This document shows positions 1-64,000 of a stretch of DNA of 64,000 bases, in pieces (the first letter of the stretch is position 1; every line of letters begins with the position of its first letter). Origin of the DNA: an uncultured Trueperaceae bacterium (lineage in GTDB: Bacteria > Deinococcota > Deinococci > Deinococcales > Trueperaceae). The stretch lies in contig CAVSGP010000004.1 in assembly GCA_963727505.1 (NCBI GenBank), positions 704,001 through 768,000 of the forward strand. Reading direction: 5' to 3'. The translations under genes and the position numbers were made by a program. The notes beneath the pieces were generated by a model. It was given only the letters and a program-made list of their open reading frames with translations, made no database searches and was not told where the DNA came from.

Positions 1-1
1 G

Positions 2-799
2 CGCGCCGTGCACGAGCGCTACGCGGCGTTCGACGGGTTCGTGGTGCTGCACGGAACCGACACCATGGCCTACACGGCCTCGGCGCTCTCGTTCCTGCTC
101 GACGGCCTGGCCAGACCGGTGGTCCTCACCGGCGCCCAGATCCCGCTCGCCGAGGCGCGCAGCGACGCCCGGGAGAACCTCGTCACCTCGCTTCTGCTGG
201 CGGCCCGCGACGATCTGGCCGAGGTCTGCCTCTACCTGAACGGCGTCATCCTTCGCGGCAACCGCAGCACCAAGGTCTCCGCCAGCGGCTTCGACGCCTT
301 CACGTCCCCCAACGAACCTCCCCTCGGGACCGCCGGCGTGACGCTGGAGCTCCGGCGCGAGGGCCTGCGGCCTCCCCAGGCCGGGCCACTCACGGTGACT
401 CGCCTCGGAGAGGTGCCGGTCGCCGCGTTGCGCCTGTTCCCAGGGATGCGGTCCGACCTGCTGCGCACGCTGCTGGCGGCCCCCGTGGCGGGACTGGTGC
501 TCGAGACCTACGGCTCGGGGAACGCGCCGCAACGCGACGAGGCGTTGTTCGAGGTGCTCGGCAACGCCACCGCGCAGGGAACCGTCATCGTCAACTGCAC
601 CCAGTGCCTGCGCGGGCGCGTCGACATGGGCGGTTACGTGGGCGGCGACCGCCTGCGCGAGGCAGGGGTCATCAGCGGCTTCGACATGACCGCCGAGGCC
701 GCCCTGACCAAGCTCATCTGGCTGCTCAGCCTCGGGCTCGACGGGACCGAGGTGAAGCGTCGCATGCAATCGGACCTCCGCGGGGAGCTCACGGTCTGA
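2..799 (+). CDS. ansA: Type I L-asparaginase (5' end outside window)
   Basis: HGTDTMAY, PVVLTGAQ, RGNRSTK and ETYGSGN motifs; frame is open to the window edge. Confidence 0.9.
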   Translation, partial: RAVHERYAAFDGFVVLHGTDTMAYTASALSFLLDGLARPVVLTGAQIPLAEARSDARENLVTSLLLAARDDLAEVCLYLNGVILRGNRSTKVSASGFDAFTSPNEPPLGTAGVTLELRREGLRPPQAGPLTVTRLGEVPVAALRLFPGMRSDLLRTLLAAPVAGLVLETYGSGNAPQRDEALFEVLGNATAQGTVIVNCTQCLRGRVDMGGYVGGDRLREAGVISGFDMTAEAALTKLIWLLSLGLDGTEVKRRMQSDLRGELTV

Positions 800-837
800 G
801 CTGCGCGACCGCCCGCGACCGGCTGTATGCTTGCGCC

Positions 838-1155
838 ATGGAAACCGTCACGCTCGCCCGGAAACGCGCCTTCGGCGACGCCATGAAGAAGGTGCCGCTG
901 TTCGACAGCGAGCGCCTGCTGTTCGACCTGTACTGCCTGCAACCCGGGCAGAGCCAGAGGGTCCACAGCCACCAGGACGCCGACAAGGTGTACGTGGTGC
1001 TGGAGGGCGAAGCGCTCTTCGAGCTGGACGACGAGCAGGAGTTGCTCCCCGAGGGTACCGCCGTCATCGCCCGCGCAGGCGCGGCGCACGGGGTGCGCAA
1101 CGATTCCACCAGTAGCGTCGTGCTTCTGGTGGCGATGGCCCCTCGGCCGGCATGA
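838..1155 (+). CDS. Cupin-domain protein
   Basis: PGQSQRVHSH...YVVLEGE...AGAAHGVRN cupin motifs; ATG lies 6 nt after TATGCT (leaderless). Confidence 0.85.
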   Translation: METVTLARKRAFGDAMKKVPLFDSERLLFDLYCLQPGQSQRVHSHQDADKVYVVLEGEALFELDDEQELLPEGTAVIARAGAAHGVRNDSTSSVVLLVAMAPRPA

Positions 1156-1583
1156 ACGCCACAACCCGACTGCCCGAGCCGCTCGGCGACCTCGCGCTCG
1201 ACCACGTGGCGATCGCGGTCGAAGCGCTGGACGAGGCGACCGACGCCTACCTCGCCCTCGGCATGGACCCGGCGGGCGACGACGAGACGATCGCCGAGCA
1301 GGGCGTGCGCGTGCGACCCCTGAAGCTGGGCGACACCCTGGTGGAGCTGATGGAGCCGATCGCCCCCGACGGCCCGGTGGGCCGCTTCCTGGCCAAGCGG
1401 GGCCCGGGGTTGCACCACATCGCGCTCCGGGTGCCGGCGCTCGAGCCGCTCCTGGCACGCCTCCGCAGCCTCGACGCCCCCCTCCTCGACGATCGTCCCC
1501 GCGAGGGCCGCGCGGGGACGCGCATCGCCTTCGTGCACCCACGCTTCACCCACGGCGTGTTGATCGAGCTGGTCGAGGCGTGA
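1152..1583 (+). CDS. mce: Methylmalonyl-CoA epimerase (VOC family)
   Basis: DHVAIAV, ELMEP, RGPGLHHIAL, IAFVHP...GVLIELVE; ATGA overlap with the cupin gene. Confidence 0.9.
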   Translation: MNATTRLPEPLGDLALDHVAIAVEALDEATDAYLALGMDPAGDDETIAEQGVRVRPLKLGDTLVELMEPIAPDGPVGRFLAKRGPGLHHIALRVPALEPLLARLRSLDAPLLDDRPREGRAGTRIAFVHPRFTHGVLIELVEA

Positions 1584-1713
1584 AGGCGGGCCGTGCCCGC
1601 ACGCCCGCCCTGTGGCGTATCCCCGACGGCGCGCCCGACACCGACGGATAGAATGGCGCCGTGACGCAAGCGACCTGCCCCAACGCGAACCCGGTCGAGG
1701 CGGCGTCGGCACC

Positions 1714-2508
1714 GTGAGCGCCATCCGACTCGCCATCGTGGGTGCCGGCAAGATGGGTGGCGCCGTGCTGCAGGGAGCCCTGCGGGCGGAAGTGCTGTCC
1801 GCCGACGAGATCGGCATCTACCACCCCAACCCGCGACGTCTGGCCGAACTGTCCGAGCGCCACGGTGTGGCCGCGCTGGACGACGACGCTCTGCACCACG
1901 CCGAGCGCGTGCTGCTCTCGGTGAAGCCGCAGTCGTTCGACAGCGTGGCGCCGCTGGTCGCCCAGCGCAACGCCTCCTTCCTGTCGATCATGGCGGGCGT
2001 CACCGCCCGCACCATCGCCCGGCGCGTGGGCTCGCAGCGCGTCATCCGCGCGATGCCCAATCTGGGAGCCAGCCTCGGCGTGAGCGCCACGGCGCTGGCG
2101 CCCCTGCCCGAGGCCAGCGCCGAGGACCTGGCGATGGCGCGCACCCTGTTCGGAGCGGTCGGCCGCGTGTACGACGTCCGCGAGGAGCTCTTCGACGCGT
2201 TCACCGGCCTCGCCGGCTCGGGTCCGGCGTTCGTGGCCGTGGTCGCCGAAGCGCTCGCCGACGGTGGGGTGCGCTCCGGCCTCGACCGCGACACCTCGCG
2301 AGACCTGGCGCGGCAGGTGCTGCTGGCGGCGGCCCGCCTGCTGGAGACCAAGCGCCCCAGCGAGCTCAAGGACGAAGTGGCCAGCGCTGGCGGCACCGCC
2401 ATCGCAGGCGTGCGGGCGCTCGAGCGCCACCGGCTGCGCTTCGCCCTCATCGACGCCGTCGAACAGGCCGCGGAGCGCGCCTCGGCCCTGAGCCGCGAGG
2501 ACGGCTGA
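1714..2508 (+). CDS. proC: Pyrroline-5-carboxylate reductase
   Basis: GAGKMG, VKPQ, RAMPN, GSGPAF, VASAGGT motifs; GTG start inferred. Confidence 0.92.
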   Translation: MSAIRLAIVGAGKMGGAVLQGALRAEVLSADEIGIYHPNPRRLAELSERHGVAALDDDALHHAERVLLSVKPQSFDSVAPLVAQRNASFLSIMAGVTARTIARRVGSQRVIRAMPNLGASLGVSATALAPLPEASAEDLAMARTLFGAVGRVYDVREELFDAFTGLAGSGPAFVAVVAEALADGGVRSGLDRDTSRDLARQVLLAAARLLETKRPSELKDEVASAGGTAIAGVRALERHRLRFALIDAVEQAAERASALSREDG

Positions 2509-3146
2509 TGGCGGGGATGCTCGGGCGCGTCCGCCACGGGCGCACCGCCCGCGGCCATGACGACGCCCGCCGTCGCTCCACGGCCGTCCGGGCCCTGGCG
2601 GTCGCCTGGCTGGCACTGCTCACCGCCGGTCTCGCGGCCGCGCCACCGGACTACTACCCGGCCCGTGCCGGCCTGAGCTGGACCTATTCCAGCGGCGAGA
2701 CGCAGCAGCTCGCCGGGCCGCGGCAGGTCGACGGCCACCAGGTGATGGTCCTGACGCACTACTTCAACGGCGTGCCGGTCTCCGAGGACTACATGCAGTT
2801 CGGACCGGACGGCGTCCACACGCTCGGCACGGCAGCCGGCGGCAAGGTGACGATCTACCCCACTCCTTTGACGGTCTACCCCGCCGGTCCTCTGCAACCG
2901 GGCATGCAATGGCAGAGCACCACCAAGCTGCCCGCGTTCGACATCACCCTTTCGTCCGAGGTCATCGGCGTGCGGGGCGTGAAGACGCAGGCCGGGCGCT
3001 TCAACGCCCTGCAGATCCGACAGCGCACCCTCACCAGCAACGGCGCCAAGACGATCATGGACCTGTTCTTCGTGCCCAGCGTTGGCATCGTCCGCTTCGT
3101 GACGCAGGACGGCACGACCATCGATCTGATCGACAAGAACTTCTGA
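2508..3146 (+). CDS. Hypothetical secreted protein
   Basis: Signal-peptide-like N-terminus; DYYP...W, beta-rich body ending FFVPSVGIVR; coupled to the proC stop. Confidence 0.7.
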   Translation: MAGMLGRVRHGRTARGHDDARRRSTAVRALAVAWLALLTAGLAAAPPDYYPARAGLSWTYSSGETQQLAGPRQVDGHQVMVLTHYFNGVPVSEDYMQFGPDGVHTLGTAAGGKVTIYPTPLTVYPAGPLQPGMQWQSTTKLPAFDITLSSEVIGVRGVKTQAGRFNALQIRQRTLTSNGAKTIMDLFFVPSVGIVRFVTQDGTTIDLIDKNF

Positions 3147-3153
3147 CGACGGT

Positions 3154-4380
3154 TCAGTCTTCCCCGAGCAGCGCCGCCTTGAACGCCGCGAAGCGATCCT
3201 CGGCCAGACTGTCGCGGATGTCCTCCATGAGGCGCGCCATGAAGCGCAGATTGTGCACGGTCACGAGCTGCTGCGCGAGCCGCTCGTTGGCCTTGAACAG
3301 GTGACGCACGTAGCTGCGGCTGTAGCTCCGGCAGGCCGCACAGTCGCATCCTTCCTCTAGCGGCCGCAGATCCTCGGCGAATCGCGCGTTGCGCAGGTTG
3401 AGACGGAAGGTGGCGAGGCGCTCGCCGTCGTCGCCCCGACGTACGAAGGCCGCGCCGTTGCGGGCGTTGCGGGTCGGCGCCACGCAGTCGAAGGTGTCCA
3501 CACCGCGCTCGACGGCCTCGAGGATGCTGGGCACGTCCCCGATGCCGAGCAGATGCCGCGGCTTCGCTTCCGGCAGCTCGGGAACCGTCCAGTCGAGCAC
3601 CGCGTACATGTCCTGCAGCGTGCTGCCGAGGTTCCCGCCGATGGCCATGCCATCGAACGGCATGGCCCCGATGGTGGCAGCACTCTCCTGGCGCAGGTCG
3701 CGGAACGCGCCCCCCTGCACCACTCCGAACAGCGCCTGCGGGTAGCCGTGCCTCGGCGTGGAGCGCTCGAAGGCGCGCAGGCTGCGCTCGGCCCAGCGGT
3801 GCGTGCGCTCCATCGAACGGCGGGTGTACTCCTCATCGTGCAACGGGCTGGTGCACTCGTCGAAGGCGAGCACCATGTCGGCGCCGAGGGCGCGCTGCAC
3901 CTCGATGGACACCTCGGGCGAGAAGTCATGGAGGCTGCCGTCGATGTGGCTCTTGAAGCGCACCCCCTCCTCGCGGATGCGCACCATCGAGCTGCCCCGT
4001 GGCAGGCGTGGCGGCGCCTCGCCGGGGAAGATCGAGGCCACCTTGCCGACCCCGTGCTCGATGGAGGCACCCAGGGAGAACACCTGGAAGCCGCCCGAGT
4101 CCGTCAGGATCGGGCCGTGCCAGTTCATGAAGCGGTGGAGGCCGCCGTGCCGCTCGACGATCTCCGCGCCCGGGCGCAGGTAGAGGTGGTAGGTGTTGGC
4201 GAACAGGAGCTGGGTCCCGGCCGCGGCTACCGCGTCCGGCGCCACGCCCTTGACCGCCGCCTGCGTTCCCACCACGACGAACGCCGGTGTGCGTACCGCG
4301 CCGTGCGCCGTCTCCAGGGTCCCGAGCCGCGCCGCGCCGCGGCGCTCGTGCAGGGTGAAGGTGGGGGCATTCGGGTCCAT
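3154..4380 (-). CDS. tgt: tRNA-guanine transglycosylase
   Basis: NTYHL, TDSGGFQVFSL, QGG, PRHLLGIG, FDCVAPTRNAR and CxCxxC...HN zinc site. Confidence 0.95.
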   Translation of the reverse strand: MDPNAPTFTLHERRGAARLGTLETAHGAVRTPAFVVVGTQAAVKGVAPDAVAAAGTQLLFANTYHLYLRPGAEIVERHGGLHRFMNWHGPILTDSGGFQVFSLGASIEHGVGKVASIFPGEAPPRLPRGSSMVRIREEGVRFKSHIDGSLHDFSPEVSIEVQRALGADMVLAFDECTSPLHDEEYTRRSMERTHRWAERSLRAFERSTPRHGYPQALFGVVQGGAFRDLRQESAATIGAMPFDGMAIGGNLGSTLQDMYAVLDWTVPELPEAKPRHLLGIGDVPSILEAVERGVDTFDCVAPTRNARNGAAFVRRGDDGERLATFRLNLRNARFAEDLRPLEEGCDCAACRSYSRSYVRHLFKANERLAQQLVTVHNLRFMARLMEDIRDSLAEDRFAAFKAALLGED

Positions 4381-4525
4381 GGTGGCGGCCCGCCATTGTA
4401 CCCGCCGGCCGTTGGCGGCGCCGTCCTGTAGCGCGACCCTTGGTGTCCACGCACGGCTCGGCTCACAGCGCGACAACGGAGGGCCCACTTTGCCCGATTT
4501 CACGTCTGCTTAGCACGGCACGCCC

Positions 4526-4554
4526 TATGATGCACGCATCGGGCATTGCCCGAT
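4526..4554 (+). promoter_or_regulatory. Putative -10 box (TATGAT) and 5' hairpin of the riboswitch leader
   Basis: TATGAT at 4526-4531, then hairpin atcgggc-att-gcccgat; the same arrangement occurs at 6051-6079. Confidence 0.5.
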
Positions 4555-4630
4555 CTTGGAACGCGATGAAACCCGTCTCCTAACGTGGGCGCTTGAGACG
4601 GGTGGAGCGAGTAGCGCAACCGGCCAAGGT
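4553..4630 (+). ncRNA. c-di-GMP-II riboswitch aptamer 1
   Basis: GGAA..GCgAUGAA, stem acccgtctc/gagacgggt, loop UGGGCGCUU, GGAGC.AGUAGCGCAACCG; closing helix cttgg/ccaag; pseudoknot GCGCU/AGCGC. Confidence 0.85.
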
Positions 4631-4737
4631 GAGTCAATCCTCATCCTCAGCCGAACACGCGTCCACAACGGCTCCGCAAGGGGTCGTCGAGGGAGTATCC
4701 GGTCGTGCCACGAGTTCATGCTCGCGCACGCAAGCCG

Positions 4738-4822
4738 GGACCCCCCGGAAGCGATGAAGCCTGTCCTGCACTTGGGCGCTTGGGACAGGTGGAGCCAGTA
4801 GCGCAACCGGCCAGGCGGGTCC
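4738..4822 (+). ncRNA. c-di-GMP-II riboswitch aptamer 2 (tandem with aptamer 1)
   Basis: GGAAGCGAUGAA, stem gcctgtcc/ggacaggt, UGGGCGCUU, GGAGCCAGUAGCGCAACCGGCC; closing helix ggaccc/gggtcc. Confidence 0.85.
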
Positions 4823-4891
4823 TTTGTGGTCCAACGCAGCACCGTCGGTCAGGCGCCCCGAATCGTTCGAGAGGCTTCGAGGCGAGGACCG

Positions 4892-5908
4892 ATGGTGGCC
4901 GACAGCGCGTCAGGCAAGAGCACCGCAGTCCTGCACAGGGTTCGCCGCAGGCGGATCGCCGGCTGGCTTCGCATCGTCTACCTGGCCCTGGCGGCGGCCG
5001 TCGTCCTGTCGGAAGCGGGCTGTTCGTCCGTTGGGACGGAGGTCCCGGCGAGCCTCACGAGCGCATCTGACGTTCCGCAGCCGATGTTCGGGGCCTACAC
5101 GGACGGCGGCGTCTGGCAGGGCATGGAGCCTGTCCGGCAACTCGAAACGTTGCTCGGACGCAAGCTCGATATCGTGCACTGGTTCATGAGTTGGGACACG
5201 CCCTACGACATCGCCCTCGTCGAAGCGGCCAGCGCCGACGGCCGACGTCCTCTCATCACCTGGGAGCCGAACCACCAGGCGGTCCAGGCCATCGCCGCGG
5301 GCACGTACGACGGGCTCATCCGAGATTTCGCAGACGGCGTGCGTGCCACGCCCGGGATCGTGTACGTTCGTCCGTTCCCCGAGATGAATGGGGATTGGGT
5401 GCCTTGGAACGGAGACCCCGCCGCCCTGGTGGCGGCCTGGCGCCACATGGTGACCGTGTTCCGGGCCGAGGGAGCGGACAACGTGCGGTGGGTCTGGAGC
5501 CCCAACGTGACGGACCAGCCCAACACACCTGCCAACGCCATGGAGCGCTACTACCCTGGCAGCTCTTACGTCGATGTGTTGGCACTGGACGGTTACAACT
5601 GGGGTACGACAACGAGCTGGAGCACGTGGCAGAGCTATACAGAGATCTTCGCGCAACCGTACGCGCGCATCACCGCACTGGGGCCGCAACCGGTGTGGAT
5701 CACGGAGATCGCCTCCGCCAGCCAGGGCGGAGACAAGGCCGCGTGGGTCGCGAACATGCTCAATACGTCGGCCTTCCCCCGCATTCAGGCCCTGGTCTGG
5801 TTCAACCAGAACAAGGAAGCGGATTGGCGGATCGACAACTCGGCCAACGTCATCCAGGCGGCTCGCGTCAATCTTGGCCCCGGAACCGCCACCCTTGCGA
5901 GCCGATGA
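4892..5908 (+). CDS. GH26 glycoside hydrolase, probable lipoprotein
   Basis: ITWEP, RPFPEMNGDW (acid/base Glu), YYPG..YVDVLALDGYNWG, PVWITE (nucleophile); hydrophobic segment then AGC. Confidence 0.88.
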   Translation: MVADSASGKSTAVLHRVRRRRIAGWLRIVYLALAAAVVLSEAGCSSVGTEVPASLTSASDVPQPMFGAYTDGGVWQGMEPVRQLETLLGRKLDIVHWFMSWDTPYDIALVEAASADGRRPLITWEPNHQAVQAIAAGTYDGLIRDFADGVRATPGIVYVRPFPEMNGDWVPWNGDPAALVAAWRHMVTVFRAEGADNVRWVWSPNVTDQPNTPANAMERYYPGSSYVDVLALDGYNWGTTTSWSTWQSYTEIFAQPYARITALGPQPVWITEIASASQGGDKAAWVANMLNTSAFPRIQALVWFNQNKEADWRIDNSANVIQAARVNLGPGTATLASR

Positions 5909-6078
5909 GCCACGAGGCATGCTGACGTCGTCGAGCCAGGGCATCCTGTCAGAGAAGGTACCGGCTCCGCCCTTCCCCCGGGGACGCTGGATGAAGTCCG
6001 GATGAACCTCGCCGTTGGGAGATCTGTCACAATCTCACCGGGCACCGTCGTAGGATTCATGAGTCGGGCAAGGCCCGA

Positions 6079-6152
6079 CCTTGGAAGCGATGAAGCCCGT
6101 TTCCCAACGTGGGCGCTCGAGACGGGCGGAGCGAGCAGCGCAACCGTCCAGG
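6079..6152 (+). ncRNA. c-di-GMP-II riboswitch aptamer 3
   Basis: GGAAGCGAUGAA, stem gcccgtttc/gagacgggc, UGGGCGCUC, GGAGCGAGCAGCGCAACCG; closing helix cttgg/ccagg. Confidence 0.83.
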
Positions 6153-6208
6153 CAGATTCGTAGCTGCCCATCGTCGGTCAGGCGCACCTAGTTCTTCGCG
6201 AGGCGACG

Positions 6209-7207
6209 ATGGCGATGGTGTCTCAGTCGAACGAGAGTGGTGAACGGCGTAGCCGCGCGAGCGGCCGGCGCTTCACGACGGCGATCGCGATCACGATCGC
6301 CGTGCTCGTGCTGGCAACCGGGTGTTCGAGCGTGGCCAGCCGACCGCCCCGAACCGTCGCCCGCCCATCGGATGTCCGGCCGATGTTCGGCGCCTTCACC
6401 TACGGTGGCGTGTGGCAGGGGATGGAGCCCGTTCGCCAGCTCGAAGATCTGCTCGGACGCAAGCTCGACGTGGTCCACTGGTACATGAGCTGGGACACGC
6501 CCTACGACGTCGCTCTCGTGAAGGCGGCCATCGCCGGCGGGCGCCTGCCCATGATCACCTGGCAACCCCACCACCAGACCGTCTCCGACATCGCTTCCGG
6601 AACCTACGACGGCACCCTCCGCAGTTTCGCCGACGGCGTGCGGGCCACGCCCGGCCTCGTCTACGTGCGCCCCTTCCCCGAGATGAACGGTGACTGGGAA
6701 CCCTGGAACGGACAGCCGGCTACCTTCGTGAGGGCGTGGCGCCACATGGTCGACGTCTTCCGAGCCGAAGGCGCCGACAACGTGCGGTGGGTCTGGTCGC
6801 CCAACGACACCGACCAGCCAAGTACCCCTGCCAACGCCATGGAGCGGTACTACCCCGGTAACGCCTACGTCGACATCCTTGCTCTGGACGGCTACAACTG
6901 GGGAACGAGCCGGAGCTGGAGCACATGGCGCAGCTTCAGCGACATCTTCGCCCAGCCCTACGCCCGCATCACCGCCCTCGGACCTCAGCCCGTGTGGATC
7001 GCCGAGGTCGCCTCGACCAGCAAGGGTGGCGACAAGGCCGCCTGGGTCGCCGGCATGCTCGACACCAAGCAGTTCCCCCGTATCCGAGCGCTGATCTGGT
7101 TCAACCACAACAACGACATGGACTGGCGCCTGGACAATTCGCTCGCCGTGGTCCAGTCCGCACGGGCGAACCTTGCGCCCAACCTCGACGCGGCCGCCAG
7201 CCGCTAA
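6209..7207 (+). CDS. GH26 glycoside hydrolase lipoprotein (paralog of 4892-5908)
   Basis: LATGC lipobox-like motif; RPFPEMNGDW, DGYNWG, PVWIAE; highly similar to the upstream paralog. Confidence 0.88.
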   Translation: MAMVSQSNESGERRSRASGRRFTTAIAITIAVLVLATGCSSVASRPPRTVARPSDVRPMFGAFTYGGVWQGMEPVRQLEDLLGRKLDVVHWYMSWDTPYDVALVKAAIAGGRLPMITWQPHHQTVSDIASGTYDGTLRSFADGVRATPGLVYVRPFPEMNGDWEPWNGQPATFVRAWRHMVDVFRAEGADNVRWVWSPNDTDQPSTPANAMERYYPGNAYVDILALDGYNWGTSRSWSTWRSFSDIFAQPYARITALGPQPVWIAEVASTSKGGDKAAWVAGMLDTKQFPRIRALIWFNHNNDMDWRLDNSLAVVQSARANLAPNLDAAASR

Positions 7208-7329
7208 GCGTTCGCGCGCCCATCGAAGTCCATCGCGACTCGTCCACCGGACAGCTCGATCTCGACGCGGTGCTGACGGTCCTGAACCTACACCTCTCCC
7301 TCACCACCGACGTCAGCCCCGACGGCCGG

Positions 7330-7359
7330 CTCTACCTCACGACGCTCTACCTCACGACG
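7330..7359 (+). repeat. 15-bp tandem duplication (ctctacctcacgacg x2)
   Basis: Direct reading of the sequence. Confidence 0.9.
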
Positions 7360-7381
7360 GTGAATGGCACACTGGTTCGCC

Positions 7382-10144
7382 TCAGCGCGCGCTGGCGCGC
7401 GCGCTCGACGCCACGGAGGCGCGCGAGCCCGAGAAGAGCCGTTGCAGCACCGCGCTGTACATCCCTGCGTCCTCGATCCCGTAGGAGGCCACGATCGCCT
7501 GGCTCCGCTGGTAGGCGGTGGCCAGGCCGAGCTTCCCGGCGGCGACGTCCGCGCTCTCCGCCACGAGCTGTCGTTCGGGTGCCGCCAGTGACGTCGGATC
7601 TACCCGATAGGCAGCGTACGCGCTGCCCAGGGCGTCGACGAGCGGCCCGAGGCGCAGCATGGCCTCGACCGGTCCCTGCAGGTTCCCCACGATCTGGTCC
7701 TTCCGGGTTACGCCGTGCACCGGGTTGATGTACAGGGCGTAGGCGAAGGCGTCGTCCTTGGCGGCCGGCTGCGCCAGCGCCCACGCCAGCTTCGCCGCAC
7801 CGGCGCAGACCGAGAAGTCGGGATCGAAGACGTTGAACGACCCGCTCAGGAGGTGCGGGTTGTACAGAGGCTTGTTCACGTCCTCGGAGACTGCACGCAG
7901 CAGCGTCAGCGCATCGGACGTCATCTGCGAGAGCCCCTTGTCGCCGGTCTGGCCGACGGCAAGCGGATTGAGATAGGACTCGTTGATGAGCACTTGAAGC
8001 AGAAGCCGCGCTGGCACCCCGTAAGCGGTGGACGCCTCTTCGATGTAGGGTTCGATCGGAGCCAGCCGACCCAGCATGAGCAGCTCGAAGTGGTTCAGGG
8101 GCCGGTAACCCTCGGCCGACCCGGGCAGGGTCTGCGGGGCCTCGCTGGGCTGTCGCAGATAGGCGGGCCGGCAGTAGTCCGAGAGTGCTGGCCGAGGTTC
8201 GTAAGACGGGGTAGCGGCGGCCGCCCCGTCGGCTCCCCCGCCGCCACCGCCGGCGGCGATCCGGGCGAAGGCCGCGGGCGCGGCCAGGGCGACCGCTCCC
8301 GTCACGGTAGCGTGAGCACGTGGAGCCTCCAGCCGGCGCGCGGAGCGCGACACGGGATCGAGCGGTAGCGCGATGGAAGCCTGGAACACGGGGATCGTCG
8401 CGCTCCCGGCCGGTTCCAGCAACAGCGCAGGGGCGACCTGCGCCGCATGCAAGGGCAACCACTCGTGCTGTGCCATGTCGAGGCGCGGCGTGTGCTCCAG
8501 CAGTCGCTGGGTGGCAAGCGGATCCGCTCCCGAGGCCGGCGCCAGCGCCAGGATGGCCACGAACACCGCCGTCAGGGACGTCAGCATGGTGGCGGCCGTA
8601 CCCAGCGTTCGTTTGTCGACGCCGCGCGCGGTGGGCCGCTCCCAGGCCACACCCTGGGTCCCCTTGACCGCCCTGCGGCTCGCTGCGCGACGCTCCCGGA
8701 AGAACGCGGGGACCACGCTGGAGGCCGCGGCGACGAAGCTGACGGGATTCGCCACCTTCAGAAGCATGTAGGGCAACCAGGTCTGGAGCGTCCTCCGGCC
8801 CGCGAACCGCAGGGCCGGAGCTCGCGCCCGGCGACCGTCGCGCGCCTGAGCGTAGAAGCCGGCGAAGGTCATGAGTCCCGTCGCGGCCAGGTCGATTCCG
8901 ACCCACAGAGCCAGGTTCCGCGCCAACGCGCTCGACCCCATCGCCCCCAACACGCCCAGCGCCAGCATCACCGGCACCAGAAGCAACAGCAGCAGCCCGA
9001 GAAGGTTCTCGAGCTGCGCCCCGAAGAGCGTGAAGCGCACGTTGGGAGTCATGGCGCGGTCGCCGGCCTCGCCCAGGACCCGCTTCAACGCGTTCTGGAT
9101 ACCGCCGCCGTGCCAGCGCTCGATCTGCCGCAGGTAGCCGCCGGCGTGGGCGGGATCCTCCGTGTACATCTGCGCGTCCCCCACGAAACGTGCGTTCCCT
9201 CCGCGACGGAGCTCGATCACGTCCTCGCGGTCGAAGGCCTGGTCGAAGGGGACCTCCTCCCCCTCCACGACGATCCTGAAGCCGCGCGCAGCGAGCGCGG
9301 CCGGCGACCAGCGCTCGACGGTGCGGGGCAACGCCTGCACGGCGAGGGTCAGGTCGTGATCCTCGGTGAGTGTGTCGGGCGACATCGGCAGCACGTCCCG
9401 GCGCACCGTGAAGCCGCACCCGACCACCGTGAACAGGCGGCTGGCCCCCCACAGGTCGCCGTCGCCCGGCGTGCGGACCTGCCCCCGCCGCAGCACCGAA
9501 GCGAAGGCGTACTCGGCCGAGCGGCCGGCCGCGATGAAGCGCTGCGCCCGCTGAGCCCCGGCGGGCACGAAGGACGTCACCGAACCGGACTGGAGGGCAT
9601 AGTCCTCCAGCACCGGCCTGCCGCTGTGCCAACGCAGCCGGTAGAAGTTCCGCCGCAGCGCGGCGATGAAGCCGCGGTCGAACACGGTGTCGCCGTCCAC
9701 CAGGAGCACGCGCTCGGCGGTCAACAGCGAGCTCGTCACCAGGTTGTTGACGGCCTCGGACTTGGCCGTGCGCTGCCGATAATCCAGCACCACCACGGCC
9801 ATCGCTTTCCCGGGATGGCGCCAGCGCTCGACGGTGGCAAGCAGCTGCGGCGCTGGTGCCCTGGCCAGACGCTCGAAGCCGAACTCCTCCAGGGTCGCCG
9901 TCACCACCGCGTGGGTACCGTCGCTCGAGCCGTTGACGCTGACCGCCAGCTCGTCCGGGAGGGAACTCTGCGTCAACAATGAGGCCAGCGCCCGTCGCGC
10001 TCCGGCCTCCTCGTTGTACATGGGTGAGACGACGGCCAGCCTGTCGGGCCCGCAGACGGGCAGACTGCGATCAGGGACCGTGCTGAGCGCCGCGTTGAGA
10101 AGGGTTGTGGGCATGGCGGACAGGCCGAAGAAGTTGGGCATCAC
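7382..10144 (-). CDS. Processive GT2 glycosyltransferase fused to a C-terminal lytic transglycosylase (SLT) domain
   Basis: PMYNEE, SSDGT, KSEAVN, DGD, TED and QIERW motifs, then TM helices; C-terminal EEASTAYGVP..LINES...GLSQM SLT motif. Confidence 0.85.
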   Translation of the reverse strand: MMPNFFGLSAMPTTLLNAALSTVPDRSLPVCGPDRLAVVSPMYNEEAGARRALASLLTQSSLPDELAVSVNGSSDGTHAVVTATLEEFGFERLARAPAPQLLATVERWRHPGKAMAVVVLDYRQRTAKSEAVNNLVTSSLLTAERVLLVDGDTVFDRGFIAALRRNFYRLRWHSGRPVLEDYALQSGSVTSFVPAGAQRAQRFIAAGRSAEYAFASVLRRGQVRTPGDGDLWGASRLFTVVGCGFTVRRDVLPMSPDTLTEDHDLTLAVQALPRTVERWSPAALAARGFRIVVEGEEVPFDQAFDREDVIELRRGGNARFVGDAQMYTEDPAHAGGYLRQIERWHGGGIQNALKRVLGEAGDRAMTPNVRFTLFGAQLENLLGLLLLLLVPVMLALGVLGAMGSSALARNLALWVGIDLAATGLMTFAGFYAQARDGRRARAPALRFAGRRTLQTWLPYMLLKVANPVSFVAAASSVVPAFFRERRAASRRAVKGTQGVAWERPTARGVDKRTLGTAATMLTSLTAVFVAILALAPASGADPLATQRLLEHTPRLDMAQHEWLPLHAAQVAPALLLEPAGSATIPVFQASIALPLDPVSRSARRLEAPRAHATVTGAVALAAPAAFARIAAGGGGGGADGAAAATPSYEPRPALSDYCRPAYLRQPSEAPQTLPGSAEGYRPLNHFELLMLGRLAPIEPYIEEASTAYGVPARLLLQVLINESYLNPLAVGQTGDKGLSQMTSDALTLLRAVSEDVNKPLYNPHLLSGSFNVFDPDFSVCAGAAKLAWALAQPAAKDDAFAYALYINPVHGVTRKDQIVGNLQGPVEAMLRLGPLVDALGSAYAAYRVDPTSLAAPERQLVAESADVAAGKLGLATAYQRSQAIVASYGIEDAGMYSAVLQRLFSGSRASVASSARASAR

Positions 10145-10349
10145 GAAGTCCTATCCGTCTTAGGGCTCTCGGTCGACAGCGGCGGGCGCTGCAAGCGGAC
10201 GAACGCGCGTTTCGCGCGCCCATCGAGCCGCAGCGGCCCAATCCGAATCATCTGGCTTCCTGTGTATCATCGCGTTCCCTGCCCTGTCGCCCAGCCGTCA
10301 CAGCCCTGTGGCCTGGGTGGTTTACGATCGTATGATTTGGGAGGTGCGG

Positions 10350-10973
10350 ATGGCACTTCATATCAGCGGTAAGCTCGTGGCCGTAGGCCTCGTCCTGGCC
10401 GCCCTGATCACCGCATTCAGCGCCCCCCGCAGCGTGCAGGACCCGGGCGTCGCCCTGGCCATCACCCCCACCGCTACCGTCCGCTCCACGCCGGCCTCGC
10501 CGGATGCCGCCCGGACCAGCTCGGTGGGACCCGTGGCCAACCCCGTGTTCACGCTGCGGGCCACAGGCTACAACTCGATGGTCGATCAGACCGACGCCAC
10601 ACCGTTCATCACCTCGACGGGACAGCGTACCCGTTTCGGGATCATCGCGGTGAGCCCCGACCTGTTGGGTCATGATCTGCCGTATGGCAGCCTGGTGCGG
10701 ATCCGCGACCTCGGGAACTACTACACCGGGCGCGGATACGGCAGCTACCAGAGCCTGCTCGACAGCCAGGGACTGTTCATCGTCGAGGACACCATGCACT
10801 ATCAGAAGCGCGACCAGATCGACATCTGGTTCAGCGACTACGCCAGCGCGGTGAACTGGGGCATGCGCAAGGTGCGCGTCGAGGTCATCCGTTACGGGCG
10901 CAACGGGCCCAAGCTCGAGCCCTCCCGCGCCAGCGACTTCAGCGGCACGCCCCGCCTGACGGCCTCCCGCTGA
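10350..10973 (+). CDS. Secreted 3D-domain (MltA-like) cell-wall protein
   Basis: ATGYNS..QTDATPFITSTG, IIAVSPD, PYGS, VEDTM...IDIW; GGAGG SD and TATGAT upstream. Confidence 0.85.
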   Translation: MALHISGKLVAVGLVLAALITAFSAPRSVQDPGVALAITPTATVRSTPASPDAARTSSVGPVANPVFTLRATGYNSMVDQTDATPFITSTGQRTRFGIIAVSPDLLGHDLPYGSLVRIRDLGNYYTGRGYGSYQSLLDSQGLFIVEDTMHYQKRDQIDIWFSDYASAVNWGMRKVRVEVIRYGRNGPKLEPSRASDFSGTPRLTASR

Positions 10974-11106
10974 CCCCTTCGGCCGGCCGCCCGCACGGCC
11001 GCCGGCCCCTCCCCCCTTCCCGACGTTCAAGGCCGAGCCTCGCGGGGGCTCCCGGCCCCGGCCCAGGGCGGCTCGGGAGGCTCTCGACCGCACGGTAGAC
11101 TGGCCC

Positions 11107-12288
11107 GTGCGCAGCCTCGTACCGTACCTGGCCTGGCGGCACGTTCGCCGGCGCGGGCTGCAGTCGGGCCTCACCGTGCTCGGCGTGGCGGTCGGCGTGA
11201 TGGTCCTGATCGTGGCGCTGTCGCTGACCAACGGCTTCGTAGACGAGCTGATCCGCAGCACGCTCAAGGCCACCCCGATGCTCACGCTCGAGAGCTACGT
11301 CTCCGGGCAGACCCTTGCGAACGACCCGAAGGTCGGGCGCGCGCTGGCGGAGCGCACCTCGGTCACCGCCGTCGCCCCCTTCCTCAGCACGCAAGCGCTC
11401 ATCGCCCGGCGTGCCAGTGCCAGCCTCGGCATCACCGCCCGCCAGGGCTACACCCAGATCGTCGGCATCGACCCCTCCCTGGAGACGAAGGTCCTGGACC
11501 TCCCGATCCTGAAGAAGCAGGCGACCGCCCTCGCGCAGAAGGACGGCATCGTGCTCGGCGCCTCCCTGGCGCAGCAACTCGGCGTGCTCACCGGCGACAA
11601 GGTCGTGCTACGCGACATCACGGGGCACACCGCCGAACTCACCGTGGCGGGCACCTTCCGGGTCGGTAACGAGCTCATCGACGGCGTCGCCTCCTACATG
11701 TCGCTGGCGAACCTCCAGCAGTACATGCACGTGGGCGACCAGATCAGCGGGTACCACCTGCGCCTGGCCGATCCCCAGGGCGCTGCCGGCGTCGGCGTGA
11801 CGCTCGGGGACGCCTTCGGACTGCGCCCGGTGTCGTGGGACAGCCTGTTCGCCAACCTCATCAGCCAGCTCCGGCTGCAGAAGGCGGTCATCGCGGTGGT
11901 GGTGTTCCTGATCGTGCTGGTCGCCGCCATGGGGATCGCCAACATCCTGGTGCTGACGGTCTCGGAGAAGACCGAAGAGATCGCCATCCTGCGCGCGCTG
12001 GGCGCGACCCGGCGCCAGATCCTGGCCGTCTTCACCGTCGAGGGTCTGCTGCTCGGAGCCACCGGCACCCTGCTCGGCGCCCTGCTGGGGCTGGGCGTGA
12101 GCGCCTACTTCCGCCTGCAGCCCTACCCCCTGCCCGGCAACCTCTACTTCATCACCCAGCTCCCCGTGCGCCTGCAGGCCACCGACGTGCTGTGGGTCTG
12201 CGGTCTTGCCATCGGAACCAGCGTCCTGGCGGGGCTCTTCCCGGCGAGGCGGGCAGCCGACCTCGACCCCGTCGACGTGCTCCGTTGA
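11107..12288 (+). CDS. LolC/E-FtsX family ABC permease
   Basis: GVAVGVMVLIVALSLTNGF, EKTEEIAILRALGA, LFPARRAA..DPV. Confidence 0.88.
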   Translation: MRSLVPYLAWRHVRRRGLQSGLTVLGVAVGVMVLIVALSLTNGFVDELIRSTLKATPMLTLESYVSGQTLANDPKVGRALAERTSVTAVAPFLSTQALIARRASASLGITARQGYTQIVGIDPSLETKVLDLPILKKQATALAQKDGIVLGASLAQQLGVLTGDKVVLRDITGHTAELTVAGTFRVGNELIDGVASYMSLANLQQYMHVGDQISGYHLRLADPQGAAGVGVTLGDAFGLRPVSWDSLFANLISQLRLQKAVIAVVVFLIVLVAAMGIANILVLTVSEKTEEIAILRALGATRRQILAVFTVEGLLLGATGTLLGALLGLGVSAYFRLQPYPLPGNLYFITQLPVRLQATDVLWVCGLAIGTSVLAGLFPARRAADLDPVDVLR

Positions 12289-12890
12289 TGGCGCGGCGCG
12301 CTCCGCTCGACCGGGAACGGGCCTGGACCTACCTCCTCGACCTGCTCACCCGTCGCGACTACACCGAAGCCGAGCTGCGCACCAAACTGAGGCGCCGGCA
12401 GGTCGAGGACGGCGACGTGGACGCCCTGCTCGACCGCCTGCGCGAGCTCGGCCTGGCCAACGACGAGCGCTTCGCCGAGCACTACGTCGCGTCGCGTCGC
12501 CGCGCCCGCGGCCGCCTGGCGCTCCGGACCGAGCTGCGCCGCAAGGGGGTCGACCCGGCGCTCGTCGAGCGCGAGCTCGAGCCGCTCACCGAAGCGCAAC
12601 AGGTGAAGGCCGCGGCCGCCCTCCTCCGGCGCTTCGCGTGGCGTTACCAGCCCGGCAGCGGCCGTCCCGGGTCCGGCGCGCGCTCCGGCACCGCGCCGGA
12701 CCCGGGCGGGGACGGGGGGACGGGCGCGGATCCCGCAGTGGAGGCCGCAGCGGAGGCCGCAGCGGAGGCCCGGCGCGCCGCCCTCAAGGAGCGCGCGCGG
12801 GCCTTCGCCTTCCTGGCGCGGCGCGGCTTCACCGCCGGCGTCGCCGGCGACGCCATCCGCGCCCTCGGATGGTGGGAGGACGACGGCTGA
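12288..12890 (+). CDS. recX: Regulatory protein RecX
   Basis: LLTRRDYTEAELR..L, NDERFAE, ELRRKGV, AFLARRGF; TGATG coupling. Confidence 0.88.
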   Translation: MARRAPLDRERAWTYLLDLLTRRDYTEAELRTKLRRRQVEDGDVDALLDRLRELGLANDERFAEHYVASRRRARGRLALRTELRRKGVDPALVERELEPLTEAQQVKAAAALLRRFAWRYQPGSGRPGSGARSGTAPDPGGDGGTGADPAVEAAAEAAAEARRAALKERARAFAFLARRGFTAGVAGDAIRALGWWEDDG

Positions 12891-12932
12891 ACGGGCCACG
12901 GCGCCCCGGCCGGAGACCGGCTACGCGTCGCC

Positions 12933-12961
12933 TTGACCCCCCGGCCCGGGGCTAGTAGAGT
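12933..12961 (+). promoter_or_regulatory. Sigma70-type promoter of tRNA-Pro
   Basis: TTGACC-N17-TAGAGT, 12 nt before the tRNA. Confidence 0.7.
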
Positions 12962-12973
12962 TATGAGTTGCGT

Positions 12974-13051
<78 letters not shown>

Positions 13052-13054
13052 ACG

Positions 13055-13084
13055 GCGGGACCTCTGCAGGGCGGGAGGTCCCGC
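13055..13084. terminator. Hairpin between convergent tRNA-Pro and thioesterase
   Basis: gcgggacctc/gaggtcccgc 10-bp stem. Confidence 0.65.
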
Positions 13085-13088
13085 GTTC

Positions 13089-13520
13089 TCATGTCGAGGG
13101 TGCGTCCGGCGCGTCGATCAGCGCCAGCGTGCAACGCGACACGCACACCAGCCGTCCCCCTTCATCGCGGATCTCGACGCTCCACAGCTGGGTGCTGCGC
13201 CCCTGGTGGAGCGGCGTTCCCACCGCCGTGAGGGTCCCCTCGCGCACCGACCGCACGTGGTTGGCGTTGATCTCCAGGCCCACGGCGCGCCGGCGCGCGG
13301 TGTCGATGCTGACCGTGGAGCCGTAGCTGGCGACCGTCTCCGCCAGCGCCACCGACGCCCCGCCGTGCAGGATGCCGAAGGGCTGGTGGTGCGCCGGCGT
13401 CACGGGCATGGTGGCGACCACCCGCTCCGGCGTCGCCTCCGTGACGACGATCCCCAGCGTCTCCATCAGGGTGTCGGGCTGGGTTCCGAGGATCTGGATG
13501 GGGCGCGCGTGCTCGGCCAT
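13089..13520 (-). CDS. PaaI/MenI-like hotdog-fold thioesterase
   Basis: [30 protein letters not shown]. Confidence 0.9.
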
Positions 13521-13609
13521 GGCGTCAGGCTACACCTTGCTATACTGGCCGGCGTTGACCCGGGCGGGAGGTGACATACCGCCCCGGGCGCTCTCTCGAG
13601 GAGGCCCCC

Positions 13610-14527
13610 GTGTCCCGCGCCAACGGCTCCCCCAACATGAGCACGAACGCCAGGACGGTGCTCGCCGCCGCAGCCATCGGTCTGGCCGCCGCGCTGGGCA
13701 ACGGCCTGCTGTGGCGGCTGTCGCAGTTCGGGCAGCACCCCTACCCGGTGCTCCCCTTCGCGCTGATCACTCTGTTCGGCCTGCTGTTCACCGGCCTGCT
13801 GGCCGACCTGACGGCGGGGCAGGGCACGCGGCAAGCCGCGCGCGTGCTGTCGGCAGCGCTGGTAGCGGGCGCGCCGGCCGCGCTCACGCTCCCCTTCGCC
13901 GAGCCGCGCTACGCCCTCGCACCGGTCGCCGCCGTCGCCGCGGCCGCGCTGCTGCGCTTCACGGTGCCGCGGCGCGCCATCATGCTCGGCGCCATGGCCG
14001 TGTACGTGAGCTGCACCCTGTTGGCGAACTACACCTTCGACAGCTTCCTGCCCGTAGGCGGCTTCTTCCTGCTCAACGTCGGCACGCTGTTCTTCGGCGT
14101 CACCTTCACACAACGCGACCGCGTGCACGGCTTCGGGCGCCGGGCCGTCTACGCCATGATCCTCGCGGCCGCCGTCGCCAACGTGGCGCTGTCGTCGCAA
14201 CTTGGAACCCCGCTGCGCTACGTGGCCGTCAGCTTCCTGTCGATCGTGCTGTCCGAGACGGCCGACACCGAGATCTACCAGCGCCTCATCCACCGTCGTT
14301 GGATCACCCGGGTCGCGTCCTCCAACGCCGTCAGCGCCCCCATGGACACCCTCATCTTCACCTTCCTGGCCTTCCTGGGGCAGGACTTCGCCACGCCCCG
14401 CTGGTTCGTGCAGGTGATCGCCACGGACATCGTGGTGAAGTACGCGAGCAGCATGATCGCCGCCACCCGCATGCTCGACCTGCCCAAGGTCCTGGCCCGC
14501 CGAACGGCATCGATCGACGCCCCCTGA
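13610..14527 (+). CDS. yhhQ: VUT/YhhQ-family queuosine-precursor transporter with an extra N-terminal membrane region
   Basis: LLANY...GTLFFGVTFTQRD..H..G, SETADT..YQ, SNAVSAPMDTLIF; GAGGAGG SD before GTG. Confidence 0.75.
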   Translation: MSRANGSPNMSTNARTVLAAAAIGLAAALGNGLLWRLSQFGQHPYPVLPFALITLFGLLFTGLLADLTAGQGTRQAARVLSAALVAGAPAALTLPFAEPRYALAPVAAVAAAALLRFTVPRRAIMLGAMAVYVSCTLLANYTFDSFLPVGGFFLLNVGTLFFGVTFTQRDRVHGFGRRAVYAMILAAAVANVALSSQLGTPLRYVAVSFLSIVLSETADTEIYQRLIHRRWITRVASSNAVSAPMDTLIFTFLAFLGQDFATPRWFVQVIATDIVVKYASSMIAATRMLDLPKVLARRTASIDAP

Positions 14528-14620
14528 GGGGACCGAGCGCCCTGGAAGGCGCCCCTGGTAGGCTGACAGGGAAGGGCCCACGACGCCACTCGCTCGGCGC
14601 GCGGGCCCGGGAGGAGTTCC

Positions 14621-15082
14621 ATGGCCGCCATGACCTTCGCCGACTACCGGGACGCCGCCGGGCGCGACCTCGGCGTCTCACCATGGGTTCGGATCGACCA
14701 GCCCCGCATCGACGCCTTCGCCGACTGCACCGACGACCACCAGTGGATCCATGTCGAGCCCGAGCGCGCGGCCGCCGGCCCGTTCGGCACCACCATCGCG
14801 CACGGTTACCTGACGATGTCGCTCCTCGTGCCGATGCTCGAGGGCGTGGGCGCCTTCCCCGAGGACGGCACCACCATCGTCAACTACGGCATCGACCGCC
14901 TGCGCTTCCTCGCGCCGGTACCGTCGGGCTCGAGGGTGCGCCTCCACGCACGCGTCGCCGACGTGCGCCCCAAGGGCGACGAGCGCCTGCTGGTGAGCTT
15001 CGACTGCAACGTCGAGATCGAAGGCCAGGAGAGCCCCGCGCTCATCGCGCAGGTGCTGCACCTGCTGGTCGCCGCCGCCTGA
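14621..15082 (+). CDS. MaoC-family dehydratase
   Basis: FADCTDDHQWIHV, TIAHGYLT, NYGIDRLRF.APV. Confidence 0.9.
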   Translation: MAAMTFADYRDAAGRDLGVSPWVRIDQPRIDAFADCTDDHQWIHVEPERAAAGPFGTTIAHGYLTMSLLVPMLEGVGAFPEDGTTIVNYGIDRLRFLAPVPSGSRVRLHARVADVRPKGDERLLVSFDCNVEIEGQESPALIAQVLHLLVAAA

Positions 15083-15141
15083 CCGCGAGCACCTGAAACC
15101 GAGCACCTGGAACTGGAACCGAGCGATCGCCTTCGGAGCGC

Positions 15142-16524
15142 TCAGCGCCCGTCCACACTCGCCTGCGCCCCCCGCCCGGCGACGGCCCGGGCGAGGCGGC
15201 GACCGATCCCCAGCGCGAGCGCTTCCTCCCCCGGTCGGGTCGCCACCATCAGGCCGACCGACAGCCCGTCGGGGGTGTCGCCCGCCGGCACGCTCACCGC
15301 CGGCGAGGCCAGCACGTTGAACACGGTGGTGTTGCGCAGCATCAGGGCGTTGGCGGTGACGTACGCGGCGTCGTCCCCCAGCGCATCGATGCGCGGCGGC
15401 AGGATCGCCAGGGACGGCGCGATCACCGCGTCCACACCGGCCAACTCGGGCCAGAAGCGGCGGCGCAGGGCGGCGCGCGCGTAGCCCAGCCGGATGTAGT
15501 CCGCAGACGGCCGGCCCCCGACCTTCAGGATCCGCGCCACCACCCGCGGGTCCATGGCGTCACCCTGCTCTCTCAGGATGTCCTCGTAGAGGGCGAACGC
15601 CTCGTGGCTGGCGAAGCTGCCGAAGCGCCGGTAGAGCTCCGGGACCTCCGCCAGCAGCGGCAGCTCCCCCCGGCGCACTTCCATGCCCAGCGCCGCTAGC
15701 CGCTCCAGGGCAGCGTCGAAGACCCGCTCGACGGCCGGATCGAGCTCGGCCTGCAACACCGTGGTCGGCGCCAGCAACACCAACCTCTCGGGGGGCTCGG
15801 GCAGATCGCGGTAGGGCTCGGCCGCCATCGCCTGGAACAGCGCCCAGGCATCGTCGGCATCGCGCGCCAGCGGGCCGAGGGTATCGAGCGTCGTGGAGAG
15901 CGGCACCGCACCCTCGGTCGGGATCCGACCGTCGGTCGTCTTCAGGCCCACGATGCCGTTCACGGCAGCCGGGATGCGCACCGACCCGCCGGTGTCCGAA
16001 CCCAGCGCCGCGGCGGCCAGGCCCGAGGCCACCGCCACCCCGGAGCCCGACGAGGAGCCGCCGGGAACGCGCGTCGCGTCGCGAACACAGGGGGGCGTTC
16101 CGAAATGGGGGTTGATGCCGATGCCGGAGAATGCCAGCTCCGTCATCGTGGTCCGACCCAGGAACACCGCTCCGGCGGCGTCGAGGCGGGCCACGACCGG
16201 CGCGTCGTCCTCCGCCGGCGCCCGCTCGAGCAGCACCCTGGAGCCCGCGGCGCTGACTTCGCCCTCCATGTCCAGCAGGTCCTTCACCGCGATCGGGACG
16301 CCCTGCAGCGGTCCGGTGTCGACGCCGGCGCGCAGCAGCCGGCTGGCCTCGTGCGCCTGGCGCCGCGCGCGCTCGGCAGTGACCCGCCGGTAGACGAGCT
16401 CTCCGGCGGGGTGGGCGTCGATCGCGGACAGGTAGGCTTCGGTGACGTCGACGGGGTCGAGCTCACCCGCGCGGTAGGCTCGAGCCAGAGAGAGGACGGT
16501 CAGGGACGTCAGTTCGGCGGCCAT
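15142..16524 (-). CDS. Amidase signature family protein
   Basis: PLQGVPIAVKD, PGGSSSGS, GSDTGGSVRIPA. Confidence 0.92.
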   Translation of the reverse strand: MAAELTSLTVLSLARAYRAGELDPVDVTEAYLSAIDAHPAGELVYRRVTAERARRQAHEASRLLRAGVDTGPLQGVPIAVKDLLDMEGEVSAAGSRVLLERAPAEDDAPVVARLDAAGAVFLGRTTMTELAFSGIGINPHFGTPPCVRDATRVPGGSSSGSGVAVASGLAAAALGSDTGGSVRIPAAVNGIVGLKTTDGRIPTEGAVPLSTTLDTLGPLARDADDAWALFQAMAAEPYRDLPEPPERLVLLAPTTVLQAELDPAVERVFDAALERLAALGMEVRRGELPLLAEVPELYRRFGSFASHEAFALYEDILREQGDAMDPRVVARILKVGGRPSADYIRLGYARAALRRRFWPELAGVDAVIAPSLAILPPRIDALGDDAAYVTANALMLRNTTVFNVLASPAVSVPAGDTPDGLSVGLMVATRPGEEALALGIGRRLARAVAGRGAQASVDGR

Positions 16525-16621
16525 GGGCCAGCATACCGCGCCGTTCGGCGACGCCGGAGGGGGCTGTAGAACCTTGCGGGGCTGCCGTGTCCCGAGACTC
16601 CGACAGGCTAGAGTAGAGAGC

Positions 16622-16891
16622 ATGCAGCGGACGCGCGCCGAACTCGAGGCCATGAGCCACGACGATCTCGTCAATCGCGTGCTGGAGTTCCAGGACATGC
16701 TGCGCGAGGGCCTGGCCGTGCGGGAATCGCTCCACTCGGTTCTGAACAGGATCCTCAACGCCAAGGAGGACGAGGTAGCGCGCTACGCCGACCTGCCTGC
16801 CTCCGAGCTCGCCAACGATCAGCTCGAGCTGAAACGCGCCTGGGAGGCGGCACGCCACGTCGTGTCGAACCCGCTGGGCCTGACGCGGTAA
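16622..16891 (+). CDS. Small helical hypothetical protein
   Basis: MQRTRAELEAMSHDDLV... ORF with GC-biased codon usage; TAGAGT box just upstream. Confidence 0.7.
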   Translation: MQRTRAELEAMSHDDLVNRVLEFQDMLREGLAVRESLHSVLNRILNAKEDEVARYADLPASELANDQLELKRAWEAARHVVSNPLGLTR

Positions 16892-16908
16892 GCGCTAGGG
16901 GGACCAGC

Positions 16909-17949
16909 ATGAAGGCCGTCGTCACGGCGCGGCACGGCGGCACCGAGGTCCTGCACTACCGTGACGTCCCCGTCCCGCAGCTCGGGCCGGGCGATGCGCT
17001 GGTGGAAGTGCGGGCCGCCGGCGTGAACAACACCGATATCAACCTGCGGCTCGGCTGGTACGCGTCGTCGGTGACGGGTCCCACCGAGGCCGCGAACGGC
17101 GAGGGCGGATGGAACCGTCCGCCGCCGTTCCCGCTGATCCAGGGCGCGGACGCCTGCGGCCGGGTCGTGGAGGTCGCCGCCGATGTCGACAACGAACTCG
17201 TGGGCCGCCGCGTGCTGGTGCGACCCTGTGTCCGGGAGCACGGGTTCGATTCCCCGGATACGCTGTGGATGGGCTCGGACTTCGACGGTGCCTTCGCGCA
17301 GTACGTGCGGGTCCGGGCCAGCGAGGTGTTCCCCGTCACGTGCGACTGGAGCGACACCGAGCTCGGAAGCGTCCCCTGCGCCTTCGGGACGGCCGAGGCC
17401 ATGCTGCACAGGGCGGGGGTGACGACCGGAGAGGTGGTGCTCGTCACGGGCGCGTCCGGGGGCGTGGGCTCGGCCACCGTCCAGCTGGCCCGGCGCCGCG
17501 GCGCCGAGGTGATCGCCGTGACCAGCGCCCGCAAGCGCTCGCGCGTGGAGCGGCTCGGCGCCGCCAGGGTGCTCGAGCGCTCGGCCGACCTGCCGGCGAC
17601 GCTGGGGGAGCGCTCGGTCGACGTGGTGGTGGACAACGTCGCGGGCGAGGGGTTCCCGTCCATGCTGAAGTTGCTGCGGCCCGGCGGCCGGCTGGTCAGC
17701 TCGGGCGCGATCGCCGGGCCGCGAGTGGAGTTCGACATGCGCGACCTCTACCTGAAGGACCTGAGCTTGCTCGGGAGCACCGCCTGGGACGAGGCCGTCT
17801 TCCCCGATCTGATCGGCGTCATCGAACGCGGCGAGATCCGACCGGTCCTCGAGCGGACCTACCCGCTGGCGTCGATCGTGGAGGCGCAAGAGGCGTTTCT
17901 GAGCAAGCGGCACGTCGGCAAGCTGGTATTGCTGCCCTGGGAGGACTGA
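16909..17949 (+). CDS. MDR-family alcohol dehydrogenase / quinone oxidoreductase
   Basis: GVNNTD, IQGADACG, VTGASGGVG, HVGKLVL. Confidence 0.9.
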   Translation: MKAVVTARHGGTEVLHYRDVPVPQLGPGDALVEVRAAGVNNTDINLRLGWYASSVTGPTEAANGEGGWNRPPPFPLIQGADACGRVVEVAADVDNELVGRRVLVRPCVREHGFDSPDTLWMGSDFDGAFAQYVRVRASEVFPVTCDWSDTELGSVPCAFGTAEAMLHRAGVTTGEVVLVTGASGGVGSATVQLARRRGAEVIAVTSARKRSRVERLGAARVLERSADLPATLGERSVDVVVDNVAGEGFPSMLKLLRPGGRLVSSGAIAGPRVEFDMRDLYLKDLSLLGSTAWDEAVFPDLIGVIERGEIRPVLERTYPLASIVEAQEAFLSKRHVGKLVLLPWED

Positions 17950-18067
17950 CGGCGCGTCGGGGTGGGAACGGCGCTCGGCGCCGCGGGCGAGCCGCGCAGC
18001 GCTGTACGCGCAACGGTGGTGCGGGGCGTGCGCCCGCACTCGAGCGCCGCGCTCGGTCGTCCAAGAA

Positions 18068-18095
18068 GAAGGCCCCGTCGTCGACGGGGCCCTTC
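18068..18095. terminator. Intrinsic terminator downstream of tRNA-Asn
   Basis: gccccgtcg/cgacggggc stem with a TTCTTCTT tail on the minus strand. Confidence 0.7.
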
Positions 18096-18097
18096 GT

Positions 18098-18172
18098 TGG
18101 CTCGGCGGGTAGGATTCGAACCTACGACCAATCGGTTAACAGCCGACCGCTCTACCACTGAGCTACCGCCGA
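18098..18172 (-). tRNA. tRNA-Asn(GTT)
   Basis: Minus strand TCGGCGG-TAGCTCAG...CTGTTAAC...GGTTCGAATCC...CCGCCGA-GCCA; promoter TTGCAC-N17-TAGACT at 18243-18215. Confidence 0.97.
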
Positions 18173-18328
18173 CCGCGCGCCCGGGGGCACGGAGCCCCGC
18201 CGAAAGCGAAGCGTAGTCTACCAGAGGCCGCAGGCCGGTGCAAGGCGCTTGCGTCGTGCCCGGGGCCGTTTCGGGGCGGGTCCGGGGCGCGCCGAACCGC
18301 CCCCGGAATCAGCCGGTAGGATGACGCC

Positions 18329-18667
18329 ATGACCCTCGACGAGTACCAGGCCCAGGCCCGCAGCACCGCCATCTATCCGGAGGAAGCGCGCGTGCTCTAC
18401 CCCACCCTCAAGCTGGCCGGCGAGGCGGGCGAGGTCGCCGAGAAGCTGGGCAAGCTGATGCGCGACGAAGGGCTGCTGCCAGGCGGCGAGCTCGACGACG
18501 GCCAGCGCGACGCGCTGGCCAAAGAGATCGGCGACGTGCTGTGGTACGTGGCGAACCTCGCCGCCGACCTGGGCCTGTCGCTGGAGGCGATCGGCCGCAC
18601 CAACCTCGACAAGCTCGCCAGCCGCCGCGACCGCGGCGTGCTGGGCGGTTCGGGCGACGAGCGCTGA
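18329..18667 (+). CDS. MazG-like nucleoside triphosphate pyrophosphohydrolase
   Basis: GEAGEVAEK...KEIGDVLWY...NLDKL.SR..RG..GSGD. Confidence 0.9.
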   Translation: MTLDEYQAQARSTAIYPEEARVLYPTLKLAGEAGEVAEKLGKLMRDEGLLPGGELDDGQRDALAKEIGDVLWYVANLAADLGLSLEAIGRTNLDKLASRRDRGVLGGSGDER

Positions 18668-18668
18668 G

Positions 18669-19007
18669 CTAACCGTCCAGCATCTGCGCGAGCACCCGGG
18701 CGTTGTTGTGGCGCTCGTCCCTGGCGGCGTAGACCAGCGTCACCGTGCCCTGACCGGCCAGCCGACGGAGCTCCGCCAGCGCCTCGGAGCCCCGGAGCTC
18801 GTCGCGGTAGCGCTCCGCGAAGGACTCGAAACGCGCCGGATCGTGGCCGAACCAGCGCCGCAGCTCGCTGGAAGGCGCCAGCTCGCGCGCCCACCACACC
18901 ACGGCGGCCGCCTCCTTCGACACGCCCCGCGGCCACATCCGGTCGACCAGCACGCGTTCGCCATCGCCCTCCTCGGGCGCCTCGTAGACCCGCTTCACCC
19001 GAACCAT
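18669..19007 (-). CDS. DUF488/YeaO-family protein
   Basis: VKRVYE...RVLVDRMWPRGVSKE, LAPSSELRRWF.HDP, HNNA.VL. Confidence 0.88.
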   Translation of the reverse strand: MVRVKRVYEAPEEGDGERVLVDRMWPRGVSKEAAAVVWWARELAPSSELRRWFGHDPARFESFAERYRDELRGSEALAELRRLAGQGTVTLVYAARDERHNNARVLAQMLDG

Positions 19008-19043
19008 GCCCCACGCTACCCGAGGCTCCGGTAGGCTCGGGTC

Positions 19044-20156
19044 ATGCGCATCGCTCCCTTCCGCATCGAGCAGTACTACGCCAGGTTCGAGTTCAGCGCA
19101 GGCTTCATGCTGTCGAACTCCGACGCCGAGAGCCGCAGCGTCGGCGAGTTGCTGGCCCTCGAGGAGGGCGCCCTGGAGCGCTTCTCCGAGCAGCGCCTGG
19201 GCTACACCGAGGCGCCCGGCTCGCCCGCTCTGCGCCACCAGGTCGCCCGCGTCTACGACACCCTCGAGCCCGAGGACGCGCTGGTGTGCTCGAGCGCGGA
19301 GGAAGGGATCTTCCTGCTCTACCACGCCCTGCTCGGGCCGGGCGACCACGCCGTGGTGGAGACGCCCTGCTACGAGTCCGCCCTGCAGCTCGCGCGCAGT
19401 ACCGGTGCCGAGGTGAGCGTGTGGCAGCGCTACGCCGAGGACGACTGGGAGCACGACCTCGACCGGCTCGAGGGGCTGCTGCGGCCGAACACCCGGGTCG
19501 TGTACATCAACACCCCGCACAACCCCACCGGCCTGCTCATGCCGCGCCCGGTCTACGAGCGCGTCCTGGCCCTGGGCCGTGAGCGCGGAATCACGGTCTT
19601 CTGCGACGAGGTCTACCGCGAGCTCGAGCACGACCCCGCCGATCGCCTCCCGGCCGCCTGCGATCTCAGCGACAGCGCGGTGTCGCTCGGCTCGGTGTCG
19701 AAGACCTACGGCCTTCCCGGGTTGCGCCTCGGCTGGCTCGCCAGCAAGGACCGGGACCTGCTCCAGCGCGTGCTGGAGCTGAAGTACTACACCACCATCT
19801 GCAGCCCCGCTCCGAGCGAGTTCCTCACCGAGCTGGCGCTACGGCACCGGGAGGCGTTGGCGGACCGCAACCTGACCATCGTGAAGCGCAATCTGCCGCT
19901 GCTGGAGGCCTTCCTGGCCCGGCACGCCGACCTCTTCGCCTGGGTGCATCCGAACGCCAGCCCCATCGGCTTCCTGCGGTACCTGGGGCCCGACGACGTG
20001 CAGACCTTCTGCGAGCGGGTGGTCCGGGACGCGGACGTGCTGCTGCTGCCGGGCACGGTCTACGACGAGCCGGGCCACCTCCGCGTGGGCTACGGTCGGG
20101 CCAACATGCCCGAGGCGCTGGAGCGCTTGGAGACGTTCCTGACGGGCCCTACCTGA
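19044..20156 (+). CDS. PLP-dependent aminotransferase class I/II
   Basis: PHNPTG, CDEVY, SVSKTYGLPGLRLGW. Confidence 0.92.
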   Translation: MRIAPFRIEQYYARFEFSAGFMLSNSDAESRSVGELLALEEGALERFSEQRLGYTEAPGSPALRHQVARVYDTLEPEDALVCSSAEEGIFLLYHALLGPGDHAVVETPCYESALQLARSTGAEVSVWQRYAEDDWEHDLDRLEGLLRPNTRVVYINTPHNPTGLLMPRPVYERVLALGRERGITVFCDEVYRELEHDPADRLPAACDLSDSAVSLGSVSKTYGLPGLRLGWLASKDRDLLQRVLELKYYTTICSPAPSEFLTELALRHREALADRNLTIVKRNLPLLEAFLARHADLFAWVHPNASPIGFLRYLGPDDVQTFCERVVRDADVLLLPGTVYDEPGHLRVGYGRANMPEALERLETFLTGPT

Positions 20157-20203
20157 CCGGCCGTTCCTGCCGAACCGTGCCCGATGAGCCGTGCCTGCAG
20201 GAC

Positions 20204-20240
20204 CGGCCTGAGCGAGACGCGGCCTGAGCGAGACGCGGCC
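20204..20240 (+). repeat. 16-bp tandem repeat (cggcctgagcgagacg, about 2.3 copies)
   Basis: Direct reading; intergenic. Confidence 0.85.
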
Positions 20241-20301
20241 GCCCGCAGCCGATGAGGCAGCGCCCACAGGGCGCAACGCGCGCGCCGAGTAGCATCGCAG
20301 C

Positions 20302-22404
20302 ATGGGACACCGTGTCTGCAGGGGAATTCGGAACGTGTTGCTGGCGGCGGCCTGGATCGCCGCCATGTCACCAGGAGCGTTCGCGCAGGACGCCGCCGCA
20401 CAGCCCGACGCGGCTCCGCCGGCGCATCTTCCGGTGACGAGAGTGGTGCTGTTCACCACCGGGGTCGGCTACTTCGAGCACAGCGGCACCGTTACCGGAA
20501 CGCAACAGCTCGACCTGCCGGTGGCGGCGGATCAGATGGACGATCTGCTGCAGAGCCTGGTGGTGCAGGACCTGGACGGCGGAACGGTACGTCCTGTGCG
20601 CTACGCGTCGCAGGACCCGCTCGGCCGCGTGCTCGCCGGCTACGCACTCGACCTGTCGAACGACCCCACGCTGGCGCAGCTCCTGGCGCAGGCGCGCGGG
20701 GAGACCGTTCACCTGGAAGCGGGCCAACCGCTGGACGGCACCATCGTCAACGTCGAGCGCGTGCCGGCGCAGGACGGGCCGCCCACCACCTTCCTCACCA
20801 TTCTGAGCGCGAGCGGGCTGCAGCGCGTCGGCCTCGACGAGGTGCGCAGCGTGCGCTTCGCCAGCGCCTCGCTGCAGGCCGATCTGGAGGCGGCCCTCGG
20901 GACCATCGCCCGCTACCGCGGGCACGCCGCGGGCAGCGTGCGGATCCTGTTCTCCGGCGACGGCACGCGCCGCGTGCGCGTAGGCTACGTGCGCGAGATG
21001 CCGGTCTGGAAGACGAGCTACCGCCTGGTGCTCGGTGCCGACGGCACCGCCGACCTCCAGGGCTGGGCCATCGTCGACAACCCCACTGACGTCGATCTCA
21101 CCGGCGTCCGGATGGCGTTCGTAGCCGGAAGGCCGATCTCCTTCGTGACCAACCTCTACGATCCGATCTACCTGCAGCGCCCGCACGTGTCGCTCGACCT
21201 CGCACAGAACCTCGTCCCGCAGGCCTACGCCGGCGACAGCGCGCCTGCGGCCAAGAGCGCGGATCGCGCCATGACACAGAGCGCCGCGCCCGGGATGGCC
21301 GAGAGCGCGGTGGGCGGGCTGGCCCCGGCGCCGTCGGCACCGCGGCTCAGCGGCGCCGGGGTGGCCGCCATGGCCCAGGGCACGGCCTCCGGCGCGACCT
21401 TCACGTACGAAGTGCGCCAGCCGGTGACGGTGGCCCGACACGAGTCCGCCATGATCCCCATCGTGCTGAAGTCGGTGCCGGCGCGGCGCCTGTCGGTGTT
21501 CGACCCGTCGGTGCTGGCCTCGCACCCGCTGCGCGGCGTACGGCTCACCAACGATACCGGCCTCCACCTGGCCGCGGGACCGGTGACGGTGTTCGACAGC
21601 GCCGGCTTCACCGGCGACACCCGGTTCACCGACATCGTGCCGGGCGACGATCGGTTGCTGACCTACGCCGTCGACCTGGGCGTGGACGTGACCACCGAGG
21701 GATCGAGCGAACCGGAGCGCGTCACCGCGGTCGCGCTGGTCGATGGCGCCGTCGCGACGACCACCAAGCAGCGCGTTCGCACCACCTACACCCTCAGCGC
21801 TCGCGACGGCGAGGCGCGCTTCGTGGTGATCGCCCATCCCAAGCGCCCGGGCTACGATCTCGTCGCGCCGGCCTCGGCGGCCGAGACCCCGGCGAGCTAC
21901 CGCCTCGGCGTGGCCCTCGCCGCCGCCGACGGCACGACGCCGGAAGGCGACACCACCGTCCCCACCTCGGCACGTTGCGATGCGAAGGGACCGTGCTCCC
22001 TCGAGGTGGTCCTGGAGCGCACCGTGCATCGCTCGGTGGCCGTCTCCAACGTGTCGAGCGGCGACATCGCGTACTACCTGAGCAACGTCGATCTCAGCAG
22101 CCAGGACCGCGCCACCTTGCGCCAGGTGCTCGACCTCAAGCGCCAGATCGCGGCCCTCGACAGCAACCTCGCCGAGCGCCGTTCGCACATCGACGCCATC
22201 TTCCAGGACCAGAGCCGCATCCGCCAGAACATGGCTGCCCTCGACCGGAACAGCTCCCTGTACAAGCGCTACGCATCGGACCTCGAGCAGCAGGAGAACC
22301 AGCTCCAGACGCTCCGCAGCGAACTGGACGACCTGCAGGCGCAGCGGAGCACCCGGCAGGGCCAGCTCGACGCCCTGTTGCGCTCGCTGGGAGGGGGCTC
22401 CTGA
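20302..22404 (+). CDS. Secreted DUF4139-like protein with C-terminal coiled coil
   Basis: Signal peptide; LPVTRVVLF..GVGYFE, PVWKTSYRL, LQGWAIVDN; C-terminal DQSRIRQN coiled coil. Confidence 0.75.
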   Translation: MGHRVCRGIRNVLLAAAWIAAMSPGAFAQDAAAQPDAAPPAHLPVTRVVLFTTGVGYFEHSGTVTGTQQLDLPVAADQMDDLLQSLVVQDLDGGTVRPVRYASQDPLGRVLAGYALDLSNDPTLAQLLAQARGETVHLEAGQPLDGTIVNVERVPAQDGPPTTFLTILSASGLQRVGLDEVRSVRFASASLQADLEAALGTIARYRGHAAGSVRILFSGDGTRRVRVGYVREMPVWKTSYRLVLGADGTADLQGWAIVDNPTDVDLTGVRMAFVAGRPISFVTNLYDPIYLQRPHVSLDLAQNLVPQAYAGDSAPAAKSADRAMTQSAAPGMAESAVGGLAPAPSAPRLSGAGVAAMAQGTASGATFTYEVRQPVTVARHESAMIPIVLKSVPARRLSVFDPSVLASHPLRGVRLTNDTGLHLAAGPVTVFDSAGFTGDTRFTDIVPGDDRLLTYAVDLGVDVTTEGSSEPERVTAVALVDGAVATTTKQRVRTTYTLSARDGEARFVVIAHPKRPGYDLVAPASAAETPASYRLGVALAAADGTTPEGDTTVPTSARCDAKGPCSLEVVLERTVHRSVAVSNVSSGDIAYYLSNVDLSSQDRATLRQVLDLKRQIAALDSNLAERRSHIDAIFQDQSRIRQNMAALDRNSSLYKRYASDLEQQENQLQTLRSELDDLQAQRSTRQGQLDALLRSLGGGS

Positions 22405-22490
22405 CGGTCCCCGGCGTCCTACCTTGACGCAGGTCCGCCCACGGCAGTCGCCGTGGGCGGACCCCCTTGTGGAGGGGCGCTAGTGGGGCA

Positions 22491-25400
22491 TCACCCGCAC
22501 TTGGAGTAGCCGCAACTCTCGCACTTCTGGCAGCCCTCCTCGAAGCGCAGCGGGGCGCCGCAGTCGGGGCAGGCCTTGCCGCGATTGAGGACGTTCTCGG
22601 CACCCGCCGTCTCCAGCGCGACGGCCAGCAGGTCGGCCTTCGACGCCACGAGGCGACCATGGTAGCTGCCGTACATGCCGCCGTTGATGCCGCGCAGCGT
22701 CTTGATGAGGGCCTCGGCGGGCACGCCGTATTGCAGTGCGATCGACACCACCCGTCCCAGCGCCTCGCTGTCCGCGTTGGCTTCGTCCCCGGCCTTGCCC
22801 GAGACGATGAAGACCTCGGTGGCGAGCCCGTCCTGCTTGTTGACGGTCACGAAGAACCCCCGCTTCTCGCCGTTGGGGAGCATCAGCTTCACGGCATCGG
22901 TGAAACCGGGGAGTCGCAGCGGTCGCTCGAACAGCGGTTCGCTCGGTAGCCGGTCGACGCGCGGGTCGGCCGACGCGCTCGCGCCGTGCGCGACGCCGGC
23001 CGTGCCGGGAACGGTCGAGGCGACCGTCGCTGCGGACAGCGTGCCGCCCGTCGCGGACCCGTCGTCTTCCTTCTTGACGGCCTGGGTGGAGAGCACCTGG
23101 AACTCGCGCGAGCCGTCCCGATAGACGGTGATGCCCTTGCAGCCGGTCTCGAAGGCCAGCCCGTAGGCGTCGAAGACGTCCTGCGCGGACGCGTGCTTGG
23201 GCAGGTTGATGGTCTTGCTGATGGAGTTGGCGACCTGCTTGCCACCGTCGAACGCCTGCTGTACGACCCCCTGCATCCGCACGTGATCGGCCGGCGCGAT
23301 GTCGTGCGCACACATCAGGACGGTCTTGACGGCATCGGGGACGAAGTCGAGCCCCTGCACGCTGCCGTGGTTGGCCTGCACGGCCTCGACCACCTTGTCC
23401 CAGTCCCAGCCGCCTTCGCCGGCGTAGTCGGGGTGCGCGGCGTGCTCCTCCATCAACTCCCGGAACAGCGGATGGACCAGCGCGGCGTAGTCGCTTCCGA
23501 TCTTGCGATAGATGAACGGCGCGAACACCGGCTCCACGCCCGAGGACACCCCCATCAACATGCTGGTGGTCCCGGTGGGTGCGACGGTCAGCACGGCGAT
23601 GTTGCGGCGGGGTGTGTCCAGCCCGCTCTCGGGGAACAGCGGGAAGGGAGCGCGCTCCTCGGCCAGACCTTCACTGGCCTCGGTGGCCGCCTCACGCAAC
23701 TCGGTGATCATGGCGTGCACGGCGTCGCGCCCCTCGTCCGTGTTGTAGGCGTAGCCCATGCGGATGAGCGCGTCGGCCAGCCCCATCACGCCGAGTCCCA
23801 GGCGGCGCAGCTTCATGCTCATGGCGCGGTTGTCCTCGAGGGCGAAGCGGTTCACCTCGAGAACGTTGTCCAGGAAGCGCACGCAGGTGCCCACGTCCGC
23901 GCGGAAAGCTCGGCGGTCGAAGCCGTCCATCCCGCGTCCGGACTCGCGCACGTAGGCGGCGAGGTTCATCGCGCCCAGGTCGCAGGGCTCGCCGGGGTAC
24001 AGCGGGATCTCCCCGCAGTTGTGCGCCCGAAGCCCGTTGGCATCGAACTCGTGGACGTGCTCGACGATCACGTCGTACACCTGCTCCTCGCCGTCAGCCT
24101 CGATCGCGACGACCTCGTCGACGAAGCGTTCGCGGTTGAGGCGCCGCCGGTAGCCGGCGAGCAGGCTGTCGAGCCGCTCCTGCTTGGCGCCATCCGAGAA
24201 GCCCGCCCGGCTCGCGAAGACCTCGAGGTTGCTGCCGCTCACGACGAGCTCGTGCTGGGCCGTGGTGCGGTAGGCGCGCCGGCCGCCGCGACCGTCGGGC
24301 AGCACGCTCGTGCCCTCCGGACGGCGTTCCGTGTAGATGGTCGACACTACGCCCAGCCGGGCCAGCATGCGCTGCACACGCCGGAGCGTATCGAGGTTCG
24401 ATTGCGCCAGACGCACGCTCACCCCTTTGCGCTGGCTGCCCTGCACCGACCCATCGGCGTCGAACAGGCCCCGAAGAACGCCGATCGTGAAGGCGCTGCT
24501 CGCGCCCTCCACGGCGTCCGTGATGCCCTTGGCCCCACGGGCCAGCCCGAAGCGCCGAGCGAGCTGCCCCAGCGTCCGGGAGGCGACGCGGGCCCGGCCC
24601 TCCCCGGTCGTGACCCAGACCTTGGCGAGCGGATGGCCGATGCCGCGGAGCAGGCCGGCGGCTGCCTCCGCGCGCTCGCCGGCGTCCTCGCCCCAGAAGT
24701 CGAGCGCCGCCATGCCCTCCTTGTCGGTCAGGAAGGTACCGTCCCCCACGAGCATGCCCAGTGCCCACCCCTCGGCTTCAGTGCCGGGGCCGGACCACGG
24801 CGCTGCCGAACGCTGGTCGGCGAGAGCGATGCGGTCCCCCACCGCCAGCGATCCGGCCTCCTCCCACGTGCTCTCCAACGCATAACGCGTGAGCCGCGTG
24901 ATCTTGCGCAGGGGATGGTCGGCGGTGAGCCGCAGCTGGAAGCCTCTGCGGGTGCGCACCCGCAGGATTGGCTTGACCCCCGTCGGGAAGAAGCCGCTGG
25001 ACTCCAGGCCGTAGCGCTCGCCATCGACGACAGCACAGAAGTCGCGCCCCACTAGATCGCCCACGCGGCGCGCGCCCATGTGCGTGGTCACCCAGGTGTC
25101 GGCCGTGACGCAGGGGTTGGTGGCCTTGATGTCACCCATCGCCTCGCGCATCGGATTGAACTCGTTGATGCGGTCCACGTAGATCAGCCCGGGCTCACCG
25201 GTCTGCCAGGCGTGCCGCGCGATGTCCTCGAGGACGTCGCCGCCCTCGCGCGCGATGCTCTGCCGCATGAAGGCGTCACTCACGAGCACCGAAATGTTGA
25301 AGGTGCTGATATCCCCCTCGGCCTGCTCGCGCTCCAGGTCCTTGGCGGTGATGAAGTCGCGCACGTCGGGGTGCGTGATGGAGATGGTGGCCATGCCGGC

Positions 25401-26279
25401 ACCGCGGCGCGTGCCGCCCTGCCGGATCACGCGCAGCGTGGGCGCGAAGACGTAGCGCAGGGTCGCCACCGGCCCCGCGAAGTCGGCGCCGCCGAGACCC
25501 GCCCAGATGGCGAAGTTGTCGAACACCTCGACCGCGAAGCTGGAGGGGCCGCTGGAGCTTCCGCCCGAGCCCTGCACCGGCGTGCCCTCGGGACGCAACG
25601 CACTCAGGTCGAGCACGACGTCGTCGCCGCGAAGCAACGCGGCGATCATGGCGGTGCCTCCCTGCCAGATGCTCTCCACCGAGTCGCCGACGGTCTCGAG
25701 CTGGCCGCCCGAGGGGGCGTCCTGGCGCTCCACGAAGGTGGCGGCCCGGTACCCGCGCGTGACGTACTCGCCGCGCACCAGATCGAAGAAGGTGCCGCTA
25801 CGGACCTTCTCGTAGTCGTCGTGCGCAGGATCGATGGTGAGGAAGAGCCGCCCGCAGCGACCCGTGAAGGCACGCTTGGGCCGGATCGGGTCGAGGTTCA
25901 GGCCGTTGCCGCCGCCCACCTTGGTGACCAGCGCGAGCTTGGTCGCGAGCCGCATGACCCAGGGGGTGGTCGCAGGGCGCTCGGGGCTGCCGTCCTGCAC
26001 GAAGCAGTTCAGAACGTTGCCGTGACCGGTGGCAGCGCCGGCGAGCACGCGCCCGCCCGGACAGAAGCGCTTGCTCGCCATCAGGTCGTAGAAGCGCTCG
26101 GACATGTCCGCCCGCACGTTCTCGCCCTCGGGGCTGGCCACCCAGCTCGCGACGCGCGCGAACATGTCCTCCAGCGTCCCGTCGCCCGGCTGGAAGTACT
26201 GCCGCTTGGCGATCGCCCGCGCATGATCGTCGAAGCCCGCGAGGGTGCCTGCTTCGTGGGGCGTACGTGCTCTGGCCAC
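22491..26279 (-). CDS. nrdJ: Adenosylcobalamin-dependent (class II) ribonucleotide reductase containing an intein
   Basis: NCFV, QGGTRRGAGM, TNP[intein]CGEIPL, RRLGLGVMG, APTGT, SISKTIN, KGITVYRDGSR; C-terminal Zn ribbon. Confidence 0.95.
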   Translation of the reverse strand: MARARTPHEAGTLAGFDDHARAIAKRQYFQPGDGTLEDMFARVASWVASPEGENVRADMSERFYDLMASKRFCPGGRVLAGAATGHGNVLNCFVQDGSPERPATTPWVMRLATKLALVTKVGGGNGLNLDPIRPKRAFTGRCGRLFLTIDPAHDDYEKVRSGTFFDLVRGEYVTRGYRAATFVERQDAPSGGQLETVGDSVESIWQGGTAMIAALLRGDDVVLDLSALRPEGTPVQGSGGSSSGPSSFAVEVFDNFAIWAGLGGADFAGPVATLRYVFAPTLRVIRQGGTRRGAGMATISITHPDVRDFITAKDLEREQAEGDISTFNISVLVSDAFMRQSIAREGGDVLEDIARHAWQTGEPGLIYVDRINEFNPMREAMGDIKATNPCVTADTWVTTHMGARRVGDLVGRDFCAVVDGERYGLESSGFFPTGVKPILRVRTRRGFQLRLTADHPLRKITRLTRYALESTWEEAGSLAVGDRIALADQRSAAPWSGPGTEAEGWALGMLVGDGTFLTDKEGMAALDFWGEDAGERAEAAAGLLRGIGHPLAKVWVTTGEGRARVASRTLGQLARRFGLARGAKGITDAVEGASSAFTIGVLRGLFDADGSVQGSQRKGVSVRLAQSNLDTLRRVQRMLARLGVVSTIYTERRPEGTSVLPDGRGGRRAYRTTAQHELVVSGSNLEVFASRAGFSDGAKQERLDSLLAGYRRRLNRERFVDEVVAIEADGEEQVYDVIVEHVHEFDANGLRAHNCGEIPLYPGEPCDLGAMNLAAYVRESGRGMDGFDRRAFRADVGTCVRFLDNVLEVNRFALEDNRAMSMKLRRLGLGVMGLADALIRMGYAYNTDEGRDAVHAMITELREAATEASEGLAEERAPFPLFPESGLDTPRRNIAVLTVAPTGTTSMLMGVSSGVEPVFAPFIYRKIGSDYAALVHPLFRELMEEHAAHPDYAGEGGWDWDKVVEAVQANHGSVQGLDFVPDAVKTVLMCAHDIAPADHVRMQGVVQQAFDGGKQVANSISKTINLPKHASAQDVFDAYGLAFETGCKGITVYRDGSREFQVLSTQAVKKEDDGSATGGTLSAATVASTVPGTAGVAHGASASADPRVDRLPSEPLFERPLRLPGFTDAVKLMLPNGEKRGFFVTVNKQDGLATEVFIVSGKAGDEANADSEALGRVVSIALQYGVPAEALIKTLRGINGGMYGSYHGRLVASKADLLAVALETAGAENVLNRGKACPDCGAPLRFEEGCQKCESCGYSKCG
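24018..25112 (-). mobile_element. 365-aa intein with LAGLIDADG homing endonuclease
   Basis: Starts CVTADT, block B TADHP, LGMLVGDG and LRGLFDADG motifs, ends VYD...HEFDANGLRAHN/C. Confidence 0.95.
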
Positions 26280-26371
26280 AATCGTCCTCCCTGTCCCGAG
26301 AGCGTCCGATGACGCTCGAGAAGGCTGTCTCCCCTGTTTGGCGGCGCCCCGAGCGCCGCACCCTATCGATC

Positions 26372-26416
26372 AGCTAGATATTGTCTATTGACGCTAGCAA
26401 GATACAACATGTTGTC
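26372..26416. promoter_or_regulatory. Tandem NrdR boxes upstream of nrdJ
   Basis: CAATATCTAG (minus strand, 26374-26383) and CAACATGTTG (26405-26414); centres 31 bp apart; match CwAtATaTwG. Confidence 0.8.
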
Positions 26417-26703
26417 ATGGTAAGCGGTTTCACACCGCTCGGACGCTGCGCCGGCCGACCTGCGCCGACCCCCCGCTCACGCCCCTTCTCCCGAACCCCA
26501 ACCTATCACCGCGAGCGGGGCGCTTCAAGGGTTCACACCCATCATGTGGGGATGTGAACGCCCGTGCATACCACATCTTGTATGCACGGGCGTTGCGGCC
26601 CCGAGGGTTGGCGGCCAGGAGCACCGCCCAGGCGGGAACTCGTCGGTCCGGTCCGTTCGAGCGGTCGCCATGGGGCTACCACATGTGGTACCCGCGACCG
26701 TCG

Positions 26704-28221
26704 TCAGTGCCGGAAGTGCCGTTCCCCCGTGAGCACCATCGCCAGACCGCGCTCGTTGGCGGCCTCGATCACCTGCTCGTCGCGGATCGAACCTCCCGGC
26801 TGGACCACGACCGCCACCCCCGCATCGGCCGCGGCATCCACCCCGTCACGGAACGGGAAGAACGCGTCGCTCGCGCAGGCGCCGCCGCGCGCCCGGCCCG
26901 CCGCCTTCTTCGCAGCGATCTCGACGGCATCGACGCGGCTCTGTTGGCCCGCCCCCACCGCCACCGCGCTGCCTCCGGCCACGAAGACGATGGCGTTCGA
27001 GGACGTGAAGGCGCACACCCGGTATGCCAACTCCAGGTCGCGCCACTGCTCCTCGGTGGGCTGCGCCTCGGTCACGACCTTCCACGCGCTGCGCTCGATA
27101 CGCACCGGATCGGGCTGCTGCACCAGGAAGCCGCCGTCGATGCGGCGCAGCTCCAGCCCTCGCTGGCCCGGCGGCTGCGCCTCCAGCACCCGCATGTTCT
27201 TGCGCTTGCGGGCGAACAGCTCGAGCGCCTCGGGAGCGTAGCCGCGGGCGATGAGCACGTCGGCCTTGGGATTGGCGACGATGGCCCGGGCGAGCCCTTC
27301 GTCCACTGTGCCTGGCAGCGCCACGACCCCTCCGAAAGCGGACTTCGGATCCGCCTCGAACGCCGCCGCGTAGGCCGCGCTCAGGTCGGCGGCCACCGCC
27401 GCGCCGCAGGGATTGGCGTGCTTGGCGATCACGGCCGCGCGCCCGTCGCCGAGCTCGAAGGCAAGCCGCCAGGCGGCGTCGGCATCGAAGAGGTTGAGGT
27501 AGGACAGCGCCATGCCCGAGTGCTGTACCACCGAGTCCCACCATCCCCGCTGGCCGACCTCGCGATAGCGAGCGCCGTTCTGGTGCGGGTTCTCGCCGTA
27601 GCGCAGGACCTCGGCCCGTTCCAACGCCAGGTTGAGGTGCTCCGGTAACGCCTCGTCGCGCTCCATCCACGCCACGATGGCGGCGTCGTACGCCGCGCTG
27701 TGCGCGAAGGCCTTCCGGGCCAGGGAACGCCGCAGGGCCTGGTCGGGGCCGGCGCGGATCGCGTCGAGCACGGCCTCGTAGTCGTCGGGATCGACCACCA
27801 CCAGTACGGAGGGGTGGTTCTTGGCCGCAGCGCGCAACATGCTGGGACCTCCGATGTCGATGGTCTCCAGCGCCTCCGGCCAGTCGACGCCGGGCCGCGC
27901 AACGGTCTCCCGGAAGGGGTAGAGGTTGACGGCCACGAGGTCGATCGGGGCGATGTCATGCTCGCGCAGCTCGGCCAGGTGCGCCTCGTCGCGCCTCGCA
28001 AGCAACCCGCCGTGGATGCGTGGATGCAGCGTCTTGACGCGGCCGTCGAGGATCTCGGGGAAGCCCGTGACGTCGGCCACGGCAACGGCGGGCACGTCCG
28101 CTTCCCGCAGCGCCTTCAACGTACCTCCGGTCGACACGATGTCGTAACCGAGGTCGTGCAGGCCGCGCGCGAAGCCTGCCAGCCCGCGCTTGTCCGAAAC
28201 GCTCAGGAGAGCTCGGGGCAT
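26704..28221 (-). CDS. purH: Bifunctional AICAR transformylase / IMP cyclohydrolase
   Basis: ALLSVSDK, GRVKTLHP, LRYGENPHQ, KHANPCG, ASDAFFPFRD, RHFRH. Confidence 0.96.
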   Translation of the reverse strand: MPRALLSVSDKRGLAGFARGLHDLGYDIVSTGGTLKALREADVPAVAVADVTGFPEILDGRVKTLHPRIHGGLLARRDEAHLAELREHDIAPIDLVAVNLYPFRETVARPGVDWPEALETIDIGGPSMLRAAAKNHPSVLVVVDPDDYEAVLDAIRAGPDQALRRSLARKAFAHSAAYDAAIVAWMERDEALPEHLNLALERAEVLRYGENPHQNGARYREVGQRGWWDSVVQHSGMALSYLNLFDADAAWRLAFELGDGRAAVIAKHANPCGAAVAADLSAAYAAAFEADPKSAFGGVVALPGTVDEGLARAIVANPKADVLIARGYAPEALELFARKRKNMRVLEAQPPGQRGLELRRIDGGFLVQQPDPVRIERSAWKVVTEAQPTEEQWRDLELAYRVCAFTSSNAIVFVAGGSAVAVGAGQQSRVDAVEIAAKKAAGRARGGACASDAFFPFRDGVDAAADAGVAVVVQPGGSIRDEQVIEAANERGLAMVLTGERHFRH

Positions 28222-28247
28222 GACGGAACCACCTCCAGATGTACGGT

Positions 28248-28275
28248 CGGCGGGCGCTCCGAAGAGCGCCCGCCG
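28248..28275 (-). other. Stable cUUCGg hairpin between the PPIase gene and purH
   Basis: 12-bp stem cggcgggcgctc/gagcgcccgccg with TTCG loop on the minus strand; no U-tract. Confidence 0.6.
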
Positions 28276-28282
28276 TAAGGAA

Positions 28283-30424
28283 CTAGTTGCTGCCGCCGGC
28301 CTGGCCGGAACCGGAGCTCGACGAGCCGTTGGCCGGGCTGCCGCCGTTGGCCGGCGCACTCGAGGACCCGGAGGAGCTGCTGCCCGACGAGGTCCCGTTG
28401 CCGGAGGAACCCGTACCGGAGGAACCCGTGCCCGAGGAACCAGTGCCGGGCGTGCCACCGCTCGAAGACCCCGCCCCCGTGCTCGGCGCACCGCCGTTGG
28501 AGCCGGACGACTGTTGCTGCTGCTGTTGCTGCTGTTGTTGCTGGATCTGCGCCAGGTTGTTCTCGACCTTGATCTGTTTCTTCATCTTGTCGAGCCAGTC
28601 GGTGCGCAATTGTTGCTGCTGGTTCGACAGCACGGCCGCCTGGACCTGATCCTTGACCTCGCTGAAGCTGCGGGTGCGCTGGGGCGTGCGGACGGCCAGC
28701 AACACCACGTAGGTGTCCTTCGTCTTGGGCTGCGACGCGCTGCTGCTCCCCGTCTCGCCACCGGTATTGCCCGATGCGGTGCTCGAGCCGCTCGACGACG
28801 AGCCGTTGGCGCTACCGCTCGAGCTGTTGTTGTTCACCGGCTGCGACAGCACCAGCACGTCCGTGATGCCCTGTTTGCTGTTCGGCACGGAGGTGAAGGC
28901 GTCGGTCTTGAACAGCGCGGTGTCGAGCTCGGTCACAAGGTCGCCCGGCTTCACCGTGCCGAGATCCTTGACGGTGCCGTTGTCGGACTTGGCGGTGGCG
29001 TCGAGCGCCTTGCCCTGCAGAACGGCATTACGGAAGGACTCGGCATCCGCCTTGGTCGTGAAGTCCACGCGCGTCGCCTCGGCCTCCGCCGAGATGGTGA
29101 AGTTCGAGGTGTTGCTGTCGTAGTACTTCTTCATGGCGTCCTGCGTGGCGTTGGCGTCGCGGGACACGTAGTTGAGCGCCGCCTGCGCCACCATCTGACG
29201 GGTGCCGACCAGGTCGAGTTTCAGGGTCTGCGCACCCTGGTACGCCACGTAGGTGTCGACGAGCTGGCCGAGCACCGCCGGCTTGAAGAACTGGGTGACC
29301 AGGCTGGCGCTCTGCGGCGACAGAGCCTGCTGGATCTGCGGGTTGGTGTAAGTGGCACGGTCGAGATCCGCGGCGCTGATGGAGGCGTCACCGACCTTGG
29401 CCACCGTGGGGTTGTCGTAGCTGAGCGAACTCCCCGAGGGGACGCTGACCTTGGCGTCGGCCTTGAGCTGCTCGATCTTCTGCTGCACCACGCCCGTCTG
29501 CTTGGCCTTGACCGCGTCGGCCTTGACCTGGTCCTGGACCTTGTCGAACGCCTTCAGCTCGGCCGGCAGGTACGCCTCGACCTTGACGACGTAGTAGCGA
29601 CCCGCGGCGTTGACGACGTCGGTGATGCCAGGACCCTGCAGCCCGAAGGCCGCGTTGGCTACCGCGGTGGGCAGTGCCGGCTTGCCGACCGGTTGCGGCG
29701 TGCTCTCGCCCTTGGCCGCACCGAGCGCGCCACCGCGGTCGGCCAGCTCTTTGCTGTTGGCCTTGGCGAGCGCGGCGAAGTCGGCGCCGCCGACCGCCTG
29801 CTTCTGGAGCTCGACCGCGAGGGCGGGATCGTCGACCACGATCTCACGCGCCTTGATCTGGGGATCGGTCTGGTAACTGCTGTGGTGGGTGTCGTACCAG
29901 GCCTTCACCTCGGCGTCGGTGACCTTGACGTCCTTGGTGAGCGTGGTCTCCCACTTCTGCTGCCGCAGCGACTCACGCACGTAGTCGCGGAAGGTGGCAT
30001 CGGTGAAGCCGGCGTTGCCGAGGAGGTTGAGGTAGGCCTGATCGTTACCGCGGCCGGCCACCCCACGCGACTTCCGGAAGTCGTCGACCGACTTGTTGAC
30101 CTCGCGGCCGGAGACGTGCTCCTTGGCCGAAGCCTGCGTCAGGACGGCGTTCTGGATCAGGTTGTCGACGAGCAGGAGCTGCAGGTCGTTGGCGACCTCG
30201 CCCTGCGACACGGCGTTGTACAGCGGATTCTGGCGCGCGCGGGCGACCGCGTCCTGGTAGATGGGTTGCCCGTTGACCTGCAGCTCGACCGCGCCGTGGC
30301 TGGCGCCGCCGCCACCGCCGCCGAGGCGACCCAGCGTCGGCGTGAAGGTGATGATCATGCCGAAAAGCAATCCGATGGAGATGATCCACAGGATGATCGT
30401 GTTGGTGCGACGGTTGAACTTCAT
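28283..30424 (-). CDS. SurA/PpiD-like membrane-anchored peptidyl-prolyl isomerase chaperone with poly-Q and Gly/Ser tail
   Basis: N-terminal TM; SurA-N-like region; GADFAALAKANS..ADRGGALG rotamase motif; low-complexity C-terminus. Confidence 0.85.
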   Translation of the reverse strand: MKFNRRTNTIILWIISIGLLFGMIITFTPTLGRLGGGGGGASHGAVELQVNGQPIYQDAVARARQNPLYNAVSQGEVANDLQLLLVDNLIQNAVLTQASAKEHVSGREVNKSVDDFRKSRGVAGRGNDQAYLNLLGNAGFTDATFRDYVRESLRQQKWETTLTKDVKVTDAEVKAWYDTHHSSYQTDPQIKAREIVVDDPALAVELQKQAVGGADFAALAKANSKELADRGGALGAAKGESTPQPVGKPALPTAVANAAFGLQGPGITDVVNAAGRYYVVKVEAYLPAELKAFDKVQDQVKADAVKAKQTGVVQQKIEQLKADAKVSVPSGSSLSYDNPTVAKVGDASISAADLDRATYTNPQIQQALSPQSASLVTQFFKPAVLGQLVDTYVAYQGAQTLKLDLVGTRQMVAQAALNYVSRDANATQDAMKKYYDSNTSNFTISAEAEATRVDFTTKADAESFRNAVLQGKALDATAKSDNGTVKDLGTVKPGDLVTELDTALFKTDAFTSVPNSKQGITDVLVLSQPVNNNSSSGSANGSSSSGSSTASGNTGGETGSSSASQPKTKDTYVVLLAVRTPQRTRSFSEVKDQVQAAVLSNQQQQLRTDWLDKMKKQIKVENNLAQIQQQQQQQQQQQSSGSNGGAPSTGAGSSSGGTPGTGSSGTGSSGTGSSGNGTSSGSSSSGSSSAPANGGSPANGSSSSGSGQAGGSN

Positions 30425-30476
30425 TCCCTTGACTTCCTCCCAGAGCCTCTGATAGCTTTCTTAGTTGACTTCGCGC

Positions 30477-30553
30477 GCGCCCGTAGCTCAGCCGGATAGA
30501 GCGTTCGCCTCCGGAGCGAAAGGTCACAGGTTCGAATCCTGTCGGGCGCACCA
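30477..30553 (+). tRNA. tRNA-Arg(CCG)
   Basis: GCGCCCG...CGGGCGC-ACCA; anticodon arm TTCGC-CTCCGGA-GCGAA; GGTTCGAATCC. Confidence 0.97.
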
Positions 30554-30765
30554 CACGTTCTTCCTCGTGCACAGCAAAATGTCGGCCTTGTGATGCGTTC
30601 GGGGCTCAAAGCAGAGGAAGTGTACCACGGGCTTTCCATGAGAGTTTCTAGTCGGGACACCGCCCGGGAAGCGGCCGCGCCGCCGTCCAGGAGCGGGGCG
30701 CAGCCCTGTCCATCCGCCCGCGTGGCCCGCACGTCGCGACCCATGCGATGGCGCTGCCAGGCGCC

Positions 30766-32085
30766 TCAGAAGAGGCGGCCGGGGTCGAACGGCAGTCCGT
30801 GCAGCAGCGCCTGCGCGGCCGCCACCGGCGCGTCGTAACCGCGCGCCAGCTGCGTCAGGCTGGAACTGGCGGCGACCGTTGGGATGACGCCTCCGTCGAA
30901 CGCGCGCCCGTCGATGCCCTCCATGTTCGCGACCGCCACCATCACCACGCTGCCGTCGGGCAGGGTGAAGCCCTGCACCGCCTCGACGTTGCCGCGGGTG
31001 CGCTCACCCACCACCCGCGCACGACCCAGGTCCTGCAACACCAACGGCCCCACCTCGCCGGCCGAGCTGTTCTCCCGATCGACCAGCACGATCAGCGGAC
31101 CGTCGAAGCGCACCGGCCGCGCCAGCCGGTCCTCCTCCACCACGGTCCCGTCGTCCGCCACCAGGGTCGACACGCCCTCGCCGTCGACGACGGCGTAGCG
31201 CCCCTGCCACACCACGCCGCCGCGGCTCACGGCCAGCGCCCAGGCACCCTCCGTGAAGGCGCCCAGCACCAGGCCGAGCTGACCCAGGCGACCGCCATAG
31301 TTGCCGCGCATGTCCAGGATCAGGGAGCCCGCACCCTGCCGCTCGAGCTCCCCCAGAAGCTGGTGGAAACGCGTGCCGGTGGTCTGCAGGTTGAGGCTGG
31401 GGAGATAGATGTAGCCGGTGGTGGCGTCCAGCATCCGACCTGTCGGCTGCTCGGACAGCGTGCGGCGGGCCAGCAGTGCCGGGTGCAGGATGCGATCGAA
31501 CACCTGGCGGCCGCGCCGCGTGCCGATCGACACGTCGCCCGCCTGCACCGCGCGGCGCAGCACCGCCCCTGCGTCCCAGCGGGCAGTGCCGTCCAGCGTC
31601 TCGCTACCCACCCGCGTGATGACGTCCCCGCGCAGCACGCCGGCGCCGGCCGCCGGCGACCCGGGCAGCACCCGGGTGACGACCAGGCCCACGCCCTGCA
31701 GGTAGGCAGTCTCGACACCGATGGTGGGGGTCTCCTGCGGCGCGGTCGCGCCGCCTCCGTACGAGGCCAGCCCCAGCCAGCTCGAATGGTCGTCGTGCAC
31801 GGCATCGACCATCTGCCGCATGACGCTGTCGAAGGTGGCGCGCGAGCCGGCGTCGACCACCTCCGAGCGATAGCGCGCGGCCCACGCCTGCCAGTCCATC
31901 CAGCCGGGATCCCAGTAGCGGTCCCGGAAGACATCGACCAGGGCCTGGAACACCCGGTCCCGCCCCTGGCTCGACGCCCACAGCGGACCGGACGCAAACG
32001 CCGGCGCCGCGAGCACCAACGCGGTCACCAGCGCCGTGACGAGCCGGACGACTCGACGGCCCCACGACCGCCGGGTTCCGGCCAT
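30766..32085 (-). CDS. S41 family C-terminal-processing peptidase with PDZ domain
   Basis: PGSPAAGAG..RGD PDZ, ILDMRGNYGG, NSSAGE, VVGERTRG; signal peptide. Confidence 0.85.
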   Translation of the reverse strand: MAGTRRSWGRRVVRLVTALVTALVLAAPAFASGPLWASSQGRDRVFQALVDVFRDRYWDPGWMDWQAWAARYRSEVVDAGSRATFDSVMRQMVDAVHDDHSSWLGLASYGGGATAPQETPTIGVETAYLQGVGLVVTRVLPGSPAAGAGVLRGDVITRVGSETLDGTARWDAGAVLRRAVQAGDVSIGTRRGRQVFDRILHPALLARRTLSEQPTGRMLDATTGYIYLPSLNLQTTGTRFHQLLGELERQGAGSLILDMRGNYGGRLGQLGLVLGAFTEGAWALAVSRGGVVWQGRYAVVDGEGVSTLVADDGTVVEEDRLARPVRFDGPLIVLVDRENSSAGEVGPLVLQDLGRARVVGERTRGNVEAVQGFTLPDGSVVMVAVANMEGIDGRAFDGGVIPTVAASSSLTQLARGYDAPVAAAQALLHGLPFDPGRLF

Positions 32086-32239
32086 CACCGCTCCACCATC
32101 AGCCCCACCGAACCATGTGCCAGCGTAGGCGAGCGGCGCCGGCGGGTTGGTGAGCGGTTGCACGCTCTCGCACCGTCGCGCCGCGATAGCGGGCGCCGTC
32201 CGTGCCCGGCGCCTGCGCCCCGCCGCGCCCCGAACGCCT

Positions 32240-32767
32240 TCACCACACGGGCAGATCGGGGTGGTCGGCGCGGCGCCACGGGCTGGGGATCTCGATCCCT
32301 TCGCCCGCGAACACCGTCACCCGCCGACCTTCGATCTCGAGCACGACACCCTTCACCTGCTCGGGCCGGGTGAGGGTGTAGAAGAGCTGGTTGAGGCGTC
32401 CGACCATCATGGCGCTGCCGCCTCCACGCTCGAAGGAGGCGGTCAGGTCGATGGTGAGCGTGCCGCCGGAGAGCTTCGCGTCCAGCACCTGCGTGTCGGC
32501 GGGCACGGCGCTGCTGAGCCCCCGGGCCGCCTCGTCCGGGCTCGGGCCCGCCGCCAGTGCGGCGACGGCGCTCGCGGCCCGGGACGTGGCGTCGCCGCGG
32601 CCCGCCCGCCGGTAGGCCGGCGCCAGCTGGAAGCTCGTGCCGTCGGAGGTGATGAAGTAGACGACCGTGTCGGGCAGGCGTTGCAGCGTGCGTACGGTGA
32701 TGACGGCGACCAGCGCCAACAGGAGCAGCAGCGCCAACGCCACGACGCGCAGCACCACCGTACGCAC
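32240..32767 (-). CDS. GerMN-domain protein
   Basis: ALAAGPS.DE..GLSSAVP, IDLT..F..GGGS, QLFYTLT; N-terminal TM. Confidence 0.85.
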   Translation of the reverse strand: MRTVVLRVVALALLLLLALVAVITVRTLQRLPDTVVYFITSDGTSFQLAPAYRRAGRGDATSRAASAVAALAAGPSPDEAARGLSSAVPADTQVLDAKLSGGTLTIDLTASFERGGGSAMMVGRLNQLFYTLTRPEQVKGVVLEIEGRRVTVFAGEGIEIPSPWRRADHPDLPVW

Positions 32768-32771
32768 GCGA

Positions 32772-34478
<1,707 letters not shown>

Positions 34479-34509
34479 GCCCTGCTCCTGCCTTCTGCGC
34501 CGAACGGGG

Positions 34510-35955
34510 TCACTGCCCCGCCAGGCGCCTGGATTCCCGTTCGAAGTACGCGTAGTTCTGGTCGTCGGGCTTCAGCTTCAGAGCATGGGCGAAGGCGTCG
34601 GCCGCATCGGCATAGCGCCGCTGCTGGAAGTAGAGGCGACCGAGCGTGCCCCAGGCCGCCGGGAAGTCCGGGTTGGCCTTGGTGGCGGCCACGAGATCCT
34701 TCTCGGCGGCGTCGAACTGCCCCGACTGGTACTCCTGCACGCCCGCGACGAACGCCTTGCCGGCGTCGGCCCCGTAGTTGAGCTGCTGCTTGGCCTGGTC
34801 GAGGAAGTACTTGGCACGGCTGTCATCAGGGGAGCGCTGCAGCACCGCTTGCCAGTAGAGGACGGCGTCGCCGTAATTCCCGAGCTCCTGGCTGGTACGC
34901 GCGGCCCACACCCAGGCCTCGAGGTAGGCGTCGTTGGCCCGCAACGCCTTGACGAAAGCGTCGTTGGCGGCCTGGACCTGCCCCTTCTGGTAGAGCGACT
35001 GCCCGTCGTAGAAGGCCTTGCCTGCGTCCACGCCCCAGGTCGCCTCGGCCTGCGCGAGCTGGAGGAAGTAGGCGGCTCCCTGGTCGTTGGGGCGCGCCCC
35101 GGTGACCTGCTTCCAGTAGCCCACCGCGGTCTCCGGTCGCCCCAGGTCGAGGGCGGTCCGGCCGGCCCACACCGCAGCCTCGGTGAAGTCGGGGTTGGTG
35201 GAGAGCGCCTGCTCGAAGGCGCTCAGGGCCTGCTGTTTGTTGCCCTTGTCGTACAGGTCGAGGCCGCGCTGGTAGGCGTCGCTGGCGTTCACGCCCATGC
35301 TCACCTGCTGCTGCGTGCGTTGCAGATAGTAGCGGGCGGCCTGGTCATCGGGCTTCACGTCCACCAGTGCCTGCCAGAAGGGCAGGGCCTGGTTGGGATC
35401 GCCCTGTTCGTAGTAGATCCTTCCCAACCAGCGCAGCGCCAGCGGGTCGTCGGGAAGAACCTCGTGCACCTTTTGGTAGTACTGCAGCGCGGCCTGCTTG
35501 TCGCCGGCTTGATAGCGCAGGAAGCCGAGTTGCGTGCCCGCCTCCTCGAACATCGCGGTGTTGCTCGGGGCACCGGCCGCCAGCCCGCTCATGTCGCCCA
35601 GCGAACCGCCGTCGTTCAGGAAGGCGAGCCACATGTTGTACGCGCGCACGTACCAGTTGAGCGTGCTGTAGGTGCGGGCCAGGAACCGCTCGATGCCGGT
35701 GTCGTGGGGCGAGGCTTGCAGCGCCTGCTCCCCCAGCCGCCAGGCCTGGCTCCAGCGCGACTGGTCGGGGTGTGGCGGCTCGTTCTGGGCGACCGCCTGC
35801 TGCTGCGCCTGCTGGGCCTGCGTGAAGAGCTGTTCGGCATTGGGCGGCCGCTGGGCGAACGCGGCCGCCAGCAGACCGAGCGCAAGGACGGCGGTGAGCA
35901 GCGCGTCGACGCGCGTACGCTTGCCCTGCGTCATTTCGATCGTGCGGTGAGCCAT
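34510..35955 (-). CDS. Secreted tetratricopeptide-repeat protein
   Basis: Signal peptide; repeated W.GR....LG....A..YW..V....P.D TPR units. Confidence 0.88.
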   Translation of the reverse strand: MAHRTIEMTQGKRTRVDALLTAVLALGLLAAAFAQRPPNAEQLFTQAQQAQQQAVAQNEPPHPDQSRWSQAWRLGEQALQASPHDTGIERFLARTYSTLNWYVRAYNMWLAFLNDGGSLGDMSGLAAGAPSNTAMFEEAGTQLGFLRYQAGDKQAALQYYQKVHEVLPDDPLALRWLGRIYYEQGDPNQALPFWQALVDVKPDDQAARYYLQRTQQQVSMGVNASDAYQRGLDLYDKGNKQQALSAFEQALSTNPDFTEAAVWAGRTALDLGRPETAVGYWKQVTGARPNDQGAAYFLQLAQAEATWGVDAGKAFYDGQSLYQKGQVQAANDAFVKALRANDAYLEAWVWAARTSQELGNYGDAVLYWQAVLQRSPDDSRAKYFLDQAKQQLNYGADAGKAFVAGVQEYQSGQFDAAEKDLVAATKANPDFPAAWGTLGRLYFQQRRYADAADAFAHALKLKPDDQNYAYFERESRRLAGQ

Positions 35956-36413
35956 ACGACCTCCTGTGACGTTCGAATCACGTACAGCAGGCGTTCTCCG
36001 TCGTTCCCCTGGAAGACGATGTGGGTGCGGCTCTCGGGACCGACCGTAGTCTCGGTGCGTCCCGACTGGAAGTAGCCATCGACAGCGAACGCCGTCTCGA
36101 TGTTGTGGACGTAACCGGCCTGCAATGTCTTGAGGAGACCGGTGGCCTCATAGACTTCCCAGTCCGTCCATTGGTCCCGGTCGGGCACGCGTGCGATGAC
36201 CGCTTCCGTGCCCTTCCCGACGGCCCGCAAGGTGCCACGGGGCAGGTGCAGCGACGGGTCGAACTGCGCGGAGATCGCGGTGCTCACCATGACATCGGCC
36301 AGCAGCTGGGCGTGCGCCAGCGGCGTCAGCGCGCCGGCCGCACACAGCACCACGAGGGCGAGCGTGCGCCCGAGAACACCGTGCGGGGGACGTACATGCC
36401 GGAGGACCATCAC
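35931..36413 (-). CDS. Hypothetical secreted protein
   Basis: Signal peptide ending AHA; GTG lies 6 nt after TAGACT. Confidence 0.65.
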   Translation of the reverse strand: MMVLRHVRPPHGVLGRTLALVVLCAAGALTPLAHAQLLADVMVSTAISAQFDPSLHLPRGTLRAVGKGTEAVIARVPDRDQWTDWEVYEATGLLKTLQAGYVHNIETAFAVDGYFQSGRTETTVGPESRTHIVFQGNDGERLLYVIRTSQEVVWLTARSK

Positions 36414-36544
36414 GTGCCGAGTCTACCACCGGTGCTTGAAGGCGCCATGAAGCCGTTGGCAGCCCGGGAAACCGCACGAGCGCTCGCCGCCGGGTAGCGC
36501 TGCCGCCCCGGGCGCCTGCAGAAGGCACGGTAGAATGCGGGTCC

Positions 36545-37858
36545 ATGTTCCAGAGTCTCGGCGATCGACTGCAAAGCGTGTTCGACGGCCTGCGCGGCAG
36601 AGGCCGCCTGAGCGAGGCCGACGTCAAGGCGGCGCTGCGCGAGGTGCGCATCGCCCTGCTCGAGGCCGACGTCAACCTCGAGGTCGCCCGCGACTTCACC
36701 AGGCGGGTGCAGGAGAAGGCCATCGGCTCCGAAACGCTGATGTCCCTCAACCCCGATCAACGCGTGATCGCCATCGTCCAGGAGGAGCTGGTGGAGGTGC
36801 TCGGCGGCAAGGCCGTGCAGCCCACCCTCGCCAACGATCGCAACGTCTGGATGCTCATGGGGCTGCAGGGGGCCGGCAAGACCACCACCGCCGGCAAGCT
36901 CGCTTACAAGTACAAAGGGCAGGGTCGACGGCCCTTGCTGGTGGCCGCCGACACCCAGCGCCCCGCCGCGCGCGAGCAGCTCAAGGTGCTCGGCAAACAG
37001 ATCGGTGTGCCGGTCTTCGAGGTACAGGACGACGAGTCGCCGGAGAGCATCGCGCGGCGTCTGGACGCCCACCTACGGCAGGACTACCGCGATCTGGTCA
37101 TCGTCGACACGGCCGGCCGCCTGCAGATCGACGAGGCCCTGATGGAGCAGCTCGCGCAGCTCCGCGAGCACATCGGTCCGAGCGAGCGCATCCTGGTCGT
37201 CGACGCCATGACCGGGCAGCAGTCGCTGCCGGTCGCCAACACCTTCGACGAGCGTGTCGGCGTCACCGGCCTGGTGATGACCAAGCTCGACGGCGACGCC
37301 CGCGGCGGTGCCGCGCTGTCGGCGCGGCACGTGACCGGCAAGCCCATCTACTTCGCCGGCATGAGCGAGAAGATCGACGGCCTGGAGCCCTTCCACCCCG
37401 ACCGCATCGCCGGCCGCATCCTGGGGATGGGGGACGTGCTCACCCTCATCGAGAAGGCCAGGTCGCTGGAGGGCGACGACGAGGAGCTGGAGTCGAAGAA
37501 ACTCTCCGACTTCAGCCTGCAGGACATGCTCACGCAGATGCGTCGGATCAAGCAGATGGGGTCGATCAGCGACGTGCTGAAGATGATCCCGGGGGCGTCG
37601 AAGATGCTGCCGGCGGAGGGGGTCGACGAGCGCGAGATCCTGCGGGTCGAAGCGATCATCTCCAGCATGACCGAGGAGGAGCGCCGCAAGCCCCGCCTGC
37701 TCAACGCCAGCCGCCGCAAGCGCATCGCCCGTGGCTCGGGAACGACGGTGCAGGACGTGAACCGCCTGATGCGCAACTACGAGGAGATGCGCAAGATGAT
37801 GAAGCGCATGGGCCGCCGGCCGCCGGGCAAGCGCATGCCCCCGGGCTTCCGCGGCTGA
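36545..37858 (+). CDS. ffh: Signal recognition particle protein
   Basis: [24 protein letters not shown], Met-rich M domain with [11 protein letters not shown]. Confidence 0.97.
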
Positions 37859-37967
37859 CAGCGTGCGGCTCGAGCCGCACGCTTTGCGTCGACGCCGGGG
37901 AACCGTGTAGACTGGAACACTGCGACGGCTGCGGCGAAGGGCCGCCGGCCCGACCGACGGAGGAAGC

Positions 37968-38270
37968 ATGGTCAAGATCCGCCTGACGCGCATGGGCTCC
38001 AAGCGCAATCCCCACTACCGGATGGTGGTGGTGGACGCGCGCAAGAAGCGCAGCGCCGACTACATCGAACAGATCGGCTACTACGATCCTCGCGAGACGA
38101 CCGACAACGCCTTGCGGGTCGAAGCCGAACGGGCCGCCCACTGGCTCGAGCAGGGCGCCCAGCCCACCGACACGGTGGTCCGGCTGCTGGAGAAGGCCGG
38201 CGTGAGCGTGCCGGGCGTGCAGGCCAAGAAGCGGGCCGACTACGTCCGCCGCACGGAAGCCCGGGCCTAG
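37968..38270 (+). CDS. rpsP: 30S ribosomal protein S16
   Basis: [18 protein letters not shown]...GAQPTDTV. Confidence 0.97.
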
Positions 38271-38294
38271 GCCGGGCCTAGGCGAGGCGCGCGT

Positions 38295-38525
38295 ATGCCG
38301 CTCGAGCTCGTCACCTTCATCGTCCAGAACCTCGTCGCCGATACCGAGCAGCTCGGCATCACGGCGCAGCGCAGCGACAAGGGTCTGCGCATCGAGATCC
38401 GTTGCGCGCCCGACGATGCCGGGCGGGTGATCGGTCGTGGTGGCCGCATCATCAACGCCATCCGCACGCTGGCGCGAGCCGCCGCCGACGGCCGCCAGCG
38501 CGTCGAGGTCCAGCTGATCGACTAG
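38295..38525 (+). CDS. khpA: KH-domain RNA-binding protein
   Basis: DAGRVIGRGGRIINAIRT; located between rpsP and rimM. Confidence 0.9.
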   Translation: MPLELVTFIVQNLVADTEQLGITAQRSDKGLRIEIRCAPDDAGRVIGRGGRIINAIRTLARAAADGRQRVEVQLID

Positions 38526-38560
38526 GGCGCGAGGCTCATTGCCTGCCCGGGAGAGGGCGC

Positions 38561-39085
38561 GTGCCCGGAGATCCCACTGCCACCATCCCACCCGAAGGCC
38601 ACGTGAAGATCGGCCTTCTCGGGCGGGTATTCCAGCTCGAAGGCGGGATCCGCCTCCACTCGACGGCCTCGGTAGGGCCGCTCGCGCTCGACCAGGTCGA
38701 GCGCGTGTTCGTGGTCGGCTTCGGGCCGGCGTCGCTCCGCAAGGTCCGGCACGTAGGCGGCGGCCTGGTGCTCTACCTGCAAGGGGTACGCGACCGTGAG
38801 GCGGCCCAGCGGCTCACGGGCGCGGAGGTGTTCGTGCTGTCTTCCGCCCTGCCCGAAGACACTGCCGAGGACCCGGCCATGGCGCTGGAGGGCGCCGACG
38901 TCCATTGCGAAGGGCGCGTCGTAGGTCGCGTCCGCGAGGTCCGCTCCGACAGCAGCAACCCCCTGCTGGTGATCGCCACCCCGGCCGGCGAGGTGCTGGT
39001 ACCGCTCGCCGCTCCCTACGTGGTGGCGCGCTCGGAGGGCATCGAGCTGGTGGATCCTCCCGAGGGACTGCTGGACCCCGCGTGA
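38561..39085 (+). CDS. rimM: 16S rRNA processing protein RimM
   Basis: IGLLGRVFQLEG, RDREAAQRLTG, LVP...PPEGLL; operon position. Confidence 0.88.
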   Translation: MPGDPTATIPPEGHVKIGLLGRVFQLEGGIRLHSTASVGPLALDQVERVFVVGFGPASLRKVRHVGGGLVLYLQGVRDREAAQRLTGAEVFVLSSALPEDTAEDPAMALEGADVHCEGRVVGRVREVRSDSSNPLLVIATPAGEVLVPLAAPYVVARSEGIELVDPPEGLLDPA

Positions 39086-39095
39086 AGGTCGCCGC

Positions 39096-39833
39096 ATGAA
39101 GGTCACCGTCTACACCCTGTTCCCAAAGCTCGTCACCCCCTACCTGGACGAAGCGCTCCTTCATCGCGCCATCGAGCGGGGCTTGCTCGAGGTCGAGACC
39201 CGCGACCTGCGGCGCTTCGCCGGCAACCGCACCGGTCGCGTCGACGACGCCCCCTACGGCGGAGGCGCCGGCATGGTCATCCGCGTCGACGTGGCGGCCG
39301 CCGCGGTGCGCGAGGCGCAGCGGGACGATCCGCCTCCCGACGAGACGGTGCTGCTCTCCCCCGCTGGCCAGCCGCTCGATCAGGCCCTCGTCGAGCATTT
39401 CGCCGGCCTGCAGCATCTGGTGCTGCTGAGCGGTCGCTACGAGGGCTTCGACGCGCGCGCCGAGGGTCTCGTGACGCGAGAGGTGTCCGTCGGCGACTTC
39501 GTCCTGATGGGCGGCGAGCTCCCCGCGCTGTGCATCCTGGAGGCCGTGGCGCGGCTGCAACCCGGCGCTCTGGGCGACGCCGACAGCCATCTCCAGGACT
39601 CCTTCACCACCGGCCTTCTCGACTACCCGGAGTACACCCGCCCGCTGGCCTTCGAGGGTGCCGACGTGCCCGAGGTGCTGCGCTCGGGCCATCACGCACG
39701 CATCGACGCCTGGCGGCGGCGCGAGGCGCTGAAGCGCACCCTGAAACGGCGCCCTGACCTGTTGGAGCGCGCACCTCTGGACGACGAGGACCGCACCGTG
39801 CTCGCCGACCTCCGCACCGAACACGACGCCTGA
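39096..39833 (+). CDS. trmD: tRNA (guanine-37-N1)-methyltransferase
   Basis: VDDAPYGGGAGM, GRYEGFDAR, GDFVLMGGE, YPEYTRP. Confidence 0.96.
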   Translation: MKVTVYTLFPKLVTPYLDEALLHRAIERGLLEVETRDLRRFAGNRTGRVDDAPYGGGAGMVIRVDVAAAAVREAQRDDPPPDETVLLSPAGQPLDQALVEHFAGLQHLVLLSGRYEGFDARAEGLVTREVSVGDFVLMGGELPALCILEAVARLQPGALGDADSHLQDSFTTGLLDYPEYTRPLAFEGADVPEVLRSGHHARIDAWRRREALKRTLKRRPDLLERAPLDDEDRTVLADLRTEHDA

Positions 39834-39874
39834 AGACACCAGCAGGGCGGCACGCGAAGCCGGAACCGACAGCG

Positions 39875-39912
39875 ATCGGCCCCGCTGCGAAGTGCTTCGC
39901 GGCGGGGCCGAT
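39875..39912. terminator. Hairpin between convergent trmD and skp
   Basis: atcggccccgctgcgaag/cttcgcggcggggccgat inverted repeat. Confidence 0.7.
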
Positions 39913-39938
39913 GGAGTCGGACTTGCGGGCGGGCGCGC

Positions 39939-40493
39939 CTACTGACCGGACGAGCCTCCGGACCCCGAGGAGCCCGAGGCCGGGATGGCGCCGTCCTTCT
40001 TCATCTGGTCGATGACCTGCGGCGTGATGTCGAGGTTCTGGTCGGCGTAGACGACCAGCCCGCTGCCGCCGCTGCCCGCGGCCCGGGAGTCCAGCACGAT
40101 CGTGTACCCATCTTGCTGAGCGACCTCCTTGATCGCCGTGTTGACGGCGACCACCGCCGGCTGCGCGGCGCTCTGGATGTCGTTCTGGTACCGCTTCTGG
40201 ACAGCGTTGAGGGTCGTGACCAGGGTCTGGTAGCGCTCGCTCTCCTGCGGCGTGAGCTGCTGCCCCTGCTGCTGCTTCTGGGCCAGCGTGTTGATCTTGC
40301 TACGGATGCCGTCGATCTCGGTCTGGGCCTGCTGCTTGAGCTGGTCAGCCTTCTTGCCGGCGGGGTGGGCGTTGATCGCGGCCTGCGAGTCGACGAAGGC
40401 GACGTGGGCGGGCTGGTTCGGTACGCTCGGGCTGGCCGCCACCAAGGCGACGAGCAGCACGGCGGCGAGTGCGACGAGGGTGAGTCTCTTCAT
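39939..40493 (-). CDS. skp: OmpH/Skp periplasmic chaperone
   Basis: Signal peptide, VAFVD, coiled coil, GYTIVLD...VVYA...DITPQVI. Confidence 0.85.
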   Translation of the reverse strand: MKRLTLVALAAVLLVALVAASPSVPNQPAHVAFVDSQAAINAHPAGKKADQLKQQAQTEIDGIRSKINTLAQKQQQGQQLTPQESERYQTLVTTLNAVQKRYQNDIQSAAQPAVVAVNTAIKEVAQQDGYTIVLDSRAAGSGGSGLVVYADQNLDITPQVIDQMKKDGAIPASGSSGSGGSSGQ

Positions 40494-40627
40494 AGCGGGA
40501 GTAGTCTACCACCAGCATGATGAGAAGCTAGGTTGCAAGAGGTTACGTCTGTGTGCCGATCTCTCCCCTCTCCCCGCCCCGGGCCCCGCTCCCTCACCGG
40601 CTTCCGGCCCGTTCCGGCGGAACGTCG

Positions 40628-41776
40628 GTGAGCGCGGCAGTCGCGGTGCTGGCCGGCGTCCTCGGGGCGCTGGTCGGGAGCTTCGGCAATGTCGTCATCT
40701 ACCGCTTGCCGCGGCGCGAGTCGATCGTCTTCCCGGGCAGCCACTGCCCCACGTGCAACCACCGCCTGGGGCCGCTCGAACTCGTCCCGGTCCTATCGTT
40801 CCTGGCGCTGCGCGGCCGTTGCCGCGCCTGCGGGACAGCCATCAGCTGGCGCTACCCGGTGGTGGAGGCCGCCGTGGCAGCGTTGTTCGTGGCCCTGGTG
40901 CTGTACTGGCCCCCGCTCGACGTCGGGCTCAGCGCGCTGCCCTTGATGGTGGTGCTCGCCATGCTGCTGATGGCCGCGGTCATCGACCTCGACCACTTCA
41001 TCCTGCCCGACGCGCTCACGCTGCCGGCCCTGGCGCTGGCCGTGGCCGGCAGCATGCTCTATGCGCCAGGCTCCGGCCTGCCCGGCCCGGATGCCGCCCT
41101 CGCGGGAGCCGCCGCGGGCGCCGGCGTCCTGCTGCTGATCAACCGTCTGGGCGCCCTGGTGCTGCGGCGCTTCGGGGACACGCGCGAGCGCCTGTGGCCC
41201 ATCAGCCTGGACCAGGCCAACATCGCGGCGCTGGGTGGCGCGCTCGGAGGCTGGCAGATCGGGCTGGCGCTGGGCGCGGCCAGCCTGCTCGTCAACCTCG
41301 TCGCACGCCGCCCCGTACGCCTCCCGGAAGGACCGCTCTACGGTCTCTGGGCGGTCGCGCTGGTGCTGTCGACGACGAGCTTCACGATCCCACCAGCCGC
41401 TGCGCTCGGAGGCAGCGTGATGGCGGCCGGAACCTGGGCCATCGTCGGCGCCTTCTACTGGTGGCTACGGGACACGCTGGCCGGCGAGGACGGCGAGGCG
41501 GAAGCCGAGGACGACGCCGACGGCGAGCCGGTCGCGATGGGCTTCGGGGACGTCAAGCTGGCCGCGGTGCTTGGAGCCCTCCTCGGCTGGGAGGCGTTCC
41601 TGGTCGGGCTGCTGCTCTCCGTAACGCTGGGCGCGGTCGGGGGGATCATCGCCCGGATGTTCGGTGGCGACCGCGTCATCCCCTTCGGTCCGGCGCTCCT
41701 GGTCGGCGGCGTGCTGGCGTTGTTCTTCGGCCACGACATCGTCAACTGGTACCTGGGCCTGCTCGGCGTGGCCTGA
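40628..41776 (+). CDS. pilD: Type IV prepilin peptidase / N-methyltransferase
   Basis: GSFGNVVIYRLP, SHCPTC, GRCRAC..ISWRYP, MGFGDVKL, IPFGP. Confidence 0.92.
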   Translation: MSAAVAVLAGVLGALVGSFGNVVIYRLPRRESIVFPGSHCPTCNHRLGPLELVPVLSFLALRGRCRACGTAISWRYPVVEAAVAALFVALVLYWPPLDVGLSALPLMVVLAMLLMAAVIDLDHFILPDALTLPALALAVAGSMLYAPGSGLPGPDAALAGAAAGAGVLLLINRLGALVLRRFGDTRERLWPISLDQANIAALGGALGGWQIGLALGAASLLVNLVARRPVRLPEGPLYGLWAVALVLSTTSFTIPPAAALGGSVMAAGTWAIVGAFYWWLRDTLAGEDGEAEAEDDADGEPVAMGFGDVKLAAVLGALLGWEAFLVGLLLSVTLGAVGGIIARMFGGDRVIPFGPALLVGGVLALFFGHDIVNWYLGLLGVA

Positions 41777-41923
41777 GAAGACGCGCCGGACGCCGGCAGG
41801 ACGACGCGGGAGGCCGCTCACCGCGCGAAGCGACGCAAGCACACCGTGGTAGAGTCGGAACCATTCGCCCGGGCCGTCAGGGCCGCGCACGAGGCGCGAG
41901 TCGGGTCCCGGAGAGGGGTGCGC

Positions 41924-42871
41924 ATGGACGTCTTGCGAGTGCCGAGCCTGTCGGGGCGCGACCTGCTGTCGCTAGCCGAATTGAGCTCCGAGGAGTTCCA
42001 CGGCCTGGTCGACAGCGGGGTGCAGCTCAAGCGCGCCTGGAAGCAGGGCGATCGGCCCGAGCTCCTCAAGCACAAGACCATCGCCATGATCTTCGAGAAG
42101 CAGTCGCTGCGCACACGCTCCACCTTCGACATCGCCATGGCCCAGCTCGGCGGGCACTCCGTGCTGCTGAGCCAGAACTACATCGGATGGGGCGTTCGCG
42201 AGACCATCCGGGACGTCGCCCACAACCTCGAGCGCTGGGTGGAGGGCATCATGGCCCGCACCTACGGGCACGACACGCTCACCGCGCTGGCCCGGCATGC
42301 CGACGTTCCGGTCATCAACGCGCTGTCCGACCTGGCCCATCCGTGCCAGTTGCTGGCCGACTACATGACCCTGCGGGAGACCTTCGGCGAGCTGCGCGGA
42401 CTCAAACTCACCTTCGTGGGCGACGGCAACAACGTATGCAACTCGCACATCGAGGCGGCCACCCATGCCGGTGTAGAGCTGACCATCGCGTGCCCGGAAG
42501 GCTTCGACCCCGACGCCGGCGTCCTCGAACGCGCGCGGCAGCGCGGTGGCCACATCCGCATCGCGCGTGACCCACGTGAGGCCGCCGAAGGAGCCGACGC
42601 CCTGTACACCGACGTCTGGATCTCCATGGGCATGGAGGAGGCGGCCGAGGCCCGGCGCCGGGCCTTCGCCGGCTACACCATCACGCCGTCCTGGTTCGAG
42701 CTCCTCTCGCCGCACGGCGTGTTCATGCACGACCTGCCCGCCCACTACGGCGAGGAGTGCACCGAAGAGGCCGTCTATCACGAACGCAGCGTCGTCTTCG
42801 ACCAGGCCGAGAACCGCCTCCACGCCCACAAGGCCGCGCTGGTCCAGCTCCTGGCGGATCCGGAGGCATAG
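41924..42871 (+). CDS. argF: Ornithine carbamoyltransferase
   Basis: FEKQSLRTR, HPCQ, GDGNN, YTDVWISMG, H(D)LPA, QAENRLH. Confidence 0.9.
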   Translation: MDVLRVPSLSGRDLLSLAELSSEEFHGLVDSGVQLKRAWKQGDRPELLKHKTIAMIFEKQSLRTRSTFDIAMAQLGGHSVLLSQNYIGWGVRETIRDVAHNLERWVEGIMARTYGHDTLTALARHADVPVINALSDLAHPCQLLADYMTLRETFGELRGLKLTFVGDGNNVCNSHIEAATHAGVELTIACPEGFDPDAGVLERARQRGGHIRIARDPREAAEGADALYTDVWISMGMEEAAEARRRAFAGYTITPSWFELLSPHGVFMHDLPAHYGEECTEEAVYHERSVVFDQAENRLHAHKAALVQLLADPEA

Positions 42872-43948
42872 GTGAGCGGGAAGCTGCGCGTCGGCGTCCT
42901 GGGCGCGAGCGGCTACGGCGGCGCCGGCCTGCTCGAGCGGCTGGCGCGGCACGGCGGCGTCGAGCTGGTCGCCGTCGGCTCGCGTCAGTACCAGGGCGAG
43001 CCGATCGAAGCCTGCTGGCCCCAGTTCGCCGGGCTCTACCAGGGCATGCGTTTCGAGAGCAACGAGGCCGTGCTGGGAGCCTGCGAGGTGGTGTTCTGCG
43101 CCACCCCGCACGGCGCTACCGCGCCCCTGGTCGCGCAGGCGCTGGAGGCGGGCGTGTCCGTCGTCGACCTGTCAGCCGACTTCCGCCTCGACCCGGACAC
43201 CTACGCGCGCTGGTACGGCCTCGAGCATCCGCACCCTGCTCTCTACCCGCAGGCGCGTTACGGCCTGGTGGAGCTGCACCGCAACGAGCTGCCCGGCGCG
43301 CGCCTCATCGCCAGCCCCGGCTGCAATGCCACCGCCGCCAGCCTGGCGCTGGCCCCACTGGCCGCCACCGGCCACCTCGGTAGGAGCGCCGTGTGCGACG
43401 TCATGACCGGAGTGTCCGGCGCCGGACGGGCGCCGAGTCAGGCCATGCACTACACCGAGGTCAACGAGAGCGTCCGTCCCTACAAGGTGGCCGGAACGCA
43501 CCGCCACACCGCTGAGATCGAGGCCACCGTGGGCCGGGCACGTGCCGGCGGCAAACGCTTGTCGACCCATGAGCCCTTCACCCCCTACACCGTGAGCTTC
43601 AACCCGCACCTGGTACCCATGTCGCGGGGCATCCTGGCGACCTGCACCACGCAGCCCGTCGACGGCGACGAGCTGTCCGACAAGCGCCTTCTCGAGGTGT
43701 TCCGCGACTACTATGCAGACGACCCGATGATCGTGGTGCAAGAAGACCTACCGCAGACCAAGGCGGCCGCCGGTAGCGACCGCGCAGTGCTCAGCGTGCG
43801 CTACGACGCCCGCGCGCGCACCGTGGCGGCGTTCTGCGCCATCGACAACCTCGGCAAGGGAGCGGCCGGCCAGGCGGTGCAGGCGTTCAACGTGGCCTAC
43901 GGATTCGACGAGGCGGAAGGCCTCACGCAAGGGGGGATGTGGCCATGA
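42872..43948 (+). CDS. argC: N-acetyl-gamma-glutamyl-phosphate reductase
   Basis: GASGYGG, DLSADFRL, PGCNAT, GVSGAG, HRH..E, IDNLGKGAAGQA. Confidence 0.9.
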   Translation: MSGKLRVGVLGASGYGGAGLLERLARHGGVELVAVGSRQYQGEPIEACWPQFAGLYQGMRFESNEAVLGACEVVFCATPHGATAPLVAQALEAGVSVVDLSADFRLDPDTYARWYGLEHPHPALYPQARYGLVELHRNELPGARLIASPGCNATAASLALAPLAATGHLGRSAVCDVMTGVSGAGRAPSQAMHYTEVNESVRPYKVAGTHRHTAEIEATVGRARAGGKRLSTHEPFTPYTVSFNPHLVPMSRGILATCTTQPVDGDELSDKRLLEVFRDYYADDPMIVVQEDLPQTKAAAGSDRAVLSVRYDARARTVAAFCAIDNLGKGAAGQAVQAFNVAYGFDEAEGLTQGGMWP

Positions 43949-45093
43949 GAGTACCGATGGGATTCGAGATCGCCGGGGTGACGGCCGGATTGAAGGCGTC
44001 GGGCAGGCCGGACCTGGGCCTGGTGTACTCCCCCTACCCGCTGGCGTGGGCGCTGATGAGCACCGACAACGTGGTCAAGGCGCCGTGCGTGTCGCGCAAC
44101 CGCTCCCGCTTCACCAGCGGTGCGGCCGTCCGGGGCATCGTCGTGAACAGCGGCAACGCCAACTGCGCCACCGGCGAACGTGGCATCTGGGACAACGAGG
44201 ACGTGGCCGGCGCGGCGGCCTCTGCTCTCGCTCTGGCGCGCGTGCAGGACATGCTCACGGCCAGCACTGGCGTCATCGGGCAACCCCTGCCCGTCGACAA
44301 GGTTCGCGACGCCATCCCGGCGCTGACCTCGGCCCTGGGCCAGGACTCGGGCCCCTTCGCCGACGCCATCCTCACCACCGACACCGCCCCCAAGCAGGCG
44401 GGCGTCACGCTGCGCGGCGGGAGCCGCATCGTGGGCATCGCCAAGGGCTCGGGGATGATCCACCCCTCCATGGCCACCTTGCTGGCGTTCGTCCTCACCG
44501 ACGCCGACGTCAGCCAGGATGATCTCCGCGCCCTGTGGCCCGGCATCGTCGAACGCACCTTCAACCAGGTCACGGTCGACGGCGACACCTCCACCAACGA
44601 CATGGCAGTGGTGCTCTCCTCCCGGCAGATCGGCGCCGACCGGCAAGAGCTCGCCACGGCACTCGAGGAGGTGGCGAAGAAGCTGGCGCGAAAGATCGCG
44701 CGCGACGGCGAAGGGGCCACGAAGCTCGTGACGGTGAGCGTCTCTGGCGCGCGCTCCGGCGCGGAGGCCCGAGCCGCTGCCCGCACCGTCGCGGGCAGCA
44801 CGCTCGTCAAGGCGGCCGTCCACGGCGCCGACCCCAACTGGGGTCGCATCCTGGCGGCCGTCGGCCGGTCCGGGGCCGTGTCGGACCTGGCCAACCTCCG
44901 CATCGGCTTGCAGGGGGAATCCGTCTACCGCGGCACGGTGTTGCCCTTCGAGGCCGCTGCCCTGTCCGACCAGATGCGGGCCGAGGAGGTCCTGATCGAG
45001 ATCGATCTGGCCGCAGGCGAAGCGGTCGGCGAGGCCTGGGGCTGCGACCTGACCGCCGAGTACGTGCATATCAACGCCGACTACACCACCTGA
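43945..45093 (+). CDS. argJ: Ornithine acetyltransferase / glutamate N-acetyltransferase
   Basis: NSGNAN, STGVIG, KGSGMIHPSMAT, DGDTSTND, DGEGATK, INADYTT. Confidence 0.95.
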   Translation: MRVPMGFEIAGVTAGLKASGRPDLGLVYSPYPLAWALMSTDNVVKAPCVSRNRSRFTSGAAVRGIVVNSGNANCATGERGIWDNEDVAGAAASALALARVQDMLTASTGVIGQPLPVDKVRDAIPALTSALGQDSGPFADAILTTDTAPKQAGVTLRGGSRIVGIAKGSGMIHPSMATLLAFVLTDADVSQDDLRALWPGIVERTFNQVTVDGDTSTNDMAVVLSSRQIGADRQELATALEEVAKKLARKIARDGEGATKLVTVSVSGARSGAEARAAARTVAGSTLVKAAVHGADPNWGRILAAVGRSGAVSDLANLRIGLQGESVYRGTVLPFEAAALSDQMRAEEVLIEIDLAAGEAVGEAWGCDLTAEYVHINADYTT

Positions 45094-45101
45094 GCACGAA
45101 G

Positions 45102-45132
45102 CGGGGGGCGCCGGACGTACCGGCGCCCCCCG
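45102..45132. terminator. Hairpin between convergent argJ and lpdA
   Basis: 13-bp stem cggggggcgccgg/ccggcgccccccg. Confidence 0.7.
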
Positions 45133-45162
45133 GGCGTTCCTCCTGAGCCCTGGCTGGCCCGT

Positions 45163-46554
45163 TCAGCGCCGCCGGTTGGCGATGTGGATGGCCTGGCCGT
45201 GCGCGTGCTCGGCGGCCTCCATGACGGCCTCGGCGAGGGTCGGGTGGGCATGCTGGGTCAGAGCGATATCCTCCAGCGTGGCGCCCATCTCGATGGCGAG
45301 GGTAGCCTCGGAGACGATGTCTCCCGCCCCCGGCCCGACCATGTGGAAGCCCAGCAGCAGGTCGGTCTTCTCGTCCCCCACCAGCTTGACCATGCCCCCC
45401 TCCACGCCCAGCGTGGTGGCGCGGCCGGAGGCGGACAGCGGGAACTTACCGATACGCACGGTGTAGCCGGCGTCCCGCGCCTCCTGTTCGGTCATGCCGA
45501 CGCTGGCGTGCTCGGGGCTGGTGTAGATCACCGCGGGCACGATGGTGTCGTAGCCGCTCGGCTTGCCTGCGGCGTGCTCGGCTGCTGCCAGTCCCTCCTT
45601 CATCGCCTTGTGGGCAAGCAGGGGCGCGCGCGCCACGTCGCCGATGGCGTAGATGTGGTCGACGGCGGTCTGCATGTGGTCGTTGACGACCTTGACGAAG
45701 CCGCGGTCGTCGACTTGGACGCCGAGCGCCTCGAGCCCCAGTCCCTTGCCGTTGGGGCTGCGCCCGACAGCGACCAGGATCTTGTCGACCACGATGGTGT
45801 CGCGCTTGCCGTCGGCATCCTCCAGCACTACCTCGGTGCCCTTGGACGTCTTGTTCTGACTCACCGCCTTGGTCGACGTGCGGATCGCGATGCCCTTCTT
45901 CTCCAGCGCCTTGTGGAGCTCCTTGGAGGCGTCGACGTCGCCCAACGGAACGATGCGGTCCATCATCTCCACCACCGTCACCTCGGAGCCGAGCGCGCTG
46001 TAGACGTCACTGAACTCCAGCCCGATGGCGCTGCCTCCGATGGCGAGGAAGCGCTTCGGGATGGTGGTGACGCTGAGCGCGCCGGTCGAGTCGATGACAC
46101 GCTCGCCATCGAACTCGAAGCCGGGGATCTGGATCGGACGCGAGCCGGTTGCCACGATGAAGCGGTCGGCGGTGACCTTCTTGTCGCCCACGTTCAGGGT
46201 GTGCGCATCGACGAACGAGCCCTCGCCCTCGAGCAGCGTGACCTTGTTGCCCTTGAACAGCATCTGCACGCCGCCCGTCATCTTCTTGACGACGCTGTCC
46301 TTCCAGCCGTTCATCTGCTCGAGGTCGAGCTCGGGCTCGCCGAAGCTCACGCCGAAGGCCCCGGCGTGCTGCGCCCCTCGCAACTCGGCCGCCACGTGCA
46401 GGAGGGCCTTGGTGGGGATGCAACCGGTGTTGAGGCAGACACCGCCGACGGCCGCCTTCTCCACGCACGCCGTCTTCAGGCCGAGCTGCGCGGCGCGCAG
46501 AGCGGCGTGATAGCCCCCCGGGCCGGAGCCGATCACGATCAGGTCAAAATCCAT
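45163..46554 (-). CDS. lpdA: Dihydrolipoamide dehydrogenase
   Basis: GSGPGG, GGVCLNTGCIPTK, LAHKA, HPTLAE. Confidence 0.96.
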   Translation of the reverse strand: MDFDLIVIGSGPGGYHAALRAAQLGLKTACVEKAAVGGVCLNTGCIPTKALLHVAAELRGAQHAGAFGVSFGEPELDLEQMNGWKDSVVKKMTGGVQMLFKGNKVTLLEGEGSFVDAHTLNVGDKKVTADRFIVATGSRPIQIPGFEFDGERVIDSTGALSVTTIPKRFLAIGGSAIGLEFSDVYSALGSEVTVVEMMDRIVPLGDVDASKELHKALEKKGIAIRTSTKAVSQNKTSKGTEVVLEDADGKRDTIVVDKILVAVGRSPNGKGLGLEALGVQVDDRGFVKVVNDHMQTAVDHIYAIGDVARAPLLAHKAMKEGLAAAEHAAGKPSGYDTIVPAVIYTSPEHASVGMTEQEARDAGYTVRIGKFPLSASGRATTLGVEGGMVKLVGDEKTDLLLGFHMVGPGAGDIVSEATLAIEMGATLEDIALTQHAHPTLAEAVMEAAEHAHGQAIHIANRRR

Positions 46555-46840
46555 GGAAGCCTCCAAGGGTCGAGAGCTACGGTGTACCCCGGGCGAACGC
46601 CCGCCGGAACGACCGCGCGGCCGCCGCGGGTCCGCACCCGTCCGTGCGGGGCACGGTCCACGGGCGCGCGGCTCGGTTGCCCACCCAGTCTACCCTCCCG
46701 ACGGCCGCGGCCAGGATGCCGGAGCGTCGGCGGTTCGCCTGCTCCGGAGGGGCGTGGTGCCCCACTCGCGGCTTCGAACCCGGTCGACTCTGGCAGTGGC
46801 ATCTGGCGTGCGCGACGTCTCCGAGCGGCGGCCGGGAGCG

Positions 46841-46869
46841 TTGACAGCCTCGAGGCGACGGACTATCCT
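46841..46869 (+). promoter_or_regulatory. Sigma70 promoter of the leuS leader
   Basis: Consensus TTGACA, 17-nt spacer, TATCCT. Confidence 0.75.
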
Positions 46870-46875
46870 GCCTGC

Positions 46876-46944
46876 ATGGCGTTCCGCCGAATCACCTTCG
46901 TGCACTCACAGACGCGGCTAGCCCGCGCAAGGCCGGCAGGTTGA
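46876..46944 (+). CDS. Putative leaderless leader peptide MAFRRITFVHSQTRLARARPAG (leuS attenuator)
   Basis: ATG 6 nt after the -10 box; single CTA Leu codon; stop lies inside the antiterminator hairpin. Confidence 0.55.
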   Translation: MAFRRITFVHSQTRLARARPAG

Positions 46945-46970
46945 GCCCCCGGAAAGGGTGTGTTCACCGT

Positions 46971-47005
46971 CGGCCCCGATGCCAAGGCTCGGGGCCGTTT
47001 CCTTT
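46971..47005 (+). terminator. Intrinsic terminator (attenuator) upstream of leuS
   Basis: cggccccga/tcggggccg stem followed by TTTCCTTT. Confidence 0.75.
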
Positions 47006-47065
47006 GGCGCGACGCGCGAAGCACGTTCCTGAGCGCCTGGGTGCGCTCCGTATACTGGAGAGGTT

Positions 47066-49579
47066 ATGACCGAGACCACGCAGGCCGACGCGGCCAGCTA
47101 CCGCACCGACCGCTACAACCCGCAGGAGATCGAGTCCAAGTGGCAGGCGCGCTGGCGCGAGCAGGGATTGTACGACGTCGACCTCGCGGACGACAGCCGT
47201 CCCAAGTACTACTTCCTGACCATGTACCCCTACCCCTCGGGCGACCTGCACGCGGGTCACTGGTACGCCGAGGCGCCGGCGGACGCCGCCGCCCGCTACC
47301 GCAGAATGCGCGGCTACAACGTGCTGTTCCCGATGGGATTCGACGCCTTCGGCCTGCCGGCCGAGAACGCGGCGATCAAGGCGGCCCGGGAGGGGCGCGA
47401 GGGCGTACACCCGGCACGGCTGACCTACGAGCGCATCGCCCGCATGGAGGAGCAGTTCTCCCAGATGGGCGCGATGTTCGACTGGTCGAAGAAGGTCGTC
47501 ACCTGCGATCCGGAGTACTACCGCTGGAACCAGTGGTTCTTCCTGCGCATGGTCGAGCGCGGGCTTGCCTACCGCAAGGAGTCGTTCGTCAACTGGGACC
47601 CGGTCGACCAGACGGTGCTCGCCAACGAGCAGGTGGTGAACGGTCGCGGCGACCGCTCGGGCGCCCTGGTCGAGCGTCGGCTCATGCCGCAGTGGCACTT
47701 CAAGATCACCGCCTACGCCGACGAGCTGCTGGACTTCTCGGGCCTCGACTGGCCGGAGCGGGTCAAGCTCATGCAGACCAACTGGATCGGGCGCTCCGAG
47801 GGCGCCGAGGTGAGATTCCAAAGCGAGCAGGGCGACCCCATCGAGGTCTTCACGACCCGTCCGGATACGCTCTGGGGGGCCACCTTCATGGTGCTGGCGC
47901 CCGAGCATCCGCTGGTGGCGAAGCTCACCAGCGATGAGCGGCGCGCCGAGGTCGAGGCCTACGTCGAGCGAGCCTCGCGCATGTCGGAGCTCGACCGCCA
48001 GGCCGAGGGCAAGGACAAGACCGGCGCCTTCATCGGCGCCTACGCCGTGAATCCCGTCAACGACATCCGCATCCCGATCTGGATCGCCGACTACGTGCTC
48101 ATGGGTTACGGCACCGGCGCCATCATGGGCGTGCCCGCCCACGACGAACGCGACTTCGACTTCGCTCGCCGCTTCGACCTGGACGTGACGCCCGTCATCC
48201 AGCCCGAGGACGCTCCGCTCGACGGCGCCACCATGACCGAGGCCTACACGGGGGACGGCGTCATGGCCAACTCCGGCCCGTTCGACGGCACGCCCAGCGG
48301 CAAGGAGGGGAACGCCGAAGGCATCCGGGCGGTCATCGCCTGGCTGGAGGAGCGGGGCATCGGCTCCGGCAAGGTCACCTACCGGCTTCGTGACTGGCTC
48401 ATCTCGCGCCAGCGCTACTGGGGGACGCCGATCCCGATGCTCTACTGCGAGCGCTGCGGCATCCAGCCCGAGAAGGACGCGAACCTGCCGGTGGTCCTGC
48501 CCGACGACGTGGCGTTCATGCCGACCGGCGAGTCGCCGTTGAAGACGCATCCGAGCTTCCTGGAAGCCACCTGCCCGTCGTGCGGCGGCCCGGCCACCCG
48601 CGAGACCGACACCATGGACACGTTCATGGACTCGTCCTGGTACTGGTTCCGCTACCTGAGCCCGCACCGCGACGACGTTCCCTTCGACCGTGCGTTGGTG
48701 GAGCGCTGGACGCCGGTCGACACCTATACCGGCGGCATCGAGCACGCCATCTTGCACCTGCTCTACGCTCGGTTCTTCACCAAGGTCCTGCGCGACCTGG
48801 GTCTGCACGGTATCGATGAGCCCTTCCAGCGGCTGCGCAACCAGGGGATGATCCTGGGCGAGGACAACGAGAAGATGTCGAAGTCGCGGGGCAACGTGGT
48901 CAACCCCGACGCGCTGGTGGCGGAGTACGGCGCCGACGCGGTGCGCACCTACCTGATGTTCATCGGGCCCTGGGACCAGGGCGCGCCCTGGAGCTACCAG
49001 GGCATCGAGGGCGTGACCCGCTTCCTGGCGCGCGTCTGGAGCCTCGTGCTCGACCCCGCCGAGGACGGTGGGAGCGCCGACGACGCCAGCCTGCGCGAGT
49101 TGAGACGCGCCGTGCACGCCGCCACCCAGGCGGTCACCGATGACTTCGAGTCCTTCCAGTTCAATACCGCGGTGGCCGAGCTGATGACCCTGCAGAACGC
49201 CATGGGCAAGGCCAAGAACGGCGCCATGACGCGGTCCGATGTCTGGCACGAGGCCTGTCGCACGCTGCTGTTGCTGCTCGCCCCCATCGCCCCCCACGTG
49301 AGCGAAGAGCTGTGGCAGCGACTGGGGTCGGAAGACTCGGTGCACCTGCAGGCGTGGCCCGCATTCGATCCCGATGCGCTGGTGCAGGACACCGTCACCA
49401 TGGCGGTGCAGGTCAACGGCAAGGTCCGGGGGCAGATCGAGGTGCCGCCCGACGCGGATCAGAACGTGGTGCTGGAGGCCGCGCGCAACGAGTCCAACGT
49501 GGCCCGCTACCTCGCATCCGGCACCGTGCAGCGAGAGATCGTCGTGCCCGGAAAACTCGTCAGCTTCGTGGTGCGCTGA
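47066..49579 (+). CDS. leuS: Leucine--tRNA ligase
   Basis: MYPYPSGDLHAGH (HIGH), FTTRPDT editing domain, RLRDWLISRQRYWG, KMSKS. Confidence 0.97.
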   Translation: MTETTQADAASYRTDRYNPQEIESKWQARWREQGLYDVDLADDSRPKYYFLTMYPYPSGDLHAGHWYAEAPADAAARYRRMRGYNVLFPMGFDAFGLPAENAAIKAAREGREGVHPARLTYERIARMEEQFSQMGAMFDWSKKVVTCDPEYYRWNQWFFLRMVERGLAYRKESFVNWDPVDQTVLANEQVVNGRGDRSGALVERRLMPQWHFKITAYADELLDFSGLDWPERVKLMQTNWIGRSEGAEVRFQSEQGDPIEVFTTRPDTLWGATFMVLAPEHPLVAKLTSDERRAEVEAYVERASRMSELDRQAEGKDKTGAFIGAYAVNPVNDIRIPIWIADYVLMGYGTGAIMGVPAHDERDFDFARRFDLDVTPVIQPEDAPLDGATMTEAYTGDGVMANSGPFDGTPSGKEGNAEGIRAVIAWLEERGIGSGKVTYRLRDWLISRQRYWGTPIPMLYCERCGIQPEKDANLPVVLPDDVAFMPTGESPLKTHPSFLEATCPSCGGPATRETDTMDTFMDSSWYWFRYLSPHRDDVPFDRALVERWTPVDTYTGGIEHAILHLLYARFFTKVLRDLGLHGIDEPFQRLRNQGMILGEDNEKMSKSRGNVVNPDALVAEYGADAVRTYLMFIGPWDQGAPWSYQGIEGVTRFLARVWSLVLDPAEDGGSADDASLRELRRAVHAATQAVTDDFESFQFNTAVAELMTLQNAMGKAKNGAMTRSDVWHEACRTLLLLLAPIAPHVSEELWQRLGSEDSVHLQAWPAFDPDALVQDTVTMAVQVNGKVRGQIEVPPDADQNVVLEAARNESNVARYLASGTVQREIVVPGKLVSFVVR

Positions 49580-49600
49580 GGCGGCGGCCGCTCTTCAGCG

Positions 49601-50383
49601 CTACTGGGGCGCCAGCAGGACGACTTCGCTGAGCGTGGACAGGTCGACGGCCGGCTGCACGATGAAGCTGCGCCGCAGCTCGTTGGGGTTGGGGGGAAGC
49701 ACCTGCTCGACGGTCCCGACCAGCACGCCGTTCGGGAAGAGCCCGCCGTAGCTGGACGTCTCGACCCTGTCGCCCACCTCCACCGGCTTGTCGGCGATGA
49801 AGTCGGTGACGCGGATGCGTCCACCCACCTCGCCCACGGCGATGCCCTGCCCGCCGCGGCCGCGAACGGTGACGCCGACGCGCGATTGCGGGTCGAGCAG
49901 CGTGCGCACCACCGCGTTGTGCGTCGAGACGTCGGTCACGATCCCCACCAGGCCCTCCGGCACCGACACCGGCATGTTCGGGAGCACGCCGTCCTGCGTT
50001 CCCTTGCTGAGGTTGAGGCGGGCGAAGGCCGGGCCGCTGCTGCCGCCGATGACCGACGCGGTGGTCACGACGCCGGGCGACTGTTCCTGGCGGACGGCGA
50101 GCACCTCGCGCAGCCGCTGCAGCTCGAGCTCGAGGTCGCGGTTGGTCTGCTGGAGCCCCGCCACCCGCTGCTGCAAGGCGGACACCTCGTGGCGCAGGTC
50201 GCTGCGGTCGGCCAGGCTGCGCGCCGTGGCGCGGACGTTCATGCCGGAGCGGTAGAGCAGGTTGTGCGGGAGCGCCACGGAAGCCGAGACGTCGGCCGGC
50301 ACCCGGCCGACGAAGGCCGTGATGACGAAGGTCAGCAGCCCCAGCGCCAGGAGCACGTACCAGGCGCGGAGCAGGCTAGACAA
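49601..50383 (-). CDS. mreC: Rod shape-determining protein MreC
   Basis: TM plus coiled coil, KGTQDGV..NMPV..GLVG, GD.V.TS..GGLFP.G..VG.V; follows maf. Confidence 0.88.
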   Translation of the reverse strand: MSSLLRAWYVLLALGLLTFVITAFVGRVPADVSASVALPHNLLYRSGMNVRATARSLADRSDLRHEVSALQQRVAGLQQTNRDLELELQRLREVLAVRQEQSPGVVTTASVIGGSSGPAFARLNLSKGTQDGVLPNMPVSVPEGLVGIVTDVSTHNAVVRTLLDPQSRVGVTVRGRGGQGIAVGEVGGRIRVTDFIADKPVEVGDRVETSSYGGLFPNGVLVGTVEQVLPPNPNELRRSFIVQPAVDLSTLSEVVLLAPQ

Positions 50384-50951
50384 GGCGGACCCCCAGGCGC
50401 GAGGCGGCCTCGACCACCGTCGGCACGCTCAGGCCGACCACGTTGAAGTAGCACCCTACGAGGCTGCCGACGAGCGCAGAGCCGCGGCCCTGGATGGCGT
50501 AGCCACCTGCCTTGTCGAGCCCCTCGCCGCTGGCCACGTAGCGTTCGATCTCGCCCTCGTCGAACGCGCGCATCCGCACCTCGGTGTCGACGACGACGGT
50601 CTCGCGACGCCCGCCCCTGAGCAGCGTGTGGCCGGTGAACACGTGATGGGCCCGGCCGGCGAGACGGCGCAGGAACGCCCGGTTCTCCTCGGGTCCGTCG
50701 GGCTTGCCGAGAACCGCGCCGTCGACCACCACCACGGTGTCGGCTGCCACCACCAGGGCCCCTTCGTCGTCGCGCAGGGCGACCGCGGCAGCCGCCTTGT
50801 GCTGGCTGAGACGGCGCACCAGTGGCTCTGCGGCCTCACCTTCGAGGGGCGTCTCGTCGATGTCGACGGGAAGCACCTCGAAGCGCAGCCCCAGGGCACA
50901 CAGCAGGTCCTTGCGGCGCGGGGAGCCGCTGGCGAGCACGATCGTCGTCAC
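50376..50951 (-). CDS. maf: Maf-family nucleoside triphosphate pyrophosphatase
   Basis: LASGSPRR, AADTVV..LGKP, DKAGGYAIQG, NVVGL. Confidence 0.93.
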   Translation of the reverse strand: MTTIVLASGSPRRKDLLCALGLRFEVLPVDIDETPLEGEAAEPLVRRLSQHKAAAAVALRDDEGALVVAADTVVVVDGAVLGKPDGPEENRAFLRRLAGRAHHVFTGHTLLRGGRRETVVVDTEVRMRAFDEGEIERYVASGEGLDKAGGYAIQGRGSALVGSLVGCYFNVVGLSVPTVVEAASRLGVRLV

Positions 50952-51055
50952 CCCACCAGTGTACCTGGACACGGCCGCCCGTCCGCACCCCGGAGGTCGC
51001 CACGCCATCGCGACCGTCCTCGTCGGGGACGGTAGACTACCGCGGGAGGCCGGAC

Positions 51056-51748
51056 ATGGAACCCTTGGAACGGTGGAAGCGCGATGCCGCGGAGCGCGCG
51101 CTCGCCCTGGTGGAACGCGGCATGCTCCTGGGGCTGGGATCGGGAAGCACCGTCCGGCACTTCATCGCCGGTCTCGGTGAGCGGCTGGCTTCTGGTGCAT
51201 TGGAGCGCGTGCTGGCCGTGCCGTCTTCCCGCGAGAGCGGCGCGCAGGCGACCGCACTCGGGATCCCGCTCACCGAGCTGCCGGCAACGGGCCTCGACCT
51301 CGCCGTTGACGGGATGGACGAGGTCACTCCCGCTCTCGACGTCATCAAGGGGTTGGGCGGCGCGCTCACGCGCGAGAAAATCGTCGCCTCGAGCGCCCGA
51401 CGGTTCGTGCTCATCGGCGACGATCGCAAGCGCGTGACGCGGCTGGGCGAGCGCTCCCCCGTTCCGGTCGAGGTGGTCGCGTTCGGCCTGCGCCGCACCC
51501 GAGCACTGCTCGAGGGGTTGGGCGCGCGCCCGACCCAGCGCGGCGGCGACGCGGACCCCTTCGTGACCGACAACGGCAACCGGATCTTCGACCTGGCGTT
51601 CCCCGCCGGCTTCGCGCCCGAGGAGTTGGCGGCGGCGCTGGCGGACCTGCCGGGCGTCGTCGAGCACGGGCTGTTCCTGGGGATGGCCGAGCGGGCGTTC
51701 CTCGCCGGCGCGAGCGGCGTCACGGAGATGACGCCGGAACGTCCGTGA
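51056..51748 (+). CDS. rpiA: Ribose-5-phosphate isomerase A
   Basis: GLGSGST, DGMDEV, IKGLGGALTREK, TDNGN, GVVEHGLF. Confidence 0.94.
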   Translation: MEPLERWKRDAAERALALVERGMLLGLGSGSTVRHFIAGLGERLASGALERVLAVPSSRESGAQATALGIPLTELPATGLDLAVDGMDEVTPALDVIKGLGGALTREKIVASSARRFVLIGDDRKRVTRLGERSPVPVEVVAFGLRRTRALLEGLGARPTQRGGDADPFVTDNGNRIFDLAFPAGFAPEELAAALADLPGVVEHGLFLGMAERAFLAGASGVTEMTPERP

Positions 51749-51755
51749 GGGCGGC

Positions 51756-52136
51756 GTGATCGTCGCCGTCGGCATCGACATGATCGAGCTCGAGCGCGTC
51801 CGGGCCGTGCTCGAACGGCACCCCGACCGCTTCCTGGAGCGCCACTTCCATCCGGGCGAGCGCGCCGAGCTGCGCAGTCGCGCCGATCCGGTGCCGGGGC
51901 TGGCCGCCCGCTTCGCGGCCAAGGAGGCCTTCCAGAAGTGCTGGCCCGAGACGTTCGGCTGGCGCGACGTATGGGTCGTCAAGGAGGGGCGGCGGCCGCG
52001 ACTGGCGTTCTCGCCTGCCCTGACCGCCGCCCTGCTCGAGCAGCACCTCGAGGCCCATCTGTCGCTGACGCACACCCGCGAGCACGCCGCGGCGGTGGTG
52101 GTGTTGGAGCGGCGCGAGGCGCCGCCCCCCGGTTAG
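51756..52136 (+). CDS. acpS: Holo-ACP synthase
   Basis: GIDMIE, AARFAAKEA, HLSLTH. Confidence 0.92.
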   Translation: MIVAVGIDMIELERVRAVLERHPDRFLERHFHPGERAELRSRADPVPGLAARFAAKEAFQKCWPETFGWRDVWVVKEGRRPRLAFSPALTAALLEQHLEAHLSLTHTREHAAAVVVLERREAPPPG

Positions 52137-52146
52137 AAACCCTCGC

Positions 52147-52785
52147 CTAGAATCCCTCGGCCGCCTCGGCCAGGCCCTCATCGTCGAGCAGCACGATGCT
52201 GCGGTAGCCGGAACGGATGAGGCCTTCGCTGCGGAGCTCGGTGATGATCTTGGACACGCTCTCGCGGGTGCTGGCGGTGCCCTCCGCAACGAGCTCGTGG
52301 GTGGCGGCCACCACCACACGCCCCTCCTCGTCGGACCGGGCCAGCGGCGTCTGCGACAACACCAGGAGGTAGCGGGCAACGCGGGCGCGCAGGTCGCCCG
52401 TCTGCAGGTGGTACTCGTAGTCCATCAGGCGACGCATCTGGTCGGACAGGGAGCGCGTGATGTGCATCAGGTGCCCCGCCTCGATGCGGTCCGGATCGAT
52501 GGCATCGATGCTCGCCAGGGTGAGCGCTTCGGCGATCTCGCCGCGCTCGCCGGCCATCAGGGCGTCCTCGCCGAAGAAGTCGCCGGGCATGACGTGACGG
52601 ACGGTCAGGGTGCGGCCCTCCGGCGTCATCCGGGTGATGCGGATGAGGCCGTCGCGGACCCGGTAGACCGAGCGGGCCGGGTCGCCGCTGAGGTAGAGCG
52701 TCTGGCGACGCTGGTAGTTGAGGGTCTGGCTGGGGGCGTCGAACGCCGTCTGCTCAGGGGTAGAGGAGTTCCGTCGAACGTGCAT
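52147..52785 (-). CDS. CRP/FNR-family regulator (LdrP-like)
   Basis: YRVRDGLIRI, PGDFFGE, THE..AEGTASTRESVSK HTH; directly downstream of carH. Confidence 0.85.
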   Translation of the reverse strand: MHVRRNSSTPEQTAFDAPSQTLNYQRRQTLYLSGDPARSVYRVRDGLIRITRMTPEGRTLTVRHVMPGDFFGEDALMAGERGEIAEALTLASIDAIDPDRIEAGHLMHITRSLSDQMRRLMDYEYHLQTGDLRARVARYLLVLSQTPLARSDEEGRVVVAATHELVAEGTASTRESVSKIITELRSEGLIRSGYRSIVLLDDEGLAEAAEGF

Positions 52786-52931
52786 GTGCACCTCCGTGCG
52801 CTCTCCCAACCGTCGGGAGGCTAGATGCGGGTGGTGGCGCCGCCCCTAGGGGGTCGGCGGGGGACCGAGCACGAGGGTCTCGGGGTCGCGCTGGCAGGCG
52901 CGGCGCACGTCGGGGCCCGGCCGAGGCCCGT

Positions 52932-53840
52932 TCATGCGCCGGCCGCTCCGTTACGGCCCAAGATCTCGTCGAAACGCTTCACGGCTTCGCCGACATCGTC
53001 GGCGAGGTACACGCCTCCCAGGCGCTCGGCCCGGGAGGGGTCGTGATCGAAGGCGGCGCCACCGTAGACCACCAGCGGCGCGAGCTGCCTCAACAGCTCG
53101 ACGTGCTGCTCGAGCGCGTCCAGCGCTTCGGCCGCTGAGGCCGACAGCATCACGGCGGAGGCACCGAGGTGCCGCGCCATGGCGTTCAAGTCCGACACCG
53201 GCGTGTCGGCGCCGACGTAGTAGACGGCATGCCCGGCGCGCCTCAGCAATACGGCGAGCATGAGGGCGCCGAGTTCGTGATGGTCGCCGGGCGCGCACGC
53301 CACGATGACCGCGGGACCGTGCACGTGGCTGGCAGCCAGGCTCATCAGGTGCCGCAGCCAACCCTGCACGAAGCTCGAGCTGAAGTGCTCGGTGGTGGTG
53401 TCGATGCGGCCGTCATGCCACAGATCGCCGATGTCGACCATGGCCCCCGCGATGACGTCGGGCACCACCGTCTCGACCGGGTGGAGGGCGTGCGCTTCGC
53501 CGAGCACGTGTTCGGCACGGTCCTCGTCGAGGGCCAGGAAGGCTTCGACGAGGCGGCGGCGCAGGACGTCGGTGGGCAGGGGGCTCGCGTCGGCGGGACC
53601 CGTGCGTGCCACCAACTCGGCAGCGCGGGAAGCCGGCACGCCGTCGGCGATGTGATGCTTCATCGCCTCGATGGCGCGGAGGTCTTCGTCGGAGTACAGG
53701 CGATAGCCCGCCTCGGAGCGCTCCGGATGCGGCACGCCGTAGCGCCGCTCCCACTGCCGAAGCGTTCCCGCGGCGACGGCCGTGCGCTCAACGACTTCGT
53801 TGACGGTGTACTTTCCGATGTTGGTCGCGATGTTGGTCAT
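52932..53840 (-). CDS. carH: B12-dependent photoreceptor / MerR regulator CarH (LitR)
   Basis: LRQWERRYG..P.R..GYRLYS HTH; W-x9-EH motif; PGDHHELG cobalamin-binding motif. Confidence 0.88.
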   Translation of the reverse strand: MTNIATNIGKYTVNEVVERTAVAAGTLRQWERRYGVPHPERSEAGYRLYSDEDLRAIEAMKHHIADGVPASRAAELVARTGPADASPLPTDVLRRRLVEAFLALDEDRAEHVLGEAHALHPVETVVPDVIAGAMVDIGDLWHDGRIDTTTEHFSSSFVQGWLRHLMSLAASHVHGPAVIVACAPGDHHELGALMLAVLLRRAGHAVYYVGADTPVSDLNAMARHLGASAVMLSASAAEALDALEQHVELLRQLAPLVVYGGAAFDHDPSRAERLGGVYLADDVGEAVKRFDEILGRNGAAGA

Positions 53841-53857
53841 GTGGGCTCCGAGGCGAG

Positions 53858-53914
53858 TGTACAACCCCTGTCTAACGTTAGACGAATGGTAGTACATACC
53901 TTGAACGCTGTCAA
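53858..53914 (-). promoter_or_regulatory. carH promoter with putative CarH operator repeats
   Basis: TTGACA-N17-TACCAT; TGTACT, TAGACA and TGTACA in 11-bp register; 14-bp palindrome GTCTAACGTTAGAC. Confidence 0.65.
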
Positions 53915-54067
53915 GCCTCTCCGTGATCGCACCTCCTGAAGAGACACGCTTCCAGGGCTCCCATGGGGCCCTTCTTGATGTTGAAGGTCTGTACATCCAT
54001 TCGCCCGGCCCGGCTCCGCCCGGCGCCCTGCCGGGCCGCCGGGCGCTCGTGCGGTAGCATGCCTGCC

Positions 54068-54526
54068 ATGCCCGAACCGCACAAGCAGGTCACCGCCTAC
54101 ACCGACGGGTCGTGCGAGACGCGCAGTGGTGACGGGGGATGGGCCTACCTTCTGCTCTACAACGGCGCCCGGAAGCGCGCCAGCGGCTTCGAGGCCGCCA
54201 CCACCAACAACCGCATGGAGCTCACCGCGGCGGTGCGCGCCCTCGAAGCGCTGCGCGAACCCTGCGACGTCACCGTGGTCACCGACAGCCAGTACCTCAA
54301 GAAGGCGTTCACCGACGGCTGGCTCGAGGCCTGGCAGCGCAACGGCTGGCGCACCGCCGGCCGCACGGCGGTCAAGAACCAGGATCTCTGGCAGGAGCTG
54401 CTTCGCCTGACCGAGCGGCACACCGTTGCGTGGTCGTGGACACGCGGCCACGCGGGCCACAACGAGAACGAGGAAGTCGACGGGCTGGCGCTGGCGGCGC
54501 GCAAGCAGCGCCGCGCAGAGCCCTAG
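54068..54526 (+). CDS. rnhA: Ribonuclease HI
   Basis: YTDGSC, TTNNRMEL, TDSQY, VKNQDLW, GHAGH..NE..D. Confidence 0.95.
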   Translation: MPEPHKQVTAYTDGSCETRSGDGGWAYLLLYNGARKRASGFEAATTNNRMELTAAVRALEALREPCDVTVVTDSQYLKKAFTDGWLEAWQRNGWRTAGRTAVKNQDLWQELLRLTERHTVAWSWTRGHAGHNENEEVDGLALAARKQRRAEP

Positions 54527-55647
54527 CCGCCGGGCGCTTCGGCCAGACAGGCCAGCAAGCGCTCGAAGGCGCGGTAGCCCTCGACGAGCGAGGCGGGCTC
54601 GAGCCATTCGGACGAGCGGTGGGCGTCGCCGCCCCGGTAGACGCCGAACGCGATCGCGGGCAGGCCGTGCGCCAGGGCCGCGTTGGCATCGGTGCTGCTC
54701 GCCACCACCGCGGCGTGGCGCTCGCCGTCTTGCAGCGCTCGCAGCGCGCACGTCACGAGCCGGGCGTTGTCGACCCGGGCGACCGGCCGATCGCCGATCT
54801 GGGTGATCTCCACCGCGCAGCCCGTGCGTCGCGCCGCGCTCTCGATCGCGGCCCGGGCGCGCCCTTCGAGGTCCTCGAGCACGCCCGGATCGAGGCTCCG
54901 CAGGTCGAGGTTGAAGCCCGCTTCCTGCGCGATGGCGTTGATCGAGGTGCCGCCCCACATCTGGCCGACGTTGAGCGACGAGCGCGGCTCTGCCGGCACG
55001 CGCAGGGCGTTCAGGGCGTGGATGGCCTCGCCCGCGGCGTGCACCGCACTGGGCGTGGGGTAGTCACCCCAGGAGTGCCCGCCGGCACCCCGGAAGCCGG
55101 TACGCAAGCGCCGCGAGCCCACCGCCTGCGCCACGATCGTGCCCAAGTGGCCGTCGAGCGCCACGAACAGGTCGTGCGACGCCCCCCGATCGGCCACGAG
55201 CTGTCGTGCGCCGCGGAGGTCGCCTTCGCCCTCCTCCCCCACGGTCGCCGCGACCGTCAGGTGCGGCCGCAGATCCTCCGAACCGGTCCCGCTACGCTGG
55301 ACGAAAGCGCTCAGCACCGCCAGGCTGGCGCTGTTGTCGCCGATGCCGGGCGCGCACAGGCGCTCGCCGTCGCGCTGCACCCGAACGTCGGTGCCGGCAC
55401 CGAACACGGTGTCCAGGTGCGCGGCCACCAGCACCCGTGGACCCCGTCCACCCGGCAACGTCGCCACCACGTTCCCCGCGGCGTCGCGTTCCACCGGCAA
55501 GCCTGCACGGCTCCACAGCCCCGCGATCAGGTCTGCGCGCGCGGCCTCCCCGAAGGGAGGCGCCGGCGTCTCGGTGATGGTCTTCAGATGCTGTTCGAGC
55601 GCGCGGCTCAGCGCGAGTCCTACCTCGGAGCGCGCCTCCGGGGGCAC
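54523..55647 (-). CDS. M20/M25/M40 metallo-hydrolase
   Basis: AAHLDTVF, APGIGDN, GEEGEGDLRG, GGHSW, STDAN. Confidence 0.88.
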   Translation of the reverse strand: MPPEARSEVGLALSRALEQHLKTITETPAPPFGEAARADLIAGLWSRAGLPVERDAAGNVVATLPGGRGPRVLVAAHLDTVFGAGTDVRVQRDGERLCAPGIGDNSASLAVLSAFVQRSGTGSEDLRPHLTVAATVGEEGEGDLRGARQLVADRGASHDLFVALDGHLGTIVAQAVGSRRLRTGFRGAGGHSWGDYPTPSAVHAAGEAIHALNALRVPAEPRSSLNVGQMWGGTSINAIAQEAGFNLDLRSLDPGVLEDLEGRARAAIESAARRTGCAVEITQIGDRPVARVDNARLVTCALRALQDGERHAAVVASSTDANAALAHGLPAIAFGVYRGGDAHRSSEWLEPASLVEGYRAFERLLACLAEAPGG

Positions 55648-55648
55648 C

Positions 55649-56311
55649 TCAGCTGTTGTCCTGGAGCGTCGCGATGCCCTCGCGCAACGCGTACAACGCC
55701 GCCTGCGTGCGGTTGTTCAGACGCAACTTGGAGAAGATCTCCGACAGGCGGTTGCGTACCGTCTTCTCGCTCACGCCGAGCGAATGGGCGATCTCCTGGT
55801 TGGACGCGCCCTGAGCCAGCAGCCTCAGGATGTCCTCCTCGCGCTCGGTGAGCTCGCTGATCTTGTGGTCGGGATGCTCGGGGAGCTCCCCCACCTTCCG
55901 GAACTCGTCGAGGATGGACGCCGCCATCTCCGCGTTCAGCAGCGTCTCGCCGGCAGCGACCCGCCGGATGGCGTCGATCAGATCGTTGGCGTCGGCGTCC
56001 TTCAGCAGGTAGCCGCGGGCGCCCACCTTGATCGCTTCGAAGACGTACTTGTCCTGCCGATACATGGTCAGGATGATGACCTTGGCGTCGGGCTGCTCGG
56101 CCAGCACCGCCTTGGTTGCAGCGACGCCGTCGAGCTCGGGCATCTGGATGTCCATCAGGACGACGTCCGGCCTGGTCTCGAGGGCATAGCGGACCGCCTC
56201 GCGCCCCGTCGACGCTTCTCCGATGATGCGAAAGTCGTCCTCGGTCTCGAGGATGCTCCTCAGACCTTGGCGGAACATGGCGTGGTCATCGCACAGGAGC
56301 AACCGAATCAT
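55649..56311 (-). CDS. NarL/LuxR-family response regulator (no adjacent kinase)
   Basis: DDH, LMDIQMP, GYLLK, LTERE...SNQEIA..L.VSEKTV. Confidence 0.94.
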
Positions 56312-56491
56312 GATGGGGCCACTTTACCGCAGTCGGCGTCGTGATAACGTTGTGTTGCAGCTGCCGGGCTCGTGCCAGGCCGGATCGGTCGCACCCTCAT
56401 GGCCCCACCAGGCTCGAGTGCGGTCGGCGACCTGGCGGGAGCCCGGCAGCTGCACGAAGGAATGCGCAACAAGCCTTCACGAGGAGGACGC

Positions 56492-56977
56492 ATGGCACAT
56501 CCCAAGGGCGTCCTGATCGAACGGCTGCAGAAGTCGGGGCAGAACCGGCCCGAGTTCCGCAGTGAACGTACCGGTCCGGACCATCAACCCACCTTCCTCA
56601 GCGACGTCCTGGTCGACGGGCACGTGCTCGGCACCGGACAGGGTGGCAGCAAGCGTGAGGCGGAACGACATGCCGCGGAAGAGGCGCTCGCCGCCCTCGA
56701 CCGAGGCGGCGTCGTGCTGAACGGGAACGCCTCGGCTTCCGAGGCAGCGAACGAGGACTACCTCGACGACACGGCTCCGTTCGAAGGACCCTGGCCGGTG
56801 TTCGAGGCGGTCCTGGCGTCCAGCCTGCAGGTCGCCGATCGCCGGATCCCCGACCATCTGCGGGGCGACGAGGCCCGCACCGCGGTGCGCGACTTCGCGC
56901 TCTCGCTCTACAAGGACGTGCTGCAGGACCTGGGCGACGTCGTCGAGGAGGACGCCCTCGAGGACGAGGACGCCTGA
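56492..56977 (+). CDS. Stand-alone dsRNA-binding-domain protein with acidic C-terminus
   Basis: HPKG.L.E..Q, GPDHQPTF...V, G.G.SKREAE..AA..AL; GAGGAGG SD. Confidence 0.8.
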   Translation: MAHPKGVLIERLQKSGQNRPEFRSERTGPDHQPTFLSDVLVDGHVLGTGQGGSKREAERHAAEEALAALDRGGVVLNGNASASEAANEDYLDDTAPFEGPWPVFEAVLASSLQVADRRIPDHLRGDEARTAVRDFALSLYKDVLQDLGDVVEEDALEDEDA

Positions 56978-57073
56978 TTCATCGGGAACGAGGCGCGGGG
57001 GCGGGGTGGCGTCGCGGGGGAAGGATCGGGAGCTCGCAGCGAACCGGCAGGGGCGCCGCCTAACGCGTGGCGC

Positions 57074-57385
57074 TCACCCGTTGCCGTGCTCGCGGGCGTA
57101 GCGTTCGATGCGGCGCAAGTCGGCAGTGGCCTTCTCGCGCACCAGGATCTCGCGCATGCGTGCGCCGCCGGCGAACGCACCCATGCCTTGCGCCTCGATG
57201 AGATCCACCATCTTGGCGGCGAACGCGCGCAGCGGCGTCGCCATCGGCAGCTCCCTGGCGGTCATCTCATCGGCCATCGCCAGCGACAGCAGGCCCGCAT
57301 CGAGACCATCGGCGTCGTCGTTGACGGTGACGACGACGTCGCCGTCGTCGGTGGTGACGAGAAAGCGCCGGGGCTGTTCAGGCAT
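57074..57385 (-). CDS. Hypothetical protein
   Basis: Compact ORF with typical codon usage; TAGGCT box upstream. Confidence 0.6.
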   Translation of the reverse strand: MPEQPRRFLVTTDDGDVVVTVNDDADGLDAGLLSLAMADEMTARELPMATPLRAFAAKMVDLIEAQGMGAFAGGARMREILVREKATADLRRIERYAREHGNG

Positions 57386-57572
57386 CGCGGCACAGCCTAT
57401 CACGCGCTGCAGTGGCGCCGCGGCGCCGACGCGCGGGCCGGGATGCTAGCATGGATGCCCACCCCCACGCATCCCTCGCGCCCCAGGCGCTACCCCTCGA
57501 CCAGGAGGACCCCTTGCTCGTTCCGCCCCTGAACGGAGCGCCTCGGAGCGCCACACCCCCGATGGGGCCGGC

Positions 57573-59786
57573 ATGAGCCACCGCAGCCTCGAGCGCGACC
57601 TCGGCCTCTACGCCGTCATCACCATCAGTGTCGGCGCCATGATCGGGAGCGGCATCTTCGTGCTGCCGGGCCTGGCCTCCAAGATCGCGGGGCCCAGCGT
57701 CATCCTGGCATTCCTCCTGGCGGGGCTGATCGTGCTGCCCGCGGCGCTGAGCCAGTCGGAGATGGCCACCGCCATGCCGGAGGCGGGCGGCACCTACCTC
57801 TACGTCGACCGGGCGCTCGGCCCCATGCTGGGCACCATCGCGGGCATCGGTGTGTGGTTCTCGCTGGTGCTCAAGAGCGCCTTCGCGCTGGTGGGGCTGG
57901 GCGCCTACCTGCTGCTGTTCGTCGATCTCCCCACCAAGCCGGTCGCGGTCGCGCTGGCGCTGCTGGTGCTCGCCGTGAACGCCCTCGGGGTGAAGCAGAC
58001 CGGCCGCCTGCAGGCGGTGATCGTCACCGGCGTGCTCGGCGTGCTCCTGCTGTTCGTCCTGCGGGGCGCCGCCGTGGTCGACCCCGCCCGTTACCAGCCC
58101 TTCCTCGCGCACGGGGTGGGCGGCCTGCTGGCCGCGACCGGCTTCGTGTTCGTCAGTTACGCCGGGGTCACCAAGATCGCCAGCGTGGCCGAGGAGGTGC
58201 GCGCTCCGGGCCGGAACATCCCGGCCGGCATCCTGCTCAGCATCGGCCTGATGATGATCGTGTACACGGGCCTCATCTACGTCATCGTGGGCACCAGCGC
58301 GGCCGCACCGCTGCACGCCACCCTCACCCCGATGGCGCTCGCCGCTCGCGACATCCTGGGGGTGGGCGGGGAGATCATCGTCGCCATCACCGCGGTGCTG
58401 GCCCTCACCAGCATGGCGAACGCCGGGGTGCTCTCCAGCTCGCGCTACCCCTTCGCGATGAGCCGCGGTGAGCTAGCGCCGCCGCTGTTCCAGCGCGTGC
58501 ACCCCCGCTACGGCACGCCGGTGGCGTCCATCGCCCTGACCGGCGTGGCGCTGCTCACCCTCATCGCCTTCGTCCCGGTGGTGGATCTCGCCAAGCTCGC
58601 CAGCGCCTTCCAGATCCTGGTGCTGTGCCTCGTGAACCTGGCCCTCATCGCCTTCCGCGAGGGCGAGGTCCCCAGCTACCGCCCCACCTTCCGCTCGCCC
58701 GGCTACCCGTGGGTGCAGCTCGGCGGAATCGCTGCCGGCCTGCTGCTGATCACCCAGATGGGTTGGCTGTCGGTCCTGGGCGCGGCCGGCATCGTGGCCG
58801 TGGGGCTGGTGTGGTTCCGCGCCTACGGGCGCCCCCGCACCGAGCGCGAGGGCGTCGCGCTGGCCGCCCTGCGCCGCAACACCGACAGCGCCGCGGTCGG
58901 TCACACCCGCCGCGCGCTGCATGCGCCCGGCCCCCTCAACCTGCTGGTGCCTGTCCACCCGCACCTGGACGCGGCGCGCGAGCGCGACCTGCTGCGGCTG
59001 GCCGCCATGCTCGCCGACCCGCGCGACCGCCTGCGCGTCATCCGCTTCGACCAGGTACCCGAACAGGTCGAACTGATCGCCGTGGCGCGTCAGTCCAGCG
59101 AGGAGGATATCGCCTTCGAGGCGCGCGTGAAGACAACCCTCGGCGAGATCGGCACCCGCCTCTACCTGGGCAGCGTCGTCGGGCACGACTGGAAGGAGGC
59201 GATCGTCCTCCACGTGCGCGAGCACCGGGTCGACCTGGTTCTCACCGACGAGATCCGCGCCCCTAACCCGCTGCGCCCGTTCAGCCGCGACGCCGGCTGG
59301 CTGATGGACCGCAGCGGCGTCGACGTGGCGGTGCTGGGCCCTCGGCCCCTGGAGGCGATCTCCGAGGTGCTGGTCATGGGCACCGGTGGGCCCTTCGACG
59401 CGCTCAAGATCGACCTGGCGAGCCGCGTCGCTCGCAGTCAGGGCGCCCGCATCCGCTTCATGCACGTCGTGCCCGAGAATGCGCTCCCGGCACAGCTCGA
59501 CACCCTGCGCACCTACCACGACCAGCTCGCCTCGCTGTGTGGCGTGCCCACGGTGAGCGACATCCGCCGCGCCGCGAGCCCCCGCGCGGCACTGGTCGAA
59601 GCCTCCAGCGGCGCCGACCTCGCCATCCTGGGCGCGACGGTCCACCGCTACGTGGGGACCCGTAGCGCCCGCGACCTGGCCCACCAGCTCGCCGCCGGCC
59701 TGGAGTGCCCGGCGCTCATCGTGCATGCGCAGCTCTCGCACCGGCGCACCCTGCTCGGCGCATTGCTCGAGCGCGTCGCGTACTAG
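57573..59786 (+). CDS. APC-family amino acid permease with C-terminal USP-like domains
   Basis: LERDLG...GAMIGSGIFVLPG, AGGTY, SYAG..KIASVAEE, about 12 TMs; soluble USP-like tail. Confidence 0.88.
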   Translation: MSHRSLERDLGLYAVITISVGAMIGSGIFVLPGLASKIAGPSVILAFLLAGLIVLPAALSQSEMATAMPEAGGTYLYVDRALGPMLGTIAGIGVWFSLVLKSAFALVGLGAYLLLFVDLPTKPVAVALALLVLAVNALGVKQTGRLQAVIVTGVLGVLLLFVLRGAAVVDPARYQPFLAHGVGGLLAATGFVFVSYAGVTKIASVAEEVRAPGRNIPAGILLSIGLMMIVYTGLIYVIVGTSAAAPLHATLTPMALAARDILGVGGEIIVAITAVLALTSMANAGVLSSSRYPFAMSRGELAPPLFQRVHPRYGTPVASIALTGVALLTLIAFVPVVDLAKLASAFQILVLCLVNLALIAFREGEVPSYRPTFRSPGYPWVQLGGIAAGLLLITQMGWLSVLGAAGIVAVGLVWFRAYGRPRTEREGVALAALRRNTDSAAVGHTRRALHAPGPLNLLVPVHPHLDAARERDLLRLAAMLADPRDRLRVIRFDQVPEQVELIAVARQSSEEDIAFEARVKTTLGEIGTRLYLGSVVGHDWKEAIVLHVREHRVDLVLTDEIRAPNPLRPFSRDAGWLMDRSGVDVAVLGPRPLEAISEVLVMGTGGPFDALKIDLASRVARSQGARIRFMHVVPENALPAQLDTLRTYHDQLASLCGVPTVSDIRRAASPRAALVEASSGADLAILGATVHRYVGTRSARDLAHQLAAGLECPALIVHAQLSHRRTLLGALLERVAY

Positions 59787-59801
59787 GCTCGACGTTCCGA
59801 G

Positions 59802-61649
59802 ATGCCCCAGCTCCTCGCCACCTACCCCGCCCTCGCCATCGCGGCCGTCATCGCCCTCGGTGCCGGGGCGCAGTGGCTGGCGTGGCGGCTCCACCTGCCC
59901 GCGATCCTCCCGCTGCTGACCATCGGCTTCGTGGTGGGGCCGGTGCTCGGCTGGTTGCGGCCGTCCCAGGTGTTCGGCGACGCTCTGCTCTACCCCGCCG
60001 TGTCACTGGCGGTCGGCCTGGTGCTGTTCGAGGGGGGGCTGACGCTGCGCCTGTCCGAGCTCCACGAGACCCGCCGTGTGATCTTCTACCTGGTCACGGT
60101 GGGGGCGCTGGTCACCTGGCTCGGCAGCGCCGCGGCCGCCCACTGGCTGGGCGCCCTCCCCGGATCGCTGGCCCTGCTGTTCGGCGCCCTCGTCATCGTC
60201 ACCGGTCCCACCGTCATCGGGCCGCTGCTGCGCATCGTGCGGCCGACCGCCCGCGTGGCGAACGTCCTCAAGTGGGAGGGCATCATCATCGACGTGGTGG
60301 GGGCGATGGTGGCGGTGCTGGTCTTCGAGGCCCTGCTGCTGGGCACCGCACAGCCGGCGCCCGAGCGCATCGTGCTGCAACTGGCCCGCTTCCTGCTGGT
60401 GGGCGCAGCAGCCGGGGCGGTGGCCGGCTACGCGCTGGCCTGGCTCCTGAAGCGGCGCGCCATGCCCGACTACCTGATCAACGTGATCTCACTGGCCGCC
60501 CTGTTCGCCGCGTTCTCGCTCGCCAACGTCGTCGCCGACGAGTCCGGGCTGCTGGCAGCGGTGGTGATGGGGGTGGTGCTGGCGAACCTCCGGGTACCCA
60601 ACATCGGCGCGCTGTTGAGCTTCAAGGAGGACCTCAGTGTGCTGTTCGTCAGCATGCTGTTCGTGGTGCTGGCGGCCAACCTTCAGCTCGCCAACCTCGC
60701 CGCGGAGCTCACCTGGCGGGGGCTGGTGCTGCTGCTGGTGCTGGTGCTCGTCACCCGGCCGGCAGGCGTGCTGCTCAGCAGCCTGCGCTCGCCGCTCACG
60801 TGGCGCGAGAAGCTGTTCCTGTCCGGGATCGCGCCGCGTGGCATCGTCGCGGCGGCCGTCAGCTCGCTGTTCGCCTCCAAGCTGACAGCGGCCGGCTTCG
60901 AACAGGCGGGCTCACTGCCGCCGCTGGTCTTCCTGATGATCGTAGGGACGGTGCTTCTGGCGAGCCTGTTCGCCCGCCCGCTGGGGGTGCGGCTGGGCGT
61001 GGCCGATCCCGACCCGCAGGGCTTCCTGATCCTGGGTGCGGACCCCGTTGCCCGCACGGTGGCCCGCGCCCTGCACTCCCAGCGCATCGAGGTGCTGCTC
61101 GCCGACACCAACTGGTCGCACGTCGCGGCCGCCCGCGTCGAGGGGTTGCAGGCCTATTACGGGAGCCTGCTGTCCGACCACAGCGACGACGAGCTCCGCC
61201 TCTCCGGCATCGGCCGGCTGCTGGCCCTGACCTCCAACGACGAGGCCAACGCCCTGACGGCCCTCAAGTACGCGCGCGAGTTCGGCTCGTCCAACGTGTT
61301 CCAGCTCGCCCCGGGGCGCAGCGGGAGCGATCGCGGCCGGCTCGGCGGCGATCGGCGCGGACGCTCGCTCTTCGGCGACGACGTCACGTTCCCGCGCATC
61401 CAGACGCTGGTGCGCGCCGGCGCCAGCGTCAAGCGAACGGAACTGACCGAGCGTTTCGGCCTGGAGGCGTACCTCGAACGCTACGGCAGCGCCTGCATCC
61501 CGCTGTTCGTGCAGGATGGCAAGCGCATCGACGTGGTGGCGGCCGACGACCCGCCGCCCGAGGCCGGGTCGGCGCTGTTCGCGCTGGTGCTCGAGCCCGA
61601 GGAGGAGGCGGGCGCCAGCGACGTGGTGGCACAGCCCGCACGGAGCTGA
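59802..61649 (+). CDS. CPA1 cation/H+ antiporter with TrkA-N-like domain
   Basis: LFEGGL, VTGPTVI.P, WEGI..D, APRG.VAA; C-terminal LILGA...LALT.NDEAN. Confidence 0.88.
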
Positions 61650-61667
61650 ACCGCGGCCGGCGGCCGC

Positions 61668-62369
61668 CTACTCGCTGGCTTCGTCCAGGAACTGCTGCAG
61701 ACGCCCCACGTGGACCGTGATGGGCGCGCGCCGGCGGCGCACCGCCCCGTACTCGAGCAACCGCGCCAGGCAGTGGCTGACGGTCTCGCGCGTGGCCCCG
61801 ATCATCTTGGCGAGGTCCTGCTGGGTCAGGTTGAGGTCGATCACGGTGCCGCGGTCGCCGGTCACGCCGAAGTCGTTGGCGAGCCGCAGCAGCAGGTTGG
61901 CGAGGCGACCGGGGGCGTCGAAGGCGCCGACCTCGGCCTGCCATTGCTGCGCCTGCCACAGGCGCGTGCTCATGACCTGGATGAACTTCATGGCGATCTT
62001 CGGGTACTGCGCCAGCAGACGCTGGAAGTCCTCTTCGGGCATGACGATGAGGGTGGTGTCGACCACGGCCTCGGCCTGGTTGGGCCGCCGCTCGCTCTCG
62101 AGCAGCAGCAGCTCCCCGAAGATGTCGTACTGCCCCAGCAGACCAAGGATCATCTCCTTGCCGTTGGGGAAGTACATGGAGATCTTCACCATGCCGTCGC
62201 GGATGAAGTACAGCGCGTCGGCCGGATCCTCCATGTGGTAGACGATCTCGCCTGCCGCGAACCGCTTGTAGGGCGTGATACGCGACAGCTGCTCGAGCTC
62301 GTCCGGCGACAGATCCTCGAACAGCTGGGTGTTCTTCAGATGCCACACCAGGCTCGGATATTCATGCAT
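61668..62369 (-). CDS. CRP/FNR-family transcriptional regulator
   Basis: LYFIRDGMVKI, IFGE, RRP, LTQQDLAKMIGATRETVS. Confidence 0.92.
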   Translation of the reverse strand: MHEYPSLVWHLKNTQLFEDLSPDELEQLSRITPYKRFAAGEIVYHMEDPADALYFIRDGMVKISMYFPNGKEMILGLLGQYDIFGELLLLESERRPNQAEAVVDTTLIVMPEEDFQRLLAQYPKIAMKFIQVMSTRLWQAQQWQAEVGAFDAPGRLANLLLRLANDFGVTGDRGTVIDLNLTQQDLAKMIGATRETVSHCLARLLEYGAVRRRRAPITVHVGRLQQFLDEASE

Positions 62370-62488
62370 CTACGGCAGTGTACACGACGCGCTGCACGCG
62401 GTAAAGCAGGTCGGAACTCGACCGGCGTCGTGTGGGGCGGGTCTCTTGGCTGCGACGCCGCCCCGAGCGCGCACCCGGGCAACTCCCG

Positions 62489-63553
62489 TCACGAGCCGAC
62501 CGGCGCCAGCAGGTAGGCCTCCAGCAGCGCTGCGGTGCGTTCCAGCGCGCGCCGGTGTGTGCGCTCGTAGCTGTGCGAGGCGTCCACCCCGGGCCCGATC
62601 AGGGCGGCGCGGTGGCTGCCGCCGGCGCGCCAGGCGGCGGTCGCGTCCGAGGCGTAGTAGGGGTAGATGTCGACCTTGAGCGGGATGTCGTGCTCGCGCG
62701 CCAGCCTGCGCAGGCGGCGGTTCATGGCGTAGTCGTAGGGTCCGCCGGAGTCCTTGACGCAAAGCGTCACGTCGTACTCGGTGCTGGTCTGCCCTTCGCC
62801 CACCGCCGCCATATCGATGCACAGCAGCTCCTCGACACCCTCAGGGATGCCGGTGGCCGCGCCGTGCCCCACCTCCTCGTAGTTGGAGACGAAGAAGTGC
62901 GTGTCGCCATCGGGCTGCAGCCGGCCCGCCACGAACGAGCGCGTGACCGCCAGCGCCACCGCCACCGCCGCCTTGTTGTCGAGGTGCCGCCCCTTCACGA
63001 AACCCGATTCGGTGGCGCGCGGTGCACTGTCGAACGACACCACGTCCCCGACCTCGATGCCGAGCGCGCGCGTCTCGGCGGCGGTGCCCGCCTCGACGTC
63101 GAGCCGGATCTCCATGGTGGCGACGTCGCGCTTGATGTCGCGCAGTTCCTGCCCGTGAACGTGCGACGACTGCTTGGTGTTGACCACCGTGCCGGAGACG
63201 GCGCTGCCGTCCTCGGTATGCACCTGGCACTCGGCGCCCTCGATGGTCGCCCAGTCGTAGCCGCCGACGGGGCTGAGCTTGAGGCGCCCGTTGGCCTTGA
63301 TCTCCTTGACCATCGCGCCGAGCGTGTCGATATGGCTGGCCACGGCGCGCGGAGCACCGCCCGTTCCCTCCAGCGTCCACAGCAGCGCGCCCTTCGGCGT
63401 GCGCCGGGCGCGGACCCCCAGCATGTCGAGCTCGGCCTCCACCACCGCCAGGGCGCGATCGGTGAAGCCGGTAGGCGACGGGGTCGCCAGGAGCTCGAGC
63501 AAGACGCGCAAGCCGTCGTCGATGTCCACCCCAGGAAGACTCATGTGCTCCAT
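62489..63553 (-). CDS. M42-family metallopeptidase
   Basis: PSPTG, SHIDTLG, RHLDNKA, YEEVG, IDM, ASHSYER. Confidence 0.9.
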   Translation of the reverse strand: MEHMSLPGVDIDDGLRVLLELLATPSPTGFTDRALAVVEAELDMLGVRARRTPKGALLWTLEGTGGAPRAVASHIDTLGAMVKEIKANGRLKLSPVGGYDWATIEGAECQVHTEDGSAVSGTVVNTKQSSHVHGQELRDIKRDVATMEIRLDVEAGTAAETRALGIEVGDVVSFDSAPRATESGFVKGRHLDNKAAVAVALAVTRSFVAGRLQPDGDTHFFVSNYEEVGHGAATGIPEGVEELLCIDMAAVGEGQTSTEYDVTLCVKDSGGPYDYAMNRRLRRLAREHDIPLKVDIYPYYASDATAAWRAGGSHRAALIGPGVDASHSYERTHRRALERTAALLEAYLLAPVGS

Positions 63554-63591
63554 CGTAATCCGGCGCCGGCGAACGGTGCAGCCGCCGGGCC

Positions 63592-63936
63592 TCAGCGCTC
63601 CTGGGCAGAGACCTGTGCTTCGCTGCCCAGCGCACCCCAATCGTCCACGCTGCCCTCCTCCTGGAACCACGGCAGGCCGCGCAGGTAGGCCGAGCGCGCG
63701 ATCATGTATCCCGACAGCGGGGCCGTGAGTAAGAAGAAGCCGGCGATGAGCAGCACCCGCGGAGTACCGTCGACCGGATAGAAGGCGATGGCGGCGCCGG
63801 CGAAGATCCCCAGGCCGCCCAGCGTCACCAGCTTGGTCGCGGCGTGCAGGCGGGTGTAGACGTCGGGGAAGCGCACCAGGCCCACCGCCGCGGCCAGCAA
63901 GAAGACGCAGCCGAGCAGGACCAGCACCTGGGCCAC
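63592..63936 (-). CDS. mnhG: Mrp/Mnh Na+/H+ antiporter subunit G (start uncertain)
   Basis: GLVRFPDVYTRLHAATK..TLG, FFLLTAP. Confidence 0.88.
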   Translation of the reverse strand: MAQVLVLLGCVFLLAAAVGLVRFPDVYTRLHAATKLVTLGGLGIFAGAAIAFYPVDGTPRVLLIAGFFLLTAPLSGYMIARSAYLRGLPWFQEEGSVDDWGALGSEAQVSAQER

Positions 63937-64000
63937 CGGATGGCCGTCGAGCGTCGAGGTGGCGCGTGCCGGAGCCGCGGCGTGCGCGGCCGAGCCCGCC

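Follow-up and report, generated by a model that had tools for sequence, protein, structure and literature searches.

A candidate c-di-GMP-II riboswitch-associated cassette of GH26 hydrolases and a GT2-SLT synthase in Trueperaceae

A 64,000-nucleotide stretch of DNA from an uncultured Trueperaceae bacterium (hereafter the window) carries a cassette that appears to pair a polymer synthase bearing its own wall-cutting domain with polymer-cutting enzymes placed under RNA sensors for c-di-GMP, a biofilm signal. We lean towards reading the whole module as a beta-glycan synthase with an SLT domain whose product is trimmed by riboswitch-controlled GH26 enzymes that c-di-GMP turns off. Such a cassette would make and trim a surface or extracellular beta-glycan.

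Context and distribution of the cassette

Pfam assignments place tgt (3154-4503, minus strand) on one side of the block and a lolC/E-type permease gene (11107-12288, plus strand) on the other. Two GH26 genes on the plus strand are convergent with the GT2-SLT gene on the minus strand, and a plus-strand ORF encoding a 3D-like protein is divergent from GT2-SLT. Most relatives also carry a GSDH-type (PQQ sugar dehydrogenase-like) gene 3' of GH26 within the operon, and the full genes match PF07995 with E-values from 1e-27 to 5e-44. This gene has been lost here, and a possible relic of its N-terminus lies at 7174..7329 (plus strand), where a tblastn search with the GSDH sequence of one relative (L014) yields a match that is weak (E 0.005 in a 401-nt search space) and has the right strand and place.

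The Trueperaceae are a family of radiation-resistant bacteria. The GT2-SLT fusion is confined to them, being found in 76 of 127 genomes of the family and in none of 236 from the rest of the phylum. Among 128 family genomes, GT2-SLT and GH26 occur together in 71, GT2-SLT alone in six, GH26 alone in one and neither in 50. The association between the two genes put forward in a preliminary description of this DNA thus passes a co-occurrence check, with 71 of the 78 genomes that carry either gene having both, although these counts overstate independence because the genomes and their leaders are related. In a synteny set of 61 loci, GH26 is present in 35 of the 40 that have at least 3 kb of downstream sequence. 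Adjacency of GT2-SLT and GH26 is kept in six loci that have no 3D/lolCE genes upstream, that is, outside the tgt/3D context, and it also survives a reversed order in locus L039, where the two genes are adjacent but co-directional. Five low-GC relatives carry GT2-SLT with neither GH26 nor an aptamer.

The preliminary description had also counted a 3D-domain protein among the components of the system, a claim that the distribution data do not bear out. The ORF at 10350..10973 (plus strand) encodes a membrane-anchored 3D-like, double-psi beta-barrel protein. The 3D label holds for its fold and motif, since Foldseek relates its model to expansin domain 1, PA4485, YuiC and MltA, but not at the level of Pfam, which gives no match even at E 1. 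Of 127 family genomes, 122 encode this protein, irrespective of the presence of the cassette. In all seven cassette-less loci examined (two of these genomes being from the same genus), lolCE, the 3D-like gene and tgt are contiguous, with the 3D-like gene directly adjoining tgt. The 3D-like protein is therefore a near-universal housekeeping neighbour outside the cassette, and the cassette is an accessory Trueperaceae unit inserted between tgt and the housekeeping 3D-like/lolCE pair.

The synthase, the GH26 lipoproteins and their predicted product

The 919-residue GT2-SLT protein is encoded at 7382..10141 on the minus strand. As had been described, a processive-type GT2 and an SLT domain share one ORF, which matches the GT2 families PF13641 (28.0 bits) and PF00535 (27.4 bits) and the SLT family PF01464 (32.9 bits; cut-off 21.3). 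The predicted layout puts the processive-type GT2 domain in the cytoplasm and the C-terminal SLT (GH23) domain on the extracytoplasmic side, with three membrane passes. In hydropathy and charge plots, a weak hydrophobic segment at residues 460-482 is flanked by two K/R-rich loops (7 and 9 K/R), so that three membrane passes remain and the SLT domain is placed outside. None of these passes is N-terminal, and solved channel-forming synthases have more of them. Residues DGD150-152, TED260-262, Q340/R343/W344 and, in the SLT domain, E722-S723 do not vary among 80 sequences. In phmmer searches no solved synthase shows recognisable sequence similarity, and the AF2 model (pLDDT 86.2) matches HAS, Chs1, BcsA and CesA in Foldseek at E-values of about 1e-9, hyaluronan and chitin synthases ranking at the top. 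BcsA and CesA have E-values no more than two to three orders of magnitude from those of HAS and Chs, so that the sugar cannot be read from the fold. On the strength of sequence and model, GT2-SLT is predicted to be a membrane-embedded processive family-2 synthase. Its SLT domain may cut peptidoglycan locally and so let the polymer pass or be anchored; it is plausible both that a passage through peptidoglycan is opened in this way and that GT2-SLT makes a biofilm polymer.

Both hydrolase genes lie on the plus strand and encode lichenase-like lipoproteins, GH26a (4892..5908; 338 amino acids, …SEAGC…) and GH26b (6209..7207; 332 amino acids, …LATGC…). Their earlier description as two paralogous GH26 lipoproteins stands, as each matches PF02156 Glyco_hydro_26 (38.4 and 43.1 bits, respectively; cut-off 20.2) and has a lipobox-type N-terminus, and the two are 71% identical. 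A GAGGA sequence precedes the GH26a start. A phmmer search of PDB sequences aligns residues 67-316 of GH26b (about 250 residues) with CtLic26A of Clostridium thermocellum (2bv9_A, E 1.2e-51), the GH26 module of CelH, and its catalytic Glu pair (chain E109, E222) is aligned to Glu in GH26b. Mannanases appear among the matches only at E 1e-9 or weaker. By this comparison, GH26a and GH26b appear to be close relatives of Lic26A-like lichenases and not of mannanases. Lic26A itself is a cellulosomal module accompanied by CBM11 and dockerins, whereas GH26a and GH26b are single-domain lipoproteins encoded beside a synthase. The literature describes Lic26A as a beta-1,3-1,4 endoglucanase (PMC5849603). 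As the nearest characterised GH26 enzyme thus cuts beta-1,3-1,4-glucan, the proposal of a beta-glycan fits, and the two lipoproteins would cut the GT2-SLT product.

The GH26 lipoproteins might instead digest external plant or algal beta-glucans as members of a c-di-GMP-controlled secreted glycan-active set, their adjacency to GT2-SLT reflecting co-inheritance and not a shared substrate. Consistent with this, Lic26A is a plant-biomass enzyme, other c-di-GMP-II targets in this genome, a Pel9A-like beta-helix lipoprotein and a GH99-like protein, are likewise secreted and glycan-active, and GH26 is missing from the five GT2-SLT loci mentioned above. We nevertheless judge it improbable, given the genome co-occurrence, the persistence of adjacency across genomic contexts and in either relative orientation, and a cassette whose gene content by Pfam includes no sugar transporter or catabolic genes. 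More improbable still is that GT2-SLT makes a chitin-, PNAG- or hyaluronan-like polymer or a secondary cell-wall polymer, with the SLT/GH23 domain acting on the product or linking it to peptidoglycan and opening no path. Hyaluronan and chitin synthases are indeed the top fold matches, one relative (L037) carries a CE4 polysaccharide deacetylase gene directly 3' of GT2-SLT, and some GH23 enzymes cleave chitin. However, PDB titles for GH26 members name mannans, beta-1,3-xylan and mixed-linkage glucans as substrates but no GlcNAc polymers, and the closeness of BcsA and CesA to HAS and Chs in Foldseek leaves the sugar unfixed by the fold. In addition, the catalytic base motif here is TED, as in cellulose-type synthases, and not the EDR of chitin, HAS and NodC types. 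On the identity of the polymer the lines of evidence pull apart, as GH26 is not known to act on GlcNAc polymers, yet the HAS and chitin synthase fold matches use UDP-GlcNAc and L037 has the CE4 gene.

Aptamers, expression platforms and switch direction

The c-di-GMP-II aptamers claimed before the GH26 genes were found with Rfam models (cmscan; gathering scores 53.5 for RF01786 and 40 for the variant model RF03169), all on the plus strand. Aptamer 1 (4550..4633; RF01786, 64.1 bits, full model 1-84) and aptamer 2 (4738..4821; RF01786, 71.4 bits, E 4.6e-14) are the distal and proximal members of a tandem pair before GH26a, and aptamer 3 (6074..6157) scores 44.7 bits with RF03169 and 51.2 bits, below the gathering score, with RF01786. 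The count of three therefore holds for Rfam-matching sites, but these are really one tandem pair and one collapsed pair. Aptamer 3 has a distal-derived 5' part and a proximal-derived 3' P1 strand and platform. Pairwise alignment of its leader with that of locus L011 reveals a deletion of about 190 nt between tandem aptamers, which is bridged by contigs of four runs from two studies. As judged from this alignment, aptamer 3 is a hybrid left by the deletion of about 190 nt that joined two tandem aptamers. All 39 GH26 loci whose contig includes 250 nt or more of leader have an aptamer; 22 related loci carry at least two, and distal-aptamer orthologues are found in these.

Minimum free energy (MFE) folds were used to examine the expression platforms, all on the plus strand. 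The spacer of aptamer 1 (4634..4737) contains a CCUCAUCC element, which can pair with the P1 3' strand, followed by a hairpin; neither a U-tract terminator nor any terminator-like site was found in this spacer. A CCCCUCAUC...AGCCG element is conserved 3' of distal aptamers in relatives. Within the GH26a platform (4822..4891), nucleotides 4840-4850 (CACCGUCGGUC) pair with the start-codon-bearing segment 4887-4897 (GACCGAUGGUG), and nucleotides 4851-4859 (AGGCGCCCC) are complementary to the aptamer P3 loop. The GH26b platform (6158..6208) folds with CAUCGUCG paired to the start-codon-bearing CGACGAUG, and there the site complementary to the loop overlaps the strand paired with the SD and start. 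Across leaders, complements of the P3 loop have a mean Z of -2.24 (Z < -2 in 24 of 42 proximal leaders), and those of the J strand a mean Z of -0.22 (Z < -2 in 0 of 42). The P3-loop complement overlaps the SD/start-pairing span in 24 of the 27 leaders with such pairing (30 examined), a coarse measure that takes the range from minimum to maximum partner. The anti-SD:SD hairpin is preserved in 12 leaders, with U-A/C-G exchange. Another leader of this genome, C9, offers a clearer case, in which 11 nt that are perfectly complementary to the aptamer J strand overlap the 5' arm of a 10-bp hairpin containing the start codon.

On switch direction the preliminary description was silent. If the module is real, these leaders are probably designed as translational OFF switches through which c-di-GMP shuts off the glucanases. 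The P3-loop complement, which shares sequence with the strand paired to the ribosome-binding site and start codon, would mimic the pseudoknot strand. With the aptamer locked by c-di-GMP, nothing would keep the platform strand from closing the start region, and translation would stop; in the absence of ligand, this strand could instead pair with the aptamer, which would leave the start region open. At high c-di-GMP the glucanases would thus be shut off and polymer would build up, and at low c-di-GMP the glucanases would be released.

The opposite logic, in which ON switches provide GH26 alongside the polymer at high c-di-GMP as a BcsZ-like accessory for proper synthesis or chain length, seems unlikely to us, though less so than the alternatives weighed above. 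Production in synthase-dependent polysaccharide systems commonly requires the cognate glycanase, and the Clostridioides c-di-GMP-II riboswitch examples are mostly ON. Nested thermodynamic folding of 30 leaders gave a mean SD/start unpaired probability of 0.34 when the aptamer was enforced and of 0.29 both without constraint and with P1 blocked, and enforcing the aptamer made the SD/start more open in eight leaders and less open in one. This analysis fails to discriminate the states and leans against an OFF switch, but the loop pairing is a pseudoknot and thus beyond the method. In contrast, the hairpin that sequesters the SD and start needs no outside strand and forms when the aptamer is folded. 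The ligand-bound state leaves no free aptamer strand able to open it. Moreover, only one complement to the aptamer core is conserved, and it overlaps the sequestering strand; the C9 leader displays the three-strand OFF arrangement explicitly.

Relation to known systems

The window's synthase resembles those of the BgsBA system of Sinorhizobium meliloti (mixed-linkage beta-glucan) and of BcsA/BcsZ in being a processive GT2 with D, D, D and QxxRW motifs, and those systems make beta-glucan under c-di-GMP control. The Bcs system pairs its synthase with an endoglucanase, of family GH8 where the hydrolase here is GH26. The Trueperaceae synthase differs in bearing an SLT domain and only three predicted membrane passes, and its cassette contains neither a BgsB/BcsB-like partner nor an outer-membrane export component. 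The cassette shows no obvious protein receptor; its c-di-GMP sensor is RNA, carried by the hydrolase transcripts. The lack of a PilZ domain on the synthase was confirmed and extends to the whole genome, which has 0 PilZ, 21 GGDEF and 10 EAL matches. BgsA of S. meliloti is likewise described as having no PilZ domain (PMC5567048; PMC10374906).

The fusion itself can be set beside the specialised lytic transglycosylases, SLT/GH23 enzymes that are each dedicated to one envelope machine (flagella, secretion systems) and presumably open peptidoglycan locally. The likeness is dedication to a single machine, and the difference is that the SLT domain is here fused in one chain with a polysaccharide synthase. 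A literature search returned no paper joining a lytic transglycosylase with peptidoglycan and a GT2 exopolysaccharide synthase, and none, as judged by titles, on c-di-GMP-II riboswitches with GH26 glucanases in Trueperaceae.

The aptamers match the known family RF01786 in sequence and structure, and their tandem arrangement has precedent, with 59 doublets and nine triplets described, mostly before Paraclostridium surface-anchor genes (PMC9481103). What differs is the Trueperaceae host, the GH26 glucanase targets, the translational platform that would mimic the pseudoknot strand, and the one copy that is a natural hybrid of a tandem aptamer pair. In a control search, the c-di-GMP-II class also gave matches in Deinococcus radiodurans.

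Candidate glycan hydrolases and a fused glycan synthase

GH26a (4892-5908) and GH26b (6209-7207) each begin with a lipoprotein-type N-terminus and match the Pfam family PF02156 (Glyco_hydro_26) at 38.4 and 43.1 bits, respectively (cut-off 20.2 bits). The two are paralogues that share 71% identity. When all PDB sequences were searched, residues 67-316 of GH26b matched Lic26A, the GH26 module of C. thermocellum endoglucanase H (entries 2bv9, 2vi0 and others), with an E-value of 1.2e-51, versus 2.7e-09 or weaker for GH26 mannanases. The glutamates in the PEMNGDW and WIAEVAS segments of GH26b align with E109 and E222 of 2bv9_A, which we take to be the catalytic pair of Lic26A. With Pfam scores above the cut-off and both glutamates present, the two ORFs can be assigned to family GH26. 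By similarity they fall in a Lic26A-like lichenase subgroup, for which hydrolysis of beta-1,3-1,4-glucan is predicted. The preliminary description allowed that these enzymes might act only on external mannan, and this is unlikely because the nearest match, Lic26A, is described as a beta-1,3-1,4 mixed-linkage endoglucanase (PMC5849603). No NCBIfam model matches GH26a, GH26b, GT2-SLT or the 3D-like protein.

Both GH26 genes converge on the gene for GT2-SLT (7382-10141, minus strand), a 919-amino-acid fusion of the Pfam GT2 and SLT families. Residues D150-G151-D152, T260-E261-D262, Q340/R343/W344 and, in the SLT domain, E722-S723 are invariant in 80 aligned homologues. An AlphaFold2 model made from this 80-homologue alignment (mean pLDDT 86.2) was compared with known structures by using Foldseek, which returned HAS, the yeast and Candida chitin synthases (Chs1), BcsA and plant CesA (E-values of 2e-09 to 1e-06, probability 1.00). 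No solved synthase was detected by sequence, as a phmmer search of the PDB yields only a weak match to the SLT domain (E 0.031). The motifs, together with a modelled GT-A fold joined to membrane helices, argue for a synthase of the processive, membrane-embedded GT2 type.

Only three membrane passes are predicted (371-408, 411-429 and 513-545), none of them N-terminal, along with interface-type helices. Hydropathy is strong for segments 371-408 and 513-545 and weak for 411-429 and 460-482. The last of these is read as an interface helix because the flanking loops, 432-460 and 484-516, are rich in Lys/Arg (7 and 9 residues, respectively). By the positive-inside rule, the SLT domain would be extracytoplasmic. 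This probable location, the Glu-Ser pair and a PF01464 score of 32.9 bits (cut-off 21.3) are the features of SLT/GH23 lytic transglycosylases, and the corresponding activity is predicted.

A HMMER search of 1.84 billion sequences recovered 98 representatives at an E-value of 1e-3, including approximately 22 full-length fusions and approximately 10 unfused GT2-type proteins (476-517 amino acids, 25-30% identity). Seven of the unfused proteins were looked up and all are without names, which leaves the sugar specificity of the synthase no narrower. The ESM Atlas places GT2-SLT in generic GT2 clusters only, and the NCBI label for the fusion is simply 'transglycosylase SLT domain-containing protein'. 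The fusion is present in 76 of 127 genomes of its own family and in none of 236 genomes from the five other families of the phylum. Judged from these searches, the GT2-SLT family is small and isolated.

Co-occurrence and genomic setting of the cassette

Synteny was evaluated with a set of 61 related loci (denoted by L followed by a number). Of the 40 loci with 3 kb or more of sequence past GT2-SLT, 35 contain GH26 there. Altogether 46 loci show GH26, with two copies in 17. An aptamer was detected (model R1) in each of the 39 GH26 loci that have a leader of at least 250 nt on the contig, and seven more were excluded from this tally because the contig ends too early; at least two aptamers are present in 22 of the 39. 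Among 128 genomes of the family, 71 carry both genes, six carry only GT2-SLT, one carries only GH26 and 50 carry neither, although these genomes are kin and such counts overstate independence. The six genomes with only GT2-SLT are 79-100% complete, and the single GH26-only case is a 41%-identical match. The family tallies include one unpublished genome (G325) that has the 3D-like gene and neither GT2-SLT nor GH26, and dropping it shifts each denominator by one. The co-occurrence of GH26 with GT2-SLT that was anticipated in the preliminary description is borne out by these counts.

The same description took the gene divergent from GT2-SLT to encode a 3D-domain component of the system. A membrane-anchored protein of 207 amino acids is indeed encoded at this position (10350-10973), and the block as a whole is flanked by tgt and a lolC/E-type permease gene (Pfam). 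This protein matches no Pfam family, including the 3D domain (PF06725), even at an E-value of 1. Its structural model (pLDDT 71.0) matches double-psi beta-barrels, namely bacterial expansin domain 1 (E 1.4e-04), PA4485, YuiC (4e-03) and MltA (2e-02). Its alignment contains three invariant Asp residues, in AVS(P/R)D, EDT and (I/V)D(I/V)WF, which by eye form a 3D-like pattern. The label '3D-like' is therefore reasonable at the level of the fold. The claim of position stands, but that of membership does not. The 3D-like protein occurs in 122 of the 127 family genomes, also in those without GT2-SLT, and lolCE, the 3D-like gene and tgt are contiguous in seven of seven loci whose genomes either have no cassette or carry it elsewhere, two of these genomes being of the same genus as the window. 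Because the lolCE-3D-tgt order is uninterrupted in all seven, the cassette is an insert that separates the 3D-like gene from tgt. GT2-SLT and GH26 are also adjacent in six loci where 3D/lolCE is missing upstream (L034, L037, L039, L062, L064 and L067). For example, L039 carries GT2-SLT, two aptamers and GH26 in this order, all on one strand. Elsewhere in the window, Rfam models identify tRNA genes at 12974-13047 (plus strand), 18101-18172 (minus strand) and 30477-30550 (plus strand).

The extra cassette genes of relatives encode a GSDH-type protein, a DUF4394-like protein, a Chlam_PMP-repeat protein or a CE4 protein. Pfam scans of three GH26-type relatives (L030, L047 and L062) identify a gene for a secreted GSDH-type beta-propeller protein of approximately 410 amino acids (PF07995, E 1e-27 to 1e-38), which lies between GH26 and GT2-SLT in the orientation of GH26, and similar ORFs were seen by eye at the same place in L014 and L046. 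The gap between GH26b and GT2-SLT in the window is only 175 nt, and the region at approximately 7174-7329 (plus strand) has a weak similarity of approximately 50 residues to the GSDH N-terminus (E 0.005). In L011, the GSDH-type gene (12760-14067) is split between two frames. Another GSDH homologue, 33% identical, resides at a different place on the same contig. These comparisons suggest that the GSDH-type gene is a further cassette member that has been lost in the window, where its putative relic is weak. More generally, most relatives have a GSDH-type gene after GH26, and in the window nearly all of it is deleted. Some relatives carry an additional lipoprotein gene between GSDH and GT2-SLT, such as that for a 296-amino-acid protein at L030:12733-13623, which matches DUF4394 weakly and below the cut-off (E 5.7e-06). 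In L037, a CE4 polysaccharide deacetylase gene (12519-13673; PF01522, E 2.3e-10) lies directly after GT2-SLT, and this neighbour is a hint that the polymer of that lineage may be N-acetylated.

The fusion has an alternative arrangement in five loci of low G+C content (L018, L021, L022, L025 and L033; 43-47%), all of which lack both GH26 and the aptamer. Four of these loci have an ORF of 506-550 amino acids after GT2-SLT and on its strand, and Chlam_PMP repeats are present in the three such ORFs that were scanned (L018, L021 and L033). In L018, a convergent GSDH-type gene comes after the Chlam_PMP-repeat ORF.

Tandem aptamers, GH26 leaders and c-di-GMP signalling

The preliminary description placed c-di-GMP-II aptamers ahead of the GH26 pair, and comparisons with the Rfam covariance models agree. 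Aptamer 1 (4550-4633) and aptamer 2 (4738-4821) align with RF01786 over model positions 1-84 with scores of 64.1 and 71.4 bits, respectively, and so exceed the gathering score of 53.5 bits, whereas aptamer 3 (6074-6157) yields 51.2 bits. By the Rfam criterion, aptamers 1 and 2 are full-length tandem c-di-GMP-II riboswitches, for which ligand binding and control of expression are predicted. Tandem c-di-GMP-II riboswitches have been described previously (59 doublets and 9 triplets; PMC9481103), and the GH26a leader is likewise tandem. The genome (3.26 Mb, approximately 70% G+C, 97.4% complete) holds 10 such aptamers, including three tandem pairs. In an alignment of these, the P3 loop reads GGGCGC and pairs with a 3' GCGC in eight aptamers, it reads GGGCAUC and pairs with GAUGC in two, and compensatory changes occur in 10 of 20 predicted pairs of the P1-P3 helices. 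The pseudoknot typical of this class is thus supported by covariation.

Between 4300 and 10500, neither U-tract terminators nor canonical sigma-70 promoters were found. Each proximal leader has its start codon 50-100 nt past the aptamer, accompanied by a Shine-Dalgarno (SD)-like word. In minimum free energy (MFE) structures with the aptamer folded, nucleotides 4840-4850 of the GH26a leader pair with 4887-4897, including the start codon, and in the GH26b leader CAUCGUCG pairs with CGACGAUG. A conserved leader word, (A/G)GCGCC(C/U)C, adjoins or falls inside the 5' strand of this start-region pairing. The same word is complementary to the P3 loop of the aptamer, UGGGCGCUUGG, as determined by using RNAduplex. 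In the GH26a leader, this element is AGGCGCCCC at 4851-4859 (plus strand).

Pairing of the leader with the P3 loop has a mean energy of -17.4 kcal/mol and a mean Z-score of -2.24 against mononucleotide shuffles, with values below -2 in 24 of 42 proximal leaders. The J strand was considered as the partner of the GH26 leader motif and was dropped, as the corresponding mean Z-score is -0.22 and none of the 42 leaders falls below -2. The site complementary to the loop overlaps the span that pairs with the SD or start region in 24 of 27 leaders with upstream partners (30 examined), according to a coarse range test on MFE structures of the downstream sequence only. In 12 leaders, an anti-SD CCUC or CCCC pairs with GAGG or GGGG, with exchange of U-A to C-G (five U-A, three C-G, two U-G and two broken pairs).

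These arrangements are compatible with a three-strand switch in which a middle strand would pair with either the aptamer or the start region. An aptamer locked by its ligand would be unable to hold the middle strand, which would then shut the start region. Because ligand binding would in this way free the middle strand to close the start region, the GH26 riboswitches are probably translational OFF switches. Nested folding of SD accessibility fails to distinguish the bound and free states, and in 8 of 30 leaders it points away from the OFF direction, but this method has no means of representing the pairing proposed for the loop and was not used to assign direction. Unlike the GH26 leaders, two other leaders in the genome, on contigs C9 and C2, have the J strand as pairing partner. 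In the C9 leader, a perfect 11-nt complement to the J strand shares nucleotides with the 5' arm of a 10-bp hairpin, the 3' arm of which contains the start codon. This leader is a cleaner case of the three-strand arrangement than are the GH26 leaders. The platform would be a downstream mimic of the pseudoknot strand of the aptamer that doubles as an anti-start strand, which, if true, could easily be tested with reporters.

Seven aptamers, including two tandem pairs, reside beyond the window (C2:272031-272277, C5:154249-154334, C9:145230-145503, C15:12024-12106 and, on the contig of the window, C4:785209-785293). The targets outside the cassette are a lipoprotein in which Big_7 accompanies Pel9A-like beta-helix domains, a GH99-like protein that also carries a metallophosphoesterase domain, a possibly frameshifted beta-helix gene with domains in three different frames, and two small secreted proteins without a family. 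Given these targets, we read the riboswitch regulon as a group of exported proteins that act on glycans. The genome contains 21 matches to GGDEF and 10 to EAL and, across its whole length, none to PilZ. Synthase-dependent exopolysaccharide systems (Bcs, Pga, Pel and alginate) usually have a c-di-GMP receptor protein on or beside the synthase; here no PilZ-type receptor was found, and the synthase carries only the GT2 and SLT families. Riboswitches alone emerged as c-di-GMP effectors from searches of the genome for GGDEF, EAL and PilZ domains and with Rfam.

BgsA, and BcsA with its endoglucanase, are the functionally closest systems, being c-di-GMP-activated beta-glucan synthases. BgsA is described as being without PilZ (PMC5567048). 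The cassette differs from both in that the signal would be sensed by RNA on the hydrolase mRNA, in having a GH26 hydrolase and a synthase with a fused SLT domain, and in encoding neither a partner subunit nor an outer-membrane component alongside. Specifically, the cassette comprises two GH26 genes, GT2-SLT and the GSDH relic, with no outer-membrane export or scaffold component such as those of Bcs, Pga, Pel and alginate systems. In the literature searched, whose coverage excludes most subscription journals, no paper is, judged by its title, about GH26 genes under c-di-GMP-II riboswitches in Trueperaceae, and there is no account of a lytic transglycosylase tied to a GT2 exopolysaccharide synthase. 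Each component can be placed in an established family, and the combination and its regulatory logic are undescribed within that literature.

We hold with high confidence that the module is real, and we infer its product, the role of its SLT domain and the direction of its switch. The observation made in the preliminary description is upheld, and its interpretation as a riboswitch-controlled glycan system is upheld in part. If correct, c-di-GMP would govern a polysaccharide system via the mRNA of the hydrolase rather than a receptor borne by the synthase, and this control at the mRNA level would operate in a lineage rich in cyclases and phosphodiesterases yet without PilZ. Likewise, a fusion of synthase and lytic transglycosylase would bear on how a growing polymer gets across the thick wall of Deinococcota or becomes attached to it. 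A broader and rather doubtful reading is that of an RNA-only branch of c-di-GMP signalling in Trueperaceae, in a genome without PilZ. Here, an OFF regulon based on pseudoknot mimicry (GH26, Pel9A-like and GH99-like proteins) would silence surface glycanases at high c-di-GMP, a one-protein synthase would bring its own peptidoglycan-cutting domain, and matrix would be gained by switching off degradation and not by activating synthesis.

A hybrid third aptamer

Aptamer 3, which falls short of the RF01786 gathering score, passes at this level solely via the variant model RF03169 (44.7 bits, threshold 40). It nevertheless retains GCGCAACCG at the position where the RF03169 consensus is GCGAGACCG, and that consensus is absent. 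In its core word, AGUAGCGCAACCGGCC, C replaces the first U, and U replaces the first G of CCGGCC. By our reading, each of these two altered letters is conserved in 66 of 67 aligned orthologous aptamers. In addition, P1 is reduced to approximately five pairs.

The closest relative, L011, encodes a GT2-SLT that is 88% identical to that of the window and has two aptamers ahead of each GH26 gene. When the regions between the GH26 genes are aligned, the window matches the distal aptamer of L011 as far as the invariant core. Past the core, it carries the proximal aptamer's 3' P1 strand and platform, and approximately 190 nt are missing relative to L011. From this alignment, aptamer 3 is best described as a collapsed tandem, a hybrid of distal and proximal aptamers. 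Positions 6045-6401 or more are spanned, with 0 to 3 differences, by contigs of four DNA runs from two studies, one run being possibly the source sample. Because contigs of four runs bridge it, the hybrid is not an oddity of one assembly, and it shows two riboswitches in tandem merging naturally into one.

Metagenome contigs from two runs (X1 and X2), at 90% likeness, contain two further joints, which lie within 4657-4742 and 4822-6163 of the window. At the first joint, 84 nt between the tandem aptamers are skipped. The second passes from the end of aptamer 2 to just past aptamer 3, with 12 other letters between, and the contig that carries it is from a relative having one GH26 gene. The aptamers appear to be frequent recombination points.

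Follow-up and report, generated by a model that had tools for sequence, protein, structure and literature searches.

Tandem c-di-GMP-II riboswitches have been catalogued by Sherlock et al. (2022, RNA Biol; PMC9481103), whose report, in the parts available to us, lists 59 doublets and 9 triplets and describes such tandems as 'pseudo-cooperative', with multiple expression platforms. A survey published in Microb Genom in 2025 (PMC12452182), which included Truepera radiovictrix, states in its accessible sections that contiguous c-di-GMP riboswitches are enriched in Deinococcota, and its Table S18 gives 2 genes of COG4124 (beta-mannanase, equivalent to GH26) under contiguous riboswitches. In Bacillus thuringiensis, a triple-tandem c-di-GMP-I riboswitch, Bc3-5, has been described (PMC4759541, seen in part), and its response, as summarised in PMC9481103, is more digital.

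The window analysed here is a 64,000-nucleotide stretch of DNA from an uncultured Trueperaceae bacterium, in which c-di-GMP-II aptamers precede two GH26 genes. The output that we propose for the first of these leaders resembles that of thiM-type OFF switches, in which an anti-Shine-Dalgarno (anti-SD) strand pairs either with the aptamer (no ligand, ON) or with the SD sequence (ligand, OFF). This likeness, which we infer, is one of logic, and the aptamer class and the ligand differ. The best solved relative of the GH26 proteins in the window is CtLic26A, the GH26 module of C. thermocellum endoglucanase H (2bv9, 2bvd and 2v3g), which we take to be a beta-1,3-1,4-glucanase (lichenase). Unlike CtLic26A, the proteins in the window are single-domain and lipoprotein-like, and their lichenase-like substrate is a prediction.

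As in the cases of PMC9481103, two RF01786 aptamers for the same ligand lie in one 5' UTR, and this tandem c-di-GMP-II arrangement is of a kind already catalogued in the available part of that report, among whose 59 doublets Trueperaceae cases may be present. However, most of the cases in that part precede a gene for a surface-anchor protein (COG4932) in Paraclostridium and its relatives, whereas here the gene is GH26 in a high-GC member of the Deinococcota; as compared with those same cases, the leader also has no terminators, has a ribosome-site hairpin as its platform and carries two aptamer subtypes in a fixed order. The count in PMC12452182 is a bulk supplementary one, and the accessible text of that survey contains no description of this locus, its subtypes or its platform. 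The window shares with Bc3-5 the presence of more than one complete c-di-GMP riboswitch in a single 5' UTR, but the Bc3-5 aptamers, as described in the part of the source available to us, belong to class I, have an unrelated fold and come from a low-GC Firmicute host, and such systems use terminators according to PMC9481103. Literature joining Truepera, riboswitch and c-di-GMP was not found and, judged from titles and abstracts, none of the literature joining c-di-GMP-II and Deinococcus concerned this locus.

Knowledge of the riboswitch class and of tandem architectures is left unchanged by the locus. Its significance lies in a predicted RNA-level link of c-di-GMP to a secreted lichenase-like GH26 enzyme. 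Across Trueperaceae, a hardy lineage that has received little study, the gene for this enzyme adjoins one for a GT2-SLT synthase-like protein, which suggests that these bacteria make and trim a glycan, possibly a beta-glucan, under the control of c-di-GMP.

A c-di-GMP-II doublet before a GH26 gene

Using Rfam cmscan at gathering thresholds, where the cut-off of RF01786 (c-di-GMP-II) is 53.5 bits, we located two aptamers on the plus strand: aptamer 1, of a subtype that we call 'type 1', at 4550-4633 (64.1 bits, E 5e-12), and aptamer 2, of 'type 2', at 4738-4821 (71.4 bits, E 5e-14). Both span model positions 1-84 of 84, and 104 nt on the same strand separate them. The original prediction had been that two complete aptamers precede a single GH26 gene; both scores bear this out, and the coordinates then given (4553-4630 and 4738-4822) are at most 3 nt away from the Rfam boundaries. 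In this Infernal-type covariance check a third copy in the window, copy 3, fell below the cut-off that copies 1 and 2 exceeded. Aptamers 1 and 2 form a tandem as PMC9481103 uses the term (at least two aptamers of the same class in one 5' UTR, in the part of the report available to us), and they almost certainly belong to the c-di-GMP-II class, with ligand binding predicted.

The anatomy of the aptamers was likewise as predicted. The stems that had been quoted as compensatory (acccgtctc/gagacggg, gcctgtcc/ggacagg and gcccgtttc/gagacggg) are present and together are P3, in which two positions change on both sides among the three copies in the window (C-G/U-A/C-G and U-A/C-G/U-A). Every one of the motifs said to be conserved, namely GGAA, AUGAA, UGGGCGCU and AG(U/C)AGCGCAACCG, was confirmed, and the insertion noticed in copy 1 is real: one extra A lies between P1 and P2 (GGAACGC versus GGA-N-GC), a variation at the P1/P2 junction that is found in relatives too. 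In all three copies, GCGCU in the P3 loop pairs with AGCGC in the 3' tail to form a pseudoknot, and the tail CAACCG is intact. The ligand contacts in 3Q3Z are A69, A70 and G73 (PMC13715770), and we mapped these onto CAACCG through the Rfam consensus alignment. The first A of CAA, the sole free position in a scoring pattern that fixed the other five of CAACCG, is A in 89 of the 91 aptamers scored and G in two (L009:5591 and L016:4092); two aptamers missed by the pattern also read CAACCG. An open reading frame of 105 aa on the minus strand (4525-4842) covers the whole leader and was taken as spurious given the RNA evidence.

The gene downstream of the doublet, GH26 paralog A, encodes 338 aa on the plus strand (4892-5908, ATG at 4892; Pfam PF02156 38.4 bits, cut-off 20.2), with a lipoprotein-like N-terminus in which a hydrophobic stretch is followed by GCSS. 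Paralog B (332 aa, 6209-7207, plus strand; PF02156 43.1 bits, same cut-off) is 68% identical to it in the protein alignment, A2. The GH26 family profile matches chains of C. thermocellum endoglucanase H, for example 2bv9 at E 4.7e-68 over profile positions 67-327 of 332, and matches mannanases more weakly (E 7e-12 or worse). Two glutamates, E158 (in PFPEMNG) and E266, are invariant in the 29 sequences of A2 and are, going by the GH26 literature, candidates for the GH-A acid/base and nucleophile.

Convergent to the GH26 genes, on the minus strand at 7382-10144, lies a gene for a GT2-SLT fusion of 920 aa (Pfam SLT, Glycos_transf_2 and Glyco_tranf_2_3). A protein with an SLT hit, of about 735-944 aa, is similarly convergent to the GH26 gene or genes in 10 of 10 related loci examined, and six of these ten proteins also have a GT2-family match (E <= 1e-5). 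The GT2-SLT protein is likely the maker of the glycan on which the GH26 enzymes act. No NCBIfam family was assigned to it or to either GH26 protein. On the other side of the leader, tgt (queuine tRNA-ribosyltransferase; 3154-4503, minus strand, Pfam TGT 456 bits) is divergent, probably with its real start at an ATG near 4381; it lies upstream in 7 of the 9 related loci with a scanned upstream ORF, and is outside the riboswitch-GH26 system.

We then surveyed the window together with 75 related loci, mostly from Trueperaceae, with a purpose-built covariance model at a threshold of at least 44 bits. This gave 93 aptamers, all 93 on the strand of the GH26 gene, and when 12 loci were rechecked with Rfam, 25 of 25 aptamers passed the RF01786 cut-off (61.5-81.2 bits). 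Doublets account for 30 of the 63 riboswitch-bearing GH26 leaders, the other 33 being singles, and the spacer is 84-122 nt long in 28 of the 30. Loci L011 and L022, labelled T. radiovictrix, are among the carriers of the doublet. The type 1 signature, a P3 3' arm starting GCGCUUGAG, is carried by 28 of 30 first-position aptamers; the type 2 signature, in which this arm starts GCGCUUGG, is carried by all 30 second-position aptamers and by 27 of 33 single ones. The doublet is a trait of this family and nearly always combines the same two subtypes. Since the doublets and singles are of one class and stand before orthologous genes, they form a natural series; with a seemingly fresh doublet-to-singlet collapse and a high-GC, terminator-free platform also on offer, this is good material for tandem dose-response tests.

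That structure rather than sequence is under selection, as had been suggested from the three copies, is supported by the family. In an alignment (A4) of the 93 homologous aptamers (92 distinct rows), which was fitted to our own covariance model, 93.6% of cells pair as against 80.1% in shuffles; none of 500 shuffles reached as high a value, and slid partners gave 35-44%. Pairs that change on both sides number 13 of 17 overall and 8 of 9 within P3. The pseudoknot pairs in 99.6% of cells, but four of its five pairs never vary and are therefore uninformative on covariation either way; a single sequence has a U-A to G-C swap.

Transcript, platform and direction of control

A promoter-like motif lies upstream of aptamer 1 on the plus strand (TTCACG at 4499-4504, 21 nt, then TATGAT at 4526-4531); this is a motif match, from which we place a putative transcription start near 4538. 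There, a 5' hairpin, AUCGGGC-AUU-GCCCGAU (4538-4554, plus strand; -10.6 kcal/mol, z -3.04), abuts P1 of aptamer 1, and relatives carry one at the same place. A match to T[TC]NAC-N17-23-TAnnnT precedes the first aptamer in 25-26 of 62 leaders, and none of 30 inter-aptamer spacers contains one; the spacer of the window has no TAnnnT hexamer. The family motif matches fewer than half of the leaders and has an unusual spacing of 20-21 nt.

The alternative that a promoter in the spacer puts the aptamers on separate transcripts, in which case this would not be a tandem switch, draws on the poorly defined promoters of this phylum and on a standard scan of 4350-6300, which found 0 sigma-70 sites and 0 terminators and was thus blank even upstream of aptamer 1. 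The distribution of the family motif and the lack of TAnnnT in the spacer speak against it, as does the conservation of aptamer 1, which on a transcript of its own would have nothing to regulate. We consider separate transcripts very unlikely, and judging from these motifs the two aptamers probably share one transcript.

Downstream of aptamer 2, a hairpin at 4840-4897 on the plus strand (-32.8 kcal/mol, z -3.23, with 0 of 200 shuffles as good) forms the candidate expression platform. Its 5' arm is a conserved element, B (CGUCGGUCAGGCGCCCC, at about 4843-4859, plus strand), and its 3' arm contains GAGG (4879-4882), GAGGA (4884-4888) and the AUG of the GH26 gene (4892-4894). Of the 63 leaders, 45 have the B motif downstream of the last aptamer, as compared with 3.8 for shuffled sequence and 7 of 63 coding controls; it is the sole conserved block between aptamer and start codon. 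Where a start codon was assigned (automatically, in 56 leaders), the local minimum-energy fold pairs two or more nucleotides of the SD with B in 36 leaders and, on a stricter count, three or more in 25. On these modelled folds, it is probable that output is exerted by control of translation initiation.

B is also complementary to the aptamer itself. In the window, nucleotides 4849-4859 can pair over 9 bp with the P3 loop GGGCGCUUG (-18.8 kcal/mol), most leaders allow a duplex of 9-10 bp at about -14 to -20 kcal/mol between B and this loop, and B complements the 3' tail ACCGGC of the aptamer as well. The energy of the B:loop duplex is often unremarkable in single leaders (in L002, 57 of 100 shuffles are as good). 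As GCGC and CCGG are palindromic, B is not assignable to the loop rather than the tail, and as the loop (UGGGCGCU) and tail are invariant, the pairing lies beyond a test by covariation. We tried a covariation comparison of loop, tail and B, and it did not discriminate: the GUGCCC variants of B still wobble-pair with either partner.

The explanation that we prefer as a whole, with a rough probability of 0.55, is a thiM-like OFF switch with the doublet on one transcript. From its start near 4538, the transcript would carry two c-di-GMP-II units in series: first the type 1 aptamer, followed by a hairpin (H1, described below) that competes with its P1, and second the type 2 aptamer, followed by the real platform. 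Without c-di-GMP, the unlocked loop and tail would hold nascent B and leave the ribosome site open; with c-di-GMP, the pseudoknot and P1 would lock, and B, now freed, would shut the ribosome site. Under the OFF model the lichenase-like lipoprotein would be made at low c-di-GMP, and serial sensing of one ligand by two aptamers would steepen the response, pseudo-cooperatively, as described for tandem riboswitches. Since the hairpin between B and the ribosome site is far stabler than any pairing of B with the aptamer, the OFF model needs kinetic, co-transcriptional control.

With regard to direction, we lean slightly towards OFF rather than ON, a sign that we infer. The same anatomy could work with the opposite sign: the ribosome-site hairpin would be OFF by default, c-di-GMP would open it, and GH26 would be made together with exopolysaccharide at high c-di-GMP, like the hydrolases in many polysaccharide synthesis clusters. 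The hairpin is predicted with or without the aptamer forced, and OFF therefore looks like the ground state; furthermore, the conserved synteny with the GT2-SLT synthase-like gene fits co-expression with polymer synthesis, and several characterised c-di-GMP-II switches of Clostridioides are ON switches. Against this, we found no leader segment that is freed by ligand and complements B or the anti-SD arm, and what B does complement is exactly the aptamer parts that ligand locks away. We consider the opposite sign the less likely of the two. Nested thermodynamic folding of the 56 leaders gave a mean unpaired probability of the ribosome site of 0.30 free and 0.31 with the aptamer forced (12 leaders lower, 11 higher; Wilcoxon p 0.51), and because such folding cannot score the pseudoknotted B:loop pairing, it gives no verdict on ON versus OFF.

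The spacer and the output of unit 1

The spacer hairpins were read from single-sequence folds. H1 (AGGUGAG / CUCAUCCU; 4627-4647, plus strand) overlaps P1: its 5' arm takes in the end of the P1 3' strand, and its 3' arm is rich in C and U. In all 30 doublets, the first hairpin predicted after aptamer 1 begins 2-5 nt into the P1 3' strand. Its arms co-vary between loci, as judged by eye (GAUGAG/CUCAUC, UCGAG/CUCGA and GGAG/CUCC), and in the 3' arm a pyrimidine-rich sequence, CCCCUCAUCC or CCCCUCUUCC, is conserved. The remainder of the spacer (4659-4738, plus strand) folds into two hairpins, at 4659-4696 and 4699-4738, the former closed by a degenerate copy of B (AGCCG..GCGUCC) on an SD-like GAGGGAG. 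A regular expression for B-like sequence finds 10 of the 30 spacers, as against 2.9 in shuffles. The fold of 4625-4740 has -45.9 kcal/mol (z -2.63), and RNAalifold found next to no consensus structure in the aligned spacers (-1.2 kcal/mol).

Searches of 4659-4738 turned up neither a U-tract terminator nor a ribosome site, nor any start codon that is conserved. A leader peptide beginning at GUG 4705, after GAGGGAG, was considered and rejected, its start not being kept in the closest relative, L001. A role for the released H1 3' arm as a second anti-SD strand was likewise set aside: across the 30 doublets it pairs with its own ribosome site at -9.74 kcal/mol, with those of other loci at -9.56 and, as a shuffled strand, at -9.47.

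What, then, does unit 1 do? It may act on transcription or RNA fate, closure of P1 melting H1 and exposing the C/U-rich 4639-4650 to Rho or an RNase in a long untranslated leader. The competition between H1 and P1 in 30 of 30 doublets and the conserved pyrimidine-rich 3' arm are consistent with this, as is a spacer in which the scans found no intrinsic terminator, ribosome site or conserved start codon, and Rho-dependent termination can be riboswitch-controlled. However, only about 10-14 nt would be exposed, in a spacer that is otherwise strongly structured, which is unfavourable to Rho loading, and we rate this action of unit 1 as rather unlikely. It is compatible with the explanation preferred for unit 2, and the doublet would then combine two mechanisms. 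In a broader reading, put forward with equal diffidence, unit 1 of the two-subtype doublet could be a new kind of c-di-GMP-II expression platform, in which the strand exposed by P1 closure acts either by recruiting Rho or an RNase or through cross-talk with aptamer 2, whose loop and tail are identical. If true, unit 1 and a translational unit 2 would together form a digital switch that applies two mechanisms, in response to a single ligand, to an enzyme that processes exopolysaccharide.

Alternatively, aptamer 1 could be a vestige of duplication, with regulation by aptamer 2 only and a doublet that has no dose-response function. No output is recognisable for unit 1, whose B-like element is degenerate (10/30) where that of unit 2 is common (45/63), and the doublet before paralog B has been lost without apparent harm. 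Yet type 1 aptamers retain the invariant loop and tail and show compensatory changes in P1 and P3, type 1 identity is conserved in 28 of 30 doublets although the GH26 proteins of the species concerned share only about 50% identity, all 12 rechecked type 1 aptamers pass the Rfam cut-off, and it is the one collapsed copy that scores worst. We consider a vestigial aptamer 1 very improbable indeed.

The second leader and copy 3

The leader of paralog B has a single aptamer, copy 3 (6074-6157, plus strand), with the 5' part of a type 1 aptamer and the 3' flank of a type 2 aptamer. The stem, the motifs and the AGC and CCGUCC variants that had been described for it are all present, but as a member of RF01786 it does not hold up, scoring 51.2 bits against the cut-off of 53.5. 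This is the lowest score among 28 aptamers scored with RF01786 (three in the window and 25 in 12 loci), the other 27 of which pass. Copy 3 scores 44.7 bits with RF03169 (c-di-GMP-II-GAG), and is reported at gathering thresholds because the cut-off of that model is lower (40). It was rejected as a GAG variant: the model consensus is GGCGAGACCG (GAGACCG) where copy 3 has AGCGCAACCG (GCAACCG), and the match line is blank there.

The chimeric nature of copy 3 is seen in comparison with L001, which has doublets before both GH26 paralogs. The 5' 125 nt of copy 3 are 86.4% identical to aptamer 1 of the second L001 doublet and 63.8% identical to aptamer 2, whereas the 3' 75 nt resemble the sequence after aptamer 2 of that doublet (69.0% versus 52.9%). 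In a neighbour-joining tree (Biopython, without support values), paralog B falls within a clade in which every other full-length leader is a doublet. This nesting, together with the chimeric copy 3, indicates that the single state is a recent loss, and on these alignments copy 3 appears to be what a deletion of about 190 nt left of a doublet.

It had been suggested that the variants tune copy 3, and that a double switch on one paralog and a single switch on the other stage their expression. Such a tuned single switch, with AGC and CCGUCC giving another threshold or ligand for paralog B, would be in keeping with the intact ligand-contacting CAACCG and with P2, P3 and a pseudoknot that can form. 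In addition, we map the G-to-U change to the non-canonical pair of P1 that floors the pocket (PMC13715770), so the affinity of copy 3 could shift. However, the AGC and CCGUCC substitutions are each unique (1 of 91 aptamers scored), P1 is cut to 5 pairs, and the score is below the cut-off. The platform of copy 3 (6158-6222, plus strand; -21.4 kcal/mol, z 0.14) is no better than shuffles, 96 of 200 being as good; in it the AUG at 6209 is covered by a helix of AUCGUCG with CGACGAU, and B is altered to GCGCACC. With the chimeric identity split and the position of paralog B in the tree, these features lead us away from tuning and staged expression, which we consider unlikely. Decay of copy 3 is at least as likely as tuning and, as far as the alignments allow, recombination accounts for copy 3 better than a tuned design does.

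The start of the second leader resembles that of the first. A promoter-like -10 element, TAGGAT (6051-6056, plus strand), aligns with the region upstream of aptamer 1, and it is followed by a 5' hairpin (6063-6079, plus strand; -12.6 kcal/mol, z -3.43) in which, relative to 4538-4554, the closing pair has changed from A-U to G-C.

The tandem leader and its two aptamer subtypes

A search with covariance models at curated thresholds gave six Rfam matches in the 64-kb window, namely three tRNAs and three riboswitch aptamers. Two complete c-di-GMP-II aptamers had been proposed to precede a single GH26 gene, and this arrangement is confirmed: aptamer 1 (4550-4633, plus strand; 64.1 bits) and aptamer 2 (4738-4821, plus strand; 71.4 bits) both span the whole RF01786 model, exceed its cut-off of 53.5 bits and stand before the gene assigned to family GH26 as paralog A (ATG at 4892 to 5908). 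The stems and conserved blocks quoted in the original prediction were all found in the window sequence, and its interpretation is partly supported. A 105-aa ORF that spans the entire riboswitch leader on the opposite strand (4525-4842, minus) is probably a high-GC artefact.

A GH26 protein profile retrieved 75 loci from a species-representative genome collection, nearly all of them from Trueperaceae or other Deinococcota MAGs; the nearest, L001, has 86% protein identity in GH26. When a covariance model built on the three window aptamers was searched against the window and these loci (828,714 bases), 96 matches reached E <= 1; 93 scored at least 44 bits, and three, of 22 bits or less, were discarded from the aptamer set. 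All 93 aptamers lie on the GH26 strand just 5' of a GH26 gene, and an Rfam recheck of 12 loci placed 25 of 25 aptamers in RF01786 above the cut-off (61.5-81.2 bits). Mapped to 104 GH26 gene rows defined by the family HMM, the aptamers form 30 doublet leaders, that of window paralog A among them, and 33 single-aptamer leaders, two with incomplete upstream sequence. The genes lacking an aptamer (41 of 104) are mostly distant homologs or a distinct second paralog placed directly 3' of a gene under riboswitch control. In L001, an uncultured Trueperaceae MAG, doublets precede both GH26 paralogs (4101-4370 and 5666-5940), so that four c-di-GMP-II aptamers, each above the Rfam cut-off, lie inside 1.9 kb.

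In an alignment of the 93 aptamers and the three weak rows, paired cells reached 93.6%, compared with 80.1% in shuffles and 35-44% with slid partners, and 13 of 17 pairs showed double-sided changes, although these counts are biased towards structure because the alignment was fitted to its own model. The pseudoknot of GCGCU with AGCGC is almost invariant, with a U-A to G-C swap in one sequence. According to a 2026 structural paper (PMC13715770), in PDB entry 3Q3Z A69 reads one ligand guanine, and G73 and the ribose of A70 read the other. Our own mapping places these contacts (A69, A70 and G73) in the tail CAACCG, which all three window copies retain and which hardly varies across the family.

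The start of the P3 3' arm separates two aptamer subtypes. Type 1, beginning with GCGCUUGAG or a close variant, is found in 28 of 30 first-position aptamers (the exceptions are in L007 and L016); type 2, beginning with GCGCUUGG, is found in all 30 second-position aptamers and in 27 of the 33 single ones. Even species that share only about 50% identity in GH26 have kept this distinction, an argument for function in both aptamers and for an old duplication.

A proposed translational switch and the possible output of the first unit

Before the first aptamer, 25-26 of 62 leaders carry a conserved TTCAC box placed 20-21 nt 5' of a TAnnnT hexamer, often extended to TGnTAnnnT (4499-4531 in the window). 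As this spacing exceeds the usual 17 nt, the box may serve as a site for a regulator and not as a -35 element.

A scan of 4350-6300 gave no terminator-like sites. The sole conserved block 3' of the last aptamer is a 15-nt element, B (consensus CCGG-N-C-R-R-GCGCC-Y), whose regular expression matched 45 of 63 leaders; shuffles gave a mean of 3.8 and at most 8 matches, and coding-region controls 7 of 63. In the window, B (about 4843-4859) occupies the 5' arm of a predicted platform hairpin (4840-4897; -32.8 kcal/mol, z -3.23, 0 of 200 shuffles as good), in which 4840-4850 pairs with 4887-4897, including the AUG at 4892, and 4854-4857 pairs with 4881-4884, inside GAGGCG. Among 56 leaders with automatically assigned start codons, at least two SD nucleotides are paired with B nucleotides in 36, and at least three SD nucleotides are paired in 25.

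The 3' half of B is also complementary to the P3 loop GGGCGCUUG over 9-10 bp (-18.8 kcal/mol in the window), and its 5' half to the aptamer tail ACCGGC. An arm serving the ribosome-binding site alone could drift as the upper stem does, whereas B is conserved, suggesting a second, invariant partner, for which the aptamer core is the obvious candidate. Since the aptamer partner never varies, covariation is uninformative for this pairing. An unliganded aptamer would thus capture B and leave the ribosome site open, and a liganded aptamer would conceal its loop and tail, allowing B to shut the site and turn translation OFF, a logic like that of thiM-type switches. We lean slightly towards this OFF direction, at a probability of about 0.55. 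Against this model, nested folding, a method that does not cover pseudoknotted B:loop pairing, gave no difference between states, the ribosome site being predicted closed both ways (unpaired 0.30 versus 0.31, p 0.51).

In unit 1 (aptamer 1 and its downstream platform), the predicted hairpin H1 (4627-4647) lies directly 3' of the aptamer; it takes its 5' arm from the last part of the P1 3' strand and has a C/U-rich 3' arm. Folding predicts an H1-like hairpin in all 30 doublets, and by eye its arms co-vary between loci. Because of the shared strand, ligand-driven closure of P1 should melt H1, and such competition is a hallmark of an expression platform. The spacer between the aptamers, 84-122 nt long in 28 of 30 doublets and 41 and 49 nt in the other two, carries after H1 a degenerate version of B (matched by the strict pattern in 10 of 30 spacers, versus 2.9 in shuffles) and two or three strong predicted hairpins. 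It contains neither a U-tract terminator nor a ribosome site that precedes a conserved start, and a promoter-like motif occurs in none of the 30 spacers. One idea for the output of unit 1 is the exposure of a candidate C-rich strand for Rho or RNase. The simplest output, masking of the GH26 ribosome site by the freed C/U strand of H1, found no support when tested and was rejected.

One spacer hairpin, GCCCGAACGGUUCGGGC, of the form GCCCGA(A/G)NNGUUCGGGC, was seen by eye to keep its sequence in 21 of 28 doublet spacers, including those of L008, L010, L014, L028 (about 5046-5062) and L033; the same comparison found it absent from the window's clade. Its conservation in sequence, beyond pairing, suggests that a protein or an RNase may act there.

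The third copy and published tandems

The third aptamer expected before a second GH26 paralog is present (copy 3, 6074-6157, preceding paralog B at 6209-7207, which is 68% identical to paralog A), but it is weaker than had been described, scoring 51.2 bits against the RF01786 cut-off of 53.5. At gathering thresholds it is tabulated as RF03169, 'c-di-GMP-II-GAG', only because the cut-off of that family is 40. Its identity as a GAG variant was rejected: in the Rfam alignment, it has CAA, not GAG, at the name-giving positions.

Among the single aptamers, a type 1 5' half occurs in copy 3 alone. The 125 nt through GCGCAACCG are 86.4% identical to aptamer 1 of the second doublet of L001 and 63.8% to aptamer 2, while the 75 nt past GCGCAACCG are 69.0% identical to the flank of aptamer 2 and 52.9% to that of aptamer 1; relative to that doublet, the copy 3 leader has a gap of about 190 nt. 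A deletion that joined two aptamers at their near-identical tails explains both the split identity and the gap and, judged by these alignments, copy 3 is a chimeric, collapsed doublet. In a neighbour-joining tree without support values (98 of 104 GH26 rows, fragments of <250 profile positions left out), the B paralogs of the window and of L001 are sisters, and the pair falls in a clade whose remaining full-length leaders are all doublets. Several signs of weakness accompany this chimera: P1 has five pairs, the substitutions AGU to AGC and CCGG to CCGU are each unique among 91 scored aptamers, B is altered, and the platform folds on a par with shuffles (z 0.14). Staged expression, which had been suggested from a double switch on one paralog and a single switch on the other, is less likely; decay or neutral loss fits the chimeric origin and weakness of copy 3 better.

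Tandem c-di-GMP-II riboswitches have been reported previously. The accessible text of Sherlock et al. (2022; PMC9481103) gives 59 doublets and 9 triplets, places most of the tandems before a surface-anchor gene in Paraclostridium and classes them as pseudo-cooperative. A 2025 survey that includes Truepera radiovictrix (PMC12452182) describes, in the part available, an enrichment of contiguous c-di-GMP riboswitches in Deinococcota and two COG4124 beta-mannanase genes under such control. The tandem arrangement is therefore real but of a kind already known. A literature search combining Truepera, riboswitch and c-di-GMP found nothing. What may be new lies in the detail: the fixed order of type 1 and type 2, a platform that lacks terminators and has a B element complementary to two partners, and the recent collapse seen in the chimera.

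GH26 enzymes and their neighbours

The gene order begins with tgt (minus strand), followed by the riboswitch(es) and GH26; a second GH26 and a glucose/sorbosone-dehydrogenase-like gene each come next in some loci, and a convergent SLT-domain protein closes the series. This protein, of about 735-944 aa, was found in all 10 related loci examined, six of which gave a GT2-family match at E <= 1e-5. In the window it is a 920-aa protein (7382-10144, minus strand) that joins GT2 glycosyltransferase domains to a C-terminal SLT lytic-transglycosylase domain, an unusual synthase-lysis fusion for which no NCBIfam name was found. Both window GH26 proteins have lipoprotein-like N-termini. The GH26 proteins are much nearer the GH26 module of C. 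thermocellum endoglucanase H (E 4.7e-68), a beta-1,3-1,4-glucanase, than mannanases (7e-12 or weaker). It is reasonable to suppose that the GT2-SLT neighbour makes an exopolysaccharide of beta-glucan type and that the GH26 enzymes trim it or break it down; if so, c-di-GMP would set the amount of hydrolase.

In 7 of the 10 loci examined (for example, L010 8205-9488 and L053 7085-8263), the dehydrogenase-like gene (GSDH beta-propeller) lies 3' of one or two GH26 genes; it is missing from the window and L001. Upstream, tgt was found in 7 of 9 ORFs scanned. The longest tgt ORF in the window (3154-4503, minus strand) begins at GTG 4503, a start that would leave few bases to the riboswitch promoter region; by eye, an ATG near 4381 looks like the true one, which would make the divergent intergenic region about 510 nt long.

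Elsewhere in the window, an intein carrying a LAGLIDADG homing-endonuclease domain (Pfam) splits a ribonucleotide reductase large subunit (1262 aa; 22491-26279, minus strand), and two adjacent regulators are encoded at 52147-53996 (minus strand), one Crp-like (cNMP-binding domain and HTH) and the other a CarH-like MerR protein with B12-binding domains.
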